From: Phycisphaerae bacterium | GTDB taxonomy: Bacteria > Planctomycetota > Phycisphaerae > UBA1845 | Assembly: GCA_963666835.2 (NCBI GenBank) | Contig: CAXXGO010000006.1 | Coordinates: 2,610,493 to 2,674,492 of the forward strand | DNA: 64,000 nucleotides | Direction: 5' to 3' | Shown: one piece after another, positions 1-64,000 of the stretch | How the letters are laid out: each line of letters starts with the position of its first letter | Position numbering within the stretch: the first letter of the stretch is position 1 | Made by a program: the position numbers and the translations under genes | The notes under the pieces: model-generated | What the model was told of the DNA's origin: nothing | The model's database searches: none | The model's input: the letters and a program-made list of their open reading frames with translations, nothing else

Positions 1-1
1 C

Positions 2-1243
2 GTGGATAACGACGGACACGTCGGAGTCGGTCGGGGACCGTCGTCGGCGATTCCGCTTGATGTCCTCGGTGGCAACAACTGGGACGTGGCGGGCGGCGAC
101 GCCGATCTGCGAATCGGAGACAGCAGCTACGGAATCAAAATGGGCGTTGCGCTCAATGGGCTGGGAGCGGGAAGCGCCCGGATCTTCGCTCAGGGCGGTA
201 ACCACAAACTCACTCTTGGCTCAAATGACGAGGATGTACTTACGATCGTCGACAGCAACACGACCACAAGCGGCGACGGCTACGTCGGCATCGGCACTCC
301 GGACCCCGAACAACGATTGCACGTCGTAGGGAAAATGAAGGTCGAGGGCGTGGGTAGTGGTACGTCCGTTTGGGTCGACAACGGCGCCACTGCGGTTTAT
401 GGAGACGGATCCAATACCGGTGTCAAAGGGGTCGGCGATACGTATGGCATGTACGCCAGCGGCGGCACGTACGGTCTTCGCGCGTCCGGGACTTCTTACG
501 GCGTCTACTCCAGCAGCGACGCCGGGACTGCTGTTTATGGGTACGGAACCTCCGGTACGGGCGTCTACGGCAAGAGTAATACGGACATAGGGGTGAGTGC
601 ATACGCCGGGGGAACGGGAACGAGCAACCCGGCCCTGAAGGTCGAGAACTGGAACGCCGGTGGTATTGCGGTCTTCTCGACAACAAACAGTACTGACGCC
701 AACGCGGTGTTCGTGAACAAGGGGACCGGGGACCTGATTAAGGGGTTCACGGGTGCTTCCGGTGGGGACCTTGTCTTCCGGGTGCAGAATGACGGGAAGA
801 CATCTGTGAGCGTGCTGCAGATCACCGGCGGGAGCGACTTGGCGGAACAGTTCGACGTCACCGAAGATGCTCAGCCGGGGATGGTTGTGGCGATCGATCC
901 GAAGAACCCGGGAAAGCTCTGCATTGCGCGCGGAGCGTATAACCGCCGGGTGGCGGGTGTTATCAGCGGGGCCAACGACTTGGAGGTCGGCATGGTCCTG
1001 GCCGACCTGCCGGGCTCGCAGAACTCTCAGCCGATCGCTCTTTCGGGGCGTGTGTGGGTCCGCTGCGATGCCACCGACCGCGCGATTGAGCCCGGGGATA
1101 TGCTCACGACCGCCGACCGTCCGGGGTACGCCATGGTGGCCGCCGACGCGCGACGCGCGTATGGCACCGTGATCGGGAAGGCCATGAGCGGGCTGGATAA
1201 GGGGGCGACCGGCATGGTTCTGGTTCTTGTCAATCTGCAGTAG
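2..1243 (+). CDS. C-terminal part (5'-truncated by the window) of a large secreted or fibre-like protein with Gly-rich beta repeats and a C-terminal chaperone/peptidase-G2-like domain
   Basis: ORF open from the window edge; 'VGIGTPDPEQRLHV' and GVYG repeats; C-terminal 'GGSDLAEQF..PGMVV..GVIS..IALSGRVWV..IEPGDMLTT..IGKA' is typical of these tail domains. Confidence 0.6.
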   Translation: MDNDGHVGVGRGPSSAIPLDVLGGNNWDVAGGDADLRIGDSSYGIKMGVALNGLGAGSARIFAQGGNHKLTLGSNDEDVLTIVDSNTTTSGDGYVGIGTPDPEQRLHVVGKMKVEGVGSGTSVWVDNGATAVYGDGSNTGVKGVGDTYGMYASGGTYGLRASGTSYGVYSSSDAGTAVYGYGTSGTGVYGKSNTDIGVSAYAGGTGTSNPALKVENWNAGGIAVFSTTNSTDANAVFVNKGTGDLIKGFTGASGGDLVFRVQNDGKTSVSVLQITGGSDLAEQFDVTEDAQPGMVVAIDPKNPGKLCIARGAYNRRVAGVISGANDLEVGMVLADLPGSQNSQPIALSGRVWVRCDATDRAIEPGDMLTTADRPGYAMVAADARRAYGTVIGKAMSGLDKGATGMVLVLVNLQ

Positions 1244-1342
1244 TTTTTGGCTGCTGCCGAAGCGGGAGGTGAGATCATGACAAGAATCAAGATGATTCTG
1301 ACCGACACGTTCAGAGTGCGGTCCACTGCAGAGTCTGAGAAT

Positions 1343-2944
1343 ATGCGAAAGCTGCTGATTTCGGCGCCGGCACTTATCTTCGGTGTCTGCCTAATGACAT
1401 CAATGGTTGAGGCTGACGAGAGCCAACTAGTTGCGGGCCGGGTTTCGCTGATGGGGACGCTTCAAGTGCAGTGGGGAGACCCGGTTCCGCTCGATGCAGA
1501 CCGGACGCCACAGAAGCGGTATACCTTACAACACGAGTCGGGCCGGGTTTTCGAGTTGTTCTTCAACGACGAGAAGCTTACGGAGTTAGAGGGACGGACG
1601 CTGCGCGCCGGCGTGGCGATCACCGTGAGCGGGGAATTGGCGGAGCCGAAGGACGATTGGATCTGGGTGGACTCTGTCTCGTTTCCGATGGCCGAGGTGG
1701 AAGGTGATCGACCCCGCGGCGTGTACGGGGAGAAGGTCTATGCGACCATCGCTTGCCGCTTCGCGGATTCGACCGGCACTACGCCGCGCCCGATGAGCTT
1801 CTTCGAGGATCTGATGGGCTCTACCGGTATGAACCACTACTGGGACGAGCTGTCATACGGATACATCAGCATCGACGGTAGTACGGTCGAGGGGTGGTAC
1901 AACCTCCCGCACAATCGGTCTCACTATGTGTATGATATGGATGGCGACGGTGACGTAGACGCGGACTTGGAGGCTCTGGCGATAGACTGCACAGCTGAGG
2001 CGGAGGCCGACATATACTTCCCCGACCATGACGGCATCCTGATGATGTTCAATGAGGTTCTTGATTGCTGCGCGTGGGGAGGGGGGATTACTCTTAATCT
2101 CGATGGGCAATCCAAGGGGTATCGCGCAGGGTGGTTTCCACCGGCCGGGTTCAATCGGCAGGACGTTGTTGGGCACGAGATGGGGCACTCGCTGGGCCTG
2201 CCGCACTCCTCCGGTCCGTATGGGGCGACCTACGATTCTCACTGGGATGTAATGAGCTCCGGAGGCGCTTGCCGCAATCCTCATCCGACTTACGGGTGCA
2301 TCGGAATTCACACGATTTCATACCACAAGGACATGCTCGGCTGGATTGACAGCGACCAACGGTACGAGCCGGACATGTATGTTCCCGGGACGATCCCACT
2401 TCAGCGGCTCGCGCCTCCGGTGTTCTCGGGCAATTATCTCATGGCGAAGATTCCGATCGGCGGGTCCTCCACCCATTTCTATACCGTCGAGACGCGGCTT
2501 TTTGTGGGTTACGACGAGGAGGTCGCGGCCGAGGCCGTAGTGATGCACGATGTCGACACTACCAGGGGCAGCCATGCGCTGGTGGTGGATCCCGACGGGA
2601 ACGGCGATCCGAATGACGCAGGCGCCCAGTGGCTGCCTGGGGAGAGCTTCTACGACGCTACGAACCACATAACCATGTTCGTCGAGCGAGAAATCTCTAA
2701 TGGGTTCGAGGTTTCAATCTCCCGTTCCGCCCGGAATCCCACGTATGTCGACCCGGACAACGGCGGTTTCGAGAACGGGACATCCAGCTATCCGTGGGAC
2801 ACGCTTTATGAGGGCGTGGTGAGTGTCGCGCCGTCCGGAACGTTGTACGTTGCACCCGACAACTATCCTGGGACGCGGACGATCAGGAAACCGCTCACCC
2901 TGCGGCGCGATGGGAGTTCCGGGACCGTTATCATCGGTGAGTAA
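1343..2944 (+). CDS. Secreted zinc metalloprotease (M6/M11-like metzincin)
   Basis: HEMGHSLGLPH (HExxHxxGxxH) and WDVMS Met-turn; signal-peptide-like N-terminus from ATG 1343. Confidence 0.8.
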   Translation: MRKLLISAPALIFGVCLMTSMVEADESQLVAGRVSLMGTLQVQWGDPVPLDADRTPQKRYTLQHESGRVFELFFNDEKLTELEGRTLRAGVAITVSGELAEPKDDWIWVDSVSFPMAEVEGDRPRGVYGEKVYATIACRFADSTGTTPRPMSFFEDLMGSTGMNHYWDELSYGYISIDGSTVEGWYNLPHNRSHYVYDMDGDGDVDADLEALAIDCTAEAEADIYFPDHDGILMMFNEVLDCCAWGGGITLNLDGQSKGYRAGWFPPAGFNRQDVVGHEMGHSLGLPHSSGPYGATYDSHWDVMSSGGACRNPHPTYGCIGIHTISYHKDMLGWIDSDQRYEPDMYVPGTIPLQRLAPPVFSGNYLMAKIPIGGSSTHFYTVETRLFVGYDEEVAAEAVVMHDVDTTRGSHALVVDPDGNGDPNDAGAQWLPGESFYDATNHITMFVEREISNGFEVSISRSARNPTYVDPDNGGFENGTSSYPWDTLYEGVVSVAPSGTLYVAPDNYPGTRTIRKPLTLRRDGSSGTVIIGE

Positions 2945-3356
2945 CTTGGGGCGAAGATCGCCGCATTGGGCGATGATTGACCATGCCGGGCGCGCGGGCG
3001 TTTTGGGGGATTCGCGAGGCGGCATCAGTGGTTCCGCATCTTGGTCGCTATGCTCTCCCCGCCGCGCGCCGCGGATTACCCATTTGTGCGCGCAAATCAA
3101 GCAGGGCTGGCGTTGCGGGTAGGCGTGCAGCATTACTCATTCTTGCCCAATTACTATTGAGTTACTTTCTCAGTGTGGGTAGAAGAGCGATAGCCTGAGT
3201 GCGTTTTCCGTGGGATTACCAGCGGCCTTGAGGGGCCGAGGTGCCTTGCGATGATAGCGGGATAGACGGCGGTGTCTGGGGCTGGGTCGCGTCGCGTCAA
3301 TGTCCGTGGTAGCCGCCGGCCAGGATCTCCGGCTTGGCAACGACAGGAAGTGAGAA

Positions 3357-3740
3357 GTGTCCCAGCGTAAGTCCGGCATGTCCCCAGGGCTCGGCCTACC
3401 ACCGCTTGTTGTGCGCGCGCCTTTGTCAGATGACAGAACAGCGGCACTATCCGATGCCCAGTGGGAGGAAGTTATAGACGAGCTCAGCCTGTCGGCACGG
3501 CAGGGCGAGTTGGTGCGCCACATCTTCAACGGCAAGAAACAGTTGGCAATTGCGGGGGAAATGGGGCTCGGCCTCGGGACGATCAAGACGTACTTCCGAA
3601 GAGTCTATCGGAAGCTCGGAGTCACGAACCGGAGCGAGCTGGTCGCCAGAGTGCTGTTTGCCCATCTGATACTGGTACGTGAGGGTGATCTCGATGGGGC
3701 GACAGCCGCCCCGACGGTTGCCGTCGATGAACGGTCTTGA
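3357..3740 (+). CDS. Stand-alone LuxR-type helix-turn-helix transcriptional regulator
   Basis: 'LSARQGELVRHIFNGKKQLAIAGEMGLGLGTIKTYFRRVYRKLGVTNRSELV' matches the LuxR C-terminal HTH; no receiver domain; start uncertain. Confidence 0.8.
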   Translation: MSQRKSGMSPGLGLPPLVVRAPLSDDRTAALSDAQWEEVIDELSLSARQGELVRHIFNGKKQLAIAGEMGLGLGTIKTYFRRVYRKLGVTNRSELVARVLFAHLILVREGDLDGATAAPTVAVDERS

Positions 3741-3957
3741 GGACTTCTTGCTGCCCGACTCGTCCTGCGGTGCTGTCGAACGGAGACTGTTGCGGCTTCG
3801 CGAGATATTCCCCTTGCACATAGGCTGCTTCTGGTAGTCCGCCGGCGATAACTACATGCGTCTCGATCGCGGGGGCCGTCCGGCTGTTGCCGGACGGCGT
3901 GTCTCCCGCGATGTCGACGACGTTTCTTCGGCGATTTTCTGCCGAATAAGGGCAAAA

Positions 3958-6900
3958 CTAGCGTCTGTTCTCAGGACGCGCCGGTTTTCGCGAGACGGGT
4001 TCATCGATGGGCGTCGCCTCGTCCGCCATAAGTTGCAGGAATCTGTCCGGGATGGTAATGCTCCGATCTTGGGCAAACAGGGCGATGTCATTGGCGTCGA
4101 GGATGCCGTTGCCGTCGAGATCCGCGGCTTGCGCGGCAGGCATACCGACTGTCAGAGCAATGTCATGAACGGTAGCACTCGAATGCCCGATCCCGGCCAG
4201 CTCTTGTTGCTGTGCCGGCGATAGGTTGCCTACGCCTGCCGGTTGAATCCGGTAAGCCGTTTGGTTGCCGCGCGGCTCCGCTATCAGGTTCGAGGCGTAC
4301 ATCAGTGTCCGGCATCCGGCTCCCGGGTCATCACCGGTCTTGAGGAAGTTGATCAGGATGCAGAGGAAGTCATTGGTGGTGACGATTCCGTCGCAATCGA
4401 AGTCGGCGTGATACGGCGGGGGAGGACCAACCAGCTCATCTTCGCACCGGGTTATCACCGGGGTCGGCCAGGTCAGGTATTGCCTGAACAGGATTGCGTA
4501 ATCGGTGATGTCGACGACGTTGTTGTTGTCAGCATCTCCGCAGCGCAGTTGGTTGGCGGCCGTTAGGTCGGCTACGAATTGCCCGCCCGCCGGGCGAAGA
4601 TGGACCGTACGCCGAAGCGTGTGCAGGTCGTCTTTCACGCTGAGGCAATCCCAGGTTCCGTACGGTACGTCGAGGGATGCCGAGGCAACACCGTTCTGGA
4701 ACGTCAGCTCTTCTGCAAACGTGGTTTCGGAGGCGGTGCCCGGGCAGGGGACCCCGCAACTACTCAGGACGAAGCTGAGGCAGCGCGGACATTCCCCGTT
4801 CAGCTCCGCGGCTTCCGACCGGACTATCAGGTCGAGGATGTTGTCACCCCCGACAACAACTGTCTGTTGGTGGGTCGCAGAGCTGCCTTGGGGATCGGTG
4901 GCCGTCCAGGTTAACGTGGTCGTGCCTACGGGGTATTGATCGTTCCAGCAGTCCAACCCGTCATCGCGCTCACAGGTCGCCGAACATGACCCGCAGTTGT
5001 CCTCGCAGGTAGGTTCGCCCGGGTCGACGTGAGCTCCACATTCGCCCGGGTCGGGGGTAGCCTCGACGTCGGGCGGCGAGGCAACCGTGGGAGCTTGGCA
5101 ATCGTCCACGATAACCGTTTGCCGGCATGTGGTCAGGTTGCCCGAAGGATCGGTAGCCGTCCAGGTCAAGGTGGTTGGTCCTACCGGATAGGGGTCGTCT
5201 TCGCAGTCCTCACTGTCCTCCCTGCTACAGGTTACCGTGCATGCGCAGTTGTCGGTACACGCAGCCGACCCGGGGAAGACCACCGCCTGACACTGATCCG
5301 GATCGTTGCACTGCTCGACGTCAAGTGGGCACTCGATTTCCGGATGTTGTTCGTCGCTGACCGTAACCGTCGTCGTGCATGTGGCCGTGTTGCCCGCCTC
5401 GTCGGTTGCCGTCCACGTCAATGTAGTAACCCCGACGGGATAGGATGCGCTCTGGCAGTCCTCGCCGTCGTCGCGCGAGCAGGACGTCGTGCAATTGCAG
5501 GCATCAGTGCAGGTGGGCTCCCCGGGGTCAATTGCGATTTCACACGCATCGGGATCGACCGTGGCGGGGAGAGGGTCGCTCGGGCAGGTCAGGATCGGCG
5601 GGGAGTCATCGACTATAAACGGGATCTCGTCACCCAGCAGCGGGAAGTTCTGAGTGCCCAACGAGTCTGCCAGGTGTGTTGGAGATTCGTGATCGAGATC
5701 GAAAGCAATCGAGCCGTGGCCGGTACCGGCTCCGGCCGGCTTGGTCGACAGTAATAGCGTGGCCATTGGGTTGTCAGCCGCGGAGGCGGCTTCACCCAAG
5801 GGAATAGCCACCGCGTATGCGATAGTGCCGGTGCAGCCGTCCACCGAGACCGCCTTGAAGATCTCGGCGGAGAACGGAGACAAACCGGAGGTCGGACACG
5901 GGGAGATCCCCGGGACGGAATGATCACCCGGGGCTATGGCCAGCAGATCGAGTAAGCATGCGTCGTATTCCAGGAAGAACTGCCCACCGATCATGTCCTG
6001 TCCGTAGAGATTGCGTACGTCAATCGTGACGCACAGATCTTGCCCGGACGAAAAGCAGGTCCTTTCGTTGTGCAGATTCAGCTCCAGCAACCCGCAACTG
6101 ACCGGATCGCTCGTACATACGGCGGTCTCTTCGTCGCAGAGGTCCGCCGTACACGCGATGCCGTCGTCGCATAAGCTGATGCCGGGCGTGCAGATGCCCG
6201 CCTCGTTGCAGAACTCGTCACCATCGCAAACGAGCCCGTTAGGGCATGGCGTGCCGGCGGGTTCATAGTTGGGCAAACACTCGCCGTCGCCGTTGCAGGT
6301 GTCGGGATGATCACAGGTGGAATCGGCGGGATCACCACATGGTGTGCCCGATGGTAACAGCACATACGTGCAGCCTTCGATTGGGTCGCACGAGTCCTCG
6401 GTACACTCGATTTCATCATCGCAGACGAGGGGGCCTTCCGAGACGCAGCCGGCTGTAGTGTCGCAGTACTCGACGCCCGTGCAGGCGTCACCGTCGTCGC
6501 ACATCTCGTGAAACGGTACATGCTCTCCACATTCGTCCGTTACTTCATCACAACTGTCGCTGGTACACTCGATTCCGTCATCGCATCGAGTGACGCCGGG
6601 CTGGCATGTTCCGGCCCCGTCACAGGTTTCGTCGCCGTCGCACCATAGACCATTGGAGCATGGTGCTCCCAGCGGCTCGATGTTCTCGTCGCAGTTGCCG
6701 GTGCCGTCGCAGGTGTCCGGTCTGTCACATGCGCTATCGCTCGGATCACCGCATGCCGTCCCCTGCGCCACGCCGGGGTGGATGCAAACGCCGCTGTTGC
6801 AGACGTCGTCGGTACATTCATTCCCGTCTTCAGTGCAACCGGTGCCGTCCGGTTCGTGGTTTGGCAGGCACACGCCCGCTCCGTTGCAGGTGTCGGGGGT

Positions 6901-8892
6901 AGTGCATTCGTCGTCTGTAGGATCACCGCAAGCTGTGCCGATCTCGCGGTTCGGGTGGATGCACACCCCGCTGGCGCAAACGTCGTCAGTGCATTCACTT
7001 CCGTCATCGGCGCAGTCGGTGCCGTCCGGCTCGTGGTTTACGAGGCACTCGCCCGCTCCGTCGCAGGAATCCGCTGCCGTGCAGGCATTGTCGGTCGGAT
7101 CTCCGCACGGGGTCCCGACCTGTTTGTTCGGGTGAGTGCATCCGCCGGCTAAGCAAATATCGTCTGTGCACTCGAAGCCGTCATCACTACAGGCGGAATC
7201 GTCCGGCATGTGATTGTCCAGGCAAGTCCCGGCACCATCGCACGTGTCCGGGGCCGTGCAATCCGTGTCCGCCGGATCGCCGCAGACCGTCCCGGCCGGG
7301 TGTGGCGGATAGACGCATAGGCCTGCGTCACACGTGTCGCCCGTGCAGGCGTTTCCGTCTTCCGGGCAGTCCTCGTCTAGGCAACATTCGGCCGCGCAAC
7401 TGGCGGTGTCGGCGCAGCATACCGGCGTGGGCTCGCTGCACGGGGCAGTGCCGGGTTGGCAATAGCCGTCGACACATGTCTCGGTACCGTTGCAGAACTC
7501 CCCGTCGTCGCAGTCGACCGGCGCGGGGCACGTTACCAAAGCGCACGCCTGGCCGTCAAACCACGTGCCTCCCGCTGCGGTACAATCCGTCTCAGAAACT
7601 GCGTCCGTGCAGCCCTCTTCACATTCGTGGCAGCACGCCCCGTCGTGCAGCGGTTTGATGTTCCGCAGTAGATACTCATCCGCTGTATAGCAGGCGGTCG
7701 AGGGACAGGCTATGTTGTCCAACGCGTACCAGGCTGTTTCCGGGCTGCCCCACCCGTAGTTGATATGGTATTGAGGCGAGCCGCCGGTATCTTGCCAGCC
7801 GTCGCAGATTACCGTATGACCAGTCAAGCCGTATATCATCGGTCGGCCGGCGTCGATCTCCGCGCGGATCAAACCGAACCAGTCTTCGGCCGTGTATGCG
7901 TCGCGTTCCTCTCTGATCATCCCCGGGTCAAAGCGGAAGTGGGTTGTGAGCACTTCTGACGCCGTTGTGGTTGAGGGGTACGATTGGCATTTACCGAAGT
8001 CGGTCCTCAAGGCTACGGCGACCTCGTAACAAAGCTCCGCTACGGCGGCTTCCTGTTCGGTGGAACAACCCGCCGTGCACTCGGTTGGCATGTTGGACCA
8101 ATCGTAGGGGTCAGAGAAATCTGCGGCCAGGTTACTCCCTGGCACGAGCGGGCCGCACGAGTCGTCGCCGTCCCAAGTATAGAAGCCGTCCGGGAGTGGG
8201 TAGTTGCCGACCCCGGCCGGGGGCCACTGGTGGAAGTTCAACACTTGGGCAACTGCCGTGGCTATACCGGTCAAACGTGTTCGTGCTCCGTCCCCCATGG
8301 GGCACAAGTTGTTATAGGGGGCCGTAGGATGCCACGAAGTTGTCAGCAAAGGGCCCGCCTCCGCCAGGCCCCCGTTTGCTTTCACGGCCGGGCTTTGGGC
8401 GAGGAGCTTTGGAGGTGCGGTAAGCCGGTCCCATTCCTCTCGATCGGCTCGGTTGAACAACACCGAACCGGTGGCCGGCTGTAAGGCGTCAAGGCTGCCG
8501 TAACGCTGTTGATAGCGGGCGAATCTGTTCTTAAGATCCTTACGAAGAAGCTGCGGCAGACCGTCGGTTCGACTCAGGTCGAGGTCGCCGGCGTCGGAAT
8601 AGGCGTGGATTGGCGGAAGTTCCTTCAATGCCGGCACGACGACGTAGCCGTCGGGCGAAATGGAGTAGCAGCTTGCGACCCACTGTTGTCCGGTGAAGAT
8701 CCGGCGGGCCTGGGTGATGCTCGGCCTCGAGCTGCCGGCCCAGGTTCCGTCTCGTTGGACCGAATCGGCAAGCCAGTTCAGGCATACGGTCTGCATTTCC
8801 TGTTCGGTGGGTACTTCGCCGCGCGCTGGTAACACCATCGTAATGGACGAGCTTAAGGCTAGGGTAAACGCAACAAGGATCGTCATTCGCAT
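3958..8892 (-). CDS. Large secreted multidomain protein: C10 (streptopain-like) prodomain and peptidase fold, Cys-rich repeats, cohesin-like domain, three HYR-like domains, dockerin-like C-terminus
   Basis: GGAGG RBS before ATG 8892; signal peptide; 'GPLLTTSWH..PYNNLCP', 'GHTVICDGW', 'YHINYGWG'; three 'YPVG.TTLTWTATD' repeats; paired 'GDADNNNVVDITD'/'ADFDCDGIVTTND' Ca-binding loops. Confidence 0.8.
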   Translation of the reverse strand: MRMTILVAFTLALSSSITMVLPARGEVPTEQEMQTVCLNWLADSVQRDGTWAGSSRPSITQARRIFTGQQWVASCYSISPDGYVVVPALKELPPIHAYSDAGDLDLSRTDGLPQLLRKDLKNRFARYQQRYGSLDALQPATGSVLFNRADREEWDRLTAPPKLLAQSPAVKANGGLAEAGPLLTTSWHPTAPYNNLCPMGDGARTRLTGIATAVAQVLNFHQWPPAGVGNYPLPDGFYTWDGDDSCGPLVPGSNLAADFSDPYDWSNMPTECTAGCSTEQEAAVAELCYEVAVALRTDFGKCQSYPSTTTASEVLTTHFRFDPGMIREERDAYTAEDWFGLIRAEIDAGRPMIYGLTGHTVICDGWQDTGGSPQYHINYGWGSPETAWYALDNIACPSTACYTADEYLLRNIKPLHDGACCHECEEGCTDAVSETDCTAAGGTWFDGQACALVTCPAPVDCDDGEFCNGTETCVDGYCQPGTAPCSEPTPVCCADTASCAAECCLDEDCPEDGNACTGDTCDAGLCVYPPHPAGTVCGDPADTDCTAPDTCDGAGTCLDNHMPDDSACSDDGFECTDDICLAGGCTHPNKQVGTPCGDPTDNACTAADSCDGAGECLVNHEPDGTDCADDGSECTDDVCASGVCIHPNREIGTACGDPTDDECTTPDTCNGAGVCLPNHEPDGTGCTEDGNECTDDVCNSGVCIHPGVAQGTACGDPSDSACDRPDTCDGTGNCDENIEPLGAPCSNGLWCDGDETCDGAGTCQPGVTRCDDGIECTSDSCDEVTDECGEHVPFHEMCDDGDACTGVEYCDTTAGCVSEGPLVCDDEIECTEDSCDPIEGCTYVLLPSGTPCGDPADSTCDHPDTCNGDGECLPNYEPAGTPCPNGLVCDGDEFCNEAGICTPGISLCDDGIACTADLCDEETAVCTSDPVSCGLLELNLHNERTCFSSGQDLCVTIDVRNLYGQDMIGGQFFLEYDACLLDLLAIAPGDHSVPGISPCPTSGLSPFSAEIFKAVSVDGCTGTIAYAVAIPLGEAASAADNPMATLLLSTKPAGAGTGHGSIAFDLDHESPTHLADSLGTQNFPLLGDEIPFIVDDSPPILTCPSDPLPATVDPDACEIAIDPGEPTCTDACNCTTSCSRDDGEDCQSASYPVGVTTLTWTATDEAGNTATCTTTVTVSDEQHPEIECPLDVEQCNDPDQCQAVVFPGSAACTDNCACTVTCSREDSEDCEDDPYPVGPTTLTWTATDPSGNLTTCRQTVIVDDCQAPTVASPPDVEATPDPGECGAHVDPGEPTCEDNCGSCSATCERDDGLDCWNDQYPVGTTTLTWTATDPQGSSATHQQTVVVGGDNILDLIVRSEAAELNGECPRCLSFVLSSCGVPCPGTASETTFAEELTFQNGVASASLDVPYGTWDCLSVKDDLHTLRRTVHLRPAGGQFVADLTAANQLRCGDADNNNVVDITDYAILFRQYLTWPTPVITRCEDELVGPPPPYHADFDCDGIVTTNDFLCILINFLKTGDDPGAGCRTLMYASNLIAEPRGNQTAYRIQPAGVGNLSPAQQQELAGIGHSSATVHDIALTVGMPAAQAADLDGNGILDANDIALFAQDRSITIPDRFLQLMADEATPIDEPVSRKPARPENRR
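6700..7330 (-). repeat. Intragenic tandem Cys-rich repeats (~60 aa / 180 bp unit)
   Basis: Repeated 'GT.CGDP.D..CT.PDTCDGAG.CL.NH.PDG..C.DDG.ECTDD.C..G.C.HP' in the translation; boundaries approximate. Confidence 0.8.
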
Positions 8893-9095
8893 AGCAGGTT
8901 CCTCCGATGTTAGATGAAAACGCTGTCGTGCCGATGACAGCAGAAATCTCCGTGGCAGATGCCAGAGGCATGTGAGTAGATGTCTTCCTGGCTTCGCGAC
9001 ATTGAATGTCCACACTCCGGCTGTTGATAGGATTACTGACAGACCGTAACACAAGAATATGCCCAGTGTTTACTTGCGCACAAGAGGGCTATTGA

Positions 9096-9161
9096 GGTGA
9101 CGTCCACTGGGATGTCATCCATACAGATGACGTCCGGGCGGCCGTCACCTGGATAGGTGAA
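9096..9161. promoter_or_regulatory. Phased palindromic operator-like array (GTCAYC-N6-GRTGAM, 30-bp period)
   Basis: GTCATC-catac a-GATGAC at 9114-9131, GTCACC-tggata-GGTGAA at 9144-9161, and a lone half-site GGTGAC at 9096-9101. Confidence 0.5.
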
Positions 9162-9393
9162 TGGGCGACTCGTCAGTTATGGCAACGGGTGGCGTGGCAA
9201 TCCGCGCGGATCTTGACGGGGTGACCGAGCAGGCATCGGGCCAGGGTAGGTGGGAACGCACAGACCCCGGATACCGTCAATAGCCTGTTTGGTCGGATTG
9301 TACGTCCGATATCGTTGTGCGTAGACCTAGCCGGTCGGTCTGGTCCGGAGAGACTTTGGACAAACTGCTGTTCACCCCGGAAAGACGTAAGAA

Positions 9394-9466
9394 TGGAGCC
9401 GAGCGGGCTCGAACCGCCGACCTCCTGGTTGCAAACCAGGCGCTCTCCCAGCTGAGCTACGGCCCC
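9394..9466 (-). tRNA. tRNA-Ala(UGC), CCA not encoded
   Basis: Reverse complement GGGGCCGTAGCTCAGCTGGGAGAGCGCCTGGTTTGCAACCAGGAGGTCGGCGGTTCGAGCCCGCTCGGCTCCA; cloverleaf, TTCG T-loop, anticodon TGC. Confidence 0.97.
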
Positions 9467-9733
9467 GTGTACGCACGACGAAGCTGCCGCAGCCGCGTAG
9501 CGCAGGCATTCTGCCTGCCGCCGGCGACCTTGACGGCCCCGCGCGTGCCAGGGGAAGCTACCATATCGGCGGGGATAAGCAAGCGTCGGGACCCACCCCG
9601 ACCGGCGAGACCATGAGCGATAACGTGCCCACGCCCGGCGGGGCGACCATTGTATAACGGCGAACAGAGATTCCGCGGCGGTGGCGGTGACTCGGGGTCG
9701 CCATGCGGGTGCGGTTCTGCAATACTGGCGATC

Positions 9734-10246
9734 ATGGCCGAGCACGTAGTCATTGACGGGAACAACCTGCTGTACGCCATGCACGAGCACGCTCCGGTGC
9801 CCGCCGTCGGTCGGGAGACCCTGGTCAAGGTTATCGAACGTTGGGCGAGGCGGGGCGACGATCGGGTCACGCTGGTGTTCGACGGCGCCGCTCCGCGCGG
9901 TGGGCTCTCGAAGCAGATGTCCTCCTCCCGAATCACCGTTCGGTTCAGCGTGCCGGTAACGGCCGACGATGTTATTGTGGACCTCGTCCAGCGCGCCGAA
10001 GACGCTCCGAGCATTCGCGTGGTGACCAGCGACACGGCCATCAGCCACGAAGCGAGGCTGAGACGCAGTCGCCACACCGACAGCGTTGCGTTCGTTAAGG
10101 AGCTGTTCGCAGGTCCAGCCGACAACGGACCTCGTTTCAAACCGGCCTCCGAACCGGCGAAGGAGAAACCCGACGAGATGTCGCCCGAAGAGGTTCGCGA
10201 GTGGCTGGACCTGTTCGGGGCCGACGGTGCTGATCGCGCGGACTAG
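9734..10246 (+). CDS. NYN domain (YacP/Rae1-like) ribonuclease
   Basis: 'VVIDGNNLL', 'LVFDG', 'TADDVI', 'VVTSD' motifs. Confidence 0.85.
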   Translation: MAEHVVIDGNNLLYAMHEHAPVPAVGRETLVKVIERWARRGDDRVTLVFDGAAPRGGLSKQMSSSRITVRFSVPVTADDVIVDLVQRAEDAPSIRVVTSDTAISHEARLRRSRHTDSVAFVKELFAGPADNGPRFKPASEPAKEKPDEMSPEEVREWLDLFGADGADRAD

Positions 10247-10688
10247 CCGGGTCACCAGCCGGTCGACGAATCCGCCCAATCTGACGGAGGGCTTACCCGA
10301 CCGGCGCCCGCTTCTTTTCCAACAAGGTCGTTCTCGGTGTGTTTTACCCTAACTCGGCAATCGTCCGGGTTTTGAGCTTGGTTATCCGGTGGCCGTGCTC
10401 CGCCGGATTGCCGACAAATGGCAAGGCAATGGCCCCGAGGTGAAGTCGGCGGGCGGCTGTCATGTCTTCCGGCGGTATTAGACGATTCCGGCCAAGTCAT
10501 CCTCGACCGATGTTGCGGTCTTGCACGTTACGCAGGCAGCTCTTCTTGCATCGTGGCTGAGCCGGACCGGTTTCGGTAGATACCCGACCTCGGCTACGTG
10601 GCGGGGTATGCCCAAAGGGTCCTCGGCCGGCGTGAATCGGTTGATTCGAGTTTGCGTTGGGTTGAGCGGGCTGGTGAGAGATTGATCG

Positions 10689-10994
10689 ATGGCAAAGACG
10701 TGGGTTACGGAGGGTCCGATGAACCCCGGGCGGCGCCGGGCGAGGCGGACTCAGTTGTTCAGCGAGGTGCTCTGGCACAACGAGAGTGAAAGCACCGCGC
10801 GACGCGGCATTCTCGTCGGGGTTTCCGATACCGGGTTAGCCCTGGTCACCGATCATCGAATCGTCCCACGGCCCGGTGCGCGGATCGTGCCCGAGAAGAA
10901 ACGCGCCCACCGACGTTGGGGTGAGCCGGTTGTGGTAACTCGGATCGACCGGCTTTCGGATGAGTTGGATCTGGTGGCGGCGAAGTATGCGTAG
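10689..10994 (+). CDS. Small PilZ-like protein (degenerate motif)
   Basis: RRRARR followed by 'GVSDTG' at the D/NxSxxG position; size fits a single beta-barrel. Confidence 0.45.
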   Translation: MAKTWVTEGPMNPGRRRARRTQLFSEVLWHNESESTARRGILVGVSDTGLALVTDHRIVPRPGARIVPEKKRAHRRWGEPVVVTRIDRLSDELDLVAAKYA

Positions 10995-11112
10995 CCGTTG
11001 AGGAACGGCACTGACTCGGATTCTCTTCTGGTTTGCGGTGATAATGGACGCCTTCGACGCGGTGCCCGGACCCTCGCGGTGCCGCAAGCCCGATGGAGGA
11101 AGCTGGGATCGT

Positions 11113-11424
11113 ATGATGCAGTTCCGACGAGTTAGGGGGCGAGGGAAAGCGGGCCGTCGCCGGTCGAAGCGTTGGAGGACGGACAAGCCGATTGAATGGC
11201 GGATCTACCGCGGGCGGCGGATTCGCGACGGTCGAGTTATAGAGCGATCTTTAGAGGGATTAGTCCTTGCCGCCGCGGGCGATGCCCCCGCCTCGCCCGG
11301 GATGCGTTTCTTCGTCAGCGGGCCGAGTCCGATCGAGCAGCACGGATTCAAATCAGCCGTAGTCCGCCGAACCGCAATCCGGGCCGACGGACGCCGTTTG
11401 ATGTTCGCCGAGATCGAGGCGTGA
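11113..11424 (+). CDS. Small PilZ-like protein (degenerate motif)
   Basis: RRRSKR followed by 'ERSLEG'; start uncertain (ORF is open from 11038). Confidence 0.45.
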   Translation: MMQFRRVRGRGKAGRRRSKRWRTDKPIEWRIYRGRRIRDGRVIERSLEGLVLAAAGDAPASPGMRFFVSGPSPIEQHGFKSAVVRRTAIRADGRRLMFAEIEA

Positions 11425-11443
11425 CCATCATTGCAGAACGCGC

Positions 11444-11570
11444 GGGTGCCCCATGTCCTTTCGTGTTTAGGATGTGTGGCCCATGTCCTCTTGTGTCTAG
11501 AGCGTGCTGCGATTCGTCGCAGATCGTGCAACGCCAAACACGTCGGACATGGGGGAGCCGATGACGAGCA
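11444..11570 (-). repeat. REP-like repeat family B, copy 1
   Basis: Reverse complement reads tcatcggctcccccatgtcc...aggacatgggccac, matching the copies at 50775 and 51142. Confidence 0.65.
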
Positions 11571-11729
11571 CGCGACATTGCAGCAGATCTCGTTCGTCGA
11601 CCTGCATTACACGGTGGGAAGTGTCCACATGATGGCATGCTGCTTTGAAAGGCGATTGTGATTCGCCGGTCACCAGGGCGATTCGTCCCCCCTTGCTGGG
11701 GAGGTTAGGCACCTGCGGTCGAAAGGGCG

Positions 11730-12158
11730 TCAGAGTGTCAAGACCGTTATCGCAGTGTGTCCGAGAATCAGGGCCCACAGGATCACCGTGAGACGCGCGC
11801 CAAACCGCTTCACTGATCGCTCGGCGCGTGCCTCAAGCGTACCTGCTGCTGCTGCCGCCAGAAGTAGCTGCAGCGGAAAGAGAAGAAACGGACCGGTCAG
11901 CCAGTTCACTTCTACACGATCGACGGTACCGCGAATCTCGTCAACAAAGACGTACGCAATGAACCACGGGATCGTTGCCAAAAGGAGTATGCGGAAGAAC
12001 CTCCGCAGAGGCCAACGCCGCCTGGCGTATACCGCTACCTCGCGCGAAGTAAACGCTTGTCCGCACTCCGGGCAGCGCGGTTCCACAAGTCCTCGTAAGT
12101 CGTAATCGCAGTTTGGGCAACGACCCTCAGTTTGCACGGCTGAGCAGACCTCTTTCAT
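11730..12158 (-). CDS. Zinc-ribbon membrane protein (cassette 1)
   Basis: CPNCDYDLRGL..RCPECG followed by about three hydrophobic helices. Confidence 0.75.
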   Translation of the reverse strand: MKEVCSAVQTEGRCPNCDYDLRGLVEPRCPECGQAFTSREVAVYARRRWPLRRFFRILLLATIPWFIAYVFVDEIRGTVDRVEVNWLTGPFLLFPLQLLLAAAAAGTLEARAERSVKRFGARLTVILWALILGHTAITVLTL

Positions 12159-12402
12159 CAAGAAACCTCGATCTCCGTGGTCGTCGGCGCTTGTGTAGTT
12201 TACGCGTCAAGCATGGCCAGGCAACTGCGGACCATGCCACCAGTCAGGTTGCTCGTAAGATACGAAAGACCCCACCACATGATGCAATCATACTACCAGA
12301 CAGTTCTGGACTCCACCATTCGCACGAGCGGAGCTCCATCCTTGCTACGAAGCACGTCGCACCAGTTCAACGGAGAAGTCTATCCTTGCCCGCGAGACTG
12401 TG

Positions 12403-12957
12403 TCAACCGACTCGTAGCAGACAGGAGAGAACCAGGTAGGGCAGCAAGACGCTGAGAGACGACACACAGAACAGCTTAATCAGGTAGGGACGCGTCGGCA
12501 ATGACAGACGAACCAGAGAAACCGCGTACCAGGTCGACAGCGCAACGCATGTCGCCGGTATGCTCAACACCGCAAGTAACGCCCACGTGTCCGGTGGATT
12601 TGCCGGAATGCCAATGCATGCGGTAGGAAAGACGAGCGGCCCCATCAGGGCAAACACGCCGATATCCGGATATAGAGCAAAACAGATCAACGTCGGTCCG
12701 CAAAAGGCGAGAGCGTTGAGGACGAGTTGCACGACAGTGACTCGCCAGCGGTGGTTTCGCCAGTAGGTCGCCCAGCGGGCCGCGGGCTCATTAGACTTCG
12801 CCACCGGCGTGCCACATTCCGGGCACAATCCGTATAGACCCAGCGTTCGGAGATTGTACCCGCATTCCATGCATTGCAGATCGCGAACAATGGTCCGCCG
12901 TTTCGGAGTCTCAGGCGCGACATCAGTATTGTCCTTATCCGGCAGCATCCTTCGCAT
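12403..12957 (-). CDS. Zinc-ribbon membrane protein (cassette 2)
   Basis: CMECGYNLRTL..LCPECG followed by about four hydrophobic helices. Confidence 0.75.
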   Translation of the reverse strand: MRRMLPDKDNTDVAPETPKRRTIVRDLQCMECGYNLRTLGLYGLCPECGTPVAKSNEPAARWATYWRNHRWRVTVVQLVLNALAFCGPTLICFALYPDIGVFALMGPLVFPTACIGIPANPPDTWALLAVLSIPATCVALSTWYAVSLVRLSLPTRPYLIKLFCVSSLSVLLPYLVLSCLLRVG

Positions 12958-13011
12958 TTCTCCAAGGCGGTCCGAAAGGCAAGCACGGGCGCCCCATCTC
13001 TTCAGGGCAGC

Positions 13012-13135
13012 GGGTGCCCCATCCTTCGCCCCCGGCGAAGGGTGGGGAATGGACCCGCGTTCTCTTCTGACAAGCTCCTGCAGCCGCCCAGTGTAGTTCT
13101 TTCGGACGGGTGGCCCATCTCTTTAGAGGTGGGGA
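13012..13135. repeat. Repeat family A (REP doublet), copy 1, right part truncated or variant
   Basis: GGGTGCCCCATCCTTCGCCCCCGGCGAAGGGTGGGG hairpin followed by ...ctgacaagctcctgcagc...gtgtagttctttc. Confidence 0.85.
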
Positions 13136-13160
13136 ACTCTCACGGTCGGTGGCAGTGCAT

Positions 13161-13574
13161 CTACGTCTTCTCTCGATTGCCCAACAGTACCGGATCGAAC
13201 GGCGTGCCACACTCGGGGCATCGAGGGGTAGGAAGCCCGCAAAGCGAGTAGCCACAAACCAGACAGGTAGGGCTCTCGCTCTCCTCACGATGCGAGCTTG
13301 GCACGGTGCCAACGAGCACCGCGCACACCGCGAGACACAGCACAAGCGCGGGCACCGTGAAGCCCAGTGACTGCACCAGCAGGTCCTCCCAATTGGACGG
13401 AAACTCGTACGCGAGCTGCCCCACCCGACGTTCCCGGGTCCCGACCACGATCGCGCCCGGCGCGCCGACCACAACTACTGATAACACGAGGAGCACCTTA
13501 TGTCGAACCCGTCGAAGGAGGAAGCACAGATTCAACACGAGCAAGGCCGAGGCAATAGCGAAACACCAGATCAT
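13161..13574 (-). CDS. Membrane protein with C-terminal zinc ribbon (cassette 3)
   Basis: ATG 13574 with upstream GGAG; three hydrophobic segments; CLVCGYSLCGL..RCPECGTPF. Confidence 0.75.
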   Translation of the reverse strand: MIWCFAIASALLVLNLCFLLRRVRHKVLLVLSVVVVGAPGAIVVGTRERRVGQLAYEFPSNWEDLLVQSLGFTVPALVLCLAVCAVLVGTVPSSHREESESPTCLVCGYSLCGLPTPRCPECGTPFDPVLLGNREKT

Positions 13575-13599
13575 CGCGTTGACGTCCCCACTCCGGCAC

Positions 13600-13638
13600 G
13601 GGCGCCCCATCCTTCGCCCCCGGCGAAGGGTGGGGGGA
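13600..13638. repeat. Repeat family A copy 2, left part (5' exon of the intron)
   Basis: GGGCGCCCCATCCTTCGCCCCCGGCGAAGGGTGGGGGG. Confidence 0.85.
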
Positions 13639-15563
13639 AAGCGCCGGTAAGCCGGTGAGGAGTAGTGGATGAGAGAGCCATACGGTGAAGGAATAGCGAA
13701 CCACACCGACCCCGAGTCATACTGTGGTGTCCGCAAGGGCATGGCGGGAGCGTTGACAGGGGCACGTGCGGGCCGGCCATTGAGCCGTGAAAGCCTTTTA
13801 CTCCGGAGTGCCGACGCCGTCCCCCAAGGCGGAAGGCAACACCGGAGGGCGTCGTTAACGCGAGACGCCTTTCGGACTCCGCGCGGTCTTAGAACCCGAG
13901 CACGCACGGAAACTCCTCACGCGGAACCCGGGAGATCCCGCGTTCGGCCTCGAACATGGCATCGAGGTCCGCAGTGTGAATCCATAGGAGCACGACACTG
14001 ATGCACGGGCGCGGGAAGTCGGACAGGCCCATAGTACCGAAGAAGACTGCGAACAACGGTGATCCCCCGGCGGGGAGGTCGTCCGCGGAGCAGTTGGAGG
14101 AAAGGGGCCTGGCCAAGGGCAACTCGATTCGACACGACAGGCACCGTACGCAGAGCCGGGATCGTCTGCAAAGCGGGTTGGATCGGGTACGACAGGCAGC
14201 GGTAAAGGATAAGGATTTACAGTTCACCACGCTTTGGCACCATGTCTATGATGTCGCTCGCCTCCGGGAGGCGTACTTGAGCCTCAAGCATGCTTCGGCA
14301 CCGGGGATGGACGGCATGACATGGGAGGCGTACGGCAGGGACCTAGAAGAACACCTCTTGGATCTGTCGGCACGTCTACAGCGCGGAGCGTACCGAGCGA
14401 GGCCGGTCAAGCGGGTCTACATTCCGAAACCCGATGGACGGCAGAGACCAATAGGGATTCCCGTGTTGGAAGACAAGATCGTCCAACGGGCGATGACCGA
14501 TGTGCTCTCGGCTGTCTACGAGGCAGACTTCCTCGGGTTCTCCTACGGATTTCGACCAGGACGGGACGCCCATCAGGCGTTAAGTGCCCTGACTGTCGGC
14601 ATCGAGAGGAAGAAGGTGAATTGGGTGCTGGATGCAGACATTCGTGGATTCTTCGATGCCATAGACCACGATTGGCTGATCAAGTTCGTCGAGCACCGGA
14701 TCGCAGACCAGCGTGTCGTGCGTCACGTGAAGAAGTGGCTGAACGCCGGCGTGCTGGAGGACGGGTGTCGAAGGGACACGGAGACGGGGACGCCGCAGGG
14801 GGGCAGTATCAGCCCGCTATTGGCGAACATCTATCTCCATTACGCCTTCGACTTGTGGGCCCGCCAATGGCGACGGACGCAAGCTCACGGAGATGTGATT
14901 ATCGTGAGATATGCGGACGACTTCGTGGTGGGATTTCAACAGCGAGAGGATGCCGAGCGGTTTCGGGATGAGCTGACGGATCGCCTCCGGAAGTTCAAGC
15001 TGGAGCTACATGCGGACAAGACTCGTCTGATTGAGTTCGGCCGTTTTGCGTCGACCAATCGCAAGCGAGAAGGCCGCGGCAAACCGGCGACCTTCGAGTT
15101 TCTGGGTTTTCGCCACATCTGTGGCAAGACCCGGCGTGGGAGGTTCACGGTACTACGGCAGACTGTCGCGAAACGACGGCGTGCGAAGCTCAAAGCGATT
15201 AAGCAAGAGCTTCGGCGACGTATGCATGCCCCCGTCCGAGAGGTGGGCGCGTATTTGCGGGCGGTGGTTCGCGGGTACTATCAGTATTATGCGGTACCGC
15301 GGAACTACCCGGCCTTAACGGCATTTCGGGATGAGGTTGTCCGTCTTTGGCGCTGGACGCTCCGGCGTCGTAGCGAGAAGACTCGGATTACCTGGGCCCG
15401 CATGAACCGTTTGGCCAAGCAGTGGATACCTGCTCCCAAAATCCTACATCCTTACCCCGACCGACACCTGGCCGTTATGACCCAAGGCAGGAGCCCAGTG
15501 CGGTAGTCCCGCACGCTGGGATCTGTGGAGGGGGTCCCGGGTAACCGGGATTCCTACTCCGAC
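13639..15563 (+). mobile_element. Group II intron (resembles bacterial class E), inserted inside repeat family A
   Basis: Domain V GAGCCCAGTGCGGTAGTCCCGCACGCTGGGATCTG with AGC triad; domain VI ends ...ctactccgAC at 15563; the flanks rejoin into a family A repeat; 5' boundary +/-2 nt. Confidence 0.9.
14001..15506 (+). CDS. ltrA: Group II intron reverse transcriptase/maturase (no endonuclease domain)
   Basis: IPKPDGRQRPIGIP, FSYGFRPGR, LDADIRGFFD, GTPQGG.ISPLLANIYL, RYADD and FLGF motifs, plus a maturase domain. Confidence 0.96.
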   Translation: MHGRGKSDRPIVPKKTANNGDPPAGRSSAEQLEERGLAKGNSIRHDRHRTQSRDRLQSGLDRVRQAAVKDKDLQFTTLWHHVYDVARLREAYLSLKHASAPGMDGMTWEAYGRDLEEHLLDLSARLQRGAYRARPVKRVYIPKPDGRQRPIGIPVLEDKIVQRAMTDVLSAVYEADFLGFSYGFRPGRDAHQALSALTVGIERKKVNWVLDADIRGFFDAIDHDWLIKFVEHRIADQRVVRHVKKWLNAGVLEDGCRRDTETGTPQGGSISPLLANIYLHYAFDLWARQWRRTQAHGDVIIVRYADDFVVGFQQREDAERFRDELTDRLRKFKLELHADKTRLIEFGRFASTNRKREGRGKPATFEFLGFRHICGKTRRGRFTVLRQTVAKRRRAKLKAIKQELRRRMHAPVREVGAYLRAVVRGYYQYYAVPRNYPALTAFRDEVVRLWRWTLRRRSEKTRITWARMNRLAKQWIPAPKILHPYPDRHLAVMTQGRSPVR

Positions 15564-15739
15564 ACTGATCCGCATTCGTTTCTGACAACCTCCTGCAGCT
15601 ACCGAGTGTAGTTATTCCGCCCCGGTTTGGTCAAGCAGGTCTCCGCACGCGCGATGAACCGGTGTAGATGGGGGCCTGATTCGCCGGTAAGCGAAGCGAT
15701 CCGTCTCCCACGCTCGGTGCGCGAAGAAGTGAGGCACGC
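15564..15739. repeat. Repeat family A copy 2, right part (3' exon)
   Basis: actgatccgcattcgtttctgacaacctcctgcagc...gtgtagtt...ccggtttggtcaagca...aaccggtgtagatg...gatccgtctcccacgc...aagtgaggcacgc. Confidence 0.85.
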
Positions 15740-16248
15740 TACCAAGACAACCTGAAGACGAACGGGCGGAACGCCAACGATTCGAAGAATGACCACACGG
15801 CCAGAAGAAACACGATCCTGATCCGCCATCGCCAATCACTGCGCATTGACTCATAGCTAGCGAAAGTCAGTATTGCCAATGCTACGCAGATGCCAAGGCA
15901 GAGATTGCCGAAGCTGGTTGCCCCCAATCCTGGGCGCACATCGAGCACGCTGAGGAACAGCCAAACGGGGGCGAGAAGCACATCACGTGCGTGAATACGA
16001 AAACCACTGAGACCCACGAGAAGCAGTAGGGCGGGCAGGTAGAACGCGGAGGCATTGATCGGCACAATGAACAGGAGGCTCCGCCATCGCGGAGAGGCTG
16101 CCTCCGGCTCAGACGTAGAGTCGACGACGTCCGTGCCGCATTCCGGACAACGTCCCGTCAATCGAAGTGTGCGTAGATTGTACCCACAACCAACACACGA
16201 GACATCATCGTCAACGCATTCTCTTTTTCGTTCGCCCGTATCGCCCAC
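15739..16248 (-). CDS. Zinc-ribbon membrane protein (cassette 4)
   Basis: CVGCGYNLRTL..RCPECG followed by about four hydrophobic helices; start approximate (GTG). Confidence 0.7.
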   Translation of the reverse strand: MGDTGERKRECVDDDVSCVGCGYNLRTLRLTGRCPECGTDVVDSTSEPEAASPRWRSLLFIVPINASAFYLPALLLLVGLSGFRIHARDVLLAPVWLFLSVLDVRPGLGATSFGNLCLGICVALAILTFASYESMRSDWRWRIRIVFLLAVWSFFESLAFRPFVFRLSW

Positions 16249-16267
16249 CGCAGAAAACCCCACCAGC

Positions 16268-16475
16268 GGGTGCCCCGTCCTTCGCCCCCGGCGAAGGGTG
16301 GGGGATGGCCCCGCGCTGACTTCTCGACAAGCCTTCGCTGTCGCCTGTTGTAGTTCTTTCGCTCCGGTTTGGTCAAGCACGTCTCCGCATACGGGATGAA
16401 CCGCTTGGGAAGGGGACTGCATTCTGCCCGAGGCGATCCGCCACCCCCCCCTTGCTGCGCAAGCATGGGGCGCCC
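16268..16475. repeat. Repeat family A copy 3 (complete doublet)
   Basis: Left arm GGGTGCCCCGTCCTTCGCCCCCGGCGAAGGGTGGGG; conserved spacer; inverted right arm cccccttgctgcgcaagcatggggcgccc. Confidence 0.85.
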
Positions 16476-16554
16476 ACGCGAATAGGCTCGGAGTTGGCTC
16501 CCTGCATCAACGGACTGCCAGGCGGTTCCGGGATTATCTGCCATCGTGGTGCAA

Positions 16555-17040
16555 TCAGGTAGACGGCGGAAACTCAAGTGGACAATGAGGCGGTTGTCCA
16601 TCCACCGGAACATGCTTCTCCCAGGCCCCGTTGTCTTCTTCCTCCCAGTAGACGGCGCCGATGTCTGCACTCAGAAGCCACAGCCTACTATCAGTGTCCC
16701 AGTCGACGTTCCACGAGGATGTTCCGGCAGCTACCGACTCCACGTCCAAGACAACGGCACCTGTTTCGGCGCGACAGATCAAGAACCCGACCGGTCCCGT
16801 ATCATCGTGCCTTGTTGAGCCTGTCCAGACAAAATGACGGCCGTTGGGCGCCAAGGGGACTTTCCGCGGTGATCTCCAACCGGCATCTGTGACGCCTCTA
16901 TCCACTTTCTCAAGACGCGCCTGCGCGAGCTTATACAAAGCGCGGTTCCTGCTGCGCTGCCTCTCCGTACACGAATACACCTGTATGCCGATCACGGCCA
17001 GGCCGATGATGTACGCGACACCTGAGACGATAGACCGCAT
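16555..17040 (-). CDS. Hypothetical membrane-anchored protein (cassette 5)
   Basis: N-terminal hydrophobic helix from ATG 17040; Trp-rich beta-strand C-terminus (WNVDWD..RLWLLSADIGAVYW). Confidence 0.6.
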   Translation of the reverse strand: MRSIVSGVAYIIGLAVIGIQVYSCTERQRSRNRALYKLAQARLEKVDRGVTDAGWRSPRKVPLAPNGRHFVWTGSTRHDDTGPVGFLICRAETGAVVLDVESVAAGTSSWNVDWDTDSRLWLLSADIGAVYWEEEDNGAWEKHVPVDGQPPHCPLEFPPST

Positions 17041-17142
17041 GATCCCAGAACCCCCTGTGTCTTCATGGTCGGTACGTCTCCACATGCCGGCGGCTGACGG
17101 GCTACTCATCGAATCGAGTTCATCACTCGCACGGTCCTTCCG

Positions 17143-17394
17143 GGCTGGCGTTCCATCCGCCGCCCGCAGCGGAGAATGACGGACCCGGAGCCGAACACAC
17201 GGTCCGAGTTCGCAATGAGCTTCGTCGACACGCCTTGTGGGCCGACGCATACTGTTGTACAGTTTCCTGCCGTCTTCGGCTGCACTTCCTTCACCCTGGT
17301 TTCGTCAAGTAAGTTCCCGAGAGCAGGATAAGCCGGTGTGGATGGTGGCCGGGTTTCGCCGGCTACCGTGTCGATCCGTCCCCCACCCTTGCTA
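17143..17394. repeat. Repeat family A copy 4 (degenerate left arm, clear right half)
   Basis: ctggtttcgtcaagt...ccggtgtggatggtggcc...taccgtgtcgatccgtcccccacccttgcta; the stop codon of cassette 6 lies within the right arm. Confidence 0.75.
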
Positions 17395-18033
17395 TAGCGA
17401 GATTCCCAAGTGCTCGCGCGATGGCGTGTCGTGCTCTTTGTGGTAACGGATCAGTGAGGGATCGCTCTCGGCAGCTTCAGCGTATTCAGCCGGGCGAACT
17501 TTCTTGCTGCGGATATAGTACTCCGGGTATCCCGGTCGTAATCTACCGTCCTCTTGCCATTCTCGAACAACACCGTGGAGTCGTCCGCGCTGCCAGAATC
17601 GCTCGGTATAGACCTGCATTCCGTCCTCATTCCACCAGAGTTTGCACCCGTGATGGAGTCCATCGACAATATGCCTTTCCTCTGCGATTTTACCGTTCTC
17701 GTGCCACCAAATGTCCAGGCCAGTACCATTCGACATTTCGTACGTGCCGAGCAATGCGCCGTCGATACCGAACTGCCTCGCAACGCCGTGCTCCTTGCCG
17801 GTTTCGAAATGCGTCTTAAACCTGAGAATACCATTGGAGAACCAACGTCGCAGTGATCCCTGGCGGATTCCGCCGGACATCATCACCTCTTCAATGACTG
17901 CGCCCGTCTCGTCCCTGATCCGCCTCGCGATTTCCTCACCTGCGACAAAGCACGCATGCACGGTGTCGCCGTACTCATCGAGAGTGAGCAGACGCTCGTC
18001 AACACCCTCAGGTATGTCGCTCGGGTAAGCCAT
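17392..18033 (-). CDS. MORN-repeat / YwqK-like antitoxin or immunity-type protein (cassette 6)
   Basis: Repeated 'G.RQG..RRWFSNG.L', 'WWHENGK', 'GLHHG..WWNEDG', 'GRLHG..REWQEDG'. Confidence 0.7.
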   Translation of the reverse strand: MAYPSDIPEGVDERLLTLDEYGDTVHACFVAGEEIARRIRDETGAVIEEVMMSGGIRQGSLRRWFSNGILRFKTHFETGKEHGVARQFGIDGALLGTYEMSNGTGLDIWWHENGKIAEERHIVDGLHHGCKLWWNEDGMQVYTERFWQRGRLHGVVREWQEDGRLRPGYPEYYIRSKKVRPAEYAEAAESDPSLIRYHKEHDTPSREHLGISL

Positions 18034-18068
18034 TCTTTGCCGCGATTCTCCGACGTTGGCCAAGCTGC

Positions 18069-18434
18069 GGGTGCCCCGTCCTTCGCCCCTGGCGAAGGGT
18101 GGGGAATGGATCCGGAACCTGCTTCAGTCAGCGAATGCCAAACGTGGTCCGCCCGTACGTTGAGCAATGCGACGTTCACAGCGTGCCGATCTTGTACTGT
18201 TCCTGGTTGTAGTTGCTTCGGCCGGGTTTGGTCAAGTGAGTTTCCGCAAGCGGGATCAACCGGTGTAGATGGTGGCTGAAGTCCGCCCGTTACCGTGTCG
18301 ATCCGTCCCCCACCCATTCCGGCGGGGAGTCGGCATGGCTACGGCAGCTCGGCAAACGCCGGAATGAATGGGGTACCCGCCTGGTTACCGTGTCGATCCG
18401 TCCCCCACCCTTGCTACGCAAAAGTGGGGCACCC
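18069..18434. repeat. Repeat family A copy 5 (complete, with internal duplication)
   Basis: Left arm at 18069; right arm ccccacccttgctacgcaaaagtggggcaccc ends at 18434; ttaccgtgtcgatccgtcccccaccc occurs twice (~18290 and ~18385). Confidence 0.85.
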
Positions 18435-18462
18435 TCCTGTGGGTTGCCGAATTGGTTACCGC

Positions 18463-20613
18463 CTACTTCGACTCGCCGAACTTGATCGTCGTTCCCTCCG
18501 TGGCCGAGCGGACGGCCGCGAAGCTGGCTTCGGTGACCATTTCCAACTCCGCAAACGGGATGGGCGGGGCGCCGCCTTCGGTAACGCGTTTGATGAACGT
18601 GGCCACCTCGGCCTTGTGCCCCTTCTCCTGGCGGATCTTCATCTTAGGAGCGCCGGGCCAGCCGAAGGACTCCAACTGCCGCCAATTGTCGATTACCAAA
18701 ACGCGCCCCTCGCTGAAGATCTCCACGCGTTCCTTGGGATACGACTTCGGTCCGTTGGCCAGGTAATGCACGGTTCCGATGGAGCCGTCGGCGAACGTCA
18801 TGTTGATCGTCATCTTGTCGTCGCGAATGCCGCCGGTTTCCGGCCCGAACATCACGGCGCTGGTTGACGAAATCGGGTGGCCTACCAGAAAGAGAATAAG
18901 GTCGATGAAGTGGCAGCCCTCGCCGATGATCCGGCCGCCACCGACTGCCGGATCGTGATGCCAGGAGTCCGGCGGGATGTCCCCGGCGTTGACCATCATG
19001 GTAATCGCCACCGGCTCGGCGCGGCCGGCAAGTAGCTGTTTCGCCTTGACCGCGTGAGGAGCGAACCGCCGATTGAATCCCACCATTACAAGCTGGTCCG
19101 GATGGCGCGCGTGAGCTTCACGCACCAGCTCCAATCCTGCATGGTCGATGGCCAGTGGCTTCTCGATGAACACGTGTTTGCCGGCGTCGAGGGCTTCGGC
19201 GGCCATCGTGGCGTGCGTGTGGTGCGTCGTACTGACAAAGACCGTGCCGACATCCGGCGACTCGATAACCGCGCGGTAGTCCGTGGCCGTCTCCGCAGCT
19301 TCGAACTTCTGCCCGGCGTGCGCGGCAGACACGCCGCCGGCACTGGCGATCGCGTGGATGGGAATCCCGGTCTCTTTGATGGCCGGAAGAAGGACCAGCT
19401 TAGTGAAGTTGCCGGCGCCGATGACGCCGACTCCTGCGCGGCTTGGCCTGGCTGAGACGGTTGGCGCTTTCGGCCTGCGGATCACCCGGTTGGTTGGCGG
19501 GGGTTGATCCGGATAGGTCAGCACCACACCCAGCGCGCTGTTGTCATTCAGGATTATGTCGTAGGCGTCTTCGGGGCGAGCTTGTTCAATGCGTTTCGAG
19601 ATCAGCGACTCGGCATCCAGTCTCTTCTGGGCTATCGCATCGAGAATCGCCTCGAAGTTCCGTGCCACCGTCCAACGAACATAGGGCAACGGGTAGTCCT
19701 GTACCCTCTGCTCGTAGGCGCTGTCGTAGCGACCCGGTCCGTACGAACAAGACACCTGGAACGACAGCTCCTTCTCATAGAAATCAGCTCGACGCAGGTT
19801 GAGGCCTATGACCCCGACGAGGACTATCCGGCCGCGCTTGCGGCACATCTCCGTGGCCTGATGAATGATCTCATCGCTTTTGGAGGAGGCCGTGATAATG
19901 ACCCCGTCGACCCCGCGACCCTGGCTGAATGCCGTGGCCGCGACGACCGGGTTGGTTCCCTCGGAGACAGTCAGCGTGCGACATCCGAACTTCTCGGCGA
20001 GCTTGCACCGTTCACCGTTGACGTCGATCCCCAAGACGTTGGCACCATTAGCGCGGAGAAGCTGGGCGGCAATCAGACCCAGGAGCCCCAGCCCCACTAC
20101 GACGAAATCTTCCCCTAAGGTCGGCTCCGCGAGACGGACCCCGTGCAGGGCAATCGCTCCGAGAACCGTCAGGCTGGCCTCGTCGTCCGATACTCCGTCC
20201 GGGATTCGCGCGGCCAGGGTCGCGGGCACGTGGACCATTTCCGCATGTGCGCCGTTCGAGGCCACGCGGTCCCCGATGGAGAAGCCCTGCACTCCGGCCC
20301 CGACTTCGACAACCCGTCCGACATTGCAGTAGCCCAGCGGGAGCGGCTCGTCGAGCCGGCTGAAGACCACCTCCAGCGTCGGCAGCAGACCGTCGGTCTT
20401 AACCTTCTGAAGCACCTGGCGGACTTTGTCGGGCTGGGCTCGAGCCTTGCCGATCAACCCGGCCTGGCTGAACTCGACTAAGGAGCGCTCGGTCCCGGCG
20501 GAGATCAGACTGCGTGTCGTCTGAATCAGCAGGTGCCCGGGCGACACTTTGGGACAAGGGACGTCCGCCAGCTCGATCTGCCCACTCCGAAGATGCTGCA
20601 AAACCTGTTTCAC
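18463..20613 (-). CDS. Bi-domain oxidoreductase (Zn-type dehydrogenase plus Gfo/Idh/MocA), of the kind found in polysaccharide clusters
   Basis: 'SLISAGTE', 'GLGLLG', 'YEKEL.FQVSCSYGPGRYD', 'IGAGNF', 'EKPLA', 'GFNRRF'; GTG start with GGGAGA RBS. Confidence 0.9.
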   Translation of the reverse strand: MKQVLQHLRSGQIELADVPCPKVSPGHLLIQTTRSLISAGTERSLVEFSQAGLIGKARAQPDKVRQVLQKVKTDGLLPTLEVVFSRLDEPLPLGYCNVGRVVEVGAGVQGFSIGDRVASNGAHAEMVHVPATLAARIPDGVSDDEASLTVLGAIALHGVRLAEPTLGEDFVVVGLGLLGLIAAQLLRANGANVLGIDVNGERCKLAEKFGCRTLTVSEGTNPVVAATAFSQGRGVDGVIITASSKSDEIIHQATEMCRKRGRIVLVGVIGLNLRRADFYEKELSFQVSCSYGPGRYDSAYEQRVQDYPLPYVRWTVARNFEAILDAIAQKRLDAESLISKRIEQARPEDAYDIILNDNSALGVVLTYPDQPPPTNRVIRRPKAPTVSARPSRAGVGVIGAGNFTKLVLLPAIKETGIPIHAIASAGGVSAAHAGQKFEAAETATDYRAVIESPDVGTVFVSTTHHTHATMAAEALDAGKHVFIEKPLAIDHAGLELVREAHARHPDQLVMVGFNRRFAPHAVKAKQLLAGRAEPVAITMMVNAGDIPPDSWHHDPAVGGGRIIGEGCHFIDLILFLVGHPISSTSAVMFGPETGGIRDDKMTINMTFADGSIGTVHYLANGPKSYPKERVEIFSEGRVLVIDNWRQLESFGWPGAPKMKIRQEKGHKAEVATFIKRVTEGGAPPIPFAELEMVTEASFAAVRSATEGTTIKFGESK

Positions 20614-20671
20614 CAGCCGTTCTCCCAACAGTTGCCCGAGGTTCGGACGCTTCGTACACGTATGCGACATC

Positions 20672-20804
20672 GCAAGCGCCGTCCTGACTCGGTGCCGCCC
20701 CTATCGGGGCTCCCGTCACGCAACACCATCGTCCCCGTGGCTCGCGCCACGGGCTAAGAAGAGCTGTCGCCCTTGCGGGCTTGCGTCATGCGCACCCGCG
20801 TTCC
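20672..20804. repeat. REP-like multi-hairpin intergenic element
   Basis: Hairpins gcccc-tatc-ggggc, cccgtggc-tcgc-gccacggg and gccc-ttgc-gggc. Confidence 0.5.
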
Positions 20805-21140
20805 TGTGGCCTACGGCGAACCTGTCAACCCTGTCGGGCTGACATAACGGCGATCCTCTGGGAGGCGAGCCGGCCTGGCAATACCGAAATCGCCGTGGGC
20901 GAGCGGTGCCAGATTCTCCAAGACGCCGGGAAGCGACGCTTTAGCGTCGTTGTACTACTCAGCCGGGCTGCTTCCACCCAAGCGCGCAAACAAGGTCCGG
21001 TCGTAGTAGTATCGGAATGGCGATGCCCTCGGCAGGCGTCATTTTCGTCGCGCGCCGGCTGCGAGCAGCGTCCGTCCCGGTGTTTGCTCCGGCGGCAAGA
21101 CTGCTGTTATTATCGGGCCGGTCGGTCCCGGGAATGGGGG

Positions 21141-23603
21141 ATGGCTGGTGTGTGGGCCGCAGAAGACCGATATCACCATGTGCTAACCGTGCCGACAGCT
21201 TTCCTTCTGACTGTGTGCCTGTGGGGCGCTGCCGCGGCCGTTGCGCTCGCCGCGCCGCCTGCGGCCGGCGGTGCGGTCAACGTGGCGTTGGGTAAGCCGT
21301 ACGAAGTGACCCTGCCCCCATCCTACCGGTTGTGTACGGATCCGGGCGATCTCGTTCAGCTTACCGACGGCATCAAAAGCGACGCGGACTGGCGAAGAAC
21401 CAGTACAGTCGGCTGGCAAGACCCGGCTCCGCAGCCATCGATCCTGATCGACCTGGGGAAGGTCGAGCCCATCGATGAGGTCCGGGTCCACACCGTCGGC
21501 GGGGGATTCGCCGGGGTGTTCTTTCCGCTTCAAGTCTCCGTGATGGTCAGCGATGACGGGCGTGTGTTCCACGCGGCGCGGGTGGAGAATCGCCCCGCAA
21601 AAGAGCCGGGAGGCCTGGCCGATTTCCGCAAGGTCCCGCACGTGATTCGGATGACCAACCTGCAAACTCGCGGAAGATTTGTCCAGGTGGGTTTGGTGGC
21701 CAACCAGCGCTACCTCTTCGTTGACGAAATCGAGGTGATGCGCGGATCGCACGACGTCGGAACCGTCCGCTTCGAGGAAGACAACAGATTCGTCCCAAAC
21801 GACTGTTCGAGGGTGCTGGCGGCGGCTCGGCAATTCGATCGGGTCACGGCGGAGATCGGGCGATTCTCTGATGCGATAGACGGCGCAGATGGCGGCTTGG
21901 CATTCCGTGAGGCCGTCGACGAGCTGAAGACGCTGGCCCGGGCGACTCCGCCGCATGTCCCCTCGCGGGTTGAGCGGCTGGAGCGGCAACTTCGTTCCAC
22001 GCGACTCCGTTGGCTGAACCACGACCGGGGTGACGAACTGCGGTGGTGGCAGGCCAATCCGATGGCTCAGCTTCGCCCGGGCGATGCGCTAAACGCCCCG
22101 AGTGAGCCACCGCGGGAGCTTGTCGTCGAACTGTGGCGCGGGGAGTACGAATCCGCGGCCGTGAACGTGGCCGGCGGAGCAAGCGGGGACCGCAGTCTGA
22201 TGATAGCGGTCTCGCCGCTGCGTACGCCGAGCGGAACGTACCTTCCGGCGGACGAGACGCTGACGTTCCGCCGCGCCGTATTGGTGGAGGCCCCCAATGC
22301 CGGGGTCGTCGGCGACGCGTTAGTGAAAATGGCGGATCGGATCCTCCCGCTCAAGGCGGGCAGCGCCAGCCAGTTCTGGCTCACGGTTCACAATCCCGAT
22401 CTTCCGGCCGGGGAGTATCAGTTTGCCCTTCGGCTGGATGCCGGTGAGGCCGGCGGACCGCCTGGCATCACGATTCCGGGGCGGATCGTCGTGCATCCGC
22501 GGCAGATCCCCAAGGAGATCCCGCTCAAGACGATCAACTGGGCGTACCTGAGCCACCTGGGATATCCGGACAATGTTCTGCGGGCGGTAGTTGAGGATCT
22601 GCGGGATCATTACATCAACGTCTACGTGACGCCGAGTACGGAGGTTCCCGGAGCGGTGATCGGCTCCGACGGAGCCGTAAAGGTGGATTTCTCCAAGCTG
22701 GATCGGTCGCTGGATCTGTTTCCCGATGCCGACCGGTATCTCTTCTTCTGGGGTCTGACGTCTCGCAGCCTCGAGCGGTTCCGGCGGTTCGGTCCGTGGA
22801 TGAGCGCAGAGTGGAAGGCCCGGATGGCCGAGTATCTTGCCGCTTGGGTAACGCACCTGCGCGAGCAAGGGATAGGCTACGATCGGTTCGCGATGTATCC
22901 CTTCGACGAGAGTCTTTGCGATGCGTTCTTCGATCTGGCCAAGTTCATCAAGGAGACGGATCCACAGATCCAGGTGTTCGCCAACAGCGTGGGGCGCGGC
23001 GATCGCGACGTGAAGCGTTTCGCCGACTACGTGGATATCTGGTGTTTGTTGGAGACGTCGGGGAAGTCGGCTGGTGCTCGGGTGGTTCTCAAGGCTCGCG
23101 GTGGGAAGGAAAGGTGGCGTTACAACTGCGCCGGGGATGCCAAGTCGCTGTCGCCTTACGCGTATTATCGCCTGCAAGCCTGGCGGGCGTGGGCGGTTCA
23201 GGACACCGGAACGGCGTTCTGGGTTTACGCCAGCGGGCGGAGCCGCGGCTCGTGCAACGGCTGGGATGACTTCAGTTGCGGGCACGGCCGATGGTCCGTA
23301 GTGTACGATGGCGAAAATGCTCCCGTGGATGCCGCGGGCGAGGTTTATGTCCCTTCGCGACGCTGGGAGGCGTGGCGCGATGGTGTTGAAGACTACGTTT
23401 ACCTTCATACACTACGAGAGCGGGTTAACGCGCTGCGGCGACGAGATCCGGCCGCGGCGTTGATTCGCGAGGCGGAGGGACTGCTGGATAGGGTCGTTCG
23501 CCGGGTGTTGGAGGACTCCGCCGATCCGGACCGGGCTTACGAGGCCCGCCGGCAGATTACCGATATGATCATCCGCCTTGATCGGGTGTTGGCAGGCCGT
23601 TGA
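21141..23603 (+). CDS. Secreted carbohydrate-active protein: discoidin/F5-8-like domain plus putative glycoside hydrolase (DUF4091-like C-terminus)
   Basis: Signal-like helix; 'NVALGKPY..QLTDG..IDLG'; 'FDE', 'VDIWC', 'PSRRWEAWRDGVEDY.YL'. Confidence 0.7.
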   Translation: MAGVWAAEDRYHHVLTVPTAFLLTVCLWGAAAAVALAAPPAAGGAVNVALGKPYEVTLPPSYRLCTDPGDLVQLTDGIKSDADWRRTSTVGWQDPAPQPSILIDLGKVEPIDEVRVHTVGGGFAGVFFPLQVSVMVSDDGRVFHAARVENRPAKEPGGLADFRKVPHVIRMTNLQTRGRFVQVGLVANQRYLFVDEIEVMRGSHDVGTVRFEEDNRFVPNDCSRVLAAARQFDRVTAEIGRFSDAIDGADGGLAFREAVDELKTLARATPPHVPSRVERLERQLRSTRLRWLNHDRGDELRWWQANPMAQLRPGDALNAPSEPPRELVVELWRGEYESAAVNVAGGASGDRSLMIAVSPLRTPSGTYLPADETLTFRRAVLVEAPNAGVVGDALVKMADRILPLKAGSASQFWLTVHNPDLPAGEYQFALRLDAGEAGGPPGITIPGRIVVHPRQIPKEIPLKTINWAYLSHLGYPDNVLRAVVEDLRDHYINVYVTPSTEVPGAVIGSDGAVKVDFSKLDRSLDLFPDADRYLFFWGLTSRSLERFRRFGPWMSAEWKARMAEYLAAWVTHLREQGIGYDRFAMYPFDESLCDAFFDLAKFIKETDPQIQVFANSVGRGDRDVKRFADYVDIWCLLETSGKSAGARVVLKARGGKERWRYNCAGDAKSLSPYAYYRLQAWRAWAVQDTGTAFWVYASGRSRGSCNGWDDFSCGHGRWSVVYDGENAPVDAAGEVYVPSRRWEAWRDGVEDYVYLHTLRERVNALRRRDPAAALIREAEGLLDRVVRRVLEDSADPDRAYEARRQITDMIIRLDRVLAGR

Positions 23604-23686
23604 AATGGGGGGCCGGCTCCGAGCAGGTTTCCATTTACGGCGCCGGCAGACGTCTTCGGCGAGGTGCCTGTACCCTGTTTCAACGG
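23597..23686. repeat. Short MITE/REP-like element with terminal inverted repeats
   Basis: CCGTTGAAA...TTTCAACGG ends; the left arm contains the TGA stop of the upstream gene. Confidence 0.45.
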
Positions 23687-23760
23687 ATTGTCAGGGGGTG
23701 CGGGGCGGAGAGTCCGGCGCGGAAGACCGGTCGTGGTACCGAGCAGGGAGATTGCCGTAG

Positions 23761-25143
23761 ATGACACCTCAATACTCGCTAGACGTTGCGGGGCGGCTCC
23801 AGGCGTTTCTGGATGCCTTCGGCCCGGTTGGCGTTGCCGTCCTGACGTTGATGGTGGCGGCGTGTGTTATCTACCAGTTGCTGCGCGGGTCGGGGTTGTC
23901 GTTGCTGCTGTTGTTGGTTTCGTATTCCTTCGTGTTTGTTGATGTCAACGCGGTTAACACCGGGGCCTTCTTCGTTCGGACGCTCTCGCTCGGGTTGTTG
24001 GTGCTGGGGGCCTGTCGCAGTCTGGTGATACCCGGATGGGCATTCTACGGCATGGTGGGATATGTTCTGCTCGGGGTGATCTTCTCGGCCCGGGCTCCCG
24101 ATATCAGTTGGGCTCTGCAGAGTGCCGGACTTTTGGCGGTGACGATTGTGGCTCTGACTGCGGGACTGGGCCAGTACCTGGCATCTTACGCGAAGGTTGA
24201 GACGCTCTTTCGGTTGTTCGTTATAGCCGGCGTCGTTTGGACGTTGGCCAGCATCCCCGCGCTTCTTGATTTCATCGCCGGCCGGACGTTGCGTTTTGCC
24301 GGCGGTACCGGGGTGCTGGCGACAAACTACGCCGGGTCCGGAGTGATGTTCCTTCCGTTTATGTTGTGGGCTACGGTGCAGAGAGGTCACGTCTTTTGGA
24401 GGGTAGTAGGAATCGGCGGGCTGTTGATCATCCCGCTTTGCCTGTTTCTCAGCGGGACGCGAACGGCGCTGGTGGCGTCGACGCTCGCTTGTGCTCCGTT
24501 GGTTCTTCGCGGCGGAGTAAGCCGAACGGCGCGGGCCTGGATCCTCCTGGCGGTGTTGGCGGTCAGCGCGGTGTTTCTGGCGCGGCATCTCCTTCAGGGG
24601 CGAGGCCTGGGTTTTCTGACTGATCGGCTGACGTCGACGAGCCTATCCGGACGAGAAGCCCTCTGGTCCAAGGCGTTCGGCGTGTGCAAGGAGAGCCCGC
24701 TGGTTGGTCGAGGGATTGGATCGCAGAGCGCCCTGGCGAAGGAGGCCGGGTTCGGCAATTTCCACAACGCTTACCTTTCCATCTGGTGCAATACGGGGAT
24801 TCTGGGTCTTATGTTGGTGATGTCGGTTCTGTTCGGGTATCTGTGGCGGGCGTTCGCACTGATGCGCCGGGTGCGACATCCCGTGGCGATGGACGCGGCG
24901 CGCGTATCTTTGGGGTTTTTGGTTGCGTTGTGCGCGTTGGGGATCGTCGAGTCCAGCTTCGCCAGCCCGAGTAACTCGTCCATTGCCATCCTTCTGATCG
25001 GCGCCACTTTGGTGAACCGGGTCGGGAAACTAACCGAGCAGGATGAGGCCGATCATGCGGCGTGGCTGGCGGTAGTCAGGAGCAGCCAAACCGGTTCTTC
25101 TCCGAGTCCGGCGCCCGATCGTTCTGCTCCTCAGCCGGGTTGA
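23761..25143 (+). CDS. O-antigen ligase / Wzy-type polymerase family membrane protein
   Basis: Multi-pass membrane protein; 'LSGTRTA', 'SGREALW', 'PLVGRGIG', 'FHNAYL...GILG'. Confidence 0.85.
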   Translation: MTPQYSLDVAGRLQAFLDAFGPVGVAVLTLMVAACVIYQLLRGSGLSLLLLLVSYSFVFVDVNAVNTGAFFVRTLSLGLLVLGACRSLVIPGWAFYGMVGYVLLGVIFSARAPDISWALQSAGLLAVTIVALTAGLGQYLASYAKVETLFRLFVIAGVVWTLASIPALLDFIAGRTLRFAGGTGVLATNYAGSGVMFLPFMLWATVQRGHVFWRVVGIGGLLIIPLCLFLSGTRTALVASTLACAPLVLRGGVSRTARAWILLAVLAVSAVFLARHLLQGRGLGFLTDRLTSTSLSGREALWSKAFGVCKESPLVGRGIGSQSALAKEAGFGNFHNAYLSIWCNTGILGLMLVMSVLFGYLWRAFALMRRVRHPVAMDAARVSLGFLVALCALGIVESSFASPSNSSIAILLIGATLVNRVGKLTEQDEADHAAWLAVVRSSQTGSSPSPAPDRSAPQPG

Positions 25144-25379
25144 TCGAGGATCCGCGGACGTCTGCGCTGGTTTGCTGGGGGCTTTCCGGCGCGTCGCGTG
25201 TGTTGTTGCGTTGTCAATGCCGGGCGGGTCGTCATGCCTGGTTCCGCCATGTGCCACCTCTGTTGAAAGGTGCCTGAGGTGTGCCACTGCTCTTGAGCAG
25301 TGCTGGGACGGGACACGGTACTGATTGCACCCGAACGCTCGTGTGTGACGGAGCATTCGTCCCGATTACATAACGGACG

Positions 25380-26780
25380 TTAAGTTCCCCGCTCGTCTTC
25401 CGGGTCGAGGTTGTCCGGTGAGATCTTCTCCCCGCCGCCGAAGTCGGAGATGACGAAGCCGGCTATGAACACGCCGAACCACGTCAGGCTTGATACGATG
25501 TTCCCGATGCAGAACGCCCATGCCGCCCCTTTCAACCCCAGGCCCATTGCCCATCCGGGAATGAGAATAAGTGCGGGGATCAGGTGACCGAGCAGTGAAC
25601 CCGCGCCGATCAGAATGAGCATTCGCCGTGATGAGAACTTCAGGACAAACGGTCTGGTGGCCAGCGAAAGGACCGCGGTAGACACCCCGATCATCATGAT
25701 GCCCATCGGGTCCAATGCGTCTTCCGCGACCTTGGGGAACATCAGGTCGAGGATCCACGGCGCCAGCAACCGGGAGACAACGTACAGGCACACGGTTCCG
25801 GCGACTGCCGCAAGGGTGTACAGCGTGAGAAACGAATGCGAGAATCGTTTCATCGAATCGTGGGCGACCATGAGCTGGAAGCCGAACAAGCCAAGGGTGT
25901 TGACGGGCATGAGCAGCAGCGTAAGGACCGTTGTTGCTGCGGTGAAGACGGCGACTTCCTCGAAGGCGTCGCTCATGCCGAGGGTTGTGCGGTGAATCAG
26001 CCTCCCGGATTGGAGCAGGAAAGAGCTTACCGACAGGACAGCCCAGCTCGATGATACCCGCCGGGCCATGGCGCGGTCGAGCTGGGGGCGTTTGATGAAC
26101 TCGCGGCGGCGGGTGTACAACAGCAGCGCCAGGGCCATCCCATGTCCGGCGGCGTAGCCAAGCGGGAAGCCCGTTGCGCCAAGGAGGAAGAAGGCCGGTA
26201 TGCTCGACAGCGTGAGTATGAAGCCGAGACTCCGCCAAAACGTGCGCCGGGCGAACTCGCGGGTGAAAGTCAGATCGACGGAGACTACCTGAAGGATGTT
26301 CCGTGCTGCAAACCCCAGGGCGATTATGGCAATCCACGCCACCGTCTGCGGAGCTTCAGTCAGCGGGTCCGCCATGCCGGTTTCCACGACCCCAATGCAC
26401 CCGAGTAGGGTCAGCGCGAGAGCAACGCCGACCACTCCGACCGCCAGCGAGAACGAGGTCCGCAGAAGCAGACCGCGGCGATCGTCCGCGACGGATTTGA
26501 GGTTCCTCAGCAGTGCGTCACACAGTCCCGAAACCGGCACCATTCCAACCATGCCGACTGCTCCGAACACCCAGGCGAATCGGCCGAAACCGTCTTTGTC
26601 CAGGTAATGGCAGCAGAGCGGAAACACGATGAGGGGCATGATGCCCATGCTGAGAACGGCCTCGAGAATGTACCAAAGCAGGTACTTCGTCAGACGTCGT
26701 CCCTTCTTCAGAATACCCTCTTCGCGTGGAGAATCGGTGGGCTGGGCGGGCTCGGATGATTGCGCGGTTGGTTTGCTCAT
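25380..26780 (-). CDS. Oligosaccharide flippase (Wzx-like)
   Basis: About twelve hydrophobic helices; 'YLDKDGFG' and 'GLKGAAWA' motifs; cluster context. Confidence 0.75.
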   Translation of the reverse strand: MSKPTAQSSEPAQPTDSPREEGILKKGRRLTKYLLWYILEAVLSMGIMPLIVFPLCCHYLDKDGFGRFAWVFGAVGMVGMVPVSGLCDALLRNLKSVADDRRGLLLRTSFSLAVGVVGVALALTLLGCIGVVETGMADPLTEAPQTVAWIAIIALGFAARNILQVVSVDLTFTREFARRTFWRSLGFILTLSSIPAFFLLGATGFPLGYAAGHGMALALLLYTRRREFIKRPQLDRAMARRVSSSWAVLSVSSFLLQSGRLIHRTTLGMSDAFEEVAVFTAATTVLTLLLMPVNTLGLFGFQLMVAHDSMKRFSHSFLTLYTLAAVAGTVCLYVVSRLLAPWILDLMFPKVAEDALDPMGIMMIGVSTAVLSLATRPFVLKFSSRRMLILIGAGSLLGHLIPALILIPGWAMGLGLKGAAWAFCIGNIVSSLTWFGVFIAGFVISDFGGGEKISPDNLDPEDERGT

Positions 26781-26877
26781 TACTCGTAGCGACTCAGCGT
26801 GTGAGGGTGGGGTGGCGAATCGCGCAGGTCGCTTCCGAGCACTCGCGATACCAGACGTTGTCTTCTGTCATCGGCGA

Positions 26878-27963
26878 TCAGGACAGGGCCTTTCGGTATA
26901 CGTCAGTCAGCATGCGGGCGCAGTTGACAATCTCAAACTTCTCGCGGAACAGCTTCTGGGCCTGAGCACCCATGTTCGCCCAGTTGTCTGCGTTCTCCGC
27001 GAAATCTTCCAAGACCGTGGTCAGAGCGTCAACGTCTCCCACCTGGATGATCTGCCCGGTCGTTCCGGGGAATACGGTGTCGCTGGCCCCCGGGACCGCG
27101 GTTCGGATCAGGGGCAATCCGCACATGCCGGCCTCGACCGGGGCAACCGCGAAGGCCTCTGAGTTACTCACCAAGGCGCATACGTCGGTCGCCGGAAGCA
27201 CATCGGCGGAATCAACCCACCCGGGCATGATGACCTTGGCACTAACCCCCCGCTGGCTGGCTAAATCTCTGAGGTCTGCCAGACCCGGTCCGTCTCCCGC
27301 GATCAGCAGACGCAGATCCGGATAACGCGCGTGTATTCGCCCCAATGCCTCGATCAGCAGGTGATGGCCTTTGACCGGACATAATCTTCCCAGCGATACA
27401 ATCACTCGATCGGTCGGACTGAGCCCGTATCGGGCTCGAAGGCGCCCTTTCGTAGCGTCATCTACCGACGTAAACCTCTCGCTGTCCACACCGTGCGGCA
27501 CGACTGCGATGCGCTCCCGAGGGATGCCTATGCGATTGTGCATGTAGTCGGCGGCCTCGCTTGTCAAGCAGATAATCCAGTCGCCCCAGCAGGAGAGTTT
27601 GATCTGTAGCCAGCCCTCGGCGGTTTTCTCCGAGTGTAAGGTGGACACATGCGGGACCCGGAGGCGGCGGGCGAGTATTCTGCCGAACACGTTTGCGTAG
27701 CGCCAATGGGTGTGGACTATATCCACGTTCCAATTGCTCAGCCACCGCATCGTGCTTTGATGGGCCTGCGGCCAGCTCCTTACGCGGCGGATCGGGATGA
27801 TGTGCTGCGGGATGTCATGGAGATCGGCGAACTCGCGTCCCGGCCCGTCACCTCCGATGATCGTCACCTCGTGTCCCAACCTGCGCAGGCCGATAGCGCG
27901 GTTGACCACCGATAGGCAGACCCCGTCGCGGAGCAGCAGTTTGACCACCATCGCAATCTTCAT
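26878..27963 (-). CDS. Glycosyltransferase family 4
   Basis: 'GRLCPVKG', 'EAFAVAPVEAGMCGLP' (ExxxxxxxE). Confidence 0.9.
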   Translation of the reverse strand: MKIAMVVKLLLRDGVCLSVVNRAIGLRRLGHEVTIIGGDGPGREFADLHDIPQHIIPIRRVRSWPQAHQSTMRWLSNWNVDIVHTHWRYANVFGRILARRLRVPHVSTLHSEKTAEGWLQIKLSCWGDWIICLTSEAADYMHNRIGIPRERIAVVPHGVDSERFTSVDDATKGRLRARYGLSPTDRVIVSLGRLCPVKGHHLLIEALGRIHARYPDLRLLIAGDGPGLADLRDLASQRGVSAKVIMPGWVDSADVLPATDVCALVSNSEAFAVAPVEAGMCGLPLIRTAVPGASDTVFPGTTGQIIQVGDVDALTTVLEDFAENADNWANMGAQAQKLFREKFEIVNCARMLTDVYRKALS

Positions 27964-28474
27964 AGGCGTTGTCCGTTGAAAGTCCTGCGGGTCGCTACAA
28001 CCTTATCGGCTTAACGACCGTTGACGCAACGGGACTACCCTCGACTTCGTCCGGCACATCCCTGACGGCTTCGGTGGGAGGTAGTCCGAACACGCAGTGA
28101 ACGGTTGGATTGCAGAGTCTCTTGCTATATTGCAGTCAGGCGGGCTAGGGCCCTTCTGTGAGACGGATGGGCCGTGGGGACGCCGGATGATGCTCCACCT
28201 GGCCGGCGGATGCGTCGACGTGTAACGGATGGGGCATCGCCTAGGGATGCCGTTGACGCGAAACATGGGCGGCCCGATCGGCGGGCGCGAGCGGTGATGG
28301 AGCATCGGAATTCGAGTCCGTGGATGCGGTTGGTGGATCTGTGGATTCGGTTGACTATGGTGTCATAACGTGCCCGGGTCCACGGTGGAACACCCAGGCT
28401 CTCGGAGGGCCGGCGTGAAGTGCAAGTGCGGGAGTTCCGCGGCGATGTTAAGTGGGTTTCCCAGAGGGTGACAA

Positions 28475-29656
28475 GTGGCTAAACGGACTTCCATCCTGTG
28501 CGTTGCTCCTTTCAATAACCCACATATTGTCCCGACCTACGATGAGATCGCCGCCCAGCCGGAGGCGGATGTTACGCGGGTGGCGTACAACCCGCTTCCG
28601 CCCGCTCGGGTTCGTTTGGGCTGGCCGGAGATGGCGGAGGATTCGCCGTATCTGCAGCCGTGGCGGCGAATGAAAGACCGAATTGCGTACTGGAAGGCCT
28701 TGTTGCGTTCGGATGTGGTGATCTTCCCCGGGTTCTTTCATTTCAGGACGCTTCCGCTTCACCACTGGATACGGCGGCTGACCGGCAAGCCTGCGATGTT
28801 GTGGTCGGAGCCGTTCTTATCCAAGTGGCGGGAGAAGCCGAGTAGATACCTCCTGCACGTCTGCCTCAAGAAGCCGTGCGACTCGGAGAAAGTACACTTT
28901 CTCAGCATCGGTCCGCGGGCGGCGAACGACCAGTACGCCACGGGAATCAAGCGCTGGCGTTGTTGGCTGTTCGCCTTCGGGGTTGGGCCGGCGATGCAGC
29001 TCGGAAAGCCGGGGATCAAGAAACCGGACGGCGAAGTCCACATCGTCTATGTCGGTTCTTTGAGAGAGCTCAAGCGGGTGGACCTTCTTCTTGAGGCCTT
29101 GGGAACTCCGCAACTGGTGAACGCGCCGTGGCGGTTGACTTTGGTGGGGGATGGGGATCAACGCGAAAGCCTGAAAGCCACGGCGGATCGCCTCGGCGTA
29201 GCTGACAAGATCACCTTCCTCGGGAACGTTGCTCACGAACGATGCCGGGAGGTTCTCTCCGGAGGCGACATCCTGGTGCTTCCCAGTAGGCGAGATGGCT
29301 GGGGGGCGGTGGTCAACGAGGCCATGGAGTCCGGGTTGGCGGTGATCTGCAGCGACGCCGTCGGCGCCAGCGTTTTGGTCGACCCCGGGGTCACCGGGTT
29401 TGTGTTCCGCAGCGGCGACGGGGAGGGGCTGGCCGGCTACCTCAGGCAGTTGATCGAGGATCCGCAGCTTCTGGCGAAAATGCAGGCGGCGAGCCGTGAG
29501 CGGATCGTCCTTTACCGACCGGCGGAAGCGGCCCGGCGGTTGGTGGCGCTCTGTCGCGGAGCGGCCGGACACGCCCCTATGCCCGAGTACACTGAAGGCC
29601 TCTGCAGCCCGCTGTATCCGGTACGCCGTCCGTACCGCGAACTTGTGAATGAATGA
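28475..29656 (+). CDS. Glycosyltransferase family 4
   Basis: 'VGSLRELKRVD', 'LPSRRDGWGAVVNEAMESGL'. Confidence 0.9.
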   Translation: MAKRTSILCVAPFNNPHIVPTYDEIAAQPEADVTRVAYNPLPPARVRLGWPEMAEDSPYLQPWRRMKDRIAYWKALLRSDVVIFPGFFHFRTLPLHHWIRRLTGKPAMLWSEPFLSKWREKPSRYLLHVCLKKPCDSEKVHFLSIGPRAANDQYATGIKRWRCWLFAFGVGPAMQLGKPGIKKPDGEVHIVYVGSLRELKRVDLLLEALGTPQLVNAPWRLTLVGDGDQRESLKATADRLGVADKITFLGNVAHERCREVLSGGDILVLPSRRDGWGAVVNEAMESGLAVICSDAVGASVLVDPGVTGFVFRSGDGEGLAGYLRQLIEDPQLLAKMQAASRERIVLYRPAEAARRLVALCRGAAGHAPMPEYTEGLCSPLYPVRRPYRELVNE

Positions 29657-29853
29657 GAGGCCCGCACTGGGTCGGCCCATTTCCTACACGGTTGCACCCG
29701 CCTTGGTCTGAGTTTTGCCTGTAAGATGACCGTTCCGCAGTGCGTCTGGCCGGTTTGCCGGCGAACCGAGACTCTGGTCTCGCCGGCTCGGAGGCGTACA
29801 ATGACGGATTCTGAGTTCCAAGTGGTGCAGACCGGACTTCTGATGTGAGGTGA

Positions 29854-31002
29854 TTGACGATGAAGAAGCAGCGATTGTTCACTCCCGGCCCGACGATGGT
29901 CCCCGAAGACGTCTTGTTGGAAATGGCCCAGCCGATGCGGCACCATCGAACGGCGTGGTACCGAGAGATGGGCAAAGAGGTCCATGAGTTGCTCCAGTAT
30001 CTGTTTCAGACCAAGTCCACGTGCCTGACGTTTACCGGCAGCGGGACGTCTGCAATGGAAGGGGTTATCGTGGGGTGCTGCCCGCCCGGGCACAAGGCGT
30101 TGGTGTTCCGAAACGGCAAGTTCGCAGAACGTTGGGCGAAGGTGTGCAGCACGTTCAATATCGAGCACACGACCGTTGACGTTAAATGGGGACGAGGGAT
30201 CAGGCCGGAAGACGTGAAGAAAGAGCTTGATGCCGACCCCAAGATAGACACCGTAATCGTGGTACACAGCGAAACGTCTACCACCGCTCTGAGTGACGTC
30301 GAGGGTATCGCGAAGGTGACGCGCGAGCGCGGGGCGTTGTTGCTGGTGGATGGAATCACGGCCGTGGGTGCAATTCCCGTCAAGATGGACGACTGGGGAA
30401 TCGATGCCTATGTCACCGGATCCCAGAAGGCGATGATGCTCCCGCCGGGGTTGGGTTTTGCGGCGGTTGGCGATCGAGCCTGGGAGCGGATTGATTCCGG
30501 GAAGATGCCGACCTTGTACAACGACCTGAAAGCCTATCGCAAATCGCTCGATACGTTCGACGCTCCCTATACGCCGGCGGTTTCGCTGGTATGCGGCACT
30601 TTGTACGTGCTCCGCGGCTTGAAGGAGCGTACGTTGGAGGCGGTGTGGGCGGAGACTTCCATGTTGGCCCGCGGGACGCGTGCTGCGGCGAAAGCGCTGG
30701 GATTGAAGGTCTATGCCGAGGATCCGGTCGATTCCGTTACGGCGATGGTCGTCCCGGACGGGGTGGATGAGGGCGTGTTGCGTAAGACTCTACTGGAGAA
30801 GTACGGATTCCAGGTGGCCGGCGGGCAGGGCGAGGTCAAGGGCAAGATCATCCGTTTCTCGCACATGGGCTACGTCGACATGTTCGATACGATTGGGGTG
30901 ATCGCCGCGCTGGAGATGGCTTTGAAGGCTCAAGGCTACGACGTGAAGCTCGGAGCCGGAGTTGCGGCGGCCCAGGCGGTGTTTGCTGACGGGGCAGCGT
31001 AG
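29854..31002 (+). CDS. Class V PLP aminotransferase (alanine-glyoxylate / serine-pyruvate type)
   Basis: 'LFTPGPT', 'GSGTSAME', 'HSETST', 'TGSQKAMMLPPGL'. Confidence 0.92.
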   Translation: MTMKKQRLFTPGPTMVPEDVLLEMAQPMRHHRTAWYREMGKEVHELLQYLFQTKSTCLTFTGSGTSAMEGVIVGCCPPGHKALVFRNGKFAERWAKVCSTFNIEHTTVDVKWGRGIRPEDVKKELDADPKIDTVIVVHSETSTTALSDVEGIAKVTRERGALLLVDGITAVGAIPVKMDDWGIDAYVTGSQKAMMLPPGLGFAAVGDRAWERIDSGKMPTLYNDLKAYRKSLDTFDAPYTPAVSLVCGTLYVLRGLKERTLEAVWAETSMLARGTRAAAKALGLKVYAEDPVDSVTAMVVPDGVDEGVLRKTLLEKYGFQVAGGQGEVKGKIIRFSHMGYVDMFDTIGVIAALEMALKAQGYDVKLGAGVAAAQAVFADGAA

Positions 31003-31224
31003 TCCCTCGATTCCCGTTTAATCGACGAACGTCGGAAAAGTTGCGCCGGTATTGGCCGCAGGTTGCCTGTACGCCAGGCCGGTTGCGGAGTGACCTGCTG
31101 CCTAGACGGACTCTGTGCCGATAAGAGACTATCGTCTTTCGGGAACAGCGCGGGACGGCTTGGTCCATCGGAACAAGGCCGTTTCCGGGGGTGTTCGTGT
31201 GGCGTAGAGGCAGGTTGAACGTCA

Positions 31225-31842
31225 GTGTTTCGTCCGTTGAGATTCTGTGGGGTGCTGCTTGTGGGCGTCGCGTCGTGCGTCTCGCCCGGTGAGCGCGCTC
31301 GGTGTGTCAAGGACCTCGAAGCGGCGCGCCGGAGTAACGTCGAGCTGCAACGGGTTGTTGCGGAGCGGGAGGCGACCGTTGCGGCATTGCACCGGCGTAT
31401 CCAATATCTGCAGGGGTTCGGTCCGGACCGTCCGGCCGATCTCTTCAGCCCGCATAAGATCGAAATCGTCAGCCGGTCGGGCGGTTCCGACTTCGATGGC
31501 GTGCCGGGTGACGATGGGGTCACCGTGTACGTGCGGCTTCGCGATGCCGACGGTGATATCGTCAAAGCTCCGGGACGGATTACGGTTCAGCTCTTGGACA
31601 ATACGGAGCTGGATGCACCGAAGGTTCTGGGTATCTATCGTTTCGACGATGTTGACCGTCTCCGCCAGGCTTGGTACGGGAGGTTCGGGACTCAACACTA
31701 CACGTTGCCGTGTCCGTTCCCGGCGGGGAGCAAACCGCCGGAGCGGGTGGACGCGAAAGTAGAGTTTGTTGATTATCTGACCGGTCGAACATTGACTGCC
31801 GGAGAGGAGCTTGCGATCGCACTCTCGGGCAGAGATGGTTGA
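31225..31842 (+). CDS. Hypothetical lipoprotein with coiled coil
   Basis: Lipobox-like 'VGVASC'; globular C-terminus 'D.DG.PGDDG..VY'. Confidence 0.65.
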   Translation: MFRPLRFCGVLLVGVASCVSPGERARCVKDLEAARRSNVELQRVVAEREATVAALHRRIQYLQGFGPDRPADLFSPHKIEIVSRSGGSDFDGVPGDDGVTVYVRLRDADGDIVKAPGRITVQLLDNTELDAPKVLGIYRFDDVDRLRQAWYGRFGTQHYTLPCPFPAGSKPPERVDAKVEFVDYLTGRTLTAGEELAIALSGRDG

Positions 31843-31899
31843 CGCGGCAAAGGTTGTTCGCCTCACCACAGTGAGGGAGCGTTGTGACGGGAGTCCGTC

Positions 31900-32258
31900 A
31901 TGTCTGAGCACGAAAATAAGAGCGAAGCGACTGGATTCGACGAGGGTGGTGCGGCTACCGCGACGGCCCCGGTCAAGGAACCGAACTTTGTGCTCTACAG
32001 CCGAAACGTAAGCCGAAGAGACTGCCGCCGTACCGAGTGCTTCTCCACAATGATGACGTGAACACGTTCGAGCACGTGATTCGCTCGATTGTGAGACTTA
32101 CCACTATCGGTATGGAGGAAGCGGTCCTGAAGACTCTTGAGGCCCACGAGTCCGGTGTTGCGCTTCTGCTGGTTACCCATCAGGAACGCGCCGAACTGTA
32201 TGTTGAGCAGTTCATGTCCGTTGGGATCGGGGTCTCGATGGAGCCGGCCGACGGGTAA
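31900..32258 (+). pseudogene. clpS: ClpS adaptor with a frameshift between the N-terminal extension and the core (~31980-31998)
   Basis: Core 'PPYRVLLHNDDVNTFEHV...EAH..GVA' is in one frame, which is closed by TAA at 31917; ATG 31900 with GGGAG RBS (MSEHENK..ATATAPVKE) is in another frame. Confidence 0.7.
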
Positions 32259-32474
32259 CGCAGGTTTTAAGCCTGCACCACACGTAACGCAGGCTTAAAG
32301 CCTGCACCACGAACAGCGCAGGCTTTAAGCCCGCCCTACCGGCAGCGCAAGCTACGAGCTCGGATTATTCACCCGAGTGAAGAAGAAGCCGCAAACCAAC
32401 GTAGCGCCAGGGCTTGTCCCTGGCGTCGAAGCGCGCTGTGTCTCAATGCCGTCACCCACAAGGGATGACGCTAC
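32256..32474. repeat. Cluster of short palindromic REP-like repeats between convergent genes
   Basis: Three GCAGG(C/T)TT(T/A)AAGCC(T/C)GC palindromes, then a GTAGCGCC...GACGCTAC element. Confidence 0.65.
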
Positions 32475-32501
32475 ATCACCATACACGCATTTGTGCGAAT
32501 G

Positions 32502-33344
32502 TCATGGATGATCCGGGCTCGGTCTCCTCTGCCCGGGGGGCCTGCCCAGCAACTCATCAATCCGATCTGCCGGGTCCGAGGCTCGTAGGAGTGATTCTCC
32601 GACCAACATGGCACAGGCTCCGGCTTCTATGACTTGCTCTACATCCCGGCGGGTGGCGATTCCGCTTTCAGTTACGAACGGAACCCGCTCCGGCAGCAGA
32701 GCGGCCAGCCGTGAGGTGGTTGCGATGTCGGTGTGTTGTACGGACAGGTCCCGGTTATTGATGCCGAGGATGTACCCGTCGGTGCCGGGGGTGCCCAACG
32801 TCTCAAGGACCGTTCGGAGGGTCGTTGCCGAGTGAACTTCAACCAGGCTCGTCAAACCCAACTGCCGGCAGATCCGGTGGAGTAGCGTGATTCGATGCGA
32901 ATCGAGGATCTCGGCAATCAGGAGCACCGCGTCCGCCCCGGCGGCTCGCGATTCGTACACCTGGTACTCGTCAATGATGAAATCCTTCCGGAGTATCGGC
33001 AGGGGGATCCGCCGTTTTACTCTACCCAGGTACTCCAGCCGTCCGGCGAAATACTCTTCGTCGGTCAGAACGCTGACGGCTGCGGCGCCGGCCCGGTGGT
33101 ACGTGGTGGCAATCCTCTCGGGGTCGAAGTCAACCACGATTGTTCCCGCGGACGGCGACGCCTTCTTCACTTCCGCGATAAGCTGAATGCCGCAGACGGA
33201 TTCCGCCCGGATCGCCCCGAAGAAATCCCGAGCGGGTTCCGATCGCGCGATGCGCTCTTGAAGCTCGGAGACCGGCAAACGATGTTGTGCTTTCTCGATC
33301 TCCCGGTGTTTGGTCTCGACTATCCGGTCCAGTATAGTGCTCAC
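32502..33344 (-). CDS. trpC: Indole-3-glycerol phosphate synthase
   Basis: 'IAEVKKASPS.G', 'SVLTD..YF.G', 'LRKDFI', 'GINNRDL', 'ESGI'. Confidence 0.96.
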   Translation of the reverse strand: MSTILDRIVETKHREIEKAQHRLPVSELQERIARSEPARDFFGAIRAESVCGIQLIAEVKKASPSAGTIVVDFDPERIATTYHRAGAAAVSVLTDEEYFAGRLEYLGRVKRRIPLPILRKDFIIDEYQVYESRAAGADAVLLIAEILDSHRITLLHRICRQLGLTSLVEVHSATTLRTVLETLGTPGTDGYILGINNRDLSVQHTDIATTSRLAALLPERVPFVTESGIATRRDVEQVIEAGACAMLVGESLLRASDPADRIDELLGRPPGQRRPSPDHP

Positions 33345-33346
33345 CG

Positions 33347-34282
33347 ATGGACTCCATCGTTGTCATTGCGGCCCACCCCATTCTAGCGGAGTCTTGCGCG
33401 GCCGTCCCCGGTGCCGCAACAGGTCGTTCGGCGGATTACTGGTTGTTGACGATCGACCTTGTTCTGTTCGGATTGGCTTCGGTGGGCGTGCTGGGGGCTG
33501 CGGTGTGGTGGATTCTGCATTCCGGGCGCGATCCTCTTCGAGATTGCCCTCCTCGTCCCAACCGGCTGCGCGAGGATGCTCTGGCGGCGGCGATGTTGGT
33601 TTACCTCGTGGCGGCCTTGGCTTTTGGTGGCTTGGCCCGAACGTTATCGGGAGAGGACGGAACAGGCTTGGAGAGTGTCCTGGCCGGGACCGGAGCGCAG
33701 ATTGCCGGAGCGGTGATTTGTCTTGCGGTAGCCGCGCAGCGATTCGACGGCGGAGTAGGGCGGTTCGTCGCCGGTTCGGGCCGGGTCCGGGGGGGGATGC
33801 CCTTGCGGCAGGTGGTTGCCGTTACGGTCGTTGCCCTGGCGATGTGCCCGGTTGTCTTGGCGGGGACGGTCAAGCTGGTTCGCTTCTTTGCTCCGGCCCA
33901 TGAGTTCCCTCTGCACCCGACGATAGACGTTTTGAGTGAGGGCGACACGTCCGCCGCGGGTGTGTTGGCCTTGTGGTTCGGGGCGGTTGTCGTAGCTCCT
34001 ATTGCAGAGGAGGCGTTCTTCCGAGGACTGCTCCAGACCTGGCTCGTGAACACGTTGCAGAACAGATGGGTGGCCGTGATAGCGGCGGCGCTGGTGTTTG
34101 CGGCGATGCACGCATCGCAGCCACAGGCGATCCCCGCCCTGGTTCTGCTGGCCGTGATTATGGGTTACGCCTACGAGCGTTCGGGAGCCCTGCTCCCGGC
34201 CATTCTGATACACGCGGTATTCAATCTGAAGACCCTGGTATGGCACACGCTGGGAGCGTTCCCCCCGGGCGGAGCATCGTGA
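33347..34282 (+). CDS. CPBP (CAAX/Abi) family intramembrane metalloprotease
   Basis: 'APIAEEAFFRG', 'FAAMH', 'HAVFN'; the true start may be further downstream. Confidence 0.88.
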   Translation: MDSIVVIAAHPILAESCAAVPGAATGRSADYWLLTIDLVLFGLASVGVLGAAVWWILHSGRDPLRDCPPRPNRLREDALAAAMLVYLVAALAFGGLARTLSGEDGTGLESVLAGTGAQIAGAVICLAVAAQRFDGGVGRFVAGSGRVRGGMPLRQVVAVTVVALAMCPVVLAGTVKLVRFFAPAHEFPLHPTIDVLSEGDTSAAGVLALWFGAVVVAPIAEEAFFRGLLQTWLVNTLQNRWVAVIAAALVFAAMHASQPQAIPALVLLAVIMGYAYERSGALLPAILIHAVFNLKTLVWHTLGAFPPGGAS

Positions 34283-34318
34283 AGATGGGCCATGGTTGCA
34301 GGTTAGCGCCGAGCTTGG

Positions 34319-34747
34319 CTATCTCTCAACGGTGATGGACCGGTTGTCGGCCTCGTCTTTTTCCGTCATAGAGTAGGTGCCGTCCTGCCGCTTGTGGTTG
34401 ACGTTCAGCTTCTGCAGATAGAGATTGTGTACGTCCTCGGCGTTAAGGCCCAGGCACTGCGCCATGCTGATCCAGAAGAACAGCAGATCGGTAACCTCGA
34501 CGTGGGCGTTTTGGAGGTCGTGGATCGAGAACCGCTTGCCGTTCTGCGCCTCGGTGCACCAGTGCTTCCAGAACGTACAGTCGCGTAGTTCTTCGAGCTC
34601 ATTGCTGGCGGCGATAATGTAGTCATTGAGCCACCTTCCGGCGGTGGCGGGGTCGAAGTTCTCGCGGAGAGATCGCGTATCGTACCCGATTCGCTTGTTC
34701 AGATCGGCCTGTCTGTCAAACATGTCCTTGAGCATATCATCTGCCAC
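34319..34747 (-). CDS. Dimeric (all-alpha) dUTPase family protein
   Basis: 'ELEEL..WKHW', 'VEVTDLLFF', 'Y..KL.VN..RQD..Y'; GTG start with GGAG. Confidence 0.8.
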   Translation of the reverse strand: MADDMLKDMFDRQADLNKRIGYDTRSLRENFDPATAGRWLNDYIIAASNELEELRDCTFWKHWCTEAQNGKRFSIHDLQNAHVEVTDLLFFWISMAQCLGLNAEDVHNLYLQKLNVNHKRQDGTYSMTEKDEADNRSITVER

Positions 34748-34871
34748 GACGGACTCCTCCACGAGATCGAGCCGGATTGCTGCGGAACCCTCCACGCACA
34801 TCCCAACTCTAGCCGAATAGGGCCGAACTGGCTAGCGTCGTAATCCAGATGCCGGTGGGGCGGGCGTTGTT

Positions 34872-35747
34872 CTAGTTGGTAAGGTGTTCTTTGATTTTGC
34901 GGAGGGCCTCGCCTTCGATCTGGCGGACTCGTTCACGCGTCAGGTTGATCTTCTTGCCGATCTCCTTCAGCGTCAACGGCTCGGATCCGTCCAGCCCATA
35001 GCGGAGACGGAGGATCTTCGCTTCGCGTTCGTCGAGATCGTTAAGCAAGACGGCGACCTTCATCATCTCGGATTCGTTGAGCAAGGCCTCTTCCGGTGGG
35101 GGGGTCTTCTCGTCGGGTAGACCCTCAGTAAGTGCCTGCCCTGTTGCTTCGTCAGAGTCCTGAGTGGGCGTGGACACGGCTTTTACGGCGCTGCGGATGT
35201 GGTTGACCTTGGCCTCAGTCATGTCGAGCTTGTCGGCCAGCTCCTTGGTGGACGGAGTCCTTCCTTCGGCCTCGATGAACTGCTCGCGGGCTTCACGGAA
35301 CCGTGAGATCATCTCCACCATGTAAGCGGGGATGTGGACCGGTTTGTCGCTGTTGATCAGGCTCCGTTTGATGGCTTGCCTGATCCACCACGAGGCGTAC
35401 GTGCTGAACCGCGTGTTCTGGTCCGGGTCGAACCCCTCGACGGCGCGAATCAGCCCGAGGTTGCCCTCGTTGATGAGGTCGTTAATGGGGATACCGCGCT
35501 TCGCGTATTTCTTGGCGATATTGACGACGAGGCGCAGGTTGGCCTTGACCATCCGCTCCCGCGCCTCGGCGGCACCCAGCTCGATCTCCTCGCGCTCGGC
35601 GAGAGAGACTTCGGCATTAGCGAACCGCTCGGCGACCTGTTGCCCGGCGCGAACCAACTCCGCCAAAGCTCGCTCCTCTTCCGAGGTCAGAAGAGCGGCT
35701 TCATTAATCTGGCGAAGATACGCCTGTAGGCCAGTATCAACAGCGAT
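34872..35747 (-). CDS. Sigma-70 family RNA polymerase sigma factor (RpoD/RpoS-like, no region 1.1); probable ATC start
   Basis: Region 1.2 '[19 protein letters not shown]'; '[12 protein letters not shown]', '[10 protein letters not shown]', '[14 protein letters not shown]', 'TRERVRQIE'. Confidence 0.92.
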
Positions 35748-35806
35748 GGCGATGCCCTCCCCGTAATCAACCGGTCCGGGGCACCGTCGTTGTTGCCCAC
35801 CCGCGA

Positions 35807-37756
35807 TTACGGCGTTTCAGGTTCAGTCTGGTCCTCACCACCCGACTCCGGCTTCTCCGTTGCGGGTGGAGTTGCATCCGAATCAACGCTGAGGTCCGCA
35901 CTATCCGCCGTGTTCTGCTCGCTGTCGGCGACCTCTTCAGTCGCCGCAGTTTCTGCAGGGTGTTCACCGACGACCGTTGGGGCTATCGGCGGCGGAGAGA
36001 TGATCGACATCGGATCGATTCGGTCGGTAGTGGTCTCTCCGGACCCATGGAGACCGCCACGGCGCGGCTTGTACTTCGCCTCCATTCCCGACTCGGCATC
36101 TTGTTCCGCCGACCATTCGGCACGTTTCTTAGAGAGCCCGATCTTACGTTCGTCCGGATCTACCCGGAGGATCTTGACCTGCAGCTTATCGCCGATCTTA
36201 ACCTCCGAATGCGGATCCTCGACCTTATGATCGGCTAATTCACTGACGTGCAATAGTCCTTCGAGGTTCTCCTCCAACTCGACGAACACCCCGAAGTTAG
36301 TGATCTTGGTGACGGTGCCCTCAACAATCTGTCCGGGAATGTAATTCTCGAGCACTGCCCGAGCCCACGGGTCCTCGTGAAGCTGCTTAAGGCCCAGGGC
36401 GATACGCTGCTTGTCCTGGTCGACATTGAGGACCACGCAGTCGATGACCTCGCCCTTCTTGAGAATTTCGGACGGGTGATTGACCTTCTTGGTCCAACTC
36501 ATATCGGACACGTGGAGCAGCCCGTCGATGCCCTCCTCGATTTCGACGAAAGCCCCATAATTGGTCAGGTTGCGGACCCGCCCGGAAATCCGCGTGTTGG
36601 GCGGGTACTTCTCGGCAACGTGCATCCACGGGTTTTCCTGGGTCTGCTTGATCCCCAGGGAGATCTCCTGCTTGTCCTTGTTCACGTCCAGGACCACGAC
36701 GTCGATCATGTCGCCGATACCCAAGACTTCCGACGGATGGTTGATACGGCGGGTCCAGCTCATTTCGCTGATATGCACGAGGCCTTCGACCCCGGCTTCG
36801 AGCTTCACGAACGCCCCGTAGTTCATGATGTTGACGACCTCGCCCCGGAGGCGGCTGTCGGCCGGGTAGCGTTGTTCGACCTCTTCCCACGGGTTGATCT
36901 GGAGCTGCTTCAGACCGAGCGCGATCTTCTCTCTTTCGCGGTCGATATTGAGGACCTTGACCTCGATTTCCTCGTCGATCTTCACTACTTCCGAGGGATG
37001 CCCCACGCGGTCCCAACTCATGTCCGTAATGTGGAGCAGTCCGTCGATCCCGCCGAGATCCACGAACGCGCCGAAATCAGCGATGTTCTTGACCGTGCCG
37101 CGGCGAATCTGCCCGACCTCGAGTTCGGACATCAGCGCTTCTTTCGCTGCGGTGCGCTCTTCGTCAATGAGCTTGCGGCGCGAGATCACAATGTTGCGCC
37201 GGTCGGTGTCGATCTTGAGAATCTTGGCCCGGATCGTCTTTCCAATGAACTCGCCAATGTCACCCGGCCGGCGAATGTCGACCTGAGAGGCGGGCAGGAA
37301 TACCGGATATCCGATGTCGACGAGCAGCCCGCCCTTGATCTTCCGCATTACGCGTCCATCTACGACGTCACCCTCTTCTTTGGTCTGGACGATCCGCTGC
37401 CAATTGAGCAGGCGATCGGCCTTCCGCTTGGAGAGCACGATGTGCCCGCTGTCGGACTCGACGTTATCGAGCCAAACCTGCACCTCATCGCCAAGGTCGA
37501 TTGAGCTGACGTCGTCCCACTCATTGGCGGGAATCAAACCCTCGCTCTTAAGGCCGACGTCTACCACGACATCGTCACCCGCACGGGCGACGATGCGCCC
37601 TGCGAGGATCGTCCCGGGTTTCAATTCGTCTTCGCGCTGGTCCATCATGCCGCTGATGGCGGCCTCGCTATCGGCGTCCGCGAATAATGCGGCCACTTCG
37701 GCCTCTAGCCCGGGTCCTTGATCGTCCAACTCGCTGATGAGGTTCTGGTCTACCAT
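35807..37756 (-). CDS. rpsA: 30S ribosomal protein S1
   Basis: Six S1 repeats ('[21 protein letters not shown]' etc.) and an acidic tail. Confidence 0.97.
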
Positions 37757-38152
37757 AGGTCTGTGACTCTACCCAAACGGCCGCCTTCTCCTCCCGGACA
37801 AGCCCGTCTATCGGCGGAACTTGCCGGGTTGCGAAACCGGCCCCACGAACGTGAGTATCCAATATCCACCACTTGCGGACGCGAGCCGACTCGCATCTCC
37901 CTCGCAGGTGACGGTACGACAACGTGAGTATACCTCGGACGCCGGCGACTCGCCATTTGAGTTCCACCGCGAATCCGCCGGCCTCGGGATTCGCAATCCG
38001 CCAGCGCGGTGCGCCACGCGCCCGCCTCGGCAGGCCGCAACCGCCTTGGCCTCTTCTCGACACCGATACCACCGCCAGTGCCGATTCCTCCGAGCACAGA
38101 TTGGCATGGTTTCATGGGGGACTACGAAAGGTTCGAGACTCAAGAAAGGGTG

Positions 38153-38290
38153 CTAGCACACAGTGAGCCGATGCCGGCCCTGCCTCCGTTTCCGGTTTAG
38201 CAACTTGCGTCCATTGTGAGTCCGCATTCGGGCGCGGAATCCTTGCTTTCGTGCTCGCTTGATCTTGCTGTTTCGTCTTGGGTAATGCAT
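38153..38290 (-). CDS. rpmH: 50S ribosomal protein L34
   Basis: MHYPRRNSKIKRARKQGFRARMRTHNGRKLLNRKRRQGRHRL; GGAG RBS. Confidence 0.95.
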   Translation of the reverse strand: MHYPRRNSKIKRARKQGFRARMRTHNGRKLLNRKRRQGRHRLTVC

Positions 38291-38849
38291 CCGCCATGCA
38301 CTCCGAGTTCTTGCGTCACCAGCCTTCCGAGAGGCTGTACAGTAATACACCACTTTGGGCCGAGCGGGGTAGTATAGCGTAGCCGTTGCAGGTGTACAAG
38401 CCCGCCGGACGTTGGCTGTGCAGATTTTCTCACGACAATCCAGCAGGCGAGCGGCTCAAGTTGTCTCGGTCGGCTCGGATCGGTTCCCTCCACCGCTGTG
38501 GCTTGGGCCAGCCGGTGCTTGCCCGGCGATTTCATGGGGCTGCCGGCGAGTTGTTGGGTGGATCCGTACAAGGGCCGTGGCCTGGTGGATCGGCGACGGC
38601 GGCCGTTGTTGAATCCGCGCGTCATCGCCCTCGAGGTTCCCTGGATTCCACGGGGCCGCCTCGACGTGAACTTGACCCTGAAAAGCGCCGATACTATCAT
38701 TGGTCTGTTGTACTAGGGGGACATGTCGGCGGCATTATCGGCTGCCGAGGTTGTCCCCGCAGGGATTGCCGGCCGTCCGCGAAAGTTACGGAACGGGATG
38801 ACAGTATTCCGGAACGTGGCTTTCGCAGGCGGCTTGCCGGGACAGAGTT

Positions 38850-39554
38850 TTGAGCGACCCCGAGCTAGTAGCCTGCGCGGCGAAGGCCGTAGGTCATGTG
38901 TTTACCGACCACGGTCTTCTCCGGACGTCATTGACGCACGCGTCGGTGGCGGATTCACGCCTGGAGAGCAATGAGCGCCTCGAGTTCCTGGGAGATTCGG
39001 TTCTCGGGCTTGTGGTGTGCGAAGAGCTCTATCACCGATTCGGCGAGTGGCTGGAAGGCGATCTGACCAAGGTGAAGTCCGTGGTGGTGTCGCGACGGCT
39101 CTGCGCGCAGATTGCCGACGAGGTCGGTCTGACGAACTTGTTGATTCTGGGCAACGGGATTGAGAGCCGTAGCCAATTGCCGACGTCGGTCAAGGCAGCC
39201 GTCTTCGAGGCGATGGTCGGAGCGCTGCTGGTGGACGGTGGGATCGAGTGTGCCAAGCGGTTCGTGCTGGAAGCGGTGTCGAGTCATATCGACGCGTACG
39301 CTACGTCCAATACGCACGACAACTACAAATCAGTGCTGCAACAGCACGCCCAGCGGCACATGTCCGCAACGCCCCAATATGAGACCCTGGACGAGCAGGG
39401 TCCGGATCACAGCAAGTGCTTCGAGGTTTGCGTGTCGATCAACGGGGAGCGTTTTCCCAGCGCCTGGGGGCCCAGCAAGAAAGAGGCGGAGCAGGAGGCG
39501 GCGAAACGAGCGCTCGGCAAGCTCGGGGTCCTGCCCCAGGACCGCGCCGAGTAG
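38850..39554 (+). CDS. rnc: Ribonuclease III
   Basis: 'NERLEFLGDSVLG' signature and a C-terminal dsRBD. Confidence 0.96.
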   Translation: MSDPELVACAAKAVGHVFTDHGLLRTSLTHASVADSRLESNERLEFLGDSVLGLVVCEELYHRFGEWLEGDLTKVKSVVVSRRLCAQIADEVGLTNLLILGNGIESRSQLPTSVKAAVFEAMVGALLVDGGIECAKRFVLEAVSSHIDAYATSNTHDNYKSVLQQHAQRHMSATPQYETLDEQGPDHSKCFEVCVSINGERFPSAWGPSKKEAEQEAAKRALGKLGVLPQDRAE

Positions 39555-39771
39555 GCCGGGGGGAAGGGGCGCCCGGTACTTCGGCAGGGCGTTTCTGCGG
39601 TGATTCGCGGCGGTTTTGCAGGACCCTTCCGGATCGCGACCACGCTAAGTGACTCGTATTCGTCACTACTTAAGCACCCGGTTCGGTTGTCCGACAGAAT
39701 CTTCGTGGAGATGAGGTCCCAAGTGCCGGATCCGGCACCCTTGCAGCACTCCCCGCTGGGAAACCGAATCG

Positions 39772-41034
39772 ATGAGACGGCCGCGAATTCAGGTGCTCTT
39801 GGATGACGCGGTACTGACACCCGACATGCACGGGGCTCTCGAGCAAATCGGAGCTCAGGTGGATTGTCTTTCTCTGCCGATCGGCACCTTTGCACCGCTC
39901 GATTCCCCGCACGACGCGCGGCTTGTGGTCACCAGCCAGGGTTATTCAGGGGTTCGCGCGAAACTGGCCGGCTTGGACGAGTGGCTCGAACATCAAGCCT
40001 GCGCGACTTTGGTGCTGGCCGAGCAACCGGGCGGCGGCGAGATGCCCGGCGAGGAACCGGCGGAGTATTGGACCGTCGAGTACGCGTCGAATCTCTCGCG
40101 CGACGATTTGGCCGGACGGCTGGCGGCGATGTGTGCGTTACGCGGTCCGATGGACCGGATGCGCCGCGAACTGGAGTTGCTCAGAAGTCGCGATGCCGAA
40201 TCGCGCAGGAGTCTGCGGCGGGTGGGGAATGAGCTGAAGCTCGCGGCGGCGATCCAGCATGATCTTCTTCCGTCGTCGATCCCGTCCGGCGAGGATCTGG
40301 AGATTCGGGTGCTATATAAACCAGCAGACGTCGTCAGCGGGGATATGTACGACCTGAAACGCCTGGACGATACGCTGCTGGCGATTTCCCTGGCCGATGC
40401 GTCCGGGCACGGGTTGGCGGCCGGGATGCTCTCGGCTTTCGCCAAGCGGTCCTTCGACGGTTGCGAGACTGTAAACGGGATTAACCGCCTGTTGGAACCG
40501 AACGATCTGCTCAAGCGGCTGAATCGCGAGCTGCTCAATACGCGTTTTCGCGAGTGCCAGTTTGTGGCGGCGTTGTACGCAATCTATGACGAGTCGACGC
40601 GTGTTGTCCGTTGGGCGCGCGGGGGAGTGCCGTATCCAATCCTTGTGCGGGACGGTGCTGCGCCGCGGCGAATCGCCAGCGACGGGCCCGTCGTTGGGGC
40701 ATGTCCAGGTGCCGAGTTCGAAGTGGTTGAGCTGCGACTGGACCCGGGTGACACGCTCGTTTTCCATACGGACGGTCTTGATGCGTTGATGCTTGATGGG
40801 CGGCGTGATCTGGGCTGCGACGAACTCGACCGGACGGAGTGGTTTATGGGGCTCGCTGACTTAGCCCTCGAGCAGAGCCTTAAGGAAGTGGAAAGCCGCC
40901 TGTCCTCGCGTAATCGCGAAGCCGGGGAAGTGGACGACACGACAATTGTCGCCCTTCACGTGCCCGCCGAAGTTCCGTCCTTCCTCCGAGGCGAAGACAT
41001 GCGGCCGGGGCTACTGTGCTCGGCGGCCGGCTAA
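39772..41034 (+). CDS. PP2C/SpoIIE (RsbU-like) Ser/Thr phosphatase with coiled coil
   Basis: 'A..IQ..LLP', 'VSGDMYD', 'ADASGHG', 'HTDGL', 'DDTT'. Confidence 0.88.
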   Translation: MRRPRIQVLLDDAVLTPDMHGALEQIGAQVDCLSLPIGTFAPLDSPHDARLVVTSQGYSGVRAKLAGLDEWLEHQACATLVLAEQPGGGEMPGEEPAEYWTVEYASNLSRDDLAGRLAAMCALRGPMDRMRRELELLRSRDAESRRSLRRVGNELKLAAAIQHDLLPSSIPSGEDLEIRVLYKPADVVSGDMYDLKRLDDTLLAISLADASGHGLAAGMLSAFAKRSFDGCETVNGINRLLEPNDLLKRLNRELLNTRFRECQFVAALYAIYDESTRVVRWARGGVPYPILVRDGAAPRRIASDGPVVGACPGAEFEVVELRLDPGDTLVFHTDGLDALMLDGRRDLGCDELDRTEWFMGLADLALEQSLKEVESRLSSRNREAGEVDDTTIVALHVPAEVPSFLRGEDMRPGLLCSAAG

Positions 41035-41038
41035 GCCG

Positions 41039-41773
41039 TCACGAAGCTGTATCCGATCCGTGACGTTTCTCCCATCTTTCTTCCGCTTCTGGTGGTCTTA
41101 TGTAAAGCGGAGCTAACTCGCGTGGCGGGGTGGTTTGCCCGGCTTCTGCGCGGGCGTGCCCGAGCCGGTACGCCACTTCCGCGCGAGGATGAGCCAGAGA
41201 CTCAGGTAATACCCGCAGTCCTATTTCTTCGACGACTTCCCGGTGGCAAAGCACGCCCTGGCCCATGACGGCGCAATCGGCAGGCTGTCCGCCCAGAAAT
41301 GCCGCGGGATCGGTTTCGCAAGCCGCGGCAAGCGGTTTGTAGGAGTTGCCGCACAATTCAAAGGTCGCGGCGTAGACTCGCCGGCGTTTCGCATCCAGGA
41401 TCACAGCCACCTGCGGCGGAGGATCTTCCAGAGTTGCGGCGTTCTGGGCAATGACCTCCAGGGACGGGACGCCGACGACGGAAGCACCGTTGGCGAGTCC
41501 GAGAATCCTGGCGGCTGTGATGCCGATGCGAAGTCCGGTGAAGCTCCCCGGCCCGATTGAGACGAAGACTCTGCGAACCTCGCCGGGGCTCACGGCGCTC
41601 TCCCGGCAGGTTGCATCGATGGTGGGCAGGAAGTCGGTGGCGTGCCTGCGGGGCCCGCTGAACGGGCGGGTTGCGATGACGGTTCGCCCGCGGCCGAGTG
41701 CGATACTGCCGTGGAGGCTCGAGGTTTCGAACGCGAGGGCATACGGCAAGTCGCTTCGTTGGCTATCGTCCAT
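41039..41773 (-). CDS. tsaB: tRNA threonylcarbamoyladenosine biosynthesis protein TsaB
   Basis: 'LAFETS', 'GPGSFTGLRIG', 'DAKRRRVY', 'PLYIR'. Confidence 0.93.
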   Translation of the reverse strand: MDDSQRSDLPYALAFETSSLHGSIALGRGRTVIATRPFSGPRRHATDFLPTIDATCRESAVSPGEVRRVFVSIGPGSFTGLRIGITAARILGLANGASVVGVPSLEVIAQNAATLEDPPPQVAVILDAKRRRVYAATFELCGNSYKPLAAACETDPAAFLGGQPADCAVMGQGVLCHREVVEEIGLRVLPESLAHPRAEVAYRLGHARAEAGQTTPPRELAPLYIRPPEAEERWEKRHGSDTAS

Positions 41774-42009
41774 GGTGGGGCGATGATACAAGTTTTCACA
41801 CGCGCGAGCACGTCGCCCGACCCTGCCCGGCGAATTCACTCCTGCAGCCCTTGATGGCGTCCACCGGGGATTGACGGGCAGTGAGTCCGGCCATAGAGTC
41901 GGTATCGCGTGTGGGCGCTTTTTCGGGGAGGGCGATTCCGGTGAGTCGTCCCATCCCGGGCGGTCAATCGTCGGTTCGTGCGGATGGATAGCTATTACAG
42001 GTAGCCAGT

Positions 42010-42834
42010 GTGTTTGCGGTCATTTCGGATATTCATGCGAATCTCGAGGCTCTCGAAGCCGTCTTTGAGGACGTGGACCGCCGGTCCGTTAAGCAGGTTT
42101 ACTGCTTGGGAGACATCGTCGGCTACGGTGCGAGTCCTGCCCAGTGTTTGGATCTGATTATCGATCGATGTGAGGCGGCGCTTTGCGGTAACCACGACCA
42201 GGCGGTTTTTTTCGAACCGACCAACTTCAATGTGGGGGCGGAGCGAGCGTCCTATTGGACGCGGCAGGTCTTCGAGGACGAACCGAACAAGGCGAAGCGG
42301 GATCGGCGATGGGAGACTCTGGGCAAGCTGCCCATCTTCTACGAAGCCAAGGGCCTGCTCATGGTCCACGCATCGCCCCGCCGGCCGGTGAACGAGTATC
42401 TTTTCCCGGAAGACGTCTACACGAGCCCCAGCAAGATTATGGAGAATTTCCGGCGGCTGGATACGCACCAGATGGCCTGCCTGGTGGGCCACACGCACGT
42501 GCCGGGCGTTTTCCTTGATGATCCTTGCTTCGATCCGCCGGATGAACTGCCGGAGATGAACATCTACTCGATCACGCCGGATGAGAAGGCAATCATCAAC
42601 GTCGGCAGTGTAGGCCAGCCGCGCGATCGGGATCCTCGGCTGTGCTATGTGGTGGTTTACGAGAAGGGTGAGGCGCCGGAAGGATACGATCCTCCGGAGG
42701 TCGAGGAGGACGAGTACTGCACCACACTCGAGTTCGTCCGGCTGGAGTACGATGTTGAGAAGGCCGCCCGCAAGATCCTCGACATCCCGGAGCTGGACGA
42801 TTTCTTGGGAACCCGGTTATACGAGGGACGGTAG
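42010..42834 (+). CDS. Metallophosphoesterase (calcineurin-like)
   Basis: 'SDIHAN', 'LGDIVGYG', 'GNHD', 'GHTH', 'NVGSVGQPRD'. Confidence 0.92.
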   Translation: MFAVISDIHANLEALEAVFEDVDRRSVKQVYCLGDIVGYGASPAQCLDLIIDRCEAALCGNHDQAVFFEPTNFNVGAERASYWTRQVFEDEPNKAKRDRRWETLGKLPIFYEAKGLLMVHASPRRPVNEYLFPEDVYTSPSKIMENFRRLDTHQMACLVGHTHVPGVFLDDPCFDPPDELPEMNIYSITPDEKAIINVGSVGQPRDRDPRLCYVVVYEKGEAPEGYDPPEVEEDEYCTTLEFVRLEYDVEKAARKILDIPELDDFLGTRLYEGR

Positions 42835-42931
42835 CACAACACCGCCCCGGCCGCGCATCCTCAACAGGCTGACCGCTGCCGCTGTTGCGGCGCGACCGCG
42901 CGAGTGAATCTCTAAATACAACGAAAGACAG

Positions 42932-45052
42932 ATGGATAAATCGGATACGCCCCGCAATCTGCTTCTTGCCATGGCCATCTTCTTTACGGTGCTGTGGATC
43001 GGTCCGCGTCTGCTTCCGGTGCCCTCGCCGACGCCGCCCAGCACCGGTGAGACGGTTACGGGGGCACAGCCCGTACCGCAAACTGCGCCTGTGGCTGCCG
43101 GAGCGCCGGCCGTTACCTCAATGGAGACGCCGCACAGGCCTGCGGATTCGCCGCCGGATAGCTCCGCCTACACTCTGGTGGAAGCGGACACCGCCCAGAC
43201 GTTTGCGATGGGATCCGCCGAGGCCAATGGCGTTGATGCTCATTACGCCGAGAGCCCGTTCCGAATGCGCCTGACGGTGTCCAACATTGGTGCTTCGGTG
43301 GAGTCGGCGACCATGACCGACCACGCGGAGGCCCCCGGGGAGGCTGCGCGATACCAACTTCTGGCTCCGGTGGTGGCAGGTGATGGCACGCAATACCGGT
43401 CACTGGCCATCGAGAAGATCAGGGTCGACGAGACGGATCTGTTGCTCCATGACAAGAAGTGGCACTCCGATGGGGTCAGGCCGTGCAAGACCGCATCCGG
43501 GGAAGAGGCGGAGTGTCTCGAGTTCTGGATAGAGGCGCAGTGGGAAGGTGAACCTCTGGTCAAGATCGTCCGCAGCTATACGCTGCCGACGCTGACCGTA
43601 GATTCCGGCCGCGAGGATCTGTATGCCGAGACCCGGGTGGAGAGTCTTGCGGATCGTGACGTGAAGGTGTTGCTGACCTACCGCGGAGGCGTGGGGGTGA
43701 AGCGAAGTCCGAGCGCCAGGATGTTGGACGAATACGTGGACTGGGGTATCTCGGCGGACGGACGGGTCGTCGGTCACCGCGAACAGTTCGCCAATGTCGC
43801 CAAGAAGGCTGCCACGGGGCGCAGACTGTATCCTGAGCCTGGTGAGCCGGGTGCGTTGCTCTCCTGGGCGGCGACGGCCAATACCTACTTTACATGCACA
43901 TTGGCGCCATTGAACGCGGACGGTTCGGACAACGCCAAGTACTTAGCGGCCGTGGATGCGGTTGATCTCGATGGCTCATCCGACACCACGGACGATGCCA
44001 CCGTGCGTTTTGTCGCGGGAGGAATGGATGTCAAGCAGGGGGCATCGCTTCGTTTTCCGGTAGCGATCTACCTGGGCCAGAAGAACGGCGATGCGTTTCG
44101 AACCGATCCGGAATACTCCCGGCGCAACTATTACTACCAGATCTCGCAGGGATTCGGGATATGTACGTTCACCTTCCTGGTCGAACTGATGATCTGGCTA
44201 TTGAACAGCCTGTTCTTCGTCGTACGCGACTTCGGCGTGGCTATTGTCATTCTCGTGATGGTGGTCCGCTTCCTGCTCCACCCGATTACGAAGAAGGGCC
44301 AGGTCAATATGGTCCGGATGCAGCACCGGATGCAGGAGCTGGCTCCGAAGATTGAGGAGGTCAAGAAGAAGTACGCCAACGACAAGGCCCGGATGAACCA
44401 GGAGATGATGAAACTGAACATCAACCCGGCCGGCCAGCTCTTCACCTGCCTGCCGATGATGATTCAGATGCCGATCTGGATTGCGCTGTACCTGAGCCTG
44501 AGCAACAACATCCTGATGAGGCACGAGGCGTGCGTGTTCCTACCGTGGATTCACGATCTCACGGCGCCGGACGCCTTGTATGTGTTTTCCGCGCCGATTG
44601 TGGTGCCGTTGTTTGGCTGGGTACTGCCCTCATTCAACTTACTGCCGATCTTCGTAGCCGTGTTCATGTACACCCAGCAGAAACTGCAGCCCAAACCCAC
44701 TCCGAACCCCAACGCTACCGAACAGCAGCGGCAGCAACAGGAGATGATGCAGAAGATGATGCCGATGATGAGCATTATGATGCTCATCATCTTCTATAAG
44801 ATGCCTGCGGGCCTTAACCTGTACATCATGTGCAGCTCGTTGTTCGGGACGATCGAGCAGAAACGGATCCGCCAGCATATCAAGGAGCGCGAGGCCGCCG
44901 GGACCTTGCATAAGAAGGACCCGCCGGACGGGCTGGCGGCAAAGCCTAAGAAGCCGGGCCGACTGGCGATGTATGTAGAACGTCTCCAGAAGGCTGCGGA
45001 AGAGGCTAAGAAGATGCCGACGCAGCGGCCGGGCAAGCGCCCGCGCCGGTGA
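42932..45052 (+). CDS. yidC: Membrane protein insertase YidC
   Basis: Large periplasmic domain; 'FGVAIVILV..VR..L.P', 'CLPMMIQMPIW.ALY', 'WIHDL..PD', 'PAGLNLY'. Confidence 0.94.
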   Translation: MDKSDTPRNLLLAMAIFFTVLWIGPRLLPVPSPTPPSTGETVTGAQPVPQTAPVAAGAPAVTSMETPHRPADSPPDSSAYTLVEADTAQTFAMGSAEANGVDAHYAESPFRMRLTVSNIGASVESATMTDHAEAPGEAARYQLLAPVVAGDGTQYRSLAIEKIRVDETDLLLHDKKWHSDGVRPCKTASGEEAECLEFWIEAQWEGEPLVKIVRSYTLPTLTVDSGREDLYAETRVESLADRDVKVLLTYRGGVGVKRSPSARMLDEYVDWGISADGRVVGHREQFANVAKKAATGRRLYPEPGEPGALLSWAATANTYFTCTLAPLNADGSDNAKYLAAVDAVDLDGSSDTTDDATVRFVAGGMDVKQGASLRFPVAIYLGQKNGDAFRTDPEYSRRNYYYQISQGFGICTFTFLVELMIWLLNSLFFVVRDFGVAIVILVMVVRFLLHPITKKGQVNMVRMQHRMQELAPKIEEVKKKYANDKARMNQEMMKLNINPAGQLFTCLPMMIQMPIWIALYLSLSNNILMRHEACVFLPWIHDLTAPDALYVFSAPIVVPLFGWVLPSFNLLPIFVAVFMYTQQKLQPKPTPNPNATEQQRQQQEMMQKMMPMMSIMMLIIFYKMPAGLNLYIMCSSLFGTIEQKRIRQHIKEREAAGTLHKKDPPDGLAAKPKKPGRLAMYVERLQKAAEEAKKMPTQRPGKRPRR

Positions 45053-45095
45053 TGGGATGAGGATTACCTCCGGCGGACCGCGACGATTCTCTGCG

Positions 45096-45917
45096 TTATT
45101 CGTCGGCGTTTGGATTCGAATCCGGTGCGCTGTCGGCCTTTTTTCTGAAGTTGCGGTGCCACCATCTGTCATAGTTGCGCACGGCGTCGGCGAAATCGTG
45201 GGCCGCATCTTCGGGTTCGCCGGTGACGGAATCTACTCTCTTATAGTAGCGTTCACGGTCCCGGCGGCCGACGACGACCTCTACATCCAGAGTCTGGTCT
45301 TTGCGCAAGACGGTCAGGGTCATTTTCGTGCCGGGGGGTTTCTGCCGGACTGATTCACCGAACTCGCGTGACGTCTCTTGCCGATTGGGCAGGCGTTCTA
45401 TTGGTTGGCCGTCCCGGGCGATAACGACGTCGGATTCGCGCAAGCCGGCGCGCTTAGCAGCGGTGTCGCTGAATACTCTTGATATTCGTATGCCGACATG
45501 TCCTTCCAGGATGCGGGGGTCATCGGCATGGGTTAACGGGGCGGCGTATTGCTCAATACCGAGGAACCCGTTCCGGTCGTATACGTGGTAGGACAGATAG
45601 GCTCTCAGCGCAATAGCCTCGATCCGCAGCCGCGTCTCCAGATCGTCTGCGCTTTGGTACGCCGCGCGCAGCTTGCCTAACGCCGGTGGGCCGATTTCGA
45701 TCAGCCGCGCGGTAGCCTCGCAACGATCATCGTAATAGGGTGAGCCCAACAGCGGGATCAATCGATTGATTTGAGCGGCGGTGGCGTCCTCCAGGGGGAG
45801 GGAGAATTCCCCGCCGTCAGGAGGCGGCGACGGCACCTCGATATTCGCCGCGGGAGGGGACGCACCGGCAACGATTGCCCAGAATAACGTCCACCACCCG
45901 ATCGTTGACGTATTCAT
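45096..45917 (-). CDS. Secreted PDZ-domain protein with N-terminal HEAT-like hairpin
   Basis: Signal peptide; 'GFLGI', 'AAKRAGLRESDVVIARDG'. Confidence 0.75.
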   Translation of the reverse strand: MNTSTIGWWTLFWAIVAGASPPAANIEVPSPPPDGGEFSLPLEDATAAQINRLIPLLGSPYYDDRCEATARLIEIGPPALGKLRAAYQSADDLETRLRIEAIALRAYLSYHVYDRNGFLGIEQYAAPLTHADDPRILEGHVGIRISRVFSDTAAKRAGLRESDVVIARDGQPIERLPNRQETSREFGESVRQKPPGTKMTLTVLRKDQTLDVEVVVGRRDRERYYKRVDSVTGEPEDAAHDFADAVRNYDRWWHRNFRKKADSAPDSNPNADE

Positions 45918-45944
45918 CGTTACCCCTGCCGGCGGCAATTGAGT

Positions 45945-47060
45945 CTACAGCAGACTGCAGAATTCGGAGCAGACGCGGTCCACGTCGCCTTCGGTTAGTT
46001 CGTGATGAAACGGCAACGCCACCGTGCGGCCGGTCAGCGCTTCGCATATTGGAAAGTCGCCGGGCCGATAGCCGAACCGTTCCGCGTAGAAGGGCTGCAG
46101 GTGGATCGGAGCGAAGTAGTTGCTGCAGCCGATGCCGCGCTCCTGCAATGTTTGCAGGATACGGTCCCGGTCCTCTTGGGTGTATTGATCGGCGAGCCGG
46201 ACAACCCAGACGAACCAGCTTACCTCGGCGTCAGCGTGGACTTCCTGCATCGTGATCCGGGACTCGTCGCGCAGCCGCTCCCGGTAAAGGGCGCATACCC
46301 GGTTGCGTTCCTCGACGATTTCCGCAAGGCGCTGCAACTGCGCGATGCCCAAGGCGCAGTTGATGTCGCTAAGACGGTAGTTATAGCCCAGCCGCGGATG
46401 GGCCAGCCAACCTCCGTTGGTATCGCGGCCCTGGTTGCGAAGAGAGCGGCACAGCCGGGCAAGTTCCGCGTCTCCCGTCACGATCATTCCGCCCTCGCCC
46501 GTGGTGATCTGCTTGTTCGGATAGAACCCGAATACGGATGCGTCACCGAATGAGCCGGCCGGCTTCCCCTGATAGCGGCTGCCCAGCGCTTCGCACGAAT
46601 CCTCGATTACTCGCAGCCCGTGCTGCTTTGCCGTCTCGATGATTCGATCCATTTCTGCGACCTGGCCGAAGACGTCTACGGCGATCACGGCTTTCGTTCT
46701 CGGGGTCACGGCCGCTTCGACCAAGTCCGGGTCGATGTTCCACGTGCCTGAGTCGATGTCTACGAAGACGGGTTTAGCTTCCTGTAACAAAACGCAGTTG
46801 GCGGAGGCGATGAACGAGAACGGGGTTGTGATGACCTCATCGCCCGGACCGATTTCCATGGCCTGCATCAACAGGTGTAGGCCGGCCGTTCCGCTGGAAC
46901 AGGCCACCGCGTGGTCTCGTTGGCAGTAGACGGCGAAATCGTCTTCAAAGGCCGGCAGTTTCGGGCCGAGACTCAGGTTCGAGCTGCGCAGCACTTCAAC
47001 TACGGCGTCGATCTCGGCTTGGGTGATGTTCGGTCGGGCCAAGGGGATGGAATCAGGCAT
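45945..47060 (-). CDS. DegT/DnrJ/EryC1/StrS sugar aminotransferase
   Basis: 'SSGTAGLH', 'IEDSCEALG', 'FYPNKQITTGEGG', 'GYNYRL'. Confidence 0.94.
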   Translation of the reverse strand: MPDSIPLARPNITQAEIDAVVEVLRSSNLSLGPKLPAFEDDFAVYCQRDHAVACSSGTAGLHLLMQAMEIGPGDEVITTPFSFIASANCVLLQEAKPVFVDIDSGTWNIDPDLVEAAVTPRTKAVIAVDVFGQVAEMDRIIETAKQHGLRVIEDSCEALGSRYQGKPAGSFGDASVFGFYPNKQITTGEGGMIVTGDAELARLCRSLRNQGRDTNGGWLAHPRLGYNYRLSDINCALGIAQLQRLAEIVEERNRVCALYRERLRDESRITMQEVHADAEVSWFVWVVRLADQYTQEDRDRILQTLQERGIGCSNYFAPIHLQPFYAERFGYRPGDFPICEALTGRTVALPFHHELTEGDVDRVCSEFCSLL

Positions 47061-47277
47061 AGGGTCCTCGTTACTGGTTGATTATACAGCGTGGCAATCT
47101 GCACCGGTCCGCATTATAGTATCGGTGCGCCAACGCCGATACGTTGTCGGCGGGTCTGCCGGCACGGTGCCGTGTCGCGGCGTCATAAGCGCTCGGGGCA
47201 GCCTCCTGCCACCCGGGCGATATCGGACCAGTATCTTAAAGGGCGCAGTTGTGGCAAAACCTACAGAGACATCCAGG

Positions 47278-48648
47278 ATGAAAAGGAAGCGTACGCCGAG
47301 CGGAAATCGCCGGCCGAATCGGCTACTGTTGTCCGATAAGGACTGGCTCGAAGCGATCGATAATAGGACGATTCGGGTCGGTATCGTTGGGATGGGCTAC
47401 GTCGGACTGCCCCTGATGCGCACTTTTTGCGGGGCAGGCTTCCGGTGCGTCGGGTTCGACGCGGATGAGGTCAAGGTAGATAAGCTCAATTCCGGGCGCA
47501 GCTACATTAAGCACCTGCCCTCTTCCGTGATCAAGAAGGTCCTGGCCGAGGGGCTCTTCGAGGCCAGCGACGATCCGTCGTTACTGCGCAAATGCGACGC
47601 GATTCTGGTTTGCGTGCCCACGCCCCTGACGAAGATGCGCGATCCGGACATGAGCTATGTCGACAGCACGATGCACCTTATTGCCGACAATCTGCGTCGC
47701 GGGCAGTTGGTTGTATTGGAGAGCACGACCTATCCGGGAACAAGCAACGAACTAGTCAAACCGATCCTCGAAAGCAGCGGGTTGAAGGCGGAGAAGGACT
47801 TCTTCCTCGCGTTCTCGCCCGAGCGTGAGGACCCGGGGCGGGTCGACTACACTACCGAGACCATCGCGAAGTTGGTCGGTGGCATCGGTCCACAGAGCGG
47901 GAAGATCGCCACGGCGTTGTACGGGGCGGCTGTGAAGGAGGTCGTGCCCGTGTCGAGTTGCGAGGTGGCCGAAGCCGCCAAGATCCTCGAGAACGTCTAC
48001 CGGTGCGTGAACATTGCGATGATCAATGAGCTCAAGCTGCTCTTCGATCGAATGGGGATCGATGTGTGGGAGGTGATTCGGGCGGCGTCCACCAAGCCGT
48101 TTGGTTTTCAGGCTTTCTACCCGGGGCCGGGGCTGGGCGGGCACTGTATTCCGATAGACCCGTTTTACCTGACTTGGAAGGCCCGCCAGTATGATATGAG
48201 CACCCGGTTCATCGAGCTGGCCGGGGAGATCAACACTGCGATGCCCGAGTTTGTGGTCGCGAAAGTTGCCGAGGCGCTGAACACCAAGAAGAAGTCGGTA
48301 AACGGGTCCAAGATCCTGATTCTCGGCCTGGCCTACAAGAAGGACATAGATGACATCCGGGAGTCACCTTCTATTGCTCTGATAGAACTGCTCCGAGCCG
48401 GCGGGGCCAAGGTCGACTACAACGACCCGTATGTGAAACGCACTCCGCGCCAACGCGAACACAATCTCGGCATGGTCAGCAAGAACCTCACCGAGAAGAC
48501 GCTGGCGGGCTACGATTGCGTGGTTATCGCGACGGATCACTCCGCTTACGACTACGATTGGATCGTCAAGAACGCCAAGCTGGTGGTCGACTCGCGCAAT
48601 GCCACGCAGGATGTCGAGAACGGCCGGAGGAAGATCGTCAAAGCGTAG
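47278..48648 (+). CDS. Nucleotide-sugar dehydrogenase (UDP-N-acetylhexosamine 6-dehydrogenase type)
   Basis: 'GMGYVGLP', 'CVPTP', 'LESTTYPGT', 'GPGLGGHCIP', 'D.RESP'. Confidence 0.93.
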   Translation: MKRKRTPSGNRRPNRLLLSDKDWLEAIDNRTIRVGIVGMGYVGLPLMRTFCGAGFRCVGFDADEVKVDKLNSGRSYIKHLPSSVIKKVLAEGLFEASDDPSLLRKCDAILVCVPTPLTKMRDPDMSYVDSTMHLIADNLRRGQLVVLESTTYPGTSNELVKPILESSGLKAEKDFFLAFSPEREDPGRVDYTTETIAKLVGGIGPQSGKIATALYGAAVKEVVPVSSCEVAEAAKILENVYRCVNIAMINELKLLFDRMGIDVWEVIRAASTKPFGFQAFYPGPGLGGHCIPIDPFYLTWKARQYDMSTRFIELAGEINTAMPEFVVAKVAEALNTKKKSVNGSKILILGLAYKKDIDDIRESPSIALIELLRAGGAKVDYNDPYVKRTPRQREHNLGMVSKNLTEKTLAGYDCVVIATDHSAYDYDWIVKNAKLVVDSRNATQDVENGRRKIVKA

Positions 48649-49075
48649 GCTGCCGATTCCGGCATCGGTTCCGAACAAGTCGGCTGCAGTTCCTTCCCCT
48701 TCCCGCACAGGGGGGGGGCGAAGGGGCGTTCTGGTGGAGAAGGACCGGTCTTAGCGTCTGCCCGGTGCATGCTCTTTCACCACACGAAACGGAGTCCACC
48801 AGCCGTATTCAAGTCCGTCGATGATTGCCTTGTGCATGGTTATCGGTCTTTCGGTGTCTCCTCGGGCTTGCCGTTCGACGAACGGTCCGGGAAGACCGTC
48901 CCGCTAAGCGTGCGGGTCCTGGGGGATTGGGGAATTCGGTTTACCTGCTCTTACCCGCGGAATAGAATAGGCTGACCATCGGTAGGTCCGCGCGCCCGTC
49001 CACAGAGGGTCCGCGCGGCGCTGCTGTGACGGGGCTGGGAGAGGCGGATAACAGAGGAACAGGGGAGGGAAGCGC

Positions 49076-50512
49076 ATGTCGCTCGACGGATTACTTGTAC
49101 GGACGCTTCTGCTGACGGTCGGGTGCTTTCTGGCGACTGCGCCGGCGCAGGGGGCGGACGTCTACGTTGATGCAAACGCCACCGGTCCGACTCATGACGG
49201 AACGAGCTGGTGTTCGGCCTATCTGACCCTGCAAGAGGCGTTGGAGTCGCCCTTGCTGTTGCCGCCGGCCACGGTCTATATGGCGGACGGAACGTACCTC
49301 CCCGCGCTTCCCGAGGAGCCGGAGACCGATCTTCGCAAGGCCACTTTCTCTATCCCGGCGCGCGTGCGAGTCCGCGGCGGTTACGCCGGCTGCGGCGCAA
49401 CCGATCCGGATGAGCGCGACCTCAGAGGGTACGAGACGATCCTCAGCGGTGATCTGGACGGTGATGACTACGACGGTGGAGACAACAGCGAGAATTGCTA
49501 TCACGTCGTGACTGTGGGTGGCGGGTCGACGATTATCAGTGAGGTACAGCTTGATGGCGTGACGATCACCGGTGGTCATGCCGATGGAGCAGGGTTCAAA
49601 GGCTACGGCGCGGGCGTGCTGAACAACTATGGGGAGGTTGTTACCGTTCGCGACTGTCTGGTGACGGCCAATCGTGCCAAGTACGGCGGCGGGGTGTATA
49701 GCATCGCAGGCAATCTGACGTTGGAGGACTCCACGATTGCGGGAAATGTCGCCACGAATTGGGGAGGAGGACTCTACGATACGGCTACCGGTTTCGAATT
49801 CGGAGCGAAGTTGGTCAACTGCCTGCTCGTTGACAATAAGGCGGGGAGCAGTGGATATGGCGGAGCGGTGTTCAGTAATGGGGCCGATACGCAGCTTCAC
49901 AACTGCACGATATACGGCAACCATGCTTACGGTTATGGAGGACTGTTCGGCCAATCTACTCACTTCCGAATCGACAACACCATACTTTGGGGCAACACCC
50001 AGGATTTTCGGGGGGACGAAAGCGCGCAGATATGGCTTATTGGCGGCCTGGCGAGTATTACCAACACGTGCGTCGACGGCTGGAGCGGAAGTCTGGGAGG
50101 AACGGACAACTTCGGGGACGATCCGCTGTTCACGCCCGGTCCGATCGGGTGCTACTACCTGAGTCAGGAGGAAGCAGGTGACGCCGAGGACAGCCCGTGC
50201 CTGGATGCCGGCAGTGATACGGCCGCCAACGAGTACCTCGATGACCGGACCACGCGGAGCGACGAGGTAACCGATGACGGAATGGTGGATGTCGGTTTTC
50301 ACTATCCGGTAACCGGGTTCGAGCTGCTGATGGGCGACCGCGATCACGATGGGGACGTTGACCAGATCGACTTCGCAGAGTTTACCGAGTGCATGACCGA
50401 TCCGGAGCCGTCCGGTCTGTCGCCGTGCTGCCGCGTCTTTGATGCGGACTACGACGACGATGTGGATCTGTACGATGTTGCGGAGTTCGCGACGGGTTTC
50501 ACCAGTCCGTAG
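49076..50512 (+). CDS. Secreted right-handed beta-helix protein with C-terminal dockerin-like Ca-binding repeats
   Basis: Signal peptide; 'YVDANA..DGTSW..AY..LQEAL'; GGG/N repeats; 'GDRDHDGDVDQIDF', 'DADYDDDVDLYD'. Confidence 0.78.
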   Translation: MSLDGLLVRTLLLTVGCFLATAPAQGADVYVDANATGPTHDGTSWCSAYLTLQEALESPLLLPPATVYMADGTYLPALPEEPETDLRKATFSIPARVRVRGGYAGCGATDPDERDLRGYETILSGDLDGDDYDGGDNSENCYHVVTVGGGSTIISEVQLDGVTITGGHADGAGFKGYGAGVLNNYGEVVTVRDCLVTANRAKYGGGVYSIAGNLTLEDSTIAGNVATNWGGGLYDTATGFEFGAKLVNCLLVDNKAGSSGYGGAVFSNGADTQLHNCTIYGNHAYGYGGLFGQSTHFRIDNTILWGNTQDFRGDESAQIWLIGGLASITNTCVDGWSGSLGGTDNFGDDPLFTPGPIGCYYLSQEEAGDAEDSPCLDAGSDTAANEYLDDRTTRSDEVTDDGMVDVGFHYPVTGFELLMGDRDHDGDVDQIDFAEFTECMTDPEPSGLSPCCRVFDADYDDDVDLYDVAEFATGFTSP

Positions 50513-50573
50513 CGATCGAGGCAGGACGGATCCGGGCGACCCGAGTGTCGAGCGGGTGGCTCAGACATCCTGC

Positions 50574-50702
50574 CTGCATAATGCCGGATAACGCCTGTGG
50601 CATGGGTAGGGCATCGTCGACGGGTGTAGGGCATGGTCGAGGTACGAGACCTGCCGCGGTGTTGGCCGTGGTGGCAGGTCTCGTACCTCGACCGTGCCCT
50701 AC
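50574..50702. repeat. GTAG-type REP doublet (family C)
   Basis: GTAGGGCATGGTCGAGGTACGAGACCTGCC...GGCAGGTCTCGTACCTCGACCGTGCCCTAC (50626-50702); upstream flank shared with the copy at 57144. Confidence 0.85.
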
Positions 50703-50774
50703 GGGTAGTACCGAATGCGTGGCATCTGTGAACTAGTTTCGGCGCGCCGTGCGTTTACGCGTTTTCGCGCGGGG

Positions 50775-50867
50775 ATCATCGGCTCTTCCAGGTCCAGCAC
50801 GCACGACCACGGATGTTCTTCGATATTCCGGACGGCATGCAAGGGGCAAAAGGACCTGGGCCACCCC
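50775..50867 (+). repeat. REP-like repeat family B, copy 2
   Basis: atcatcggctcttccaggtcc...gatgttcttcga...ggcatgcaa...aaaggacctgggccaccc. Confidence 0.75.
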
Positions 50868-51141
50868 GACCGCCCGTAGGGCTGCGGGCTTTGCGGGTTT
50901 TGAGGGTGTGAGTGCCCAAGGGGTGGCATGGGTCAACTTGTTGACCCGTGTGTTACAACGGCTTCGGTGAGCGGGGTGACGAGAACATAGGGATGGTAGG
51001 TGCCGCTCTCCACGGGCAAGCGGGGAGTGCCGATGACGTTTGTGCGTGATCACCTGATGGACGGCTATATCCAGTGTGAACGAGCTACGCTTGCCCATGC
51101 CACCCTCGACATGTCGCGCATTTGCGGAGTTTCAGGCGTGG

Positions 51142-51235
51142 ATCATCGGCTCCCCCAGGTCCAACGCGCACAATTACCGATGTTCTTCGACAGTCGGGAT
51201 GGCATGCAAAGGCAAAAAAGGACCTGGGCCACCCG
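51142..51235 (+). repeat. REP-like repeat family B, copy 3
   Basis: atcatcggctcccccaggtcc...gatgttcttcga...ggcatgcaa...aaaggacctgggccaccc. Confidence 0.75.
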
Positions 51236-51271
51236 ACTCGGTTGTTCATGTCACCGGCGCCGGTAGGTTGG

Positions 51272-52042
51272 TTAGCTCCAATAGGCCACCGCGCGCTGGA
51301 ACACGGATAAGCCGTCCGGGGTGCCCTCCGGGTTTCGTGCGGTCCATTGGGGGTGCTGGGTGTGGGAGAAGTGCCGGTCGGGGTGGGGCATGAGCCCGAA
51401 CACCCGGCCGGTCGAATCGCACAATCCGGCGATGCCGCGCACGCTGCCGTTGGGGTTGGCCGGGTAGCGATCGTATTCGCCGTTGGCATCGACGTATCTG
51501 ACGGCAACTAACCCGCGCCGCGCAAGATCCTCTTCAATCTGATCACTTGCCGTGACGACCTTACCTTCCGCGTGCTCTACGGGAAGTTCGAGGAAACTAC
51601 CTCCTTTAAGAAACGCGCAGTGATCCGTACAGACTTGCAGACGAACCCACCTCGCTTCGAAGCGGGCAGAGTCGTTGTAGGTGACCGTCACCTGTCCCGC
51701 GCCGGCGTCGCCACCGGGAAGGAGCCCGGCCTTGACCAGGACTTGGAACCCGTTGCAGATGCCCAAGATTCCCCCGCCGCGTTGGATGAGTTCGCGCAGG
51801 GCGTCGGATAGATCCAGCAGAATACGCTGTGCAAGAATCGCCCCTGCGGCGATGTCGTCGCCGTAGCTGAACCCGCCGGGGATGGTGACAATCTGAACTT
51901 CGTCCAGAATCGCCGGATTCTCTGCCAGGGCATTGACATGCACCAAACGCGGTTTCGCCCCGGCGAGGTGCCAGCAGTGCATCACTTCCTCATCGCAGTT
52001 AATGCCGGCGGTTCGCAAGACCAGTACGCGTGCATCAGCCAT
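51272..52042 (-). CDS. purQ: Phosphoribosylformylglycinamidine synthase glutaminase subunit
   Basis: 'PGGFSYGD', 'GICNGFQ', 'NPNGS', 'GLMPHPDR'. Confidence 0.95.
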   Translation of the reverse strand: MADARVLVLRTAGINCDEEVMHCWHLAGAKPRLVHVNALAENPAILDEVQIVTIPGGFSYGDDIAAGAILAQRILLDLSDALRELIQRGGGILGICNGFQVLVKAGLLPGGDAGAGQVTVTYNDSARFEARWVRLQVCTDHCAFLKGGSFLELPVEHAEGKVVTASDQIEEDLARRGLVAVRYVDANGEYDRYPANPNGSVRGIAGLCDSTGRVFGLMPHPDRHFSHTQHPQWTARNPEGTPDGLSVFQRAVAYWS

Positions 52043-52044
52043 GG

Positions 52045-54945
52045 TTATCGTCCTCCTCCCTGGGCCAGCGGCGCCCGCCACGCACTCGCCAAGTCGGCAA
52101 CCGGCAGATCGATGAGCTTCTCGCCACTACGGTGGAGTCGTACGAATGGCTCGCCCTCGACTCGGCCGATGATTGGGAAACCGCAACCGGCGGCCTCGGA
52201 CTCGGGCATCTCCAAAATGTAACTAGTGGCTCGAGATTCCAGCAAACCACCATCGTAATCAGCGTCGTCCAGCGTAACGGCGGCGCCCAAGCCGGACGCG
52301 ATGCCCATCTCCGCAACCGCCCCGGCCAAGCCGCCGTCGCTGATGTCGTGAGCGGCACGCACCCTGCCGGCCGCGATCAGCTCGGCAACCCGGTGATGCA
52401 GGCGGCGAGCTTCTTCCAGCCCGACCAGATCAACGGGAGCCGAGGCCAGCACCAGGCAATCGCCGGGCTGTTTGAAATCCATCGACACGCATTTGCGCAC
52501 GTCCGGCACAATCCCCAACGCGCTGATGAGCAGAGTTCCCGGAATGGCAATCCGCGCCGGCAGCCCGACTCGCCGGGCCTCGTCCTTGCTCATGGAGAAC
52601 TCGTTGTTCAGCGAATCCTTACCGGAGACGAAGGGCAACCCGTATGCAATGGCGGCATCGCGCGCTCCACAGCACGCTCGGACTAACGTCCCGAGCGACT
52701 CTTCCGTTTCCACCTTCGGCCAGCAGAAGTTGTCGAGAACGGCGATGCGGTCCGGATCGGCCCCGACGCAGAGCACATTGCGCAACGCCTCGTCTACGGC
52801 GATCACGGCCATCCAATACGGATCGATGTCGAACAACTCGGGGCATAGCCCATTGCCCAGGGCGATTCCGCCATCGCGGTCGTACCGTGGTCGGAGTACG
52901 GCGGCGTCAGACGGACCGAAACCCGGTCCGGCCAGCGGTTTGAGAACGCTCCTGCCCTGCACCTCGTGGTCGTACTGCCGGATCACCCACTCTTTGGAGG
53001 CGGTGTTAACGTTTCCCAACGCCGCGAGCAGTCGCTCGTTCGACGCGGGGGAGTCGTCGGTTTGCGGTTTCGGCTTGCCGGTCCGGGCGGTCCACGTAGC
53101 CGTGCGGGTCGTGCGAGGTACTCCGTTGTGCAGGAACTCCATATCCAACTCGCCGACGACGGTGTCGTTATAGCGGACCCGCAGCCGGCGGTCGTTCGTG
53201 AAAGTCCCGATCACGGTGGCCTCGACCTCTTCTTCCGCGAACAGCTTCAGGAAAACGTCGAGTCGATCGGGAGGCACGGCGAAGACCATCCGCTCTTGTG
53301 CCTCCGAGATCCAGATTTCATCGTAGCGCAACCCGGCATACTTCAGGGGCACATCGTCCAAGCGGACTTCGGCGCCGAGATGTTCACCCATCTCCCCGAC
53401 CGCGCTGCTCAGCCCGCCCGCCCCGCAATCCGTAACTGCCGAGTACAAACACCCGAGCGGGTGATCGCGGGCTAAAAGCTGGGCATCGAGGACCTTCTTC
53501 TCTTCGATGGCGTTGCCGATCTGCACCGCGTGAGAGAACTCATCGGCGTGGGAATCGGTAAGCTCGGCGGATGAGAACGTGGCCCCGTGGATGCCGTCTC
53601 GCCCGGTCCGCCCGCCGGCCACCACGATGTGATCCCCCGGGTGCGGTTCTTTCGCGATCCGATCACGCGGTATCAATCCGACGCAGCCGCAGAAGACCAA
53701 CGGGTTGCCGAGGTAACGATTGTCGAAGTAGATCCCCCCGTTGACGGTGGGGATACCCATGCGGTTACCGTAATCGCGGACGCCGCCCACCACGCCTTTG
53801 AGCACGCGGCGCGGGTGGAGCACGCCTTCCGGCAGCTTCGCCGCGTCAAAGTCGGGCGGGGCGAAGCAGAAGACGTCCGTGGAGGCGATCGGTTTGGCGC
53901 CCAACCCGCAGCCCATCACGTCGCGGATACACCCGCCGATCCCCGTCGCGGCGCCGCCGTACGGCTCAATGGCCGATGGGTGATTGTGCGTCTCCGCCTT
54001 GAACGCTATGCCGTACTCGTCGTCGAACGCGATCACGCCGGCATTGTCCACAAAGACCGAAAGGCACCAGTCTCGGGCGAGAGTGGTTGTGGCCTCGACG
54101 ATCGTTTCTTTGAGCAGGTTGTCGAAGGTCAACTCGACCTGTCCCTCGGCGCCCATTGCATCTCCGCGATAGCGGATCGCACTCCTCAGTGTTTTGTGGA
54201 CGCAGTGCTCTGACCAGGTCTGGGCGAGGGTCTCGAGTTCCAGATCCGTCGGCTCGCGATCCTGTTTCCTGAAGTAGTCGCGGATGGTCTCCATCTCTTC
54301 AACGGAGAGGAACAGGTGGGCCTCCCGAGAGAGTTTGGCTAGTTCGTCACGTCCGAGATTGCGAAGGTGAACGTTTCGCAGTTCGAACGGCAGTTCAGGC
54401 GGCGTCGGAAACGACTCGGGGATAGCGTCGTTGCGGTCGAAGCCTTGTATGTACCACTTCTCGATGCAGCCGTTGGCCAGCACTCGCCGGGCGATCTGTT
54501 CGAGTTCGGACAGTCCGGCCGCCCCGAGCACCTCGTACCGCCGAGCGGTGTGTACGTCAGCCAGACCGGCGTCCGGCAAGCCTTGGGCGGCAAGCAAGCG
54601 GCGGGCGGCCTCAAGCGTGCTGGTGGCCACGGGGTTCATAACGCCGGGCAGGGCGTGGACCTCGACCGCGGCACGGGTGTCACCGCGGAGTGAATAGCCC
54701 TCGCTGACGGCACATTCCTCGGCCACCGGGTCGGTAAGCAGCTTCTCCGCGATCAACTCGACGTCTGCTCGGGTCAGCCGGCCGGAGAAGAAGTAAATGT
54801 TGCTGGTCGAGACCGCCTCGATGCCGTCTAGCCCGATCTGGCGGATGTCAGCCAGAACATCGCGGCCATGGCCGTCGAGCTGCGGGGTTCGCGGTTTCAC
54901 CCGCACGTGCCAGGTGGAACCGCGTGAATCATCATTGCGGGGCAT
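52045..54945 (-). CDS. purL: Phosphoribosylformylglycinamidine synthase PurL with fused N-terminal PurS-like region
   Basis: 'QTWSEHC.HK', 'ETHNHPSAIEP.GGA.TG.GG', 'DCGAGGLSS', 'SEAQERM', 'HDISDGG'. Confidence 0.95.
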   Translation of the reverse strand: MPRNDDSRGSTWHVRVKPRTPQLDGHGRDVLADIRQIGLDGIEAVSTSNIYFFSGRLTRADVELIAEKLLTDPVAEECAVSEGYSLRGDTRAAVEVHALPGVMNPVATSTLEAARRLLAAQGLPDAGLADVHTARRYEVLGAAGLSELEQIARRVLANGCIEKWYIQGFDRNDAIPESFPTPPELPFELRNVHLRNLGRDELAKLSREAHLFLSVEEMETIRDYFRKQDREPTDLELETLAQTWSEHCVHKTLRSAIRYRGDAMGAEGQVELTFDNLLKETIVEATTTLARDWCLSVFVDNAGVIAFDDEYGIAFKAETHNHPSAIEPYGGAATGIGGCIRDVMGCGLGAKPIASTDVFCFAPPDFDAAKLPEGVLHPRRVLKGVVGGVRDYGNRMGIPTVNGGIYFDNRYLGNPLVFCGCVGLIPRDRIAKEPHPGDHIVVAGGRTGRDGIHGATFSSAELTDSHADEFSHAVQIGNAIEEKKVLDAQLLARDHPLGCLYSAVTDCGAGGLSSAVGEMGEHLGAEVRLDDVPLKYAGLRYDEIWISEAQERMVFAVPPDRLDVFLKLFAEEEVEATVIGTFTNDRRLRVRYNDTVVGELDMEFLHNGVPRTTRTATWTARTGKPKPQTDDSPASNERLLAALGNVNTASKEWVIRQYDHEVQGRSVLKPLAGPGFGPSDAAVLRPRYDRDGGIALGNGLCPELFDIDPYWMAVIAVDEALRNVLCVGADPDRIAVLDNFCWPKVETEESLGTLVRACCGARDAAIAYGLPFVSGKDSLNNEFSMSKDEARRVGLPARIAIPGTLLISALGIVPDVRKCVSMDFKQPGDCLVLASAPVDLVGLEEARRLHHRVAELIAAGRVRAAHDISDGGLAGAVAEMGIASGLGAAVTLDDADYDGGLLESRATSYILEMPESEAAGCGFPIIGRVEGEPFVRLHRSGEKLIDLPVADLASAWRAPLAQGGGR

Positions 54946-55093
54946 GAGCGTTGATGAACCTCCTGTCGTTGGGCGACTCGTTCCCTCGATCAAGCTGCTA
55001 AGGTATAGTGGATTTGATTCCTTGACCAGTCCACCGTAACTTCGGGAGCTAGGTTGGTGAATCCGGGGAATCGAGTAAGTTGGAGGATCTTCG

Positions 55094-56284
55094 GTGCAAT
55101 TCGCGTCCTCGATTAGCGATGCCACGGATTCCACGCAGGCTGTTGAGGAGCTGCTGGAGCCGATCGACGGGGTAGTGACCCCGGGGATGGCGGATCTGGT
55201 TCTGCTGTTCGCCACCGCCCATTTCGAAGACGAGCTGGAGGAAGTGGTCGAGCGAGTCTCGGCGGCTTTTCCCAACGCGATGCTGTTAGGCTGCACGGCG
55301 GAGGGGACGATCGGGTGTGATCGGGAGCTGGAGCGCACGCCGTCGATGTCCCTGCTGGCCGCAACGTTGCCGGATGTGTGTATCCGCCCGTTCCATGTGA
55401 GGCAGCCGGACCTGGAGGCCGCTGAGTCCCTGTGCGATTGGGAACGGATGGTAGGGGCTTCTCCGGAATCTACGCCTCTCTTTGTTGCCTTGGGCGATCC
55501 CTTTCGGGTGGATATTGTCAGGTTCGTGCGGCAGCTCAACAAGAACTATCCGAACTCGCCGCTGGTGGGGGGGCTGGCCAGTGCGGCTTACGAGCCGGGG
55601 CAGAACCGGTTGATTGTCGGTGGCGAAGTCCATCGGGAAGGGATCGGCGGAGTAGCCTTAACCGGTCGACTGGCGGTCGATACGGTCGTCTCCCAGGGGT
55701 GCCGTCCGATTGGCACACCGTTTGTCATCACCCGAGGTGATCGCAACGTCATTTATGAGCTGGGCGGGCATGCGGCGCTTAAGCAATTACACGATCTGCT
55801 GGTCGATCTGCCGGACGGTGAGCAAGAGCTGGTGCGGAACGGGCTGTTCATCGGGCGGGTGATCGACGAGCACAAAGACCATTTCGCCCGGGGTGATTTC
55901 CTGATTCAGAGCATCGTCGGGGTGGATCAGGCCGGCGAGGCGATCGGGATCATCGGGCATGCCCGAGTCGGGGCGACCGTGCAGTTCCACATTCGCGATG
56001 GAGCCAGCGCGGACGAGGATCTTCGGGTGATGCTGGCGCCCCACGCCGACCGCGATATCCGCGGGGCGATGCTTTTCGGCTGTAACGGGCGGGGTATGAA
56101 TATGTGGCCTCAGCCGGGGCATGATGTAGGCGTCCTGCACGACATTCTGGGGGATGTGCCGGTGGCCGGGTGCTTCTGCGGCGGAGAGTTCGGCCCGACC
56201 GGCGGCGACAACTACGTCCACGGCTTCACGGCCAGCATCGCGCTGATTAGCGAACCGGCCGACGATGCCGAGTCGGTTGGCTAA
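55094..56284 (+). CDS. FIST signal-transduction domain protein
   Basis: 'VSQGCRPIG', 'FGCNGRG', 'GCFCGGEFGP..G.NYVHGFT'. Confidence 0.9.
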   Translation: MQFASSISDATDSTQAVEELLEPIDGVVTPGMADLVLLFATAHFEDELEEVVERVSAAFPNAMLLGCTAEGTIGCDRELERTPSMSLLAATLPDVCIRPFHVRQPDLEAAESLCDWERMVGASPESTPLFVALGDPFRVDIVRFVRQLNKNYPNSPLVGGLASAAYEPGQNRLIVGGEVHREGIGGVALTGRLAVDTVVSQGCRPIGTPFVITRGDRNVIYELGGHAALKQLHDLLVDLPDGEQELVRNGLFIGRVIDEHKDHFARGDFLIQSIVGVDQAGEAIGIIGHARVGATVQFHIRDGASADEDLRVMLAPHADRDIRGAMLFGCNGRGMNMWPQPGHDVGVLHDILGDVPVAGCFCGGEFGPTGGDNYVHGFTASIALISEPADDAESVG

Positions 56285-56303
56285 CCACGTTCAGGAGACA
56301 ACG

Positions 56304-57110
56304 GTGGATAACGTGTCGGAGGCGAATGCCCGGCAAGCGCAAGCCTGGAACACCAACGCCGAGTTCTGGGACGCCCGCATGGATGAGAGTCATGATTTTT
56401 TCCGACTGCTGGCCTGGCCGGCGTCGGAGCGACTCCTCGCTCTGAAGCCCGATCAGCAAGTCCTGGATATCGCGTGCGGAAACGGGGTCTCCAGCCGCGC
56501 GCTTGCCCGGCTTGGCGCTAACGTGCTTGCTCTTGATTTTGCCGAGAACATGATTGAGGCCGCTCGACGCCGCGAGCAACCGGGACCGGGCGTCATCGAT
56601 TACCGCGTTCTGGACGCGACTGACGAGCAGGCACTGTGCAACTTGGGCGAGGGGCGCTTTGACGCGACCCTGTGCACGATGGCCCTGATGGACATTGCCG
56701 ATCTGGATCCGTTGATGGCTGCTCTTACGCGCGTGCTCAAGCCTGCGGGGTGCTTTGTATTCTCGATGCTTCATCCGTGTTTCAACAACCCTTCCACGAT
56801 TCAGATGGGCGAGATCGAAGACCGCGATGGCGATCTTGTTACGACCTGGTCGGTCAAGGTCTCGCGGTATATGACCACGGAGCGTCGCGGCGGCCTGGCC
56901 ATGCCGGATCAACCGGTTCCGCACACGTACTTTCATCGTCCGCTGTCGAAGCTGTTGGGGATCGCGTTCAATGCGGGGTTCGTGTTGGACGCCATGGAAG
57001 AGCAGGCCTTCCCGCCCGAGAACCGCGGAGGGAGCACCATATTCTCGTGGAACGGGCACTTTGCGGAGATACCGCCGGTGCTGGTGTGCAGGCTTCGCTT
57101 GGCGAGGTGA
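56304..57110 (+). CDS. Class I SAM-dependent methyltransferase
   Basis: 'VLDIACGNG', 'FDA...MALMD', 'LKP.G.FVFS..HPCF'; start approximate. Confidence 0.88.
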   Translation: MDNVSEANARQAQAWNTNAEFWDARMDESHDFFRLLAWPASERLLALKPDQQVLDIACGNGVSSRALARLGANVLALDFAENMIEAARRREQPGPGVIDYRVLDATDEQALCNLGEGRFDATLCTMALMDIADLDPLMAALTRVLKPAGCFVFSMLHPCFNNPSTIQMGEIEDRDGDLVTTWSVKVSRYMTTERRGGLAMPDQPVPHTYFHRPLSKLLGIAFNAGFVLDAMEEQAFPPENRGGSTIFSWNGHFAEIPPVLVCRLRLAR

Positions 57111-57143
57111 CAGGCGATGGCGGTTAGTAGCGCAGGATTTTGG

Positions 57144-57709
57144 CCTGCAATATATCGGAAAACGCCGGCGGCATGGGTAGGGCAGCGTCGAGGTACGAGA
57201 CCTGCCGCGACGTCGCCGGTCGCGCAAAGACATGTTGACTTCATGCTATGTAATAGGCCGATCCCGGCGCGCCGTGAGCTCGTGACAGAGAATTGACACC
57301 TGGGTAGGGCACGGTCGAGGTACGAGACCTGCCGCGGTCCTCGCGCGATGTGCGCTGTTGCGGCAGGTCTCGTGCCTCGACCATGCCCTACGTTTGCGCT
57401 CGACCCGTCGCTACGCGCCTGTGTTCCCCAAAGGGGCGGTCGTCCGTCCGGCAGCCCAACGAGGTTGATACCCTCACACCCGGCTAACCGCATAGGTCCT
57501 CGCGCGATGTGCGCTGTTGCGGCAGGTCTCGTGCCTCGACCATGCCCTACGTTTGCGCTCGACCCGTCGCTACGCGCCTGCGTTCCCCAAAGGGGCGGTC
57601 GTCCGTCCGGCAGCCCAACGAGGTTGATACCCTCACACCCGGCTAACCGCATAGGTCCTCGCGCGATGTGCGCCTTTGCGGCAGGTCTCGTGCCTCGACC
57701 ATGCCCTAC
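57144..57709. repeat. REP family C cluster including a 159-bp tandem duplication (2 full units plus a partial third)
   Basis: Units start at 57336, 57495 and 57654; each carries GCGGCAGGTCTCGTGCCTCGACCATGCCCTAC; GTAG arms at 57177 and 57304. Confidence 0.9.
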
Positions 57710-57747
57710 AGACTGGCTATCCCCCCCGGCACGCGATCAAGCAACGG

Positions 57748-58839
57748 TCAACGTCCACACCGCGCCAACTCGGTCAACAGCCAATCCCCGAACGTATCCG
57801 CTATATCTTCCTCGCCGGGCCACGACACCACCGGGCAATCGCGATCCGAGTTCTCACGCGAACGATCCAGGGCGATGAAGTGATCTTCGTCACGACCCAC
57901 GACCATCAGGTGGTGCGGCAGGCCTCGTTGATGCGCTTCGGAGATAGAACGGAGTAGCGTGATTCCCTCCTGGACTTTGGTCATCGAATCGATCTTGAAG
58001 TAGTCGAACGTATGCCAGAAGAGCAGAAGCGCAAGAGGGTAGTCTTCTTCGGTGTAATGCGGCAAGCTCTTGATACCCGCCTTCTCCACCGCGGCGCGCC
58101 AGCGGCTTTGGTTCCGGTCGATCAGGTTCTTGAGGTTTTCGCAGAAGGCAAACTCATCGCTCGAAGATCTGAACCCTTCAAGAGCATATTGGACGACATG
58201 AAACTCGAGGTTCTCAGAGGGGTCCTGCTCAGAGGGTTCCGACGGGTCCTCGATCGGCGTCTCTGCGCTTGTTGGACTGTTCTTGCCCATCTTAAGCCGA
58301 GCTTCCTCCTGCTTCCGGGCCGTTTCGCGCCATAGGTCTATAGCGTGCAGTATCGGCCAGTCCACGACGCTATTGATTAGGTTGGCGAACGTACGGATCG
58401 AGTCGAACTTGCTGATCTCTTCCGGGTCGTCCATGTACTCGTGATCGATGTATGCGACCCTCGCTCGGTAAGTTTTCGACTTGGATCGGCCGAGGACCCA
58501 GTACGCCTGCGTGTCCAGGTTCCCGAGCGTGAAATAGCCGGCCTTGATGATGGTCTTCTGATCTTCGACCTTCCAACCATCATCCGGTCCGTCCAGAACC
58601 AGGGTCCGGACCTGCTCTATAGGATCTTCGTCCTTGGCTTTGTCAAAGATATGCAGGTCCGCTTCGAAGATGGCGGCTTCCTTCCAGAGCATCGCGTACC
58701 AATCCGGGACTATCCCGCGATAGGCCGCTTGAGCCCGGTTCACCTCAGTTTCGGAGAAGACCTTGCCGCGCCCTGCCAACATCCGCTCGATATCCGCAAT
58801 CTTCGCGCTAATCCCGTCCCAGAATCGAAAACGGTTCAT
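57748..58839 (-). CDS. SMI1/KNR4 (SUKH)-like immunity protein, possibly two domains
   Basis: C-terminal 'GLPHHLMVVGRDEDHFIALD...DCPVVSW...IADTFGDWL'; GGAGGAG RBS. Confidence 0.6.
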   Translation of the reverse strand: MNRFRFWDGISAKIADIERMLAGRGKVFSETEVNRAQAAYRGIVPDWYAMLWKEAAIFEADLHIFDKAKDEDPIEQVRTLVLDGPDDGWKVEDQKTIIKAGYFTLGNLDTQAYWVLGRSKSKTYRARVAYIDHEYMDDPEEISKFDSIRTFANLINSVVDWPILHAIDLWRETARKQEEARLKMGKNSPTSAETPIEDPSEPSEQDPSENLEFHVVQYALEGFRSSSDEFAFCENLKNLIDRNQSRWRAAVEKAGIKSLPHYTEEDYPLALLLFWHTFDYFKIDSMTKVQEGITLLRSISEAHQRGLPHHLMVVGRDEDHFIALDRSRENSDRDCPVVSWPGEEDIADTFGDWLLTELARCGR

Positions 58840-59041
58840 TGGTTCTCCTCCGCGATGTTGTGCCTGGTCGGCAGCCGGAACGCACGACTTATCATCCCCG
58901 GCGCAGAGCCTCGACGATCTCTTGTCGGTGCGATTCCATGCTGGTTTCAGGATAGGCGGGATGTCAGCCGATCTCAAGGCGCTATTCGGGGGAGGTAGGG
59001 GCTGCGGGCTCCGGAAGCCAGACAGATGGCGGACCCGTTGG

Positions 59042-59461
59042 TTACTCGAACTCGGCCACCGCGGCCAGCAGAGCCTGCACGGTTCCGGGTTCGCTCTCTG
59101 AATGTCCGGCCTCTTCTACGATGACCAGTTTCGACTTCGGCAAAGCCTTATGCAAACGCCACGCTGTGATCGGCGGGCAGATCACGTCGTACCGGCCGTT
59201 GATGATCGTGGTGGGGATGTCCTTGAGCTTGCCCGCCTCGCGCAGAATCTGATCATGTTCCAGGAAGAACCCGTTGGCAGCGTAATGGCAGTCAATCCGG
59301 GCGCCCGGCACGACGCTGTGATCGCCCCAGGCGTCTTGGACCTCCTCGTCGGATGCGTGTAGCTTGCCGGTCGTGACCGCGCACCGGACCCCGGCGATCA
59401 GGACTATCGCCGCCACCACGCCCCAGAAGCCGGCCTCAAGGTAGTTGCCGATCTCGAACAA
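59042..59461 (-). pseudogene. Chimeric ORF: N-terminal membrane helix fused to the C-terminal third of proline iminopeptidase
   Basis: 'ARIDCHY..NGFFL...IPT.II.GRYDVICP...AWRL...AGHS..EP' is present; the N-terminal GGSWG nucleophile region is absent. Confidence 0.7.
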
Positions 59462-59546
59462 GATGGTACTCCTCGGCTCGCGGGTTCGGGGCTTTCGTGC
59501 GCGGGTAGAATCGACGCAGCGACCCTCTGGGAGAGGATACTTGCCG

Positions 59547-59909
59547 TCAATCGTGTTCCGGGCGTGACCCCGGTTCGGCCTGCGTGCGACGCAGGGCCAT
59601 CAGTAAAGCCCAACCAGCCCACCCGAAAGGCACCGCTAGCACAATCCCCAGCGGCCCGAATATCCCATCAACGGCCCCAATCGTCAAGCCGGTGGTACTG
59701 AACAGCAGCCACAGCCCGGCCAGCGAGGCCACCAGGCGTTGTGGTTGGCTACCTCCGGGCTCGTATCTCAGCCCACAAGCCCGACAATCTCGATACGGCT
59801 TGAGCAGCACGAGCGGACGTTTCTCGCGCAAGTCCTCGACGGGCTTGCTCTCATTTGAACCGCAGTGAGGGCAGACTGCATTAGCGCTATCTCGAAATAG
59901 GGTTATCAT
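59547..59909 (-). CDS. Small zinc-ribbon protein with two transmembrane helices
   Basis: CPHCGS...CRACG followed by two hydrophobic helices; GGAG RBS. Confidence 0.65.
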   Translation of the reverse strand: MITLFRDSANAVCPHCGSNESKPVEDLREKRPLVLLKPYRDCRACGLRYEPGGSQPQRLVASLAGLWLLFSTTGLTIGAVDGIFGPLGIVLAVPFGWAGWALLMALRRTQAEPGSRPEHD

Positions 59910-60031
59910 GGTCTCGCTCCTGATCCGCGTGGCGTTTCTCTGGTCTCCGTATCCGAGGCGTTGCGCTGAAGCGATGGGCCACCTGGCGAAGCAGTCTGTG
60001 ACTGACGGCCTGGGCCTTCTGCGGCGCAGGT

Positions 60032-60460
60032 TCATCGGTGCGGTGCCTTCCTCCTGTTTCTGATCACGTAGGCGATCGCGAGGACGTGCGCACCGAAGAA
60101 AATGCAGCCGCCAGCAATGAGATACTCCGGCACGGCTGCCCATGTTCTTGAGATGTACACGGGATCTTCCGAGTCGACCCGCCGCGCAAAGGCATACGTG
60201 GCGTAGTGAAACACAACGAGCAGGGCGAGCGCAGGCCAGCCATACGCCCTGCGCGCCGCAATCGACAGTAGGAACCCATAAAGACCGTAGAGGAGGACGC
60301 CGGCCAGGAGGACTGGAAACGGGTCAAGGGCTGCCAACGGCGCGAAGAAAAGGTGCAATGGCCGATACGTCCCATGCCCTGCTCCCATCGAGACCAGAGC
60401 GGTGATGCTAAGTCCGACGCCGATCCCCAATCCACATAATGCGCAGGTCTTCACTTTCAT
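60032..60460 (-). CDS. Hypothetical multi-pass membrane protein
   Basis: Four hydrophobic helices; 'GAGHGTY.P' motif. Confidence 0.65.
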   Translation of the reverse strand: MKVKTCALCGLGIGVGLSITALVSMGAGHGTYRPLHLFFAPLAALDPFPVLLAGVLLYGLYGFLLSIAARRAYGWPALALLVVFHYATYAFARRVDSEDPVYISRTWAAVPEYLIAGGCIFFGAHVLAIAYVIRNRRKAPHR

Positions 60461-60653
60461 GGCTCGGCAACTCGCTTAATAGGCGTCCGTCATGAGAGCG
60501 TCCACCAGCATCGTACGGGTTTCATGCTAACGACGCCGCAGCGAGACCGGCGAGCAGAGGATCATGTTCACAAACCCGATCTTAGCGGATACGGTCCCGT
60601 GGTCAAGGGAAAGGGTGTTGCGGTGGCGTTGAGTAGGCGGTCGCGTGATACGA

Positions 60654-61118
60654 CTAGTGGCATCGCAGATCCAGATTGGCGGTGTCGGACTGGAAGATGT
60701 AGACCAGGTAAGCGTTCGTCTTCGTTGGGGGCACGCCCCACGCCTGCCGAGTGTGCAGAAGATAGGGCACGTGGGCGCCTTCGAGTTGCTCATCGGCAAC
60801 CAAGTGGATTTTCACCAAGTGCTCGCTTTCGGCGAGTGCGTCGGCGTACGCGGCCTGAACGTCCGCCCAACTCGTATCGAACTCTCTAAGCTCCGCCACG
60901 AAGAAATCGCAGTGGTTGCCGCTACCCACAAGGATGCCCAGGTCTCGTTCGGTGGATAGCCGTCTCGTACCTACGGGATGTCGGACTCTCGCCAGGACGT
61001 CTGCGTAGTGGTCCAGTTGGGCGTTGTTTATCCGCATGTCGGCGCACGGCCCGCTGAAGTAGATCGCACCTACCGTTACGAACCCACAGAATGCGCCCAG
61101 CCATTTGCGAGAGTTCAT
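60654..61118 (-). CDS. Hypothetical exported or membrane-anchored protein
   Basis: N-terminal hydrophobic helix; ATGA overlap with the upstream stop; ends 'DLRCH'. Confidence 0.6.
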   Translation of the reverse strand: MNSRKWLGAFCGFVTVGAIYFSGPCADMRINNAQLDHYADVLARVRHPVGTRRLSTERDLGILVGSGNHCDFFVAELREFDTSWADVQAAYADALAESEHLVKIHLVADEQLEGAHVPYLLHTRQAWGVPPTKTNAYLVYIFQSDTANLDLRCH

Positions 61119-61612
61119 TGTTCCGTTTCTCGATTGCTCAATAGTCCCAAACGACAACGCTGAACCGAGGAAACCGGCGTACCGCACTCGGGGCATATAC
61201 CACTGGTGTTCCCGGTGAGATTATACGCGCATTTTCTACACGTGTCCCGATCCTGGGTTCTGTGTTGAAACAGGTGGCTGACTCCATGAGTGACAGCGAC
61301 GAAGATCAGCGGGAATGCGATGATGAGGGCTAGATTGCGACAGGCTATGTCCGTAAGGGAATCTTGTACCAGATTGCGATCGTCATTCACCACAAGTAGG
61401 AGGGCCAATGCAAGATAGAGACCCGCCCTAGCTCGAGTCCGGAAGTCGACGTGCCGCGAAGGAATGGATGCGACTACGGCACACACCAGTACCGGAGCAA
61501 CCTCCGCAAGATCCCAGGGGGACCAACGTCGGGGGTGTAGCGTTGGTCTGATACATGAAATCAATATTACAGCAACAACGCTTAGCCGGGCACAGTTACG
61601 GAAGCTAATCAC
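61115..61612 (-). CDS. Membrane protein with C-terminal zinc ribbon
   Basis: Four hydrophobic helices, then CRKCAYNLTGNTSGICPECG. Confidence 0.7.
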   Translation of the reverse strand: MISFRNCARLSVVAVILISCIRPTLHPRRWSPWDLAEVAPVLVCAVVASIPSRHVDFRTRARAGLYLALALLLVVNDDRNLVQDSLTDIACRNLALIIAFPLIFVAVTHGVSHLFQHRTQDRDTCRKCAYNLTGNTSGICPECGTPVSSVQRCRLGLLSNRETEQ

Positions 61613-61718
61613 CGGGCGTTCCTCTGGATTCGTCGGATCCGGTTTGTGGTGTCTCGCCGCTGAGCTATCAGCCTTGTCCAGAGCGAGCGGTATCGTCCAT
61701 CTCGGCTCGCCGCTGTCA

Positions 61719-62219
61719 TTAGACCCGTTGTCTGGAGCAGACTATCTTCGCTTCAATTTCAGTACTGATATACGGCATGCACCACCGAATCAAGTCTGCG
61801 AGGGTCGCGAGCTGCGTCAGGTCCGCCTTTTCCCACGCGTCGACGCCCGCTGCACTCAGGATGCCGGGTATGGCGCATTCTTCGAATAACTCCATCTCAT
61901 CGTCACAATCCAAACCCAGAAAATGGGTGCCGGTGAACGCCAGTTCGTCTGCGAATGAATCTGCTGCGTAGAACTGAGTGGCATTACATCGGAAGGCCCC
62001 GGCCAGGCACTCTGCAACCGCTACGGATGCCTCGTAGGGCAACCCGGTCGGTTCATAGTGTTCGGCGTACCACGTGTTTCGATCGAGACGCGGCCTGGCC
62101 TGGAAGAAACCGCGGCGTTTTCGCCGGGCAGCCCGGTTCCGTCGCATAGCCCAGATCGTTGCAGTGATCGCGGATGCAGCGACGACCGAGATTCCCAGAA
62201 TGAACACGCTTGTCGGCAT
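61719..62219 (-). CDS. Hypothetical membrane-anchored protein
   Basis: N-terminal TM helix, basic patch and acidic helical C-terminus. Confidence 0.55.
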   Translation of the reverse strand: MPTSVFILGISVVAASAITATIWAMRRNRAARRKRRGFFQARPRLDRNTWYAEHYEPTGLPYEASVAVAECLAGAFRCNATQFYAADSFADELAFTGTHFLGLDCDDEMELFEECAIPGILSAAGVDAWEKADLTQLATLADLIRWCMPYISTEIEAKIVCSRQRV

Positions 62220-62239
62220 GTTGCATACTCGGTGAGAGG

Positions 62240-64000
62240 TAATCGCATGAAAGGCTGTCTCCCGCCGGACGGTAGGATGTCCGTTCGGCGGTCGGGAGGA
62301 CCAATAGGGAGACGACCATGAAGAAGGACAGAATGGTAGCGCAGATTGGCTTGGATAGCCACAGGAAGTTCAGCTCGGTGACGGCACGGGGAGAAGACAA
62401 CAGGATTGTATGGCGGCAGCGTCTCGAGCACTGGAATCGGGACGAGGTACGAGAACGCCTGCAGTCTTGGCCGGTTGGGACTCCCGTGATTCTCGAGGGG
62501 ACGTTCGGGTGGGGCTGGTTGGCGGACGAGTTGACCGCGGCGGGGTTGGATCCGCACTTGGCATCGAGTCGGAAAGTGGCTGGCTGGCGGGAGGTTCGGG
62601 GAATCGCGAAGTCCAACCGGACGGATGCAGATCTGTTGTCGGAGCTGTGGTCGGAGAAGTCGCGGTGGTGGGAGGTCTGGCTGGCGCCGCGGGCGGTTCG
62701 GGACGAGCGAGAACGGATGCGGTACCGAATGAGCTTGGTGCAGATGCAGACGCGGCTCAAGAATCAGATTCACGCCATCCTGCATCGGCACGGGATCTTG
62801 CATGAGTTTTCCGACCTTTTCGGCCGGGCCGGCCGGCGTATGTTGGATGGTCTGGTAACGCCGAAGGATGAGACGCTTCGAGCCAGCGCGAAGGCTGCGT
62901 TGAAGGGGTATCTGCAATTGCTCGATCATGTGCGTCGCCAGATTGCACGGGTCACGCGAGAAATTCGCCGGGAGCTCAAGAAGGATCCAAACGGCGAACG
63001 CTTGCGTACGATCCCGGGGATTGACGTGGTTTTGGCGTATACGATTCTGGCGGAGATCGGACGAATCAGCCGATTCCCAAACCGGAAACACTTGGCTTCG
63101 TACGCCTTGTTGGCTCCGCGCGCGGACGACAGCGGTGATGAGGACGATGAGACACCCAAGGGGCGGCATGTGGGACGGATCGGTCGCCGTACGCTGAAAT
63201 GGGCGTTTATCGAGGCCGCCCGCGGCGCAGTACGGAAGGATAAGCGTTTTCGGGAGATCTTTGACCGACGCACAGACGGGGGGAAGAAGGACCGCAATCG
63301 CGGCTACATCACCGTGGCTCACGATTTGACGCGTGTGGTACACGTGATGTGGAAAAAGGAGATCGACTACATGGACGATCCGCCGGATCGTCCACGGACA
63401 GCATCAAAGAAACGCCGTCCGGCAAGAACGGCAAGGAAGCGACTTCGAAAGAAATCTCGTCCGGGAACGGGCCAGCCCGAGGACCCTATGGTCGTTGCTG
63501 TCTGAGAAGACGGCTCCAGGCCTCGTAGTAAATGGGCCGCCCGTACCGGACGAGATCATGCGACCCCGCGCCCGGTGTCCCATGGTGGCATCGGATCGAC
63601 ATCATGTTGTTATGTCGGCAGGCAAGCGGTAGCGCGAATGGATAGATGGACCGATCGAGAGATCTAGTCCGAACCGGTACACGGACGAGACAGATACGAG
63701 AAAGACACTGGGAAACGCCCGCGGGGTCGGGCTTTCCCGCCTACGGCGGAACTGGGGGCGCTGCCCCCAGACCCCCGGAGTTTATCGCTTTGGACCAAGA
63801 GCAGACTGCAGAACATATGATAAGAGGCGTCCACCAGCTACGATGGACGCCCCTGCCCTTGACCAGGTCGTCAAGAGTCTGCCCTCGGGTCTTGCGGGCG
63901 CTCGGGTCGCACTCCTGCGTTGCCCTACCCTCTCGCAAGACAACGCCAGGATAATCGGATTGACCCCAATCGAACAGCCCCGTTGCCTGCCGAATCAGCA
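62240..64000 (+). mobile_element. IS110-family element with IS1111-like layout (short left end, long right non-coding end); probably runs off the window
   Basis: IS110 recombinase ORF followed by at least 495 bp of non-coding DNA with several hairpins; ends approximate. Confidence 0.75.
62318..63505 (+). CDS. IS110 family transposase/recombinase
   Basis: RuvC-like 'GLDSH', 'ILEG', 'KSNRTDA'; 'LRTIPGI...ILAEIG.ISRF....LASYA.L.P...DSG'; GGGAG RBS. Confidence 0.93.
   Translation: MKKDRMVAQIGLDSHRKFSSVTARGEDNRIVWRQRLEHWNRDEVRERLQSWPVGTPVILEGTFGWGWLADELTAAGLDPHLASSRKVAGWREVRGIAKSNRTDADLLSELWSEKSRWWEVWLAPRAVRDERERMRYRMSLVQMQTRLKNQIHAILHRHGILHEFSDLFGRAGRRMLDGLVTPKDETLRASAKAALKGYLQLLDHVRRQIARVTREIRRELKKDPNGERLRTIPGIDVVLAYTILAEIGRISRFPNRKHLASYALLAPRADDSGDEDDETPKGRHVGRIGRRTLKWAFIEAARGAVRKDKRFREIFDRRTDGGKKDRNRGYITVAHDLTRVVHVMWKKEIDYMDDPPDRPRTASKKRRPARTARKRLRKKSRPGTGQPEDPMVVAV

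Follow-up and report, generated by a model that had tools for sequence, protein, structure and literature searches.

The 64,000-nucleotide stretch of the Phycisphaerae bacterium genome analyzed here (the window) contained an array of six small genes alternating with five repeat units (u1-u5), each of which is a non-autonomous mini-REPtron. Its parts are a REP hairpin with an unpaired GGGTG foot, a dead 5' remnant of the cognate RAYT (a Y1/HUH transposase gene) that stops immediately ahead of the HUH motif, and a second, inverted REP. The array most likely arose through local copying of the units combined with repeat-mediated duplication, and it may work like an accessory-gene hot spot on mobile repeats, without a dedicated integrase or insertion site. 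A group II intron of 1,927 nt that was absent from the initial annotation fills the gap between 13574 and 15739.

One co-oriented repeat was present in each of five successive gaps as initially annotated, although the copies were not all whole (only u3 and u5 were complete). The first unit, u1 (12987..13104), comprised a degenerate arm, a left REP arm (13012-13047), and a RAYT relic of approximately codons 14-29, lacked a right arm, and ended at a REP of another type, the sister-family GGGTGGCCCA type (13108..13134, plus strand; blastn). The intron split u2 into a left REP arm (13600..13636), which is the intron 5' exon and has IBS1 as its last six bases, and a remainder (15564..15738) with a RAYT relic of approximately codons 14-55 and a degenerate right arm (15707-15738). 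The complete u3 (16268..16475) had a left arm, a relic of approximately codons 14-54, and an inverted right arm, while u4 (17143..17397) carried an eroded left arm (17143-17178) and a relic spanning codons 1-55 (17208-17372), with half of a right arm that overlaps the stop codon of gene 6. The complete u5 (18069..18434) had a left arm (18069-18104), a short leader, a relic from an ATG at 18135 to approximately 18299 with two in-frame stops, and two inverted right arms (18308-18378 and 18403-18434). All five units were on the plus strand with their RAYT relics in one orientation. The left edge of the array was a plus-strand sister-family REP of the GGGTGCCCCATGTCC type (11444..11563) that is dispersed in the genome, and beyond gene 1 lay what is left of a unit's right end, its 3' junction and inverted arm in eroded form (family D12; 11659..11713, minus strand), without a match to the RAYT profile. 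A possible sixth, eroded copy had been suggested at 12161-12403; this spacer (12162..12402) held neither repeat nor relic, with no RAYT-profile match and no other blastn match in the genome, and a sigma-70-like match was present at 12406-12377 on the minus strand.

The interior of the units, initially read as the conserved spacer of a site, was identified by profile scores, alignment, and tree as a dead RAYT fragment, namely the decayed 5' end (codons 1 to approximately 55, plus strand) in 5/5 units. The seemingly missing transposase thus survives as a relic in all five units, and the search of the assembly (92% complete) turned up no intact cognate RAYT. The RAYT DNA profile scored 5.0, 16.2, 19.4, 18.6, and 5.4 bits for u1 to u5, respectively, and each unit outscored 300/300 dinucleotide shuffles; the u1 and u5 scores are low in absolute terms (4/3,000 random windows reach 4 bits), and the control spacers u0 and uR gave no match. 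Units u4 and u5 aligned gap-free with RAYT codons 1-55, and the five relics formed one clade (support 100/99) in which the nearest kin were neighboring units (u4+u5, 85/79; u1+u2, 97/93), with u3 outside the u1+u2 pair though a second deletion was common to u1, u2, and u3. Differences per codon position were 21/19/24 between u4 and u5 compared to 9/5/27, 10/9/37, and 11/10/33 in intact RAYT pairs, and the units, mutually 59-68% alike and eroded, diverged as non-coding DNA. The interior was specific to this locus (four strong nhmmer matches, all here, plus the u1 stub); 7 of 40 related genomes gave matches, none of them across the spacer part, and the spacer pattern had 0 matches in the JGI metagenomes. 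A structured RNA or riboswitch was rejected for the spacer as Rfam matched the intron only.

The arms belong to a REP family (family A) with an unpaired GGGTG foot, rather than the canonical GT[AG]G, and a 14-bp stem whose stability was equaled in 0/200 shuffles. They are not peculiar to the array: 94 of 101 HMM matches genome-wide (61 plus, 40 minus) lay outside it, on both strands and in ordinary intergenic regions; the scatter in random orientation that had been named in advance as speaking against cassette boundaries was thus found for the arms. The stop codons at 15739 and 17392 do touch right arms as initially described, a contact that is not array-specific because abutting stops is a habit of the family: among copies elsewhere, 45 had a stop codon facing their outer end, and in 19 of these it was no more than 60 nt away. 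Left arms were 20-36 nt from a start codon in 4/5 units, whereas 3/29 copies elsewhere came within 60 nt of one (Fisher p 0.0035), and this nearness looks cassette-like, the distances hinging on the start codons chosen for the genes. Gene-plus-REP duplication also occurred elsewhere in the genome, at three loci of a paralog family (51-88% alike) in which every gene is followed by a REP. The genome's own Y1 genes were rejected as the cognate enzyme, family-A REPs being present at 0/9 of their loci.

Cognate RAYTs (NF047646) between the same REPs were identified in relatives, while this genome has relics only; one example (L078; 94 bits, cut-off 80) lay inside inward-facing arms. Family-A arms flanked 6/12 RAYTs at least 49% identical, sister hairpins were seen by eye at the other 6/12, and family-A arms were found at 0/19 more distant RAYT matches. 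Mini-REPtrons in relatives occupied unlinked sites, and such deletion derivatives have been copied as units: L165 and L176 match at 87% across 427 nt and L183 and L184 at 94% across 316 nt, each pair having a common deletion junction and unrelated flanks.

The six genes were on the minus strand at the annotated coordinates, as agreed by the ORF check. Gene 1 (11730..12161; 143 aa) had an N-terminal zinc ribbon and a hydrophobic C-terminal half, with Pfam matches below cut-off; gene 2 (12403..12957; 184 aa) and gene 4 (15739..16248; 169 aa), its closest paralog (47% over 68 aa), coded for zinc-ribbon proteins with a hydrophobic C-terminal part; and gene 3 (13161..13574; 137 aa) for a hydrophobic protein with a C-terminal zinc ribbon. 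Gene 5 (16555..17040; 161 aa) was an orphan with an N-terminal hydrophobic stretch, without matches in Pfam, NCBIfam, or PADLOC searches, and its search confirmed only gene 5 itself among 66 candidates (atlas <0.9). Gene 6 (17392..18033; 213 aa) coded for a MORN-repeat protein that may be YwqK antitoxin-like (MORN_2 29.1 bits, below the 29.6 cut-off; atlas 0.95), and was alone confirmed among 244 candidates, with 0 of 27 candidates confirmed in the JGI metagenomes. The defense-system search gave no matches. GC3 was 0.61-0.65 in 5/6 array genes, at or below the genome 5th percentile (0.658). Zinc-ribbon genes were rejected as general REP cargo, as only 4 of 60 motif matches lay between relic units, all of them here.

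In the scenario we favor, a single deletion derivative gave rise to at least five copies inside 7 kb, which afterwards drifted as non-coding DNA. The copies probably moved to nearby sites at a time when a RAYT was still active in trans. As direct repeats, the units would then allow gene-plus-unit blocks to duplicate, be deleted, or be exchanged by recombination, poorly adapted accessory genes would accumulate between them, and the array may be the site of decay of the genome's own family-A RAYT.

It is rather unlikely that the array is instead a RAYT-driven cassette system, in which ssDNA would be cut at the REP feet and gene-plus-mini-REPtron circles re-inserted at a REP, so that an integron-like array would grow by single genes. 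Different genes sit between sister units and something placed them there; the short, unrelated genes are uniformly oriented, five of the six have low GC3, and one is antitoxin-like. Of the array boundaries initially proposed, the tight bracketing of unrelated small genes held, and the role as recombination sites was not supported, the spacer being a RAYT fragment; the erosion and divergence of the units are unlike maintained recombination sites. Cleavage and strand transfer by TnpA-REP are reported in vitro in the cited part of PMC8266576, but the intact cognate RAYT is missing here, the eight intact REPtrons of the relic clade in relatives lay among ordinary genes, and 0/20 relic loci in relatives alternated with genes. 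In the relative G205, one pair of small genes recurred in alternation with three intact REPtrons, with a period of 1,578 nt, a layout resembling a cassette array, but the cargo copies were identical, which denotes amplification. Strain variation was read from the joints and contig pieces listed for four of the seven listed runs, whose short contigs break at repeats. A contig of run X3 carried a short family-A arm at the 11444 edge, joining 11422 to an arm resembling the one at 18067 (42 letters, 20 between), which favors the cassette reading; this joint ends inside a repeat (likeness 88), and a different REP at 11444 explains it equally well. The one variant among the listed joints with a long contig behind it (12997-13105, 91-letter side; X5 and X1), by which u1 is polymorphic in both runs, changed the repeat and kept the gene 2-gene 3 order. 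Run X3 had no cover over gene 4 though its neighbors were covered, but no contig joined across, and this gap was therefore disregarded. At the left flank, a 101-aa gene occurred in 3/40 family genomes and had a different neighbor at the one locus read, and a REP or relic was found downstream of oxidoreductase homologs at 0/13 loci (one with 39 nt to read).

Retention of the relics as promoter modules, each giving the next gene an antisense sigma-70 promoter with a leader of 20-36 nt outside the unit, is improbable. The genes have no room for promoters of their own, u2 carries an antisense TTGACC-18-TACACT (15634-15605) facing gene 3, and u2, u3, and u5 share a stop-creating change that makes a -10-like box. 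However, only one of the four long spacers passed the scan, the region gave 5 matches versus 2.2 +/- 1.4 in shuffles, the -35-like box is the antisense of RAYT Val-Lys codons and lost in u1, and the intron puts 1.9 kb between the u2 promoter and gene 3. An integrase-less integron array (CALIN) later invaded by REPs is very improbable: short co-oriented genes with short leaders and one repeat per gap resemble integrons and CALINs, but the repeat is a dispersed REP with a transposase relic, no RYYYAAC...GTTRRRY pair was present in the spacers (simple scan, 11401-18500; matches only inside the intron ORF), and none of 10 matches to the IntI profile TIGR02249 genome-wide passed the cut-off (best 89 bits vs 265), results that agree with the initial reading of RAYT-type REP doublets with no integrase in view.

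The intron (13637..15563, plus strand; Rfam RF02005, 169 bits) began with an atypical 5' GAAAG and had the group II features of domains I, V, and VI, EBS1-IBS1, and an RT/maturase in domain IV, though RF00029 at 15489-15563 scored 36.9 bits, under the 40-bit cut-off. The RT/maturase (14001..15506, plus strand; 501 aa) matched TIGR04416 (370.6 bits, cut-off 300) and Pfam RVT_1, with no endonuclease domain detected by protein profiles. EBS1 (CCCCCA; 13821..13826), in a hairpin loop, is complementary to the REP end TGGGGG, and its loop co-varied with the target among intron relatives, while a candidate EBS2 (CCUUUU; 13794..13799), positioned from relatives, pairs at 5/6 bases with all 12 invaded exons. 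Twelve full copies, no less than 99.8% alike, were present in the genome, 12/12 at one REP position, although REPs hold only 58/888 of the free TGGGGG-A sites. The endonuclease-less intron entered the u2 arm later, and 11 further REPs as well, probably by EBS1-guided homing of the kind established for group II introns. All 10 copies on contig C6 were on its plus strand (p 0.0007 vs strict sites, 0.01 vs HMM copies); this bias is real, but skew was approximately zero where eight of these sit, and a lagging-strand preference that would tie the bias to replication is a supposition. The 5-nt domain V loop and the bulged A in domain VI (fold), along with the endonuclease-less RT/maturase and EBS1-IBS1, resemble group IIE/IIF introns (PMC3753933). 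Living on another mobile repeat recalls the IIC- and IIB-attC introns (described in part of PMC7923331) and REP-targeting IS elements (as excerpted from PMC1525189). The RAYT-type REP target and GAAAG end set the intron apart from these, close relatives whose EBS1 loop differs mostly sat at non-repeat sites, and the literature search brought up no report of group II introns homing to REPs.

The units share with REPtrons and REPINs, as portrayed in sections of PMC3116915, PMC3733652, and PMC8266576, an unpaired 5' foot, a perfect hairpin, inverted doublets, approximately 100 intergenic copies, and, in relatives, a cognate RAYT enclosed by inward arms; one section also describes REPINs clustered in tandem (PMC3116915). 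They differ in the GGGTG rather than GTAG foot, placing family A outside the GTAG families as delimited in the relevant section of PMC6006769, in an interior that is a RAYT gene fragment rather than a short spacer, and in alternating with genes, and internally deleted, copied REPtrons were not found in print in the literature search. TIRtrons/TIRYTs and class 3 TnpA-Y1 of Planctomycetes and Acidobacteria (portions of PMC3733652 and PMC6006769) likewise pair a Y1 gene with inverted, non-GTAG, dispersed repeats; they are set apart by their descriptions there (tags GGGGWSAS, CnGA foot), and family A may be listed among them. Prochlorosin clusters (portions of bioRxiv 10.1101/2020.03.09.984088) also interleave small variable genes with whole or truncated tnpA-REP, but their genes belong to a single family, the RAYT is of a different subclass, and most fragments are C-terminal.

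A broader reading, which we regard as doubtful, is that REPtrons, together with their gutted derivatives, serve Phycisphaerae-like bacteria as a gene-capture platform in which the RAYT would excise gene-plus-REP units as single strands and re-insert them, an HUH-run integron analogue of which this array would be a decayed and G205 a live example, with an intron specialized on REPs as others are on attC. How RAYTs mobilize REPs in vivo is a question of the field (as posed in parts of PMC8266576 and PMC3337134), and each mini-REPtron copy is a natural tag through its unique deletion junction. Mini-REPtrons show that pieces of 200-430 nt bounded by REPs are copied whole, they provide a path by which a RAYT gene can become a REPIN-like doublet, and transposition assays could use them as a defined substrate. 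The intron shows that a dispersed REP family can offer safe and renewable homing sites, accessible through a change in EBS1, and if genes ride along with the units, RAYTs would gain a host-useful role as cassette movers.

Six minus-strand open reading frames (genes 1-6) were present as initially annotated, and a single repeat occupied five successive gaps as co-oriented, plus-strand copies (units u1-u5). Of these units, u3 and u5 had the complete structure described for the repeat, whereas u1 had no right arm, the arms of u4 were eroded, and u2 was split by a group II intron (13637-15563) that the initial annotation overlooked; the sixth copy proposed at 12161-12403 was unsupported. Within the genome the unit spacer was locus-specific, unlike the arms. 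It was at first read as a minus-strand promoter; a DNA profile of 11 RAYT (Y1/HUH transposase) genes matched its plus strand instead. A profile of the first 195 coding bases scored 5.4, 18.6, 19.4, 16.2, and 5.0 bits on u5, u4, u3, u2, and u1, respectively, each exceeding all 300 dinucleotide shuffles, and it had no match in the control spacers u0 and uR. The u5 relic has an ATG 30 nt past the arm, as do intact REPtrons (a RAYT gene between inward REP arms), and remains in frame, interrupted by two stops, as far as about codon 55, shortly before the HUH motif. It aligned with the u4 relic without gaps, and u1-u3 additionally lacked RAYT codons 1-13. The five relics formed one clade (support 100/99) and differed evenly by codon position (21/19/24) compared to 9/5/27 in intact RAYT pairs. 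The array units are very probably relics of mini-REPtrons, i.e., internally deleted REPtrons. Another, shorter mini-REPtron, at contig C6:877751-877973, has inward arms enclosing RAYT codons 1 to about 29.

The arms of the family-A REP fold into an unpaired GGGTG foot followed by a perfect hairpin. By analogy to the guide rule, an intact RAYT of this clade (L078 or L080) would be predicted to cut such a REP at CA or CC. Profile HMMs built from regex hits identified 101 copies in the window's genome (61 plus and 40 minus strand), including seven inside the array. Outside the array, 19 of the 45 copies with the outer end facing a stop codon lay within 60 nt of it, such that the abutting stops likened by the initial annotation to cassette reading frames at attC sites are a habit of the REP family. 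REP-adjacent genes were somewhat smaller by our own gene calls (median 258 vs. 324 aa average; p = 0.013). The family-A REP was present in seven of 40 related genomes and may be listed in the figures or supplements of PMC3733652 and PMC6006769. Related genome G022 had inward-facing REP arms around a 191-aa Y1/HUH gene that passes NF047646 (REP-associated tyrosine transposase). Among 31 loci examined, the 12 with at least 49% identity carried family-A arms (six, by regex) or sister hairpins (six, by eye; co-oriented at L084 and L088), while neither was found at the 19 more distant loci. The best matches in the genome collection were labelled Phycisphaerae or Planctomycetota. The assembly (92% complete) contained no intact RAYT of the relic clade; apart from RAYTs belonging to other clades, the one match was at C1:743552, where a broken 5' piece lies. 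Two further RAYT-like genes were located at C1:1403300-1404100 and C6:1294700-1296300, the latter amid copies of the genome's most abundant repeat, which is of the GTAG-foot type and had 554-586 regex hits.

The intron in u2 was identified as Rfam RF02005 (169 bits) with an RT/maturase above the TIGR04416 cut-off. The intron has 12 full copies that are at least 99.8% alike; all were located at GGGTGGGGG/A of the family-A REP, to which the intron almost certainly homes. The EBS1 (exon binding sequence) loop CCCCCA matched the 5' exon end and the same loop varied with the target in relatives, which also establishes GAAAG as the intron's unusual 5' end. Non-GUGYG 5' ends (GAAAG, GAUGC) also occurred in the related introns L031, L035 (G014), and L032 (G024), making the atypical end a lineage trait. 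Free TGGGGG-A sites numbered 888, with 58 inside REPs; adding a candidate EBS2, which pairs at five of six positions in all 12 exons, left 85 sites, 41 within REPs, and pairing thus explains much, perhaps not all, of the REP preference. Both the 5' exon and the EBS1 loop were readable in nine related introns, one of which (L031) came after a REP-like hairpin, as judged by eye. All ten copies on C6 lay on one strand (p = 0.0007-0.01). Eight of these copies and most family-A REPs were crowded into 320-880 kb of C6, and GC skew was near zero over C6:1-800000 and positive over the remainder. Truncated 3' pieces with non-REP downstream flanks were found at C7:94469-94520 and C7:69127-69536, the latter adjoining a frame that is presumably an IS110-like transposase. 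The domain V loop of 5 nt would fit class IIE/IIF, of which such a loop is a feature according to PMC3753933. No literature on REP-homing group II introns or on copied, internally deleted REPtrons was found by a search beyond which most subscription papers lay.

Genes 1-4 encode a zinc-ribbon motif with 60 occurrences in the genome, and genes 2 and 4 were mutual closest paralogs. A second type of group II intron, with 44% RT identity, lay immediately after a zinc-ribbon gene at C6:1064145-1068437, and similar sequence followed another at C6:567995. Gene 5 was an orphan and gene 6 is, as a lead, a possible MORN-repeat protein resembling the YwqK antitoxin. GC3 was at or under the genome's 5th percentile in five of the six genes. 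To the left of the array were a tRNA-Ala(TGC) gene (9394-9466; 2.3 kb distant) and a gene for a 1,698-aa secreted-type protein (3958-9054) with peptidase C10, cysteine-rich repeat, HYR, and dockerin-like domains. The array flanks had no synteny in family members. Strain variants were obtained from contigs of four of seven listed runs: X5 and X1 showed a u1 allele that lacks the relic (joint 12997-13105, with a 91-letter side) and in which gene 2 still adjoins gene 3, and an X3 contig joined 11422 to a short arm resembling that at 18067 before stopping within the repeat after 42 letters, which fits either array loss or a different REP at 11444.

The array most plausibly originated by local copying combined with repeat-mediated duplication and exchange, although with sizeable doubt; unit copies would have spread locally and, as repeats, may have mediated duplication and exchange. 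Plain duplication does not account for gene starts lying 20-36 nt from the left arm in four of five cases, compared to three of 29 copies elsewhere that have a start within 60 nt (p = 0.0035, a value that depends on the starts chosen), nor for the presence of unrelated genes (5 and 6) next to sister units. Both observations favor construction of the array by RAYT-driven cassette capture, an alternative that we consider unlikely overall. That the relics are selected promoter modules is more doubtful still, as one of four spacers passed a promoter scan. An integron or CALIN is highly improbable, and the integron analogy of the initial annotation is unproven.

Copying and amplification were also identified elsewhere. 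Among 20 loci read, two genomes each contained two internally deleted REPtrons that have a common junction and unrelated flanks (L165/L176, 87% alike over 427 nt; L183/L184, 94% over 316 nt). Ordinary genes surround eight intact REPtrons of the clade; L123 comes after three small genes. In genome G205, where the RAYT profile matched 13 times, the same two small genes alternate with three intact REPtrons at a 1,578-nt period (C1, L120:6500-11550); these REPtrons belong to another clade than the array relics, and the locus also contains an inverted fourth. The window's genome has three loci of tandem paralogs (C6:830343-833435, 1774811-1775577, and 2182537-2184627; 128-174 aa, 51-88% alike), with a family-A REP 19-41 nt past every gene and a conserved 390-400 aa gene upstream of all three. 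The periodic array of G205 and these paralog loci indicate that gene-plus-repeat blocks amplify.

What the first reader, a model, noticed from the sequence alone, without database searches (positions are those of the whole stretch)
13600..15739. Group II intron inserted in the cassette-boundary repeat, antisense to the cassettes, with a non-canonical 5' end
Seen in sequence: removing ~13639-15563 rejoins '...GGCGAAGGGTGGGGGG(A)|ACTGATCCGCATTCGTTTCTGACAAC...', which aligns with the uninterrupted copy at 13012 ('...GGTGGGGAATGGACCCGCGTTCTCTTCTGACAAG'). The insertion lies just 3' of the REP hairpin and is opposite to cassette orientation. No GUGYG is present; the equivalent position reads AAGCG. 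Established knowledge: class C introns insert after hairpins, and IIC-attC introns target attC sites in the opposite orientation. This intron instead has an AGC-triad domain V and an IEP C-terminus resembling class E. Inference: a non-class-C intron lineage specialised on this REP hairpin as a multi-copy safe harbour.
Basis: partly seen in the sequence, partly recalled or inferred. Interest (0 to 1): 0.7.

Follow-up and report, generated by a model that had tools for sequence, protein, structure and literature searches.

The report
REP-homing class E group II intron
This is an active, self-copying group II intron of bacterial class E that has spread to twelve places in one planctomycete genome by base-pairing with one arm of a small repeated DNA hairpin, and it starts with GAAAGCG instead of the textbook GUGYG.

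Summary
It sits one base after a 14-bp REP-type hairpin.

- **Copies:** the genome has 12 near-identical copies, all at the same position of the same repeat family. Another 53 sites are empty.
- **Class:** it is not class C. Its reverse transcriptase groups with S.me.I4 (class E) and Kl.pn.I5. It shares their Rfam family, RF02005.
- **Target recognition:** it has a 6-bp EBS1, an EBS2 and an EBS3. All three covary with the exons across relatives.
- **Hairpin:** IBS1 and IBS2 lie inside the hairpin's 3' arm. The intron therefore reads the repeat's sequence, not a hairpin in the class C manner.
- **Strand bias:** it inserts on one strand only.
- **Integron reading:** not supported. No integron integrase was found, and the antisense orientation is local only.
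- **5' end:** the empty sites show that the intron begins G-AAA-GCG. Ten of 38 related introns carry one or two extra bases at this point.
- **Why that matters:** 5' splice sites known to be shifted were described only in immobile introns.

This scan has already noted REP-homing group II introns in other genomes. The new point here is the altered 5' end in a mobile intron.

The parts
13605..13635 (+). REP-type hairpin of the 5' exon. The 5' arm is 13605-13618, the loop 13619-21 and the 3' arm 13622-13635.
   Evidence: DNA fold gives -22.2 kcal/mol, z -3.8, and 0 of 200 shuffles fold as well. The motif recurs at 4 sites in the window and at 65 strict sites in the genome.
13625..13630 (+). IBS2, GAAGGG. 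It lies inside the 3' arm of the hairpin.
   Evidence: It is complementary to CCUUUU at 13794-13799. Across 35 introns the EBS2-IBS2 complementarity scores 4.41 against 2.99 +/- 0.28 for shuffled pairings, and 0 of 500 shuffles reach it.
13631..13636 (+). IBS1, UGGGGG. These are the last 6 nt of the 5' exon.
   Evidence: It is complementary to CCCCCA at 13821-13826. The sister intron has GACCUG paired with CAGGUC at the same place.
13637..15563 (+). The group II intron, 1927 nt, bacterial class E.
   Evidence: Boundaries come from 12 occupied against 53 empty sites and from contig break points. There are 12 copies with 7 variable columns.
13637..13643 (+). 5' terminal motif GAAAGCG, standing in place of GUGYG.
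   Evidence: Alignment to relatives that start with GUGCG. The same heptamer occurs in 6 of 38 distinct related introns.
13644..13655 (+). Small hairpin CCGG-UAAG-CCGG directly after the 5' motif. It is a feature of the lineage.
   Evidence: The equivalent CCNGG-loop-CCNGG follows GUGCG in relatives.
13672..13896 (+). Domains I-IV core, Rfam RF02005.
   Evidence: 169.4 bits, E 1e-50, with model positions 1-225 matched.
13794..13799 (+). EBS2, CCUUUU, in the large bulge after GAAA.
   Evidence: Covariation test.
13821..13826 (+). EBS1, CCCCCA, in the loop of the hairpin CGCC-GU...GGCG.
   Evidence: Register calibrated on relatives: offset 0 is among the best for 16 of 17 GUGYG introns.
13889..13889 (+). 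EBS3, U.
   Evidence: This alignment column is Watson-Crick complementary to the first 3'-exon base in 22 of 24 introns. The next best column reaches 14 of 24.
14001..15506 (+). Intron-encoded RT/maturase, 501 aa, with YADD and no endonuclease domain found.
   Evidence: TIGR04416 at 370 bits. Pfam finds RVT_1 only. The ORF is intact in 11 of 12 copies.
15491..15524 (+). Domain V. The AGC triad is 15492-94. The 5-nt loop UAGUC at 15504-08 holds the ORF's stop codon.
   Evidence: RF00029 alignment and sequence. A 5-nt loop is the IIE/IIF trait named in PMC3753933.
15527..15560 (+). Domain VI, with a bulged A at 15556, 7 nt before the 3' splice site.
   Evidence: RF00029 alignment, read from the sequence.
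15564..15564 (+). IBS3, A, the first base of the 3' exon.
   Evidence: It is A in 12 of 12 copies and pairs with U13889.
15564..15700 (+). The rest of the interrupted intergenic repeat unit.
   Evidence: Similar to 13046-13110 and 16305-16420.

Best explanation
This is a retromobile bacterial class E (IIE) group II intron whose homing site is a dispersed REP-type repeat.

**How it finds its target**
- EBS2 (CCUUUU) and EBS1 (CCCCCA) pair with the 12 nt GAAGGG-UGGGGG. In most sites the first half reads AAUGGG or GAUGGG. These 12 nt form the 3' arm of the repeat's hairpin.
- EBS3 (U) pairs with the A that follows.
- The intron RNA reverse-splices between G13636 and A15564 and is copied by its own RT, which has no endonuclease domain.

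**Inferred steps**
- Because the RT has no endonuclease, priming probably depends on replication (inferred). That would explain why only one strand orientation of the repeat is occupied.
- The repeat is intergenic and multi-copy, so insertions probably cost the host little (inferred).

**The 5' end**
- The intron begins G-AAA-GCG. The first G and the GCG of the usual GUGCG are kept, and the single U between them is replaced by three A.
- The splice and insertion junction therefore lies 2 nt upstream of the pentamer homologous to GUGYG.

**Sister intron**
- A 670-nt sister intron without an ORF, in the same genome, has the same 5' end. Its EBS1 and EBS2 are retuned to a second, GTAG-type REP.
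For: **Identity and class**
- Rfam and IEP model matches.
- The IEP is 57.5% identical to the disrupted RT on pRmeGR4b. I equate this RT with S.me.I4, class E, by elimination, from a passage of PMC5894124. Identity to RmInt1 (class D) is 34%.
- S.me.I4 and Kl.pn.I5 also match RF02005. RmInt1 matches RF01999. A IIC phage intron matches RF02001 and RF01998.
- In the tree, a clade of 26 of 38 rows with SH-aLRT 97 holds the window's IEP, S.me.I4 and Kl.pn.I5. The class D, IIC and IIA anchors fall outside it.

**Mobility**
- 12 copies with 7 variable columns in 1927, and 12 different flanks.
- Two 5'-truncated fragments.
- In public contigs the intron is 7-10 times deeper than its flank.

**Target**
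- 12 of 12 copies follow GGGTGGGGG, and 53 empty sites exist.
- EBS1, EBS2 and EBS3 all covary with the exons.
- On contig C6, + strand, occupancy follows the IBS2 type: 8 of 10 AAUGGG/GAUGGG sites against 2 of 17 other sites, Fisher p 0.0007. This grouping was made after seeing the data.

**Strand**
- On C6 the occupied sites are 10 on + and 0 on -. The empty sites are 17 on + and 27 on -, p 0.0007.
- Among sites of the preferred type, 8 of 10 are occupied on + and 0 of 13 on -, p 9e-5.
- Three of 3 copies in regions of clear GC skew lie on the G-rich strand.

**5' end**
- Empty against occupied sites and contig break points at 13636.
- GA precedes AAGCG in 6 of 6 such introns, although their exons are unrelated.
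Against: **No RNA evidence**
- Splicing, a lariat and transcription are not shown. The runs laid are contigs of unknown kind.

**Replication reading is only partly testable**
- GC skew is about 0.002 around 8 of the 12 copies.
- The C7 copy lies against a weak skew.

**EBS2 fit**
- EBS2 pairs perfectly with only 2 of the 12 occupied sites (GAAGGG). The other 10 have a U-U mismatch.
- The perfect type is less occupied, at 2 of 6. Something other than EBS2 pairing therefore also matters, such as stem stability or contacts with the IEP.

**5' register in relatives**
- An unconstrained search for the EBS1 helix end prefers a junction one base nearer the pentamer. A G-U pair with the conserved U next to EBS1 adds one pair.
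- For the window's intron the empty sites settle this. For relatives the 5' G is assigned by homology only.

**Class label**
- It rests on one named anchor identified by elimination, and on a 'quick' tree.
Confidence: 0.8

Rival explanations
1. A class-C-like mechanism. The intron recognises the DNA hairpin as a structure, as IIC and IIC-attC introns do with terminators and attC sites. Only a short guide pairing is then needed.
For: - In 11 of 12 sites the insertion lies 1 nt after a stable stem.
- The ribozyme is compact.
- Other notes of this scan propose a second hairpin-seeking lineage.
- PMC7923331 reports class E fragments next to attC-like hairpins.
Against: - EBS1 is 6 bp, and an EBS2 covaries with the exon. 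Class C has 3-4 bp and no EBS2 (PMC4024640 and PMC7923331, passages read).
- IBS1 and IBS2 are the stem itself, so guide pairing and stem exclude each other.
- At site L011 IBS1 is unpaired, next to a weak long-range stem, z -0.49.
- In 35 relatives the upstream 70 nt are hardly more structured than control stretches: z below -2 in 5 of 35 against 2 of 33.
- The RT and the Rfam family are not those of the IIC anchor.
Confidence: 0.08
2. The intron is a passenger. The copies arose because a composite REP element carrying the intron was itself moved or duplicated, for example by a RAYT-type transposase or by recombination, and not by retrohoming.
For: - The genome encodes Y1 transposases, with 9 PF01797 matches.
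- The repeats are composite and abundant.
Against: - The intron copies differ at 7 of 1927 columns, while the hairpins beside them differ in type (short or long) and in their central parts. The outer flanks are unrelated.
- Two 5'-truncated copies fit reverse transcription that stopped early.
- The guide sequences match the junction exactly.
Confidence: 0.04
3. The 5' splice site is the canonical position directly before AAGCG (13639). GA would then belong to the exon, or be added at integration.
For: - AAGCG aligns column for column with GUGCG of relatives.
- In the window's own G-rich exon an EBS1 helix of 6 pairs can also be drawn at that offset.
Against: - No empty site in the genome reads GGGTGGGGGGA followed by the 3' exon. 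The 53 empty sites read GGGTGGGGG|A.
- In the 4 other GAAAGCG introns with enough exon sequence, helices ending at that offset have 1, 2, 1 and 4 pairs. Helices ending two bases upstream have 6-8 pairs.
- GA is invariant in 6 of 6 such introns with unrelated exons. Bases added by chance at integration would not be.
Confidence: 0.05

Closest known systems
Bacterial class E (IIE) group II introns: S.me.I4 of Sinorhizobium meliloti GR4 and Kl.pn.I5/Se.ma.I1 of Klebsiella plasmids. Biochemistry of IIE introns is in Nagy et al. 2013, PMC3753933.
   Same: - Same RT clade, at 57.5% and 54.9% aa identity.
- Same Rfam family RF02005.
- No endonuclease domain, a 5-nt domain V loop, a small ribozyme, and both EBS1 and EBS2.
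   Different: - The 5' end is GAAAGCG. Five named-organism relatives whose 5' ends I read start with GUGCG: B. cenocepacia, B. thailandensis, R. solanacearum, A. ferrooxidans and Rhizomicrobium sp.. I did not read the 5' ends of Kl.pn.I5 or S.me.I4.
- The homing site is a REP hairpin arm, with 12 copies and a strand bias.
RmInt1 of S. meliloti (class D, IIB3, no endonuclease).
   Same: - It works alike: homing by EBS1, EBS2 and EBS3 into a multi-copy selfish element (ISRm2011-2).
- It has many copies per genome and prefers the lagging-strand template (PMC8914252, abstract in a search listing; PMC5894124, passages).
   Different: - A different class: 34% aa identity, Rfam RF01999, and outside the clade.
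- Its target is an insertion sequence, not a REP.
- Its 5' end is not described as unusual in the passages I read.
Class C (IIC) and IIC-attC introns.
   Same: - Insertion directly behind an inverted repeat in intergenic DNA.
- No endonuclease domain and a compact ribozyme.
   Different: - EBS1 is 6 bp, not 3-4, and an EBS2 is present.
- An AGC triad. That class C usually has CGC is recalled, not tested.
- A different RT clade and Rfam family.
- The guide pairs with the stem itself.
- No integron integrase in the genome.
Introns with a shifted 5' splice site: C.te.I1 of Clostridium tetani and mitochondrial rRNA introns (McNeil and Zimmerly 2014, PMC4024640; Li et al. 2011 as cited there).
   Same: IBS1 is not adjacent to the GUGYG-homologous pentamer. 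A spacer, here 2 nt, belongs to the intron.
   Different: - Those introns are immobile. They have lost EBS2, the branch A and the RT ORF, and they splice by hydrolysis (passages).
- This one keeps all three and has 12 fresh copies.
- Its pentamer is itself degenerate (AAGCG).
REP-targeting mobile elements (Tobes and Pareja 2006, PMC1525189).
   Same: - REPs serve as insertion targets.
- That paper's table lists a group II intron of P. putida KT2440 associated with REPs in 2 of 9 copies.
   Different: Here 12 of 12 copies lie at one nucleotide position of the repeat, with matching guide sequences.

Membership tests
Group II intron | Domain I-IV ribozyme core | tested here: met
   RF02005 at 169 bits, against a gathering score of 49.
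Group II intron | Domain V (34 nt, catalytic triad) and domain VI with a bulged A | tested here: met
   RF00029 at 36.9 bits, E 5e-5, just under the gathering score of 40. AGC lies at 15492-94 and the bulged A at 15556, both read from the alignment.
Group II intron | 5' GUGYG ... AY 3' boundaries | tested here: not met
   The 3' end AC is met. The 5' end is GAAAGCG. The family claim rests on the other features.
Group II intron | RT/maturase ORF in domain IV | tested here: met
   TIGR04416 at 370.6 bits, cut-off 300.
Bacterial class E (IIE) | IEP groups with class E reference IEPs | tested here: met
   A clade with SH-aLRT 97 holds the window's IEP and S.me.I4, at 57.5% identity. There is only one named class E anchor, and it was identified by elimination from PMC5894124.
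Bacterial class E (IIE) | No D/En domain | tested here: met
   Pfam finds RVT_1 only at E <= 0.001.
Bacterial class E (IIE) | 5-nt loop in domain V instead of a 4-nt loop (PMC3753933) | tested here: met
   UAGUC at 15504-15508.
Bacterial class E (IIE) | EBS1 and EBS2 in domain I complementary to the 5' exon | tested here: met
Bacterial class E (IIE) | alpha' at the tip of a stem-loop in DId3, plus an extra bulge (PMC3753933) | not tested
   I could not assign alpha-alpha' with confidence.
Class C (IIC) | EBS1 of 3-4 bp and no EBS2 | tested here: not met
   6-bp EBS1, and an EBS2 that covaries.
Class C (IIC) | IEP in the class C clade, and a IIC ribozyme | tested here: not met
   The IIC anchor (phage Nanz197 intron) lies outside the clade and matches RF02001 and RF01998. 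PDB IIC RTs score no better than IIA or IIB RTs: 152 against 145 and 143 bits.
Class C (IIC) | Insertion just after a stem-loop that stays outside the guide pairing | tested here: not met
   IBS1 and IBS2 lie inside the 3' arm.
IIC-attC / integron association | Target is an attC site of an integron or CALIN | tested here: not met
   No integron integrase over the cut-off in a genome that is 92% complete. The repeat does not carry the attC R' consensus GTTRRRY, as read from the sequence. No attC model was run.
Shifted-5'-splice-site introns (C.te.I1 type) | [quoted passage not shown] | tested here: met
   A 2-nt spacer.
Shifted-5'-splice-site introns (C.te.I1 type) | Loss of EBS2, the branch A and the RT ORF; immobile | tested here: not met
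   All three are kept, and there are 12 copies.

The most novel reading that the evidence does not exclude
In class E introns the stretch between the 5'-terminal G and the GCG of the 5' motif can vary in length. It is 1 nt in GUGCG and GAGCG, 2 nt in GAUGCG and GUAGCG, and 3 nt in GAAAGCG.
- Introns with the longer forms remain fully retromobile.
- The junction used for splicing and reverse splicing can therefore lie 1-2 nt away from the canonical register without loss of EBS2, the branch site or mobility.
- This runs against the suggestion that mobile introns need IBS1 directly next to GUGYG.
- Two sister introns in one genome have each tuned their guides to a different REP family, so introns can radiate across a host's repeats.
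Probability: 0.55. Interest if true: 0.6.

Novelty: new variant of a known kind. Interest (0 to 1): 0.5.

Why it matters
**Mobility and the 5' end**
- Introns with a displaced 5' splice site were described as immobile and degenerate. McNeil and Zimmerly (PMC4024640) asked whether mobility requires IBS1 to abut GUGYG.
- This intron has 12 fresh copies and a 2-nt displacement. Nine more related introns have 1-2 extra bases.
- That makes the question directly testable with a natural, apparently active intron.

**Annotation**
- Pipelines that look for GUGYG would place this boundary wrongly.

**REP homing**
- The locus is a clean, countable case of one selfish element living on another. There are 65 target sites, 12 of them occupied, on one strand only, and occupancy depends on the IBS2 type.
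- I found almost nothing in print on REP homing by group II introns. One search for 'group II intron' + 'extragenic palindromic' + 'retrohoming' returned 0 papers. One table lists 2 of 9 copies in P. putida.
- This scan has met the habit repeatedly in other genomes.

Tried and rejected
**RNA evidence**
- The run search listed one RNA run, with a 0.09 share of the words.
- The four runs I laid are contigs of unknown kind. They show depth and break points but no splice junction.
- The joint 13636->15607 in three runs comes from a paralogous empty repeat unit, not from an empty allele of this locus.

**Class from the literature**
- The supplementary tables of PMC3552965 could not be read (old .xls files). 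They may list relatives of this intron.
- I found no printed class for Kl.pn.I5.

**An anchor label withdrawn**
- I first took the Shigella pINV intron (L109) to be class A. It pairs with RmInt1 in the tree, so I dropped that label.

**GC skew**
- It is uninformative for 8 of 12 copies, at about 0.002.

**Hairpins upstream of relatives**
- Only a weak excess, 5 of 35 against 2 of 33 controls with z below -2. I do not claim a lineage-wide hairpin habit.

**Rows dropped before counts**
- The fold of the sister intron's GTAG-REP exon shows no significant structure in the upstream 70 nt.
- Rows left out of the trees: L104 (231 aa) from both, and L098 (long branch) from the second.
- L023, L024 and L048 gave no ORF with YADD in the DNA held, so they are absent from the trees.
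- nhmmer hits that began after model position 2 were left out of the 5'-end table: L030, L059, L061, L084 and L090.

**Not done**
- Promoter scan, structure prediction, alpha-alpha' assignment, and an attC covariance search.
Full report
**1. What is there**

The + strand of 13637-15563 is a complete group II intron.
- Rfam RF02005 (group-II-D1D4-6) matches 13672-13896 at 169 bits.
- RF00029 (domains V-VI) matches 15489-15563 at 36.9 bits, E 5e-5, just under its gathering score of 40.
- Between them lies an ORF, 14001-15506, of 501 aa. It scores 370 bits on TIGR04416, the group II RT/maturase model. Pfam finds RVT_1 only, so no endonuclease domain was found.
- Domain V is 15491-15524. It has an AGC triad and a 5-nt loop, UAGUC, that holds the ORF's stop codon.
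- Domain VI is 15527-15560, with a bulged A at 15556. The intron ends in AC.

**2. Boundaries**

The window's genome has 6.02 Mb in 7 contigs and is 92% complete. It holds 12 full-length copies.
- The copies differ at 7 of 1927 columns. The ORF is intact in 11 of 12. All 12 have different flanks.
- All 12 follow ...GGGTGGGGG and precede A[CT][GT]GA.
- A strict search finds 53 unoccupied sites reading GGGTGGGGG|A[CT][GT]GA. None has a sixth G followed by A.
- The insert is therefore G13637...C15563. No other cut reproduces the empty sites.
- Public contigs that match the left flank leave it after 13636 and continue with ACGGAC. This was seen in 5, 5, 4 and 1 contigs in the four runs laid.
- In two of those runs the intron is 7-10 times deeper than its flank.

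**3. The target**

- The 5' exon ends in a 14-bp hairpin: 13605-13618 paired with 13622-13635, -22 kcal/mol as DNA, z -3.8. The insertion point is one base after the stem.
- The repeat comes in two forms, a short form as in the window and a long form with a variable centre of about 35 nt. It is part of a composite intergenic unit.
- It is not an integron site. No integron integrase reaches the model's cut-off: the best match is 89 bits against 265, and all 14 control genomes give similar weak matches.
- Y1 transposases of the kind that move REPs are present, with 9 matches.
- The neighbouring ORFs in the window are on the minus strand and mostly match no Pfam family.
- Over all 12 copies, by a crude longest-ORF proxy, the upstream neighbour is co-oriented with the intron in 8 and opposed in 4. 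The antisense position is therefore local.

**4. How the target is read**

I collected relatives from three sources:
- 150 other genomes of the phylum. RF02005 matches in 28 of the 151 genomes searched, the window's own included, and in 0 of 14 controls.
- GTDB genomes, 54 loci at 31-71% IEP identity.
- Plasmids.

This gave 38 distinct 5' regions.
- **EBS1.** The loop of the hairpin GCCGA-stem-GU...stem-GAAGG carries a sequence complementary to the end of the 5' exon. For 16 of 17 introns starting with GUGYG, the longest helix ends exactly at the base before the pentamer, uniquely so in 14. In the window's intron this loop reads CCCCCA (13821-13826) against UGGGGG (13631-13636). In the sister intron it reads CAGGUC against GACCUG.
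- **EBS2.** A second site lies in the large bulge after GAAA and complements the 5-7 nt upstream. Over 35 introns the mean score is 4.41, against 2.99 +/- 0.28 when exons are swapped among introns, and 0 of 500 shuffles reach it. Here it is CCUUUU (13794-13799) against GAAGGG (13625-13630).
- **EBS3.** One alignment column, U13889 in the window, is Watson-Crick complementary to the first 3'-exon base in 22 of 24 introns. The next best column reaches 14 of 24. Here U pairs with A15564.

The intron thus has the full IIB-type set of guides. IBS2 and IBS1 together are the 3' arm of the hairpin. The guide pairing and the stem exclude each other, which is the opposite of the class C arrangement.
- One occupied site (L011) has IBS1 unpaired beside a weak, non-significant long-range stem.
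- Among relatives the 70 nt upstream are barely more structured than control stretches. z is below -2 in 5 of 35 against 2 of 33.
- I conclude that the sequence of the repeat is what is recognised, not a hairpin as such.

**5. Class**

- PDB RTs of IIC, IIB and IIA introns score alike, at 152, 145 and 143 bits.
- The best plasmid matches, at 55-60% over the whole protein, are introns of Burkholderia, Ralstonia, Acidithiobacillus and the Klebsiella intron. A table in PMC6764390 names the Klebsiella intron Kl.pn.I5 = Se.ma.I1. All of these match RF02005.
- I fetched that plasmid and found exactly two group II RT loci:
  - an intact 419-aa gene, 34% identical to the window's IEP, matching RF01999;
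  - a disrupted RT, 57.5% identical over 318 aa, matching RF02005.
- By elimination the second is S.me.I4.
- PMC12350094 describes a phage intron as sitting in the typical IIC position. It matches RF02001 and RF01998.
- In a quick IQ-TREE of 38 IEPs, a clade of 26 rows (SH-aLRT 97) holds the window's IEP, S.me.I4 and Kl.pn.I5. RmInt1, the IIC anchor and a IIA anchor lie outside on long branches.
- The 5-nt domain V loop and the small size fit the IIE/IIF description in PMC3753933.

The intron is class E and not class C. The caveats are a single named class E anchor and a quick tree.

**6. Strand bias and occupancy**

- On contig C6 the 10 copies are all on the + strand, while the empty sites are 17 on + and 27 on - (Fisher p 0.0007).
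- Occupancy also depends on the six bases at IBS2. On the + strand of C6, 8 of 10 AAUGGG/GAUGGG sites are occupied, against 2 of 6 GAAGGG, 0 of 5 CAUGGG and 0 of 6 others. For the first group against all the rest, p is 0.0007, and the grouping was made after seeing the data.
- Among sites of the preferred type, 8 of 10 are occupied on + and 0 of 13 on - (p 9e-5).
- Such a bias is what introns without an endonuclease show when they use the replication fork (RmInt1: PMC8914252, abstract in a search listing).
- GC skew can test this for only 3 copies, and all three lie on the G-rich strand. Around 8 copies the skew is about 0.002. The copy on the small contig C7 lies against a weak skew.
- The replication reading is therefore inferred, not shown.

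**7. The 5' end**

By alignment, AAGCG stands where relatives have GUGCG, and the hairpin CCGG-UAAG-CCGG that follows is a lineage feature.

| 5' form | Distinct 5' regions, of 38 |
|---|---|
| GUGYG | 17 |
| GAGCG | 10 |
| AAGCG, always preceded by GA | 6 |
| AUGCG, always preceded by G | 3 |
| UAGCG, preceded by G (three copies in one genome) | 1 |
| unclear | 1 |

- For the window's intron the empty sites prove that GA belongs to the insert.
- For the other AAGCG introns, helices ending directly before the pentamer have 1, 2, 1 and 4 pairs. Helices ending two bases upstream have 6-8 pairs.
- The unconstrained search gives one pair more for a junction one base upstream. This is because the conserved U next to EBS1 can wobble-pair with that G. 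In canonical introns the base opposite that U is the intron's own G1.
- I therefore read the G as G1 throughout: GUGCG, GAGCG, GAUGCG, GUAGCG and GAAAGCG, that is G-N(1-3)-GCG. For the relatives this is homology, not proof.
- GAAAGCG occurs in both main subclades of the tree: the window's intron, L049 and L055 in one, and L073 in the other.

McNeil and Zimmerly (PMC4024640, passages) state three things:
- The known exceptions have lost EBS2, the branch A and the RT, and splice by hydrolysis.
- Mobile introns may need the juxtaposition.

Here a 2-nt displacement coexists with EBS2, a bulged A, an intact RT and 12 fresh copies.

My searches found no description of such 5' ends in class E. The primary class E paper (Toro et al. 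2002) and the intron database are not in the library.

**8. Sister intron**

- G000:C6:259364-260033 is a 670-nt relative without an ORF, 69% identical over the ribozyme parts. It has the same GAAAGCG start.
- It sits in a different repeat, a GTAG-type REP with 464 core matches in the genome.
- Its EBS1, EBS2 and EBS3 are changed to match.
- A 5' fragment of it lies in the same repeat type on contig C1.

**9. Verdict**

The finding is real.
- The attC and hairpin-recognition framing is not supported.
- It is a new variant of a known kind.
- REP homing has been met repeatedly by this scan in other genomes. The part that is new here is the extended 5' motif in a demonstrably mobile intron.

Noticed in passing
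G000:C6:259364-260033 (L025); fragment at G000:C1:352771-352856, minus strand (L017): A 670-nt class E intron without an ORF, 69% identical to the window's intron, that also starts with GAAAGCG. It is inserted in a GTAG-type REP, with EBS1, EBS2 and EBS3 retuned to that repeat. It presumably depends on the full-length intron's RT.
   Followed up: partly
G000:C6:about 1065006-1067030 (L016/L018): A third group II intron with a canonical GUGCG start, a 481-aa RT with YADD and a 5-nt domain V loop. It lies between two stretches that encode the same Rhs-like peptide end (RFLQRDPIG...).
   Followed up: no
G000:C7:69129-69536 and G000:C7:94469-94516 (L013, L015): Two 5'-truncated 3' fragments of the intron: 408 nt at 96% identity and 48 nt at 100%. 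Reverse transcription that stopped early would leave such fragments.
   Followed up: partly
L050 (Burkholderia cenocepacia J2315 plasmid pBCJ2315, record about 9520-9560): A related class E intron is inserted directly after the palindrome TACTGTATGTTTGTACAGT. This looks like a LexA box (my recollection). The site lies between imuA and an SOS-response peptidase gene, and the intron's EBS1 pairs with the palindrome's end.
   Followed up: no
window 13605-13636, 13017-13048, 16273-16304, 18074-18105; genome-wide: The repeat is composite. The core GGGTGGGGG can pair with CCCCATCC upstream, or with CCCCCACCC about 50 nt downstream. Many units are followed directly by the GTAG-type REP, which has 464 core matches in the genome.
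   Followed up: partly
window 16296-16310: A near-target empty site, GGGTGGGGG|ATGGCC, lies 2.7 kb from the occupied one on the same strand. It fell outside my strict pattern because of its fifth 3'-exon base.
   Followed up: no
G000:C6, whole contig: GC skew of the + strand is about 0.001 over the first 1 Mb and +0.046 over the rest. Eight of the 12 intron copies cluster in the skew-less part, at 320-800 kb.
   Followed up: partly
L076, L077, L078, L079: Some class E relatives sit 13-24 nt after terminator-like hairpins. L079's upstream 70 nt fold with z -6.6. Most relatives do not.
   Followed up: partly
window 9394-9466, minus strand: A tRNA gene (RF00005, 66.7 bits).
   Followed up: no
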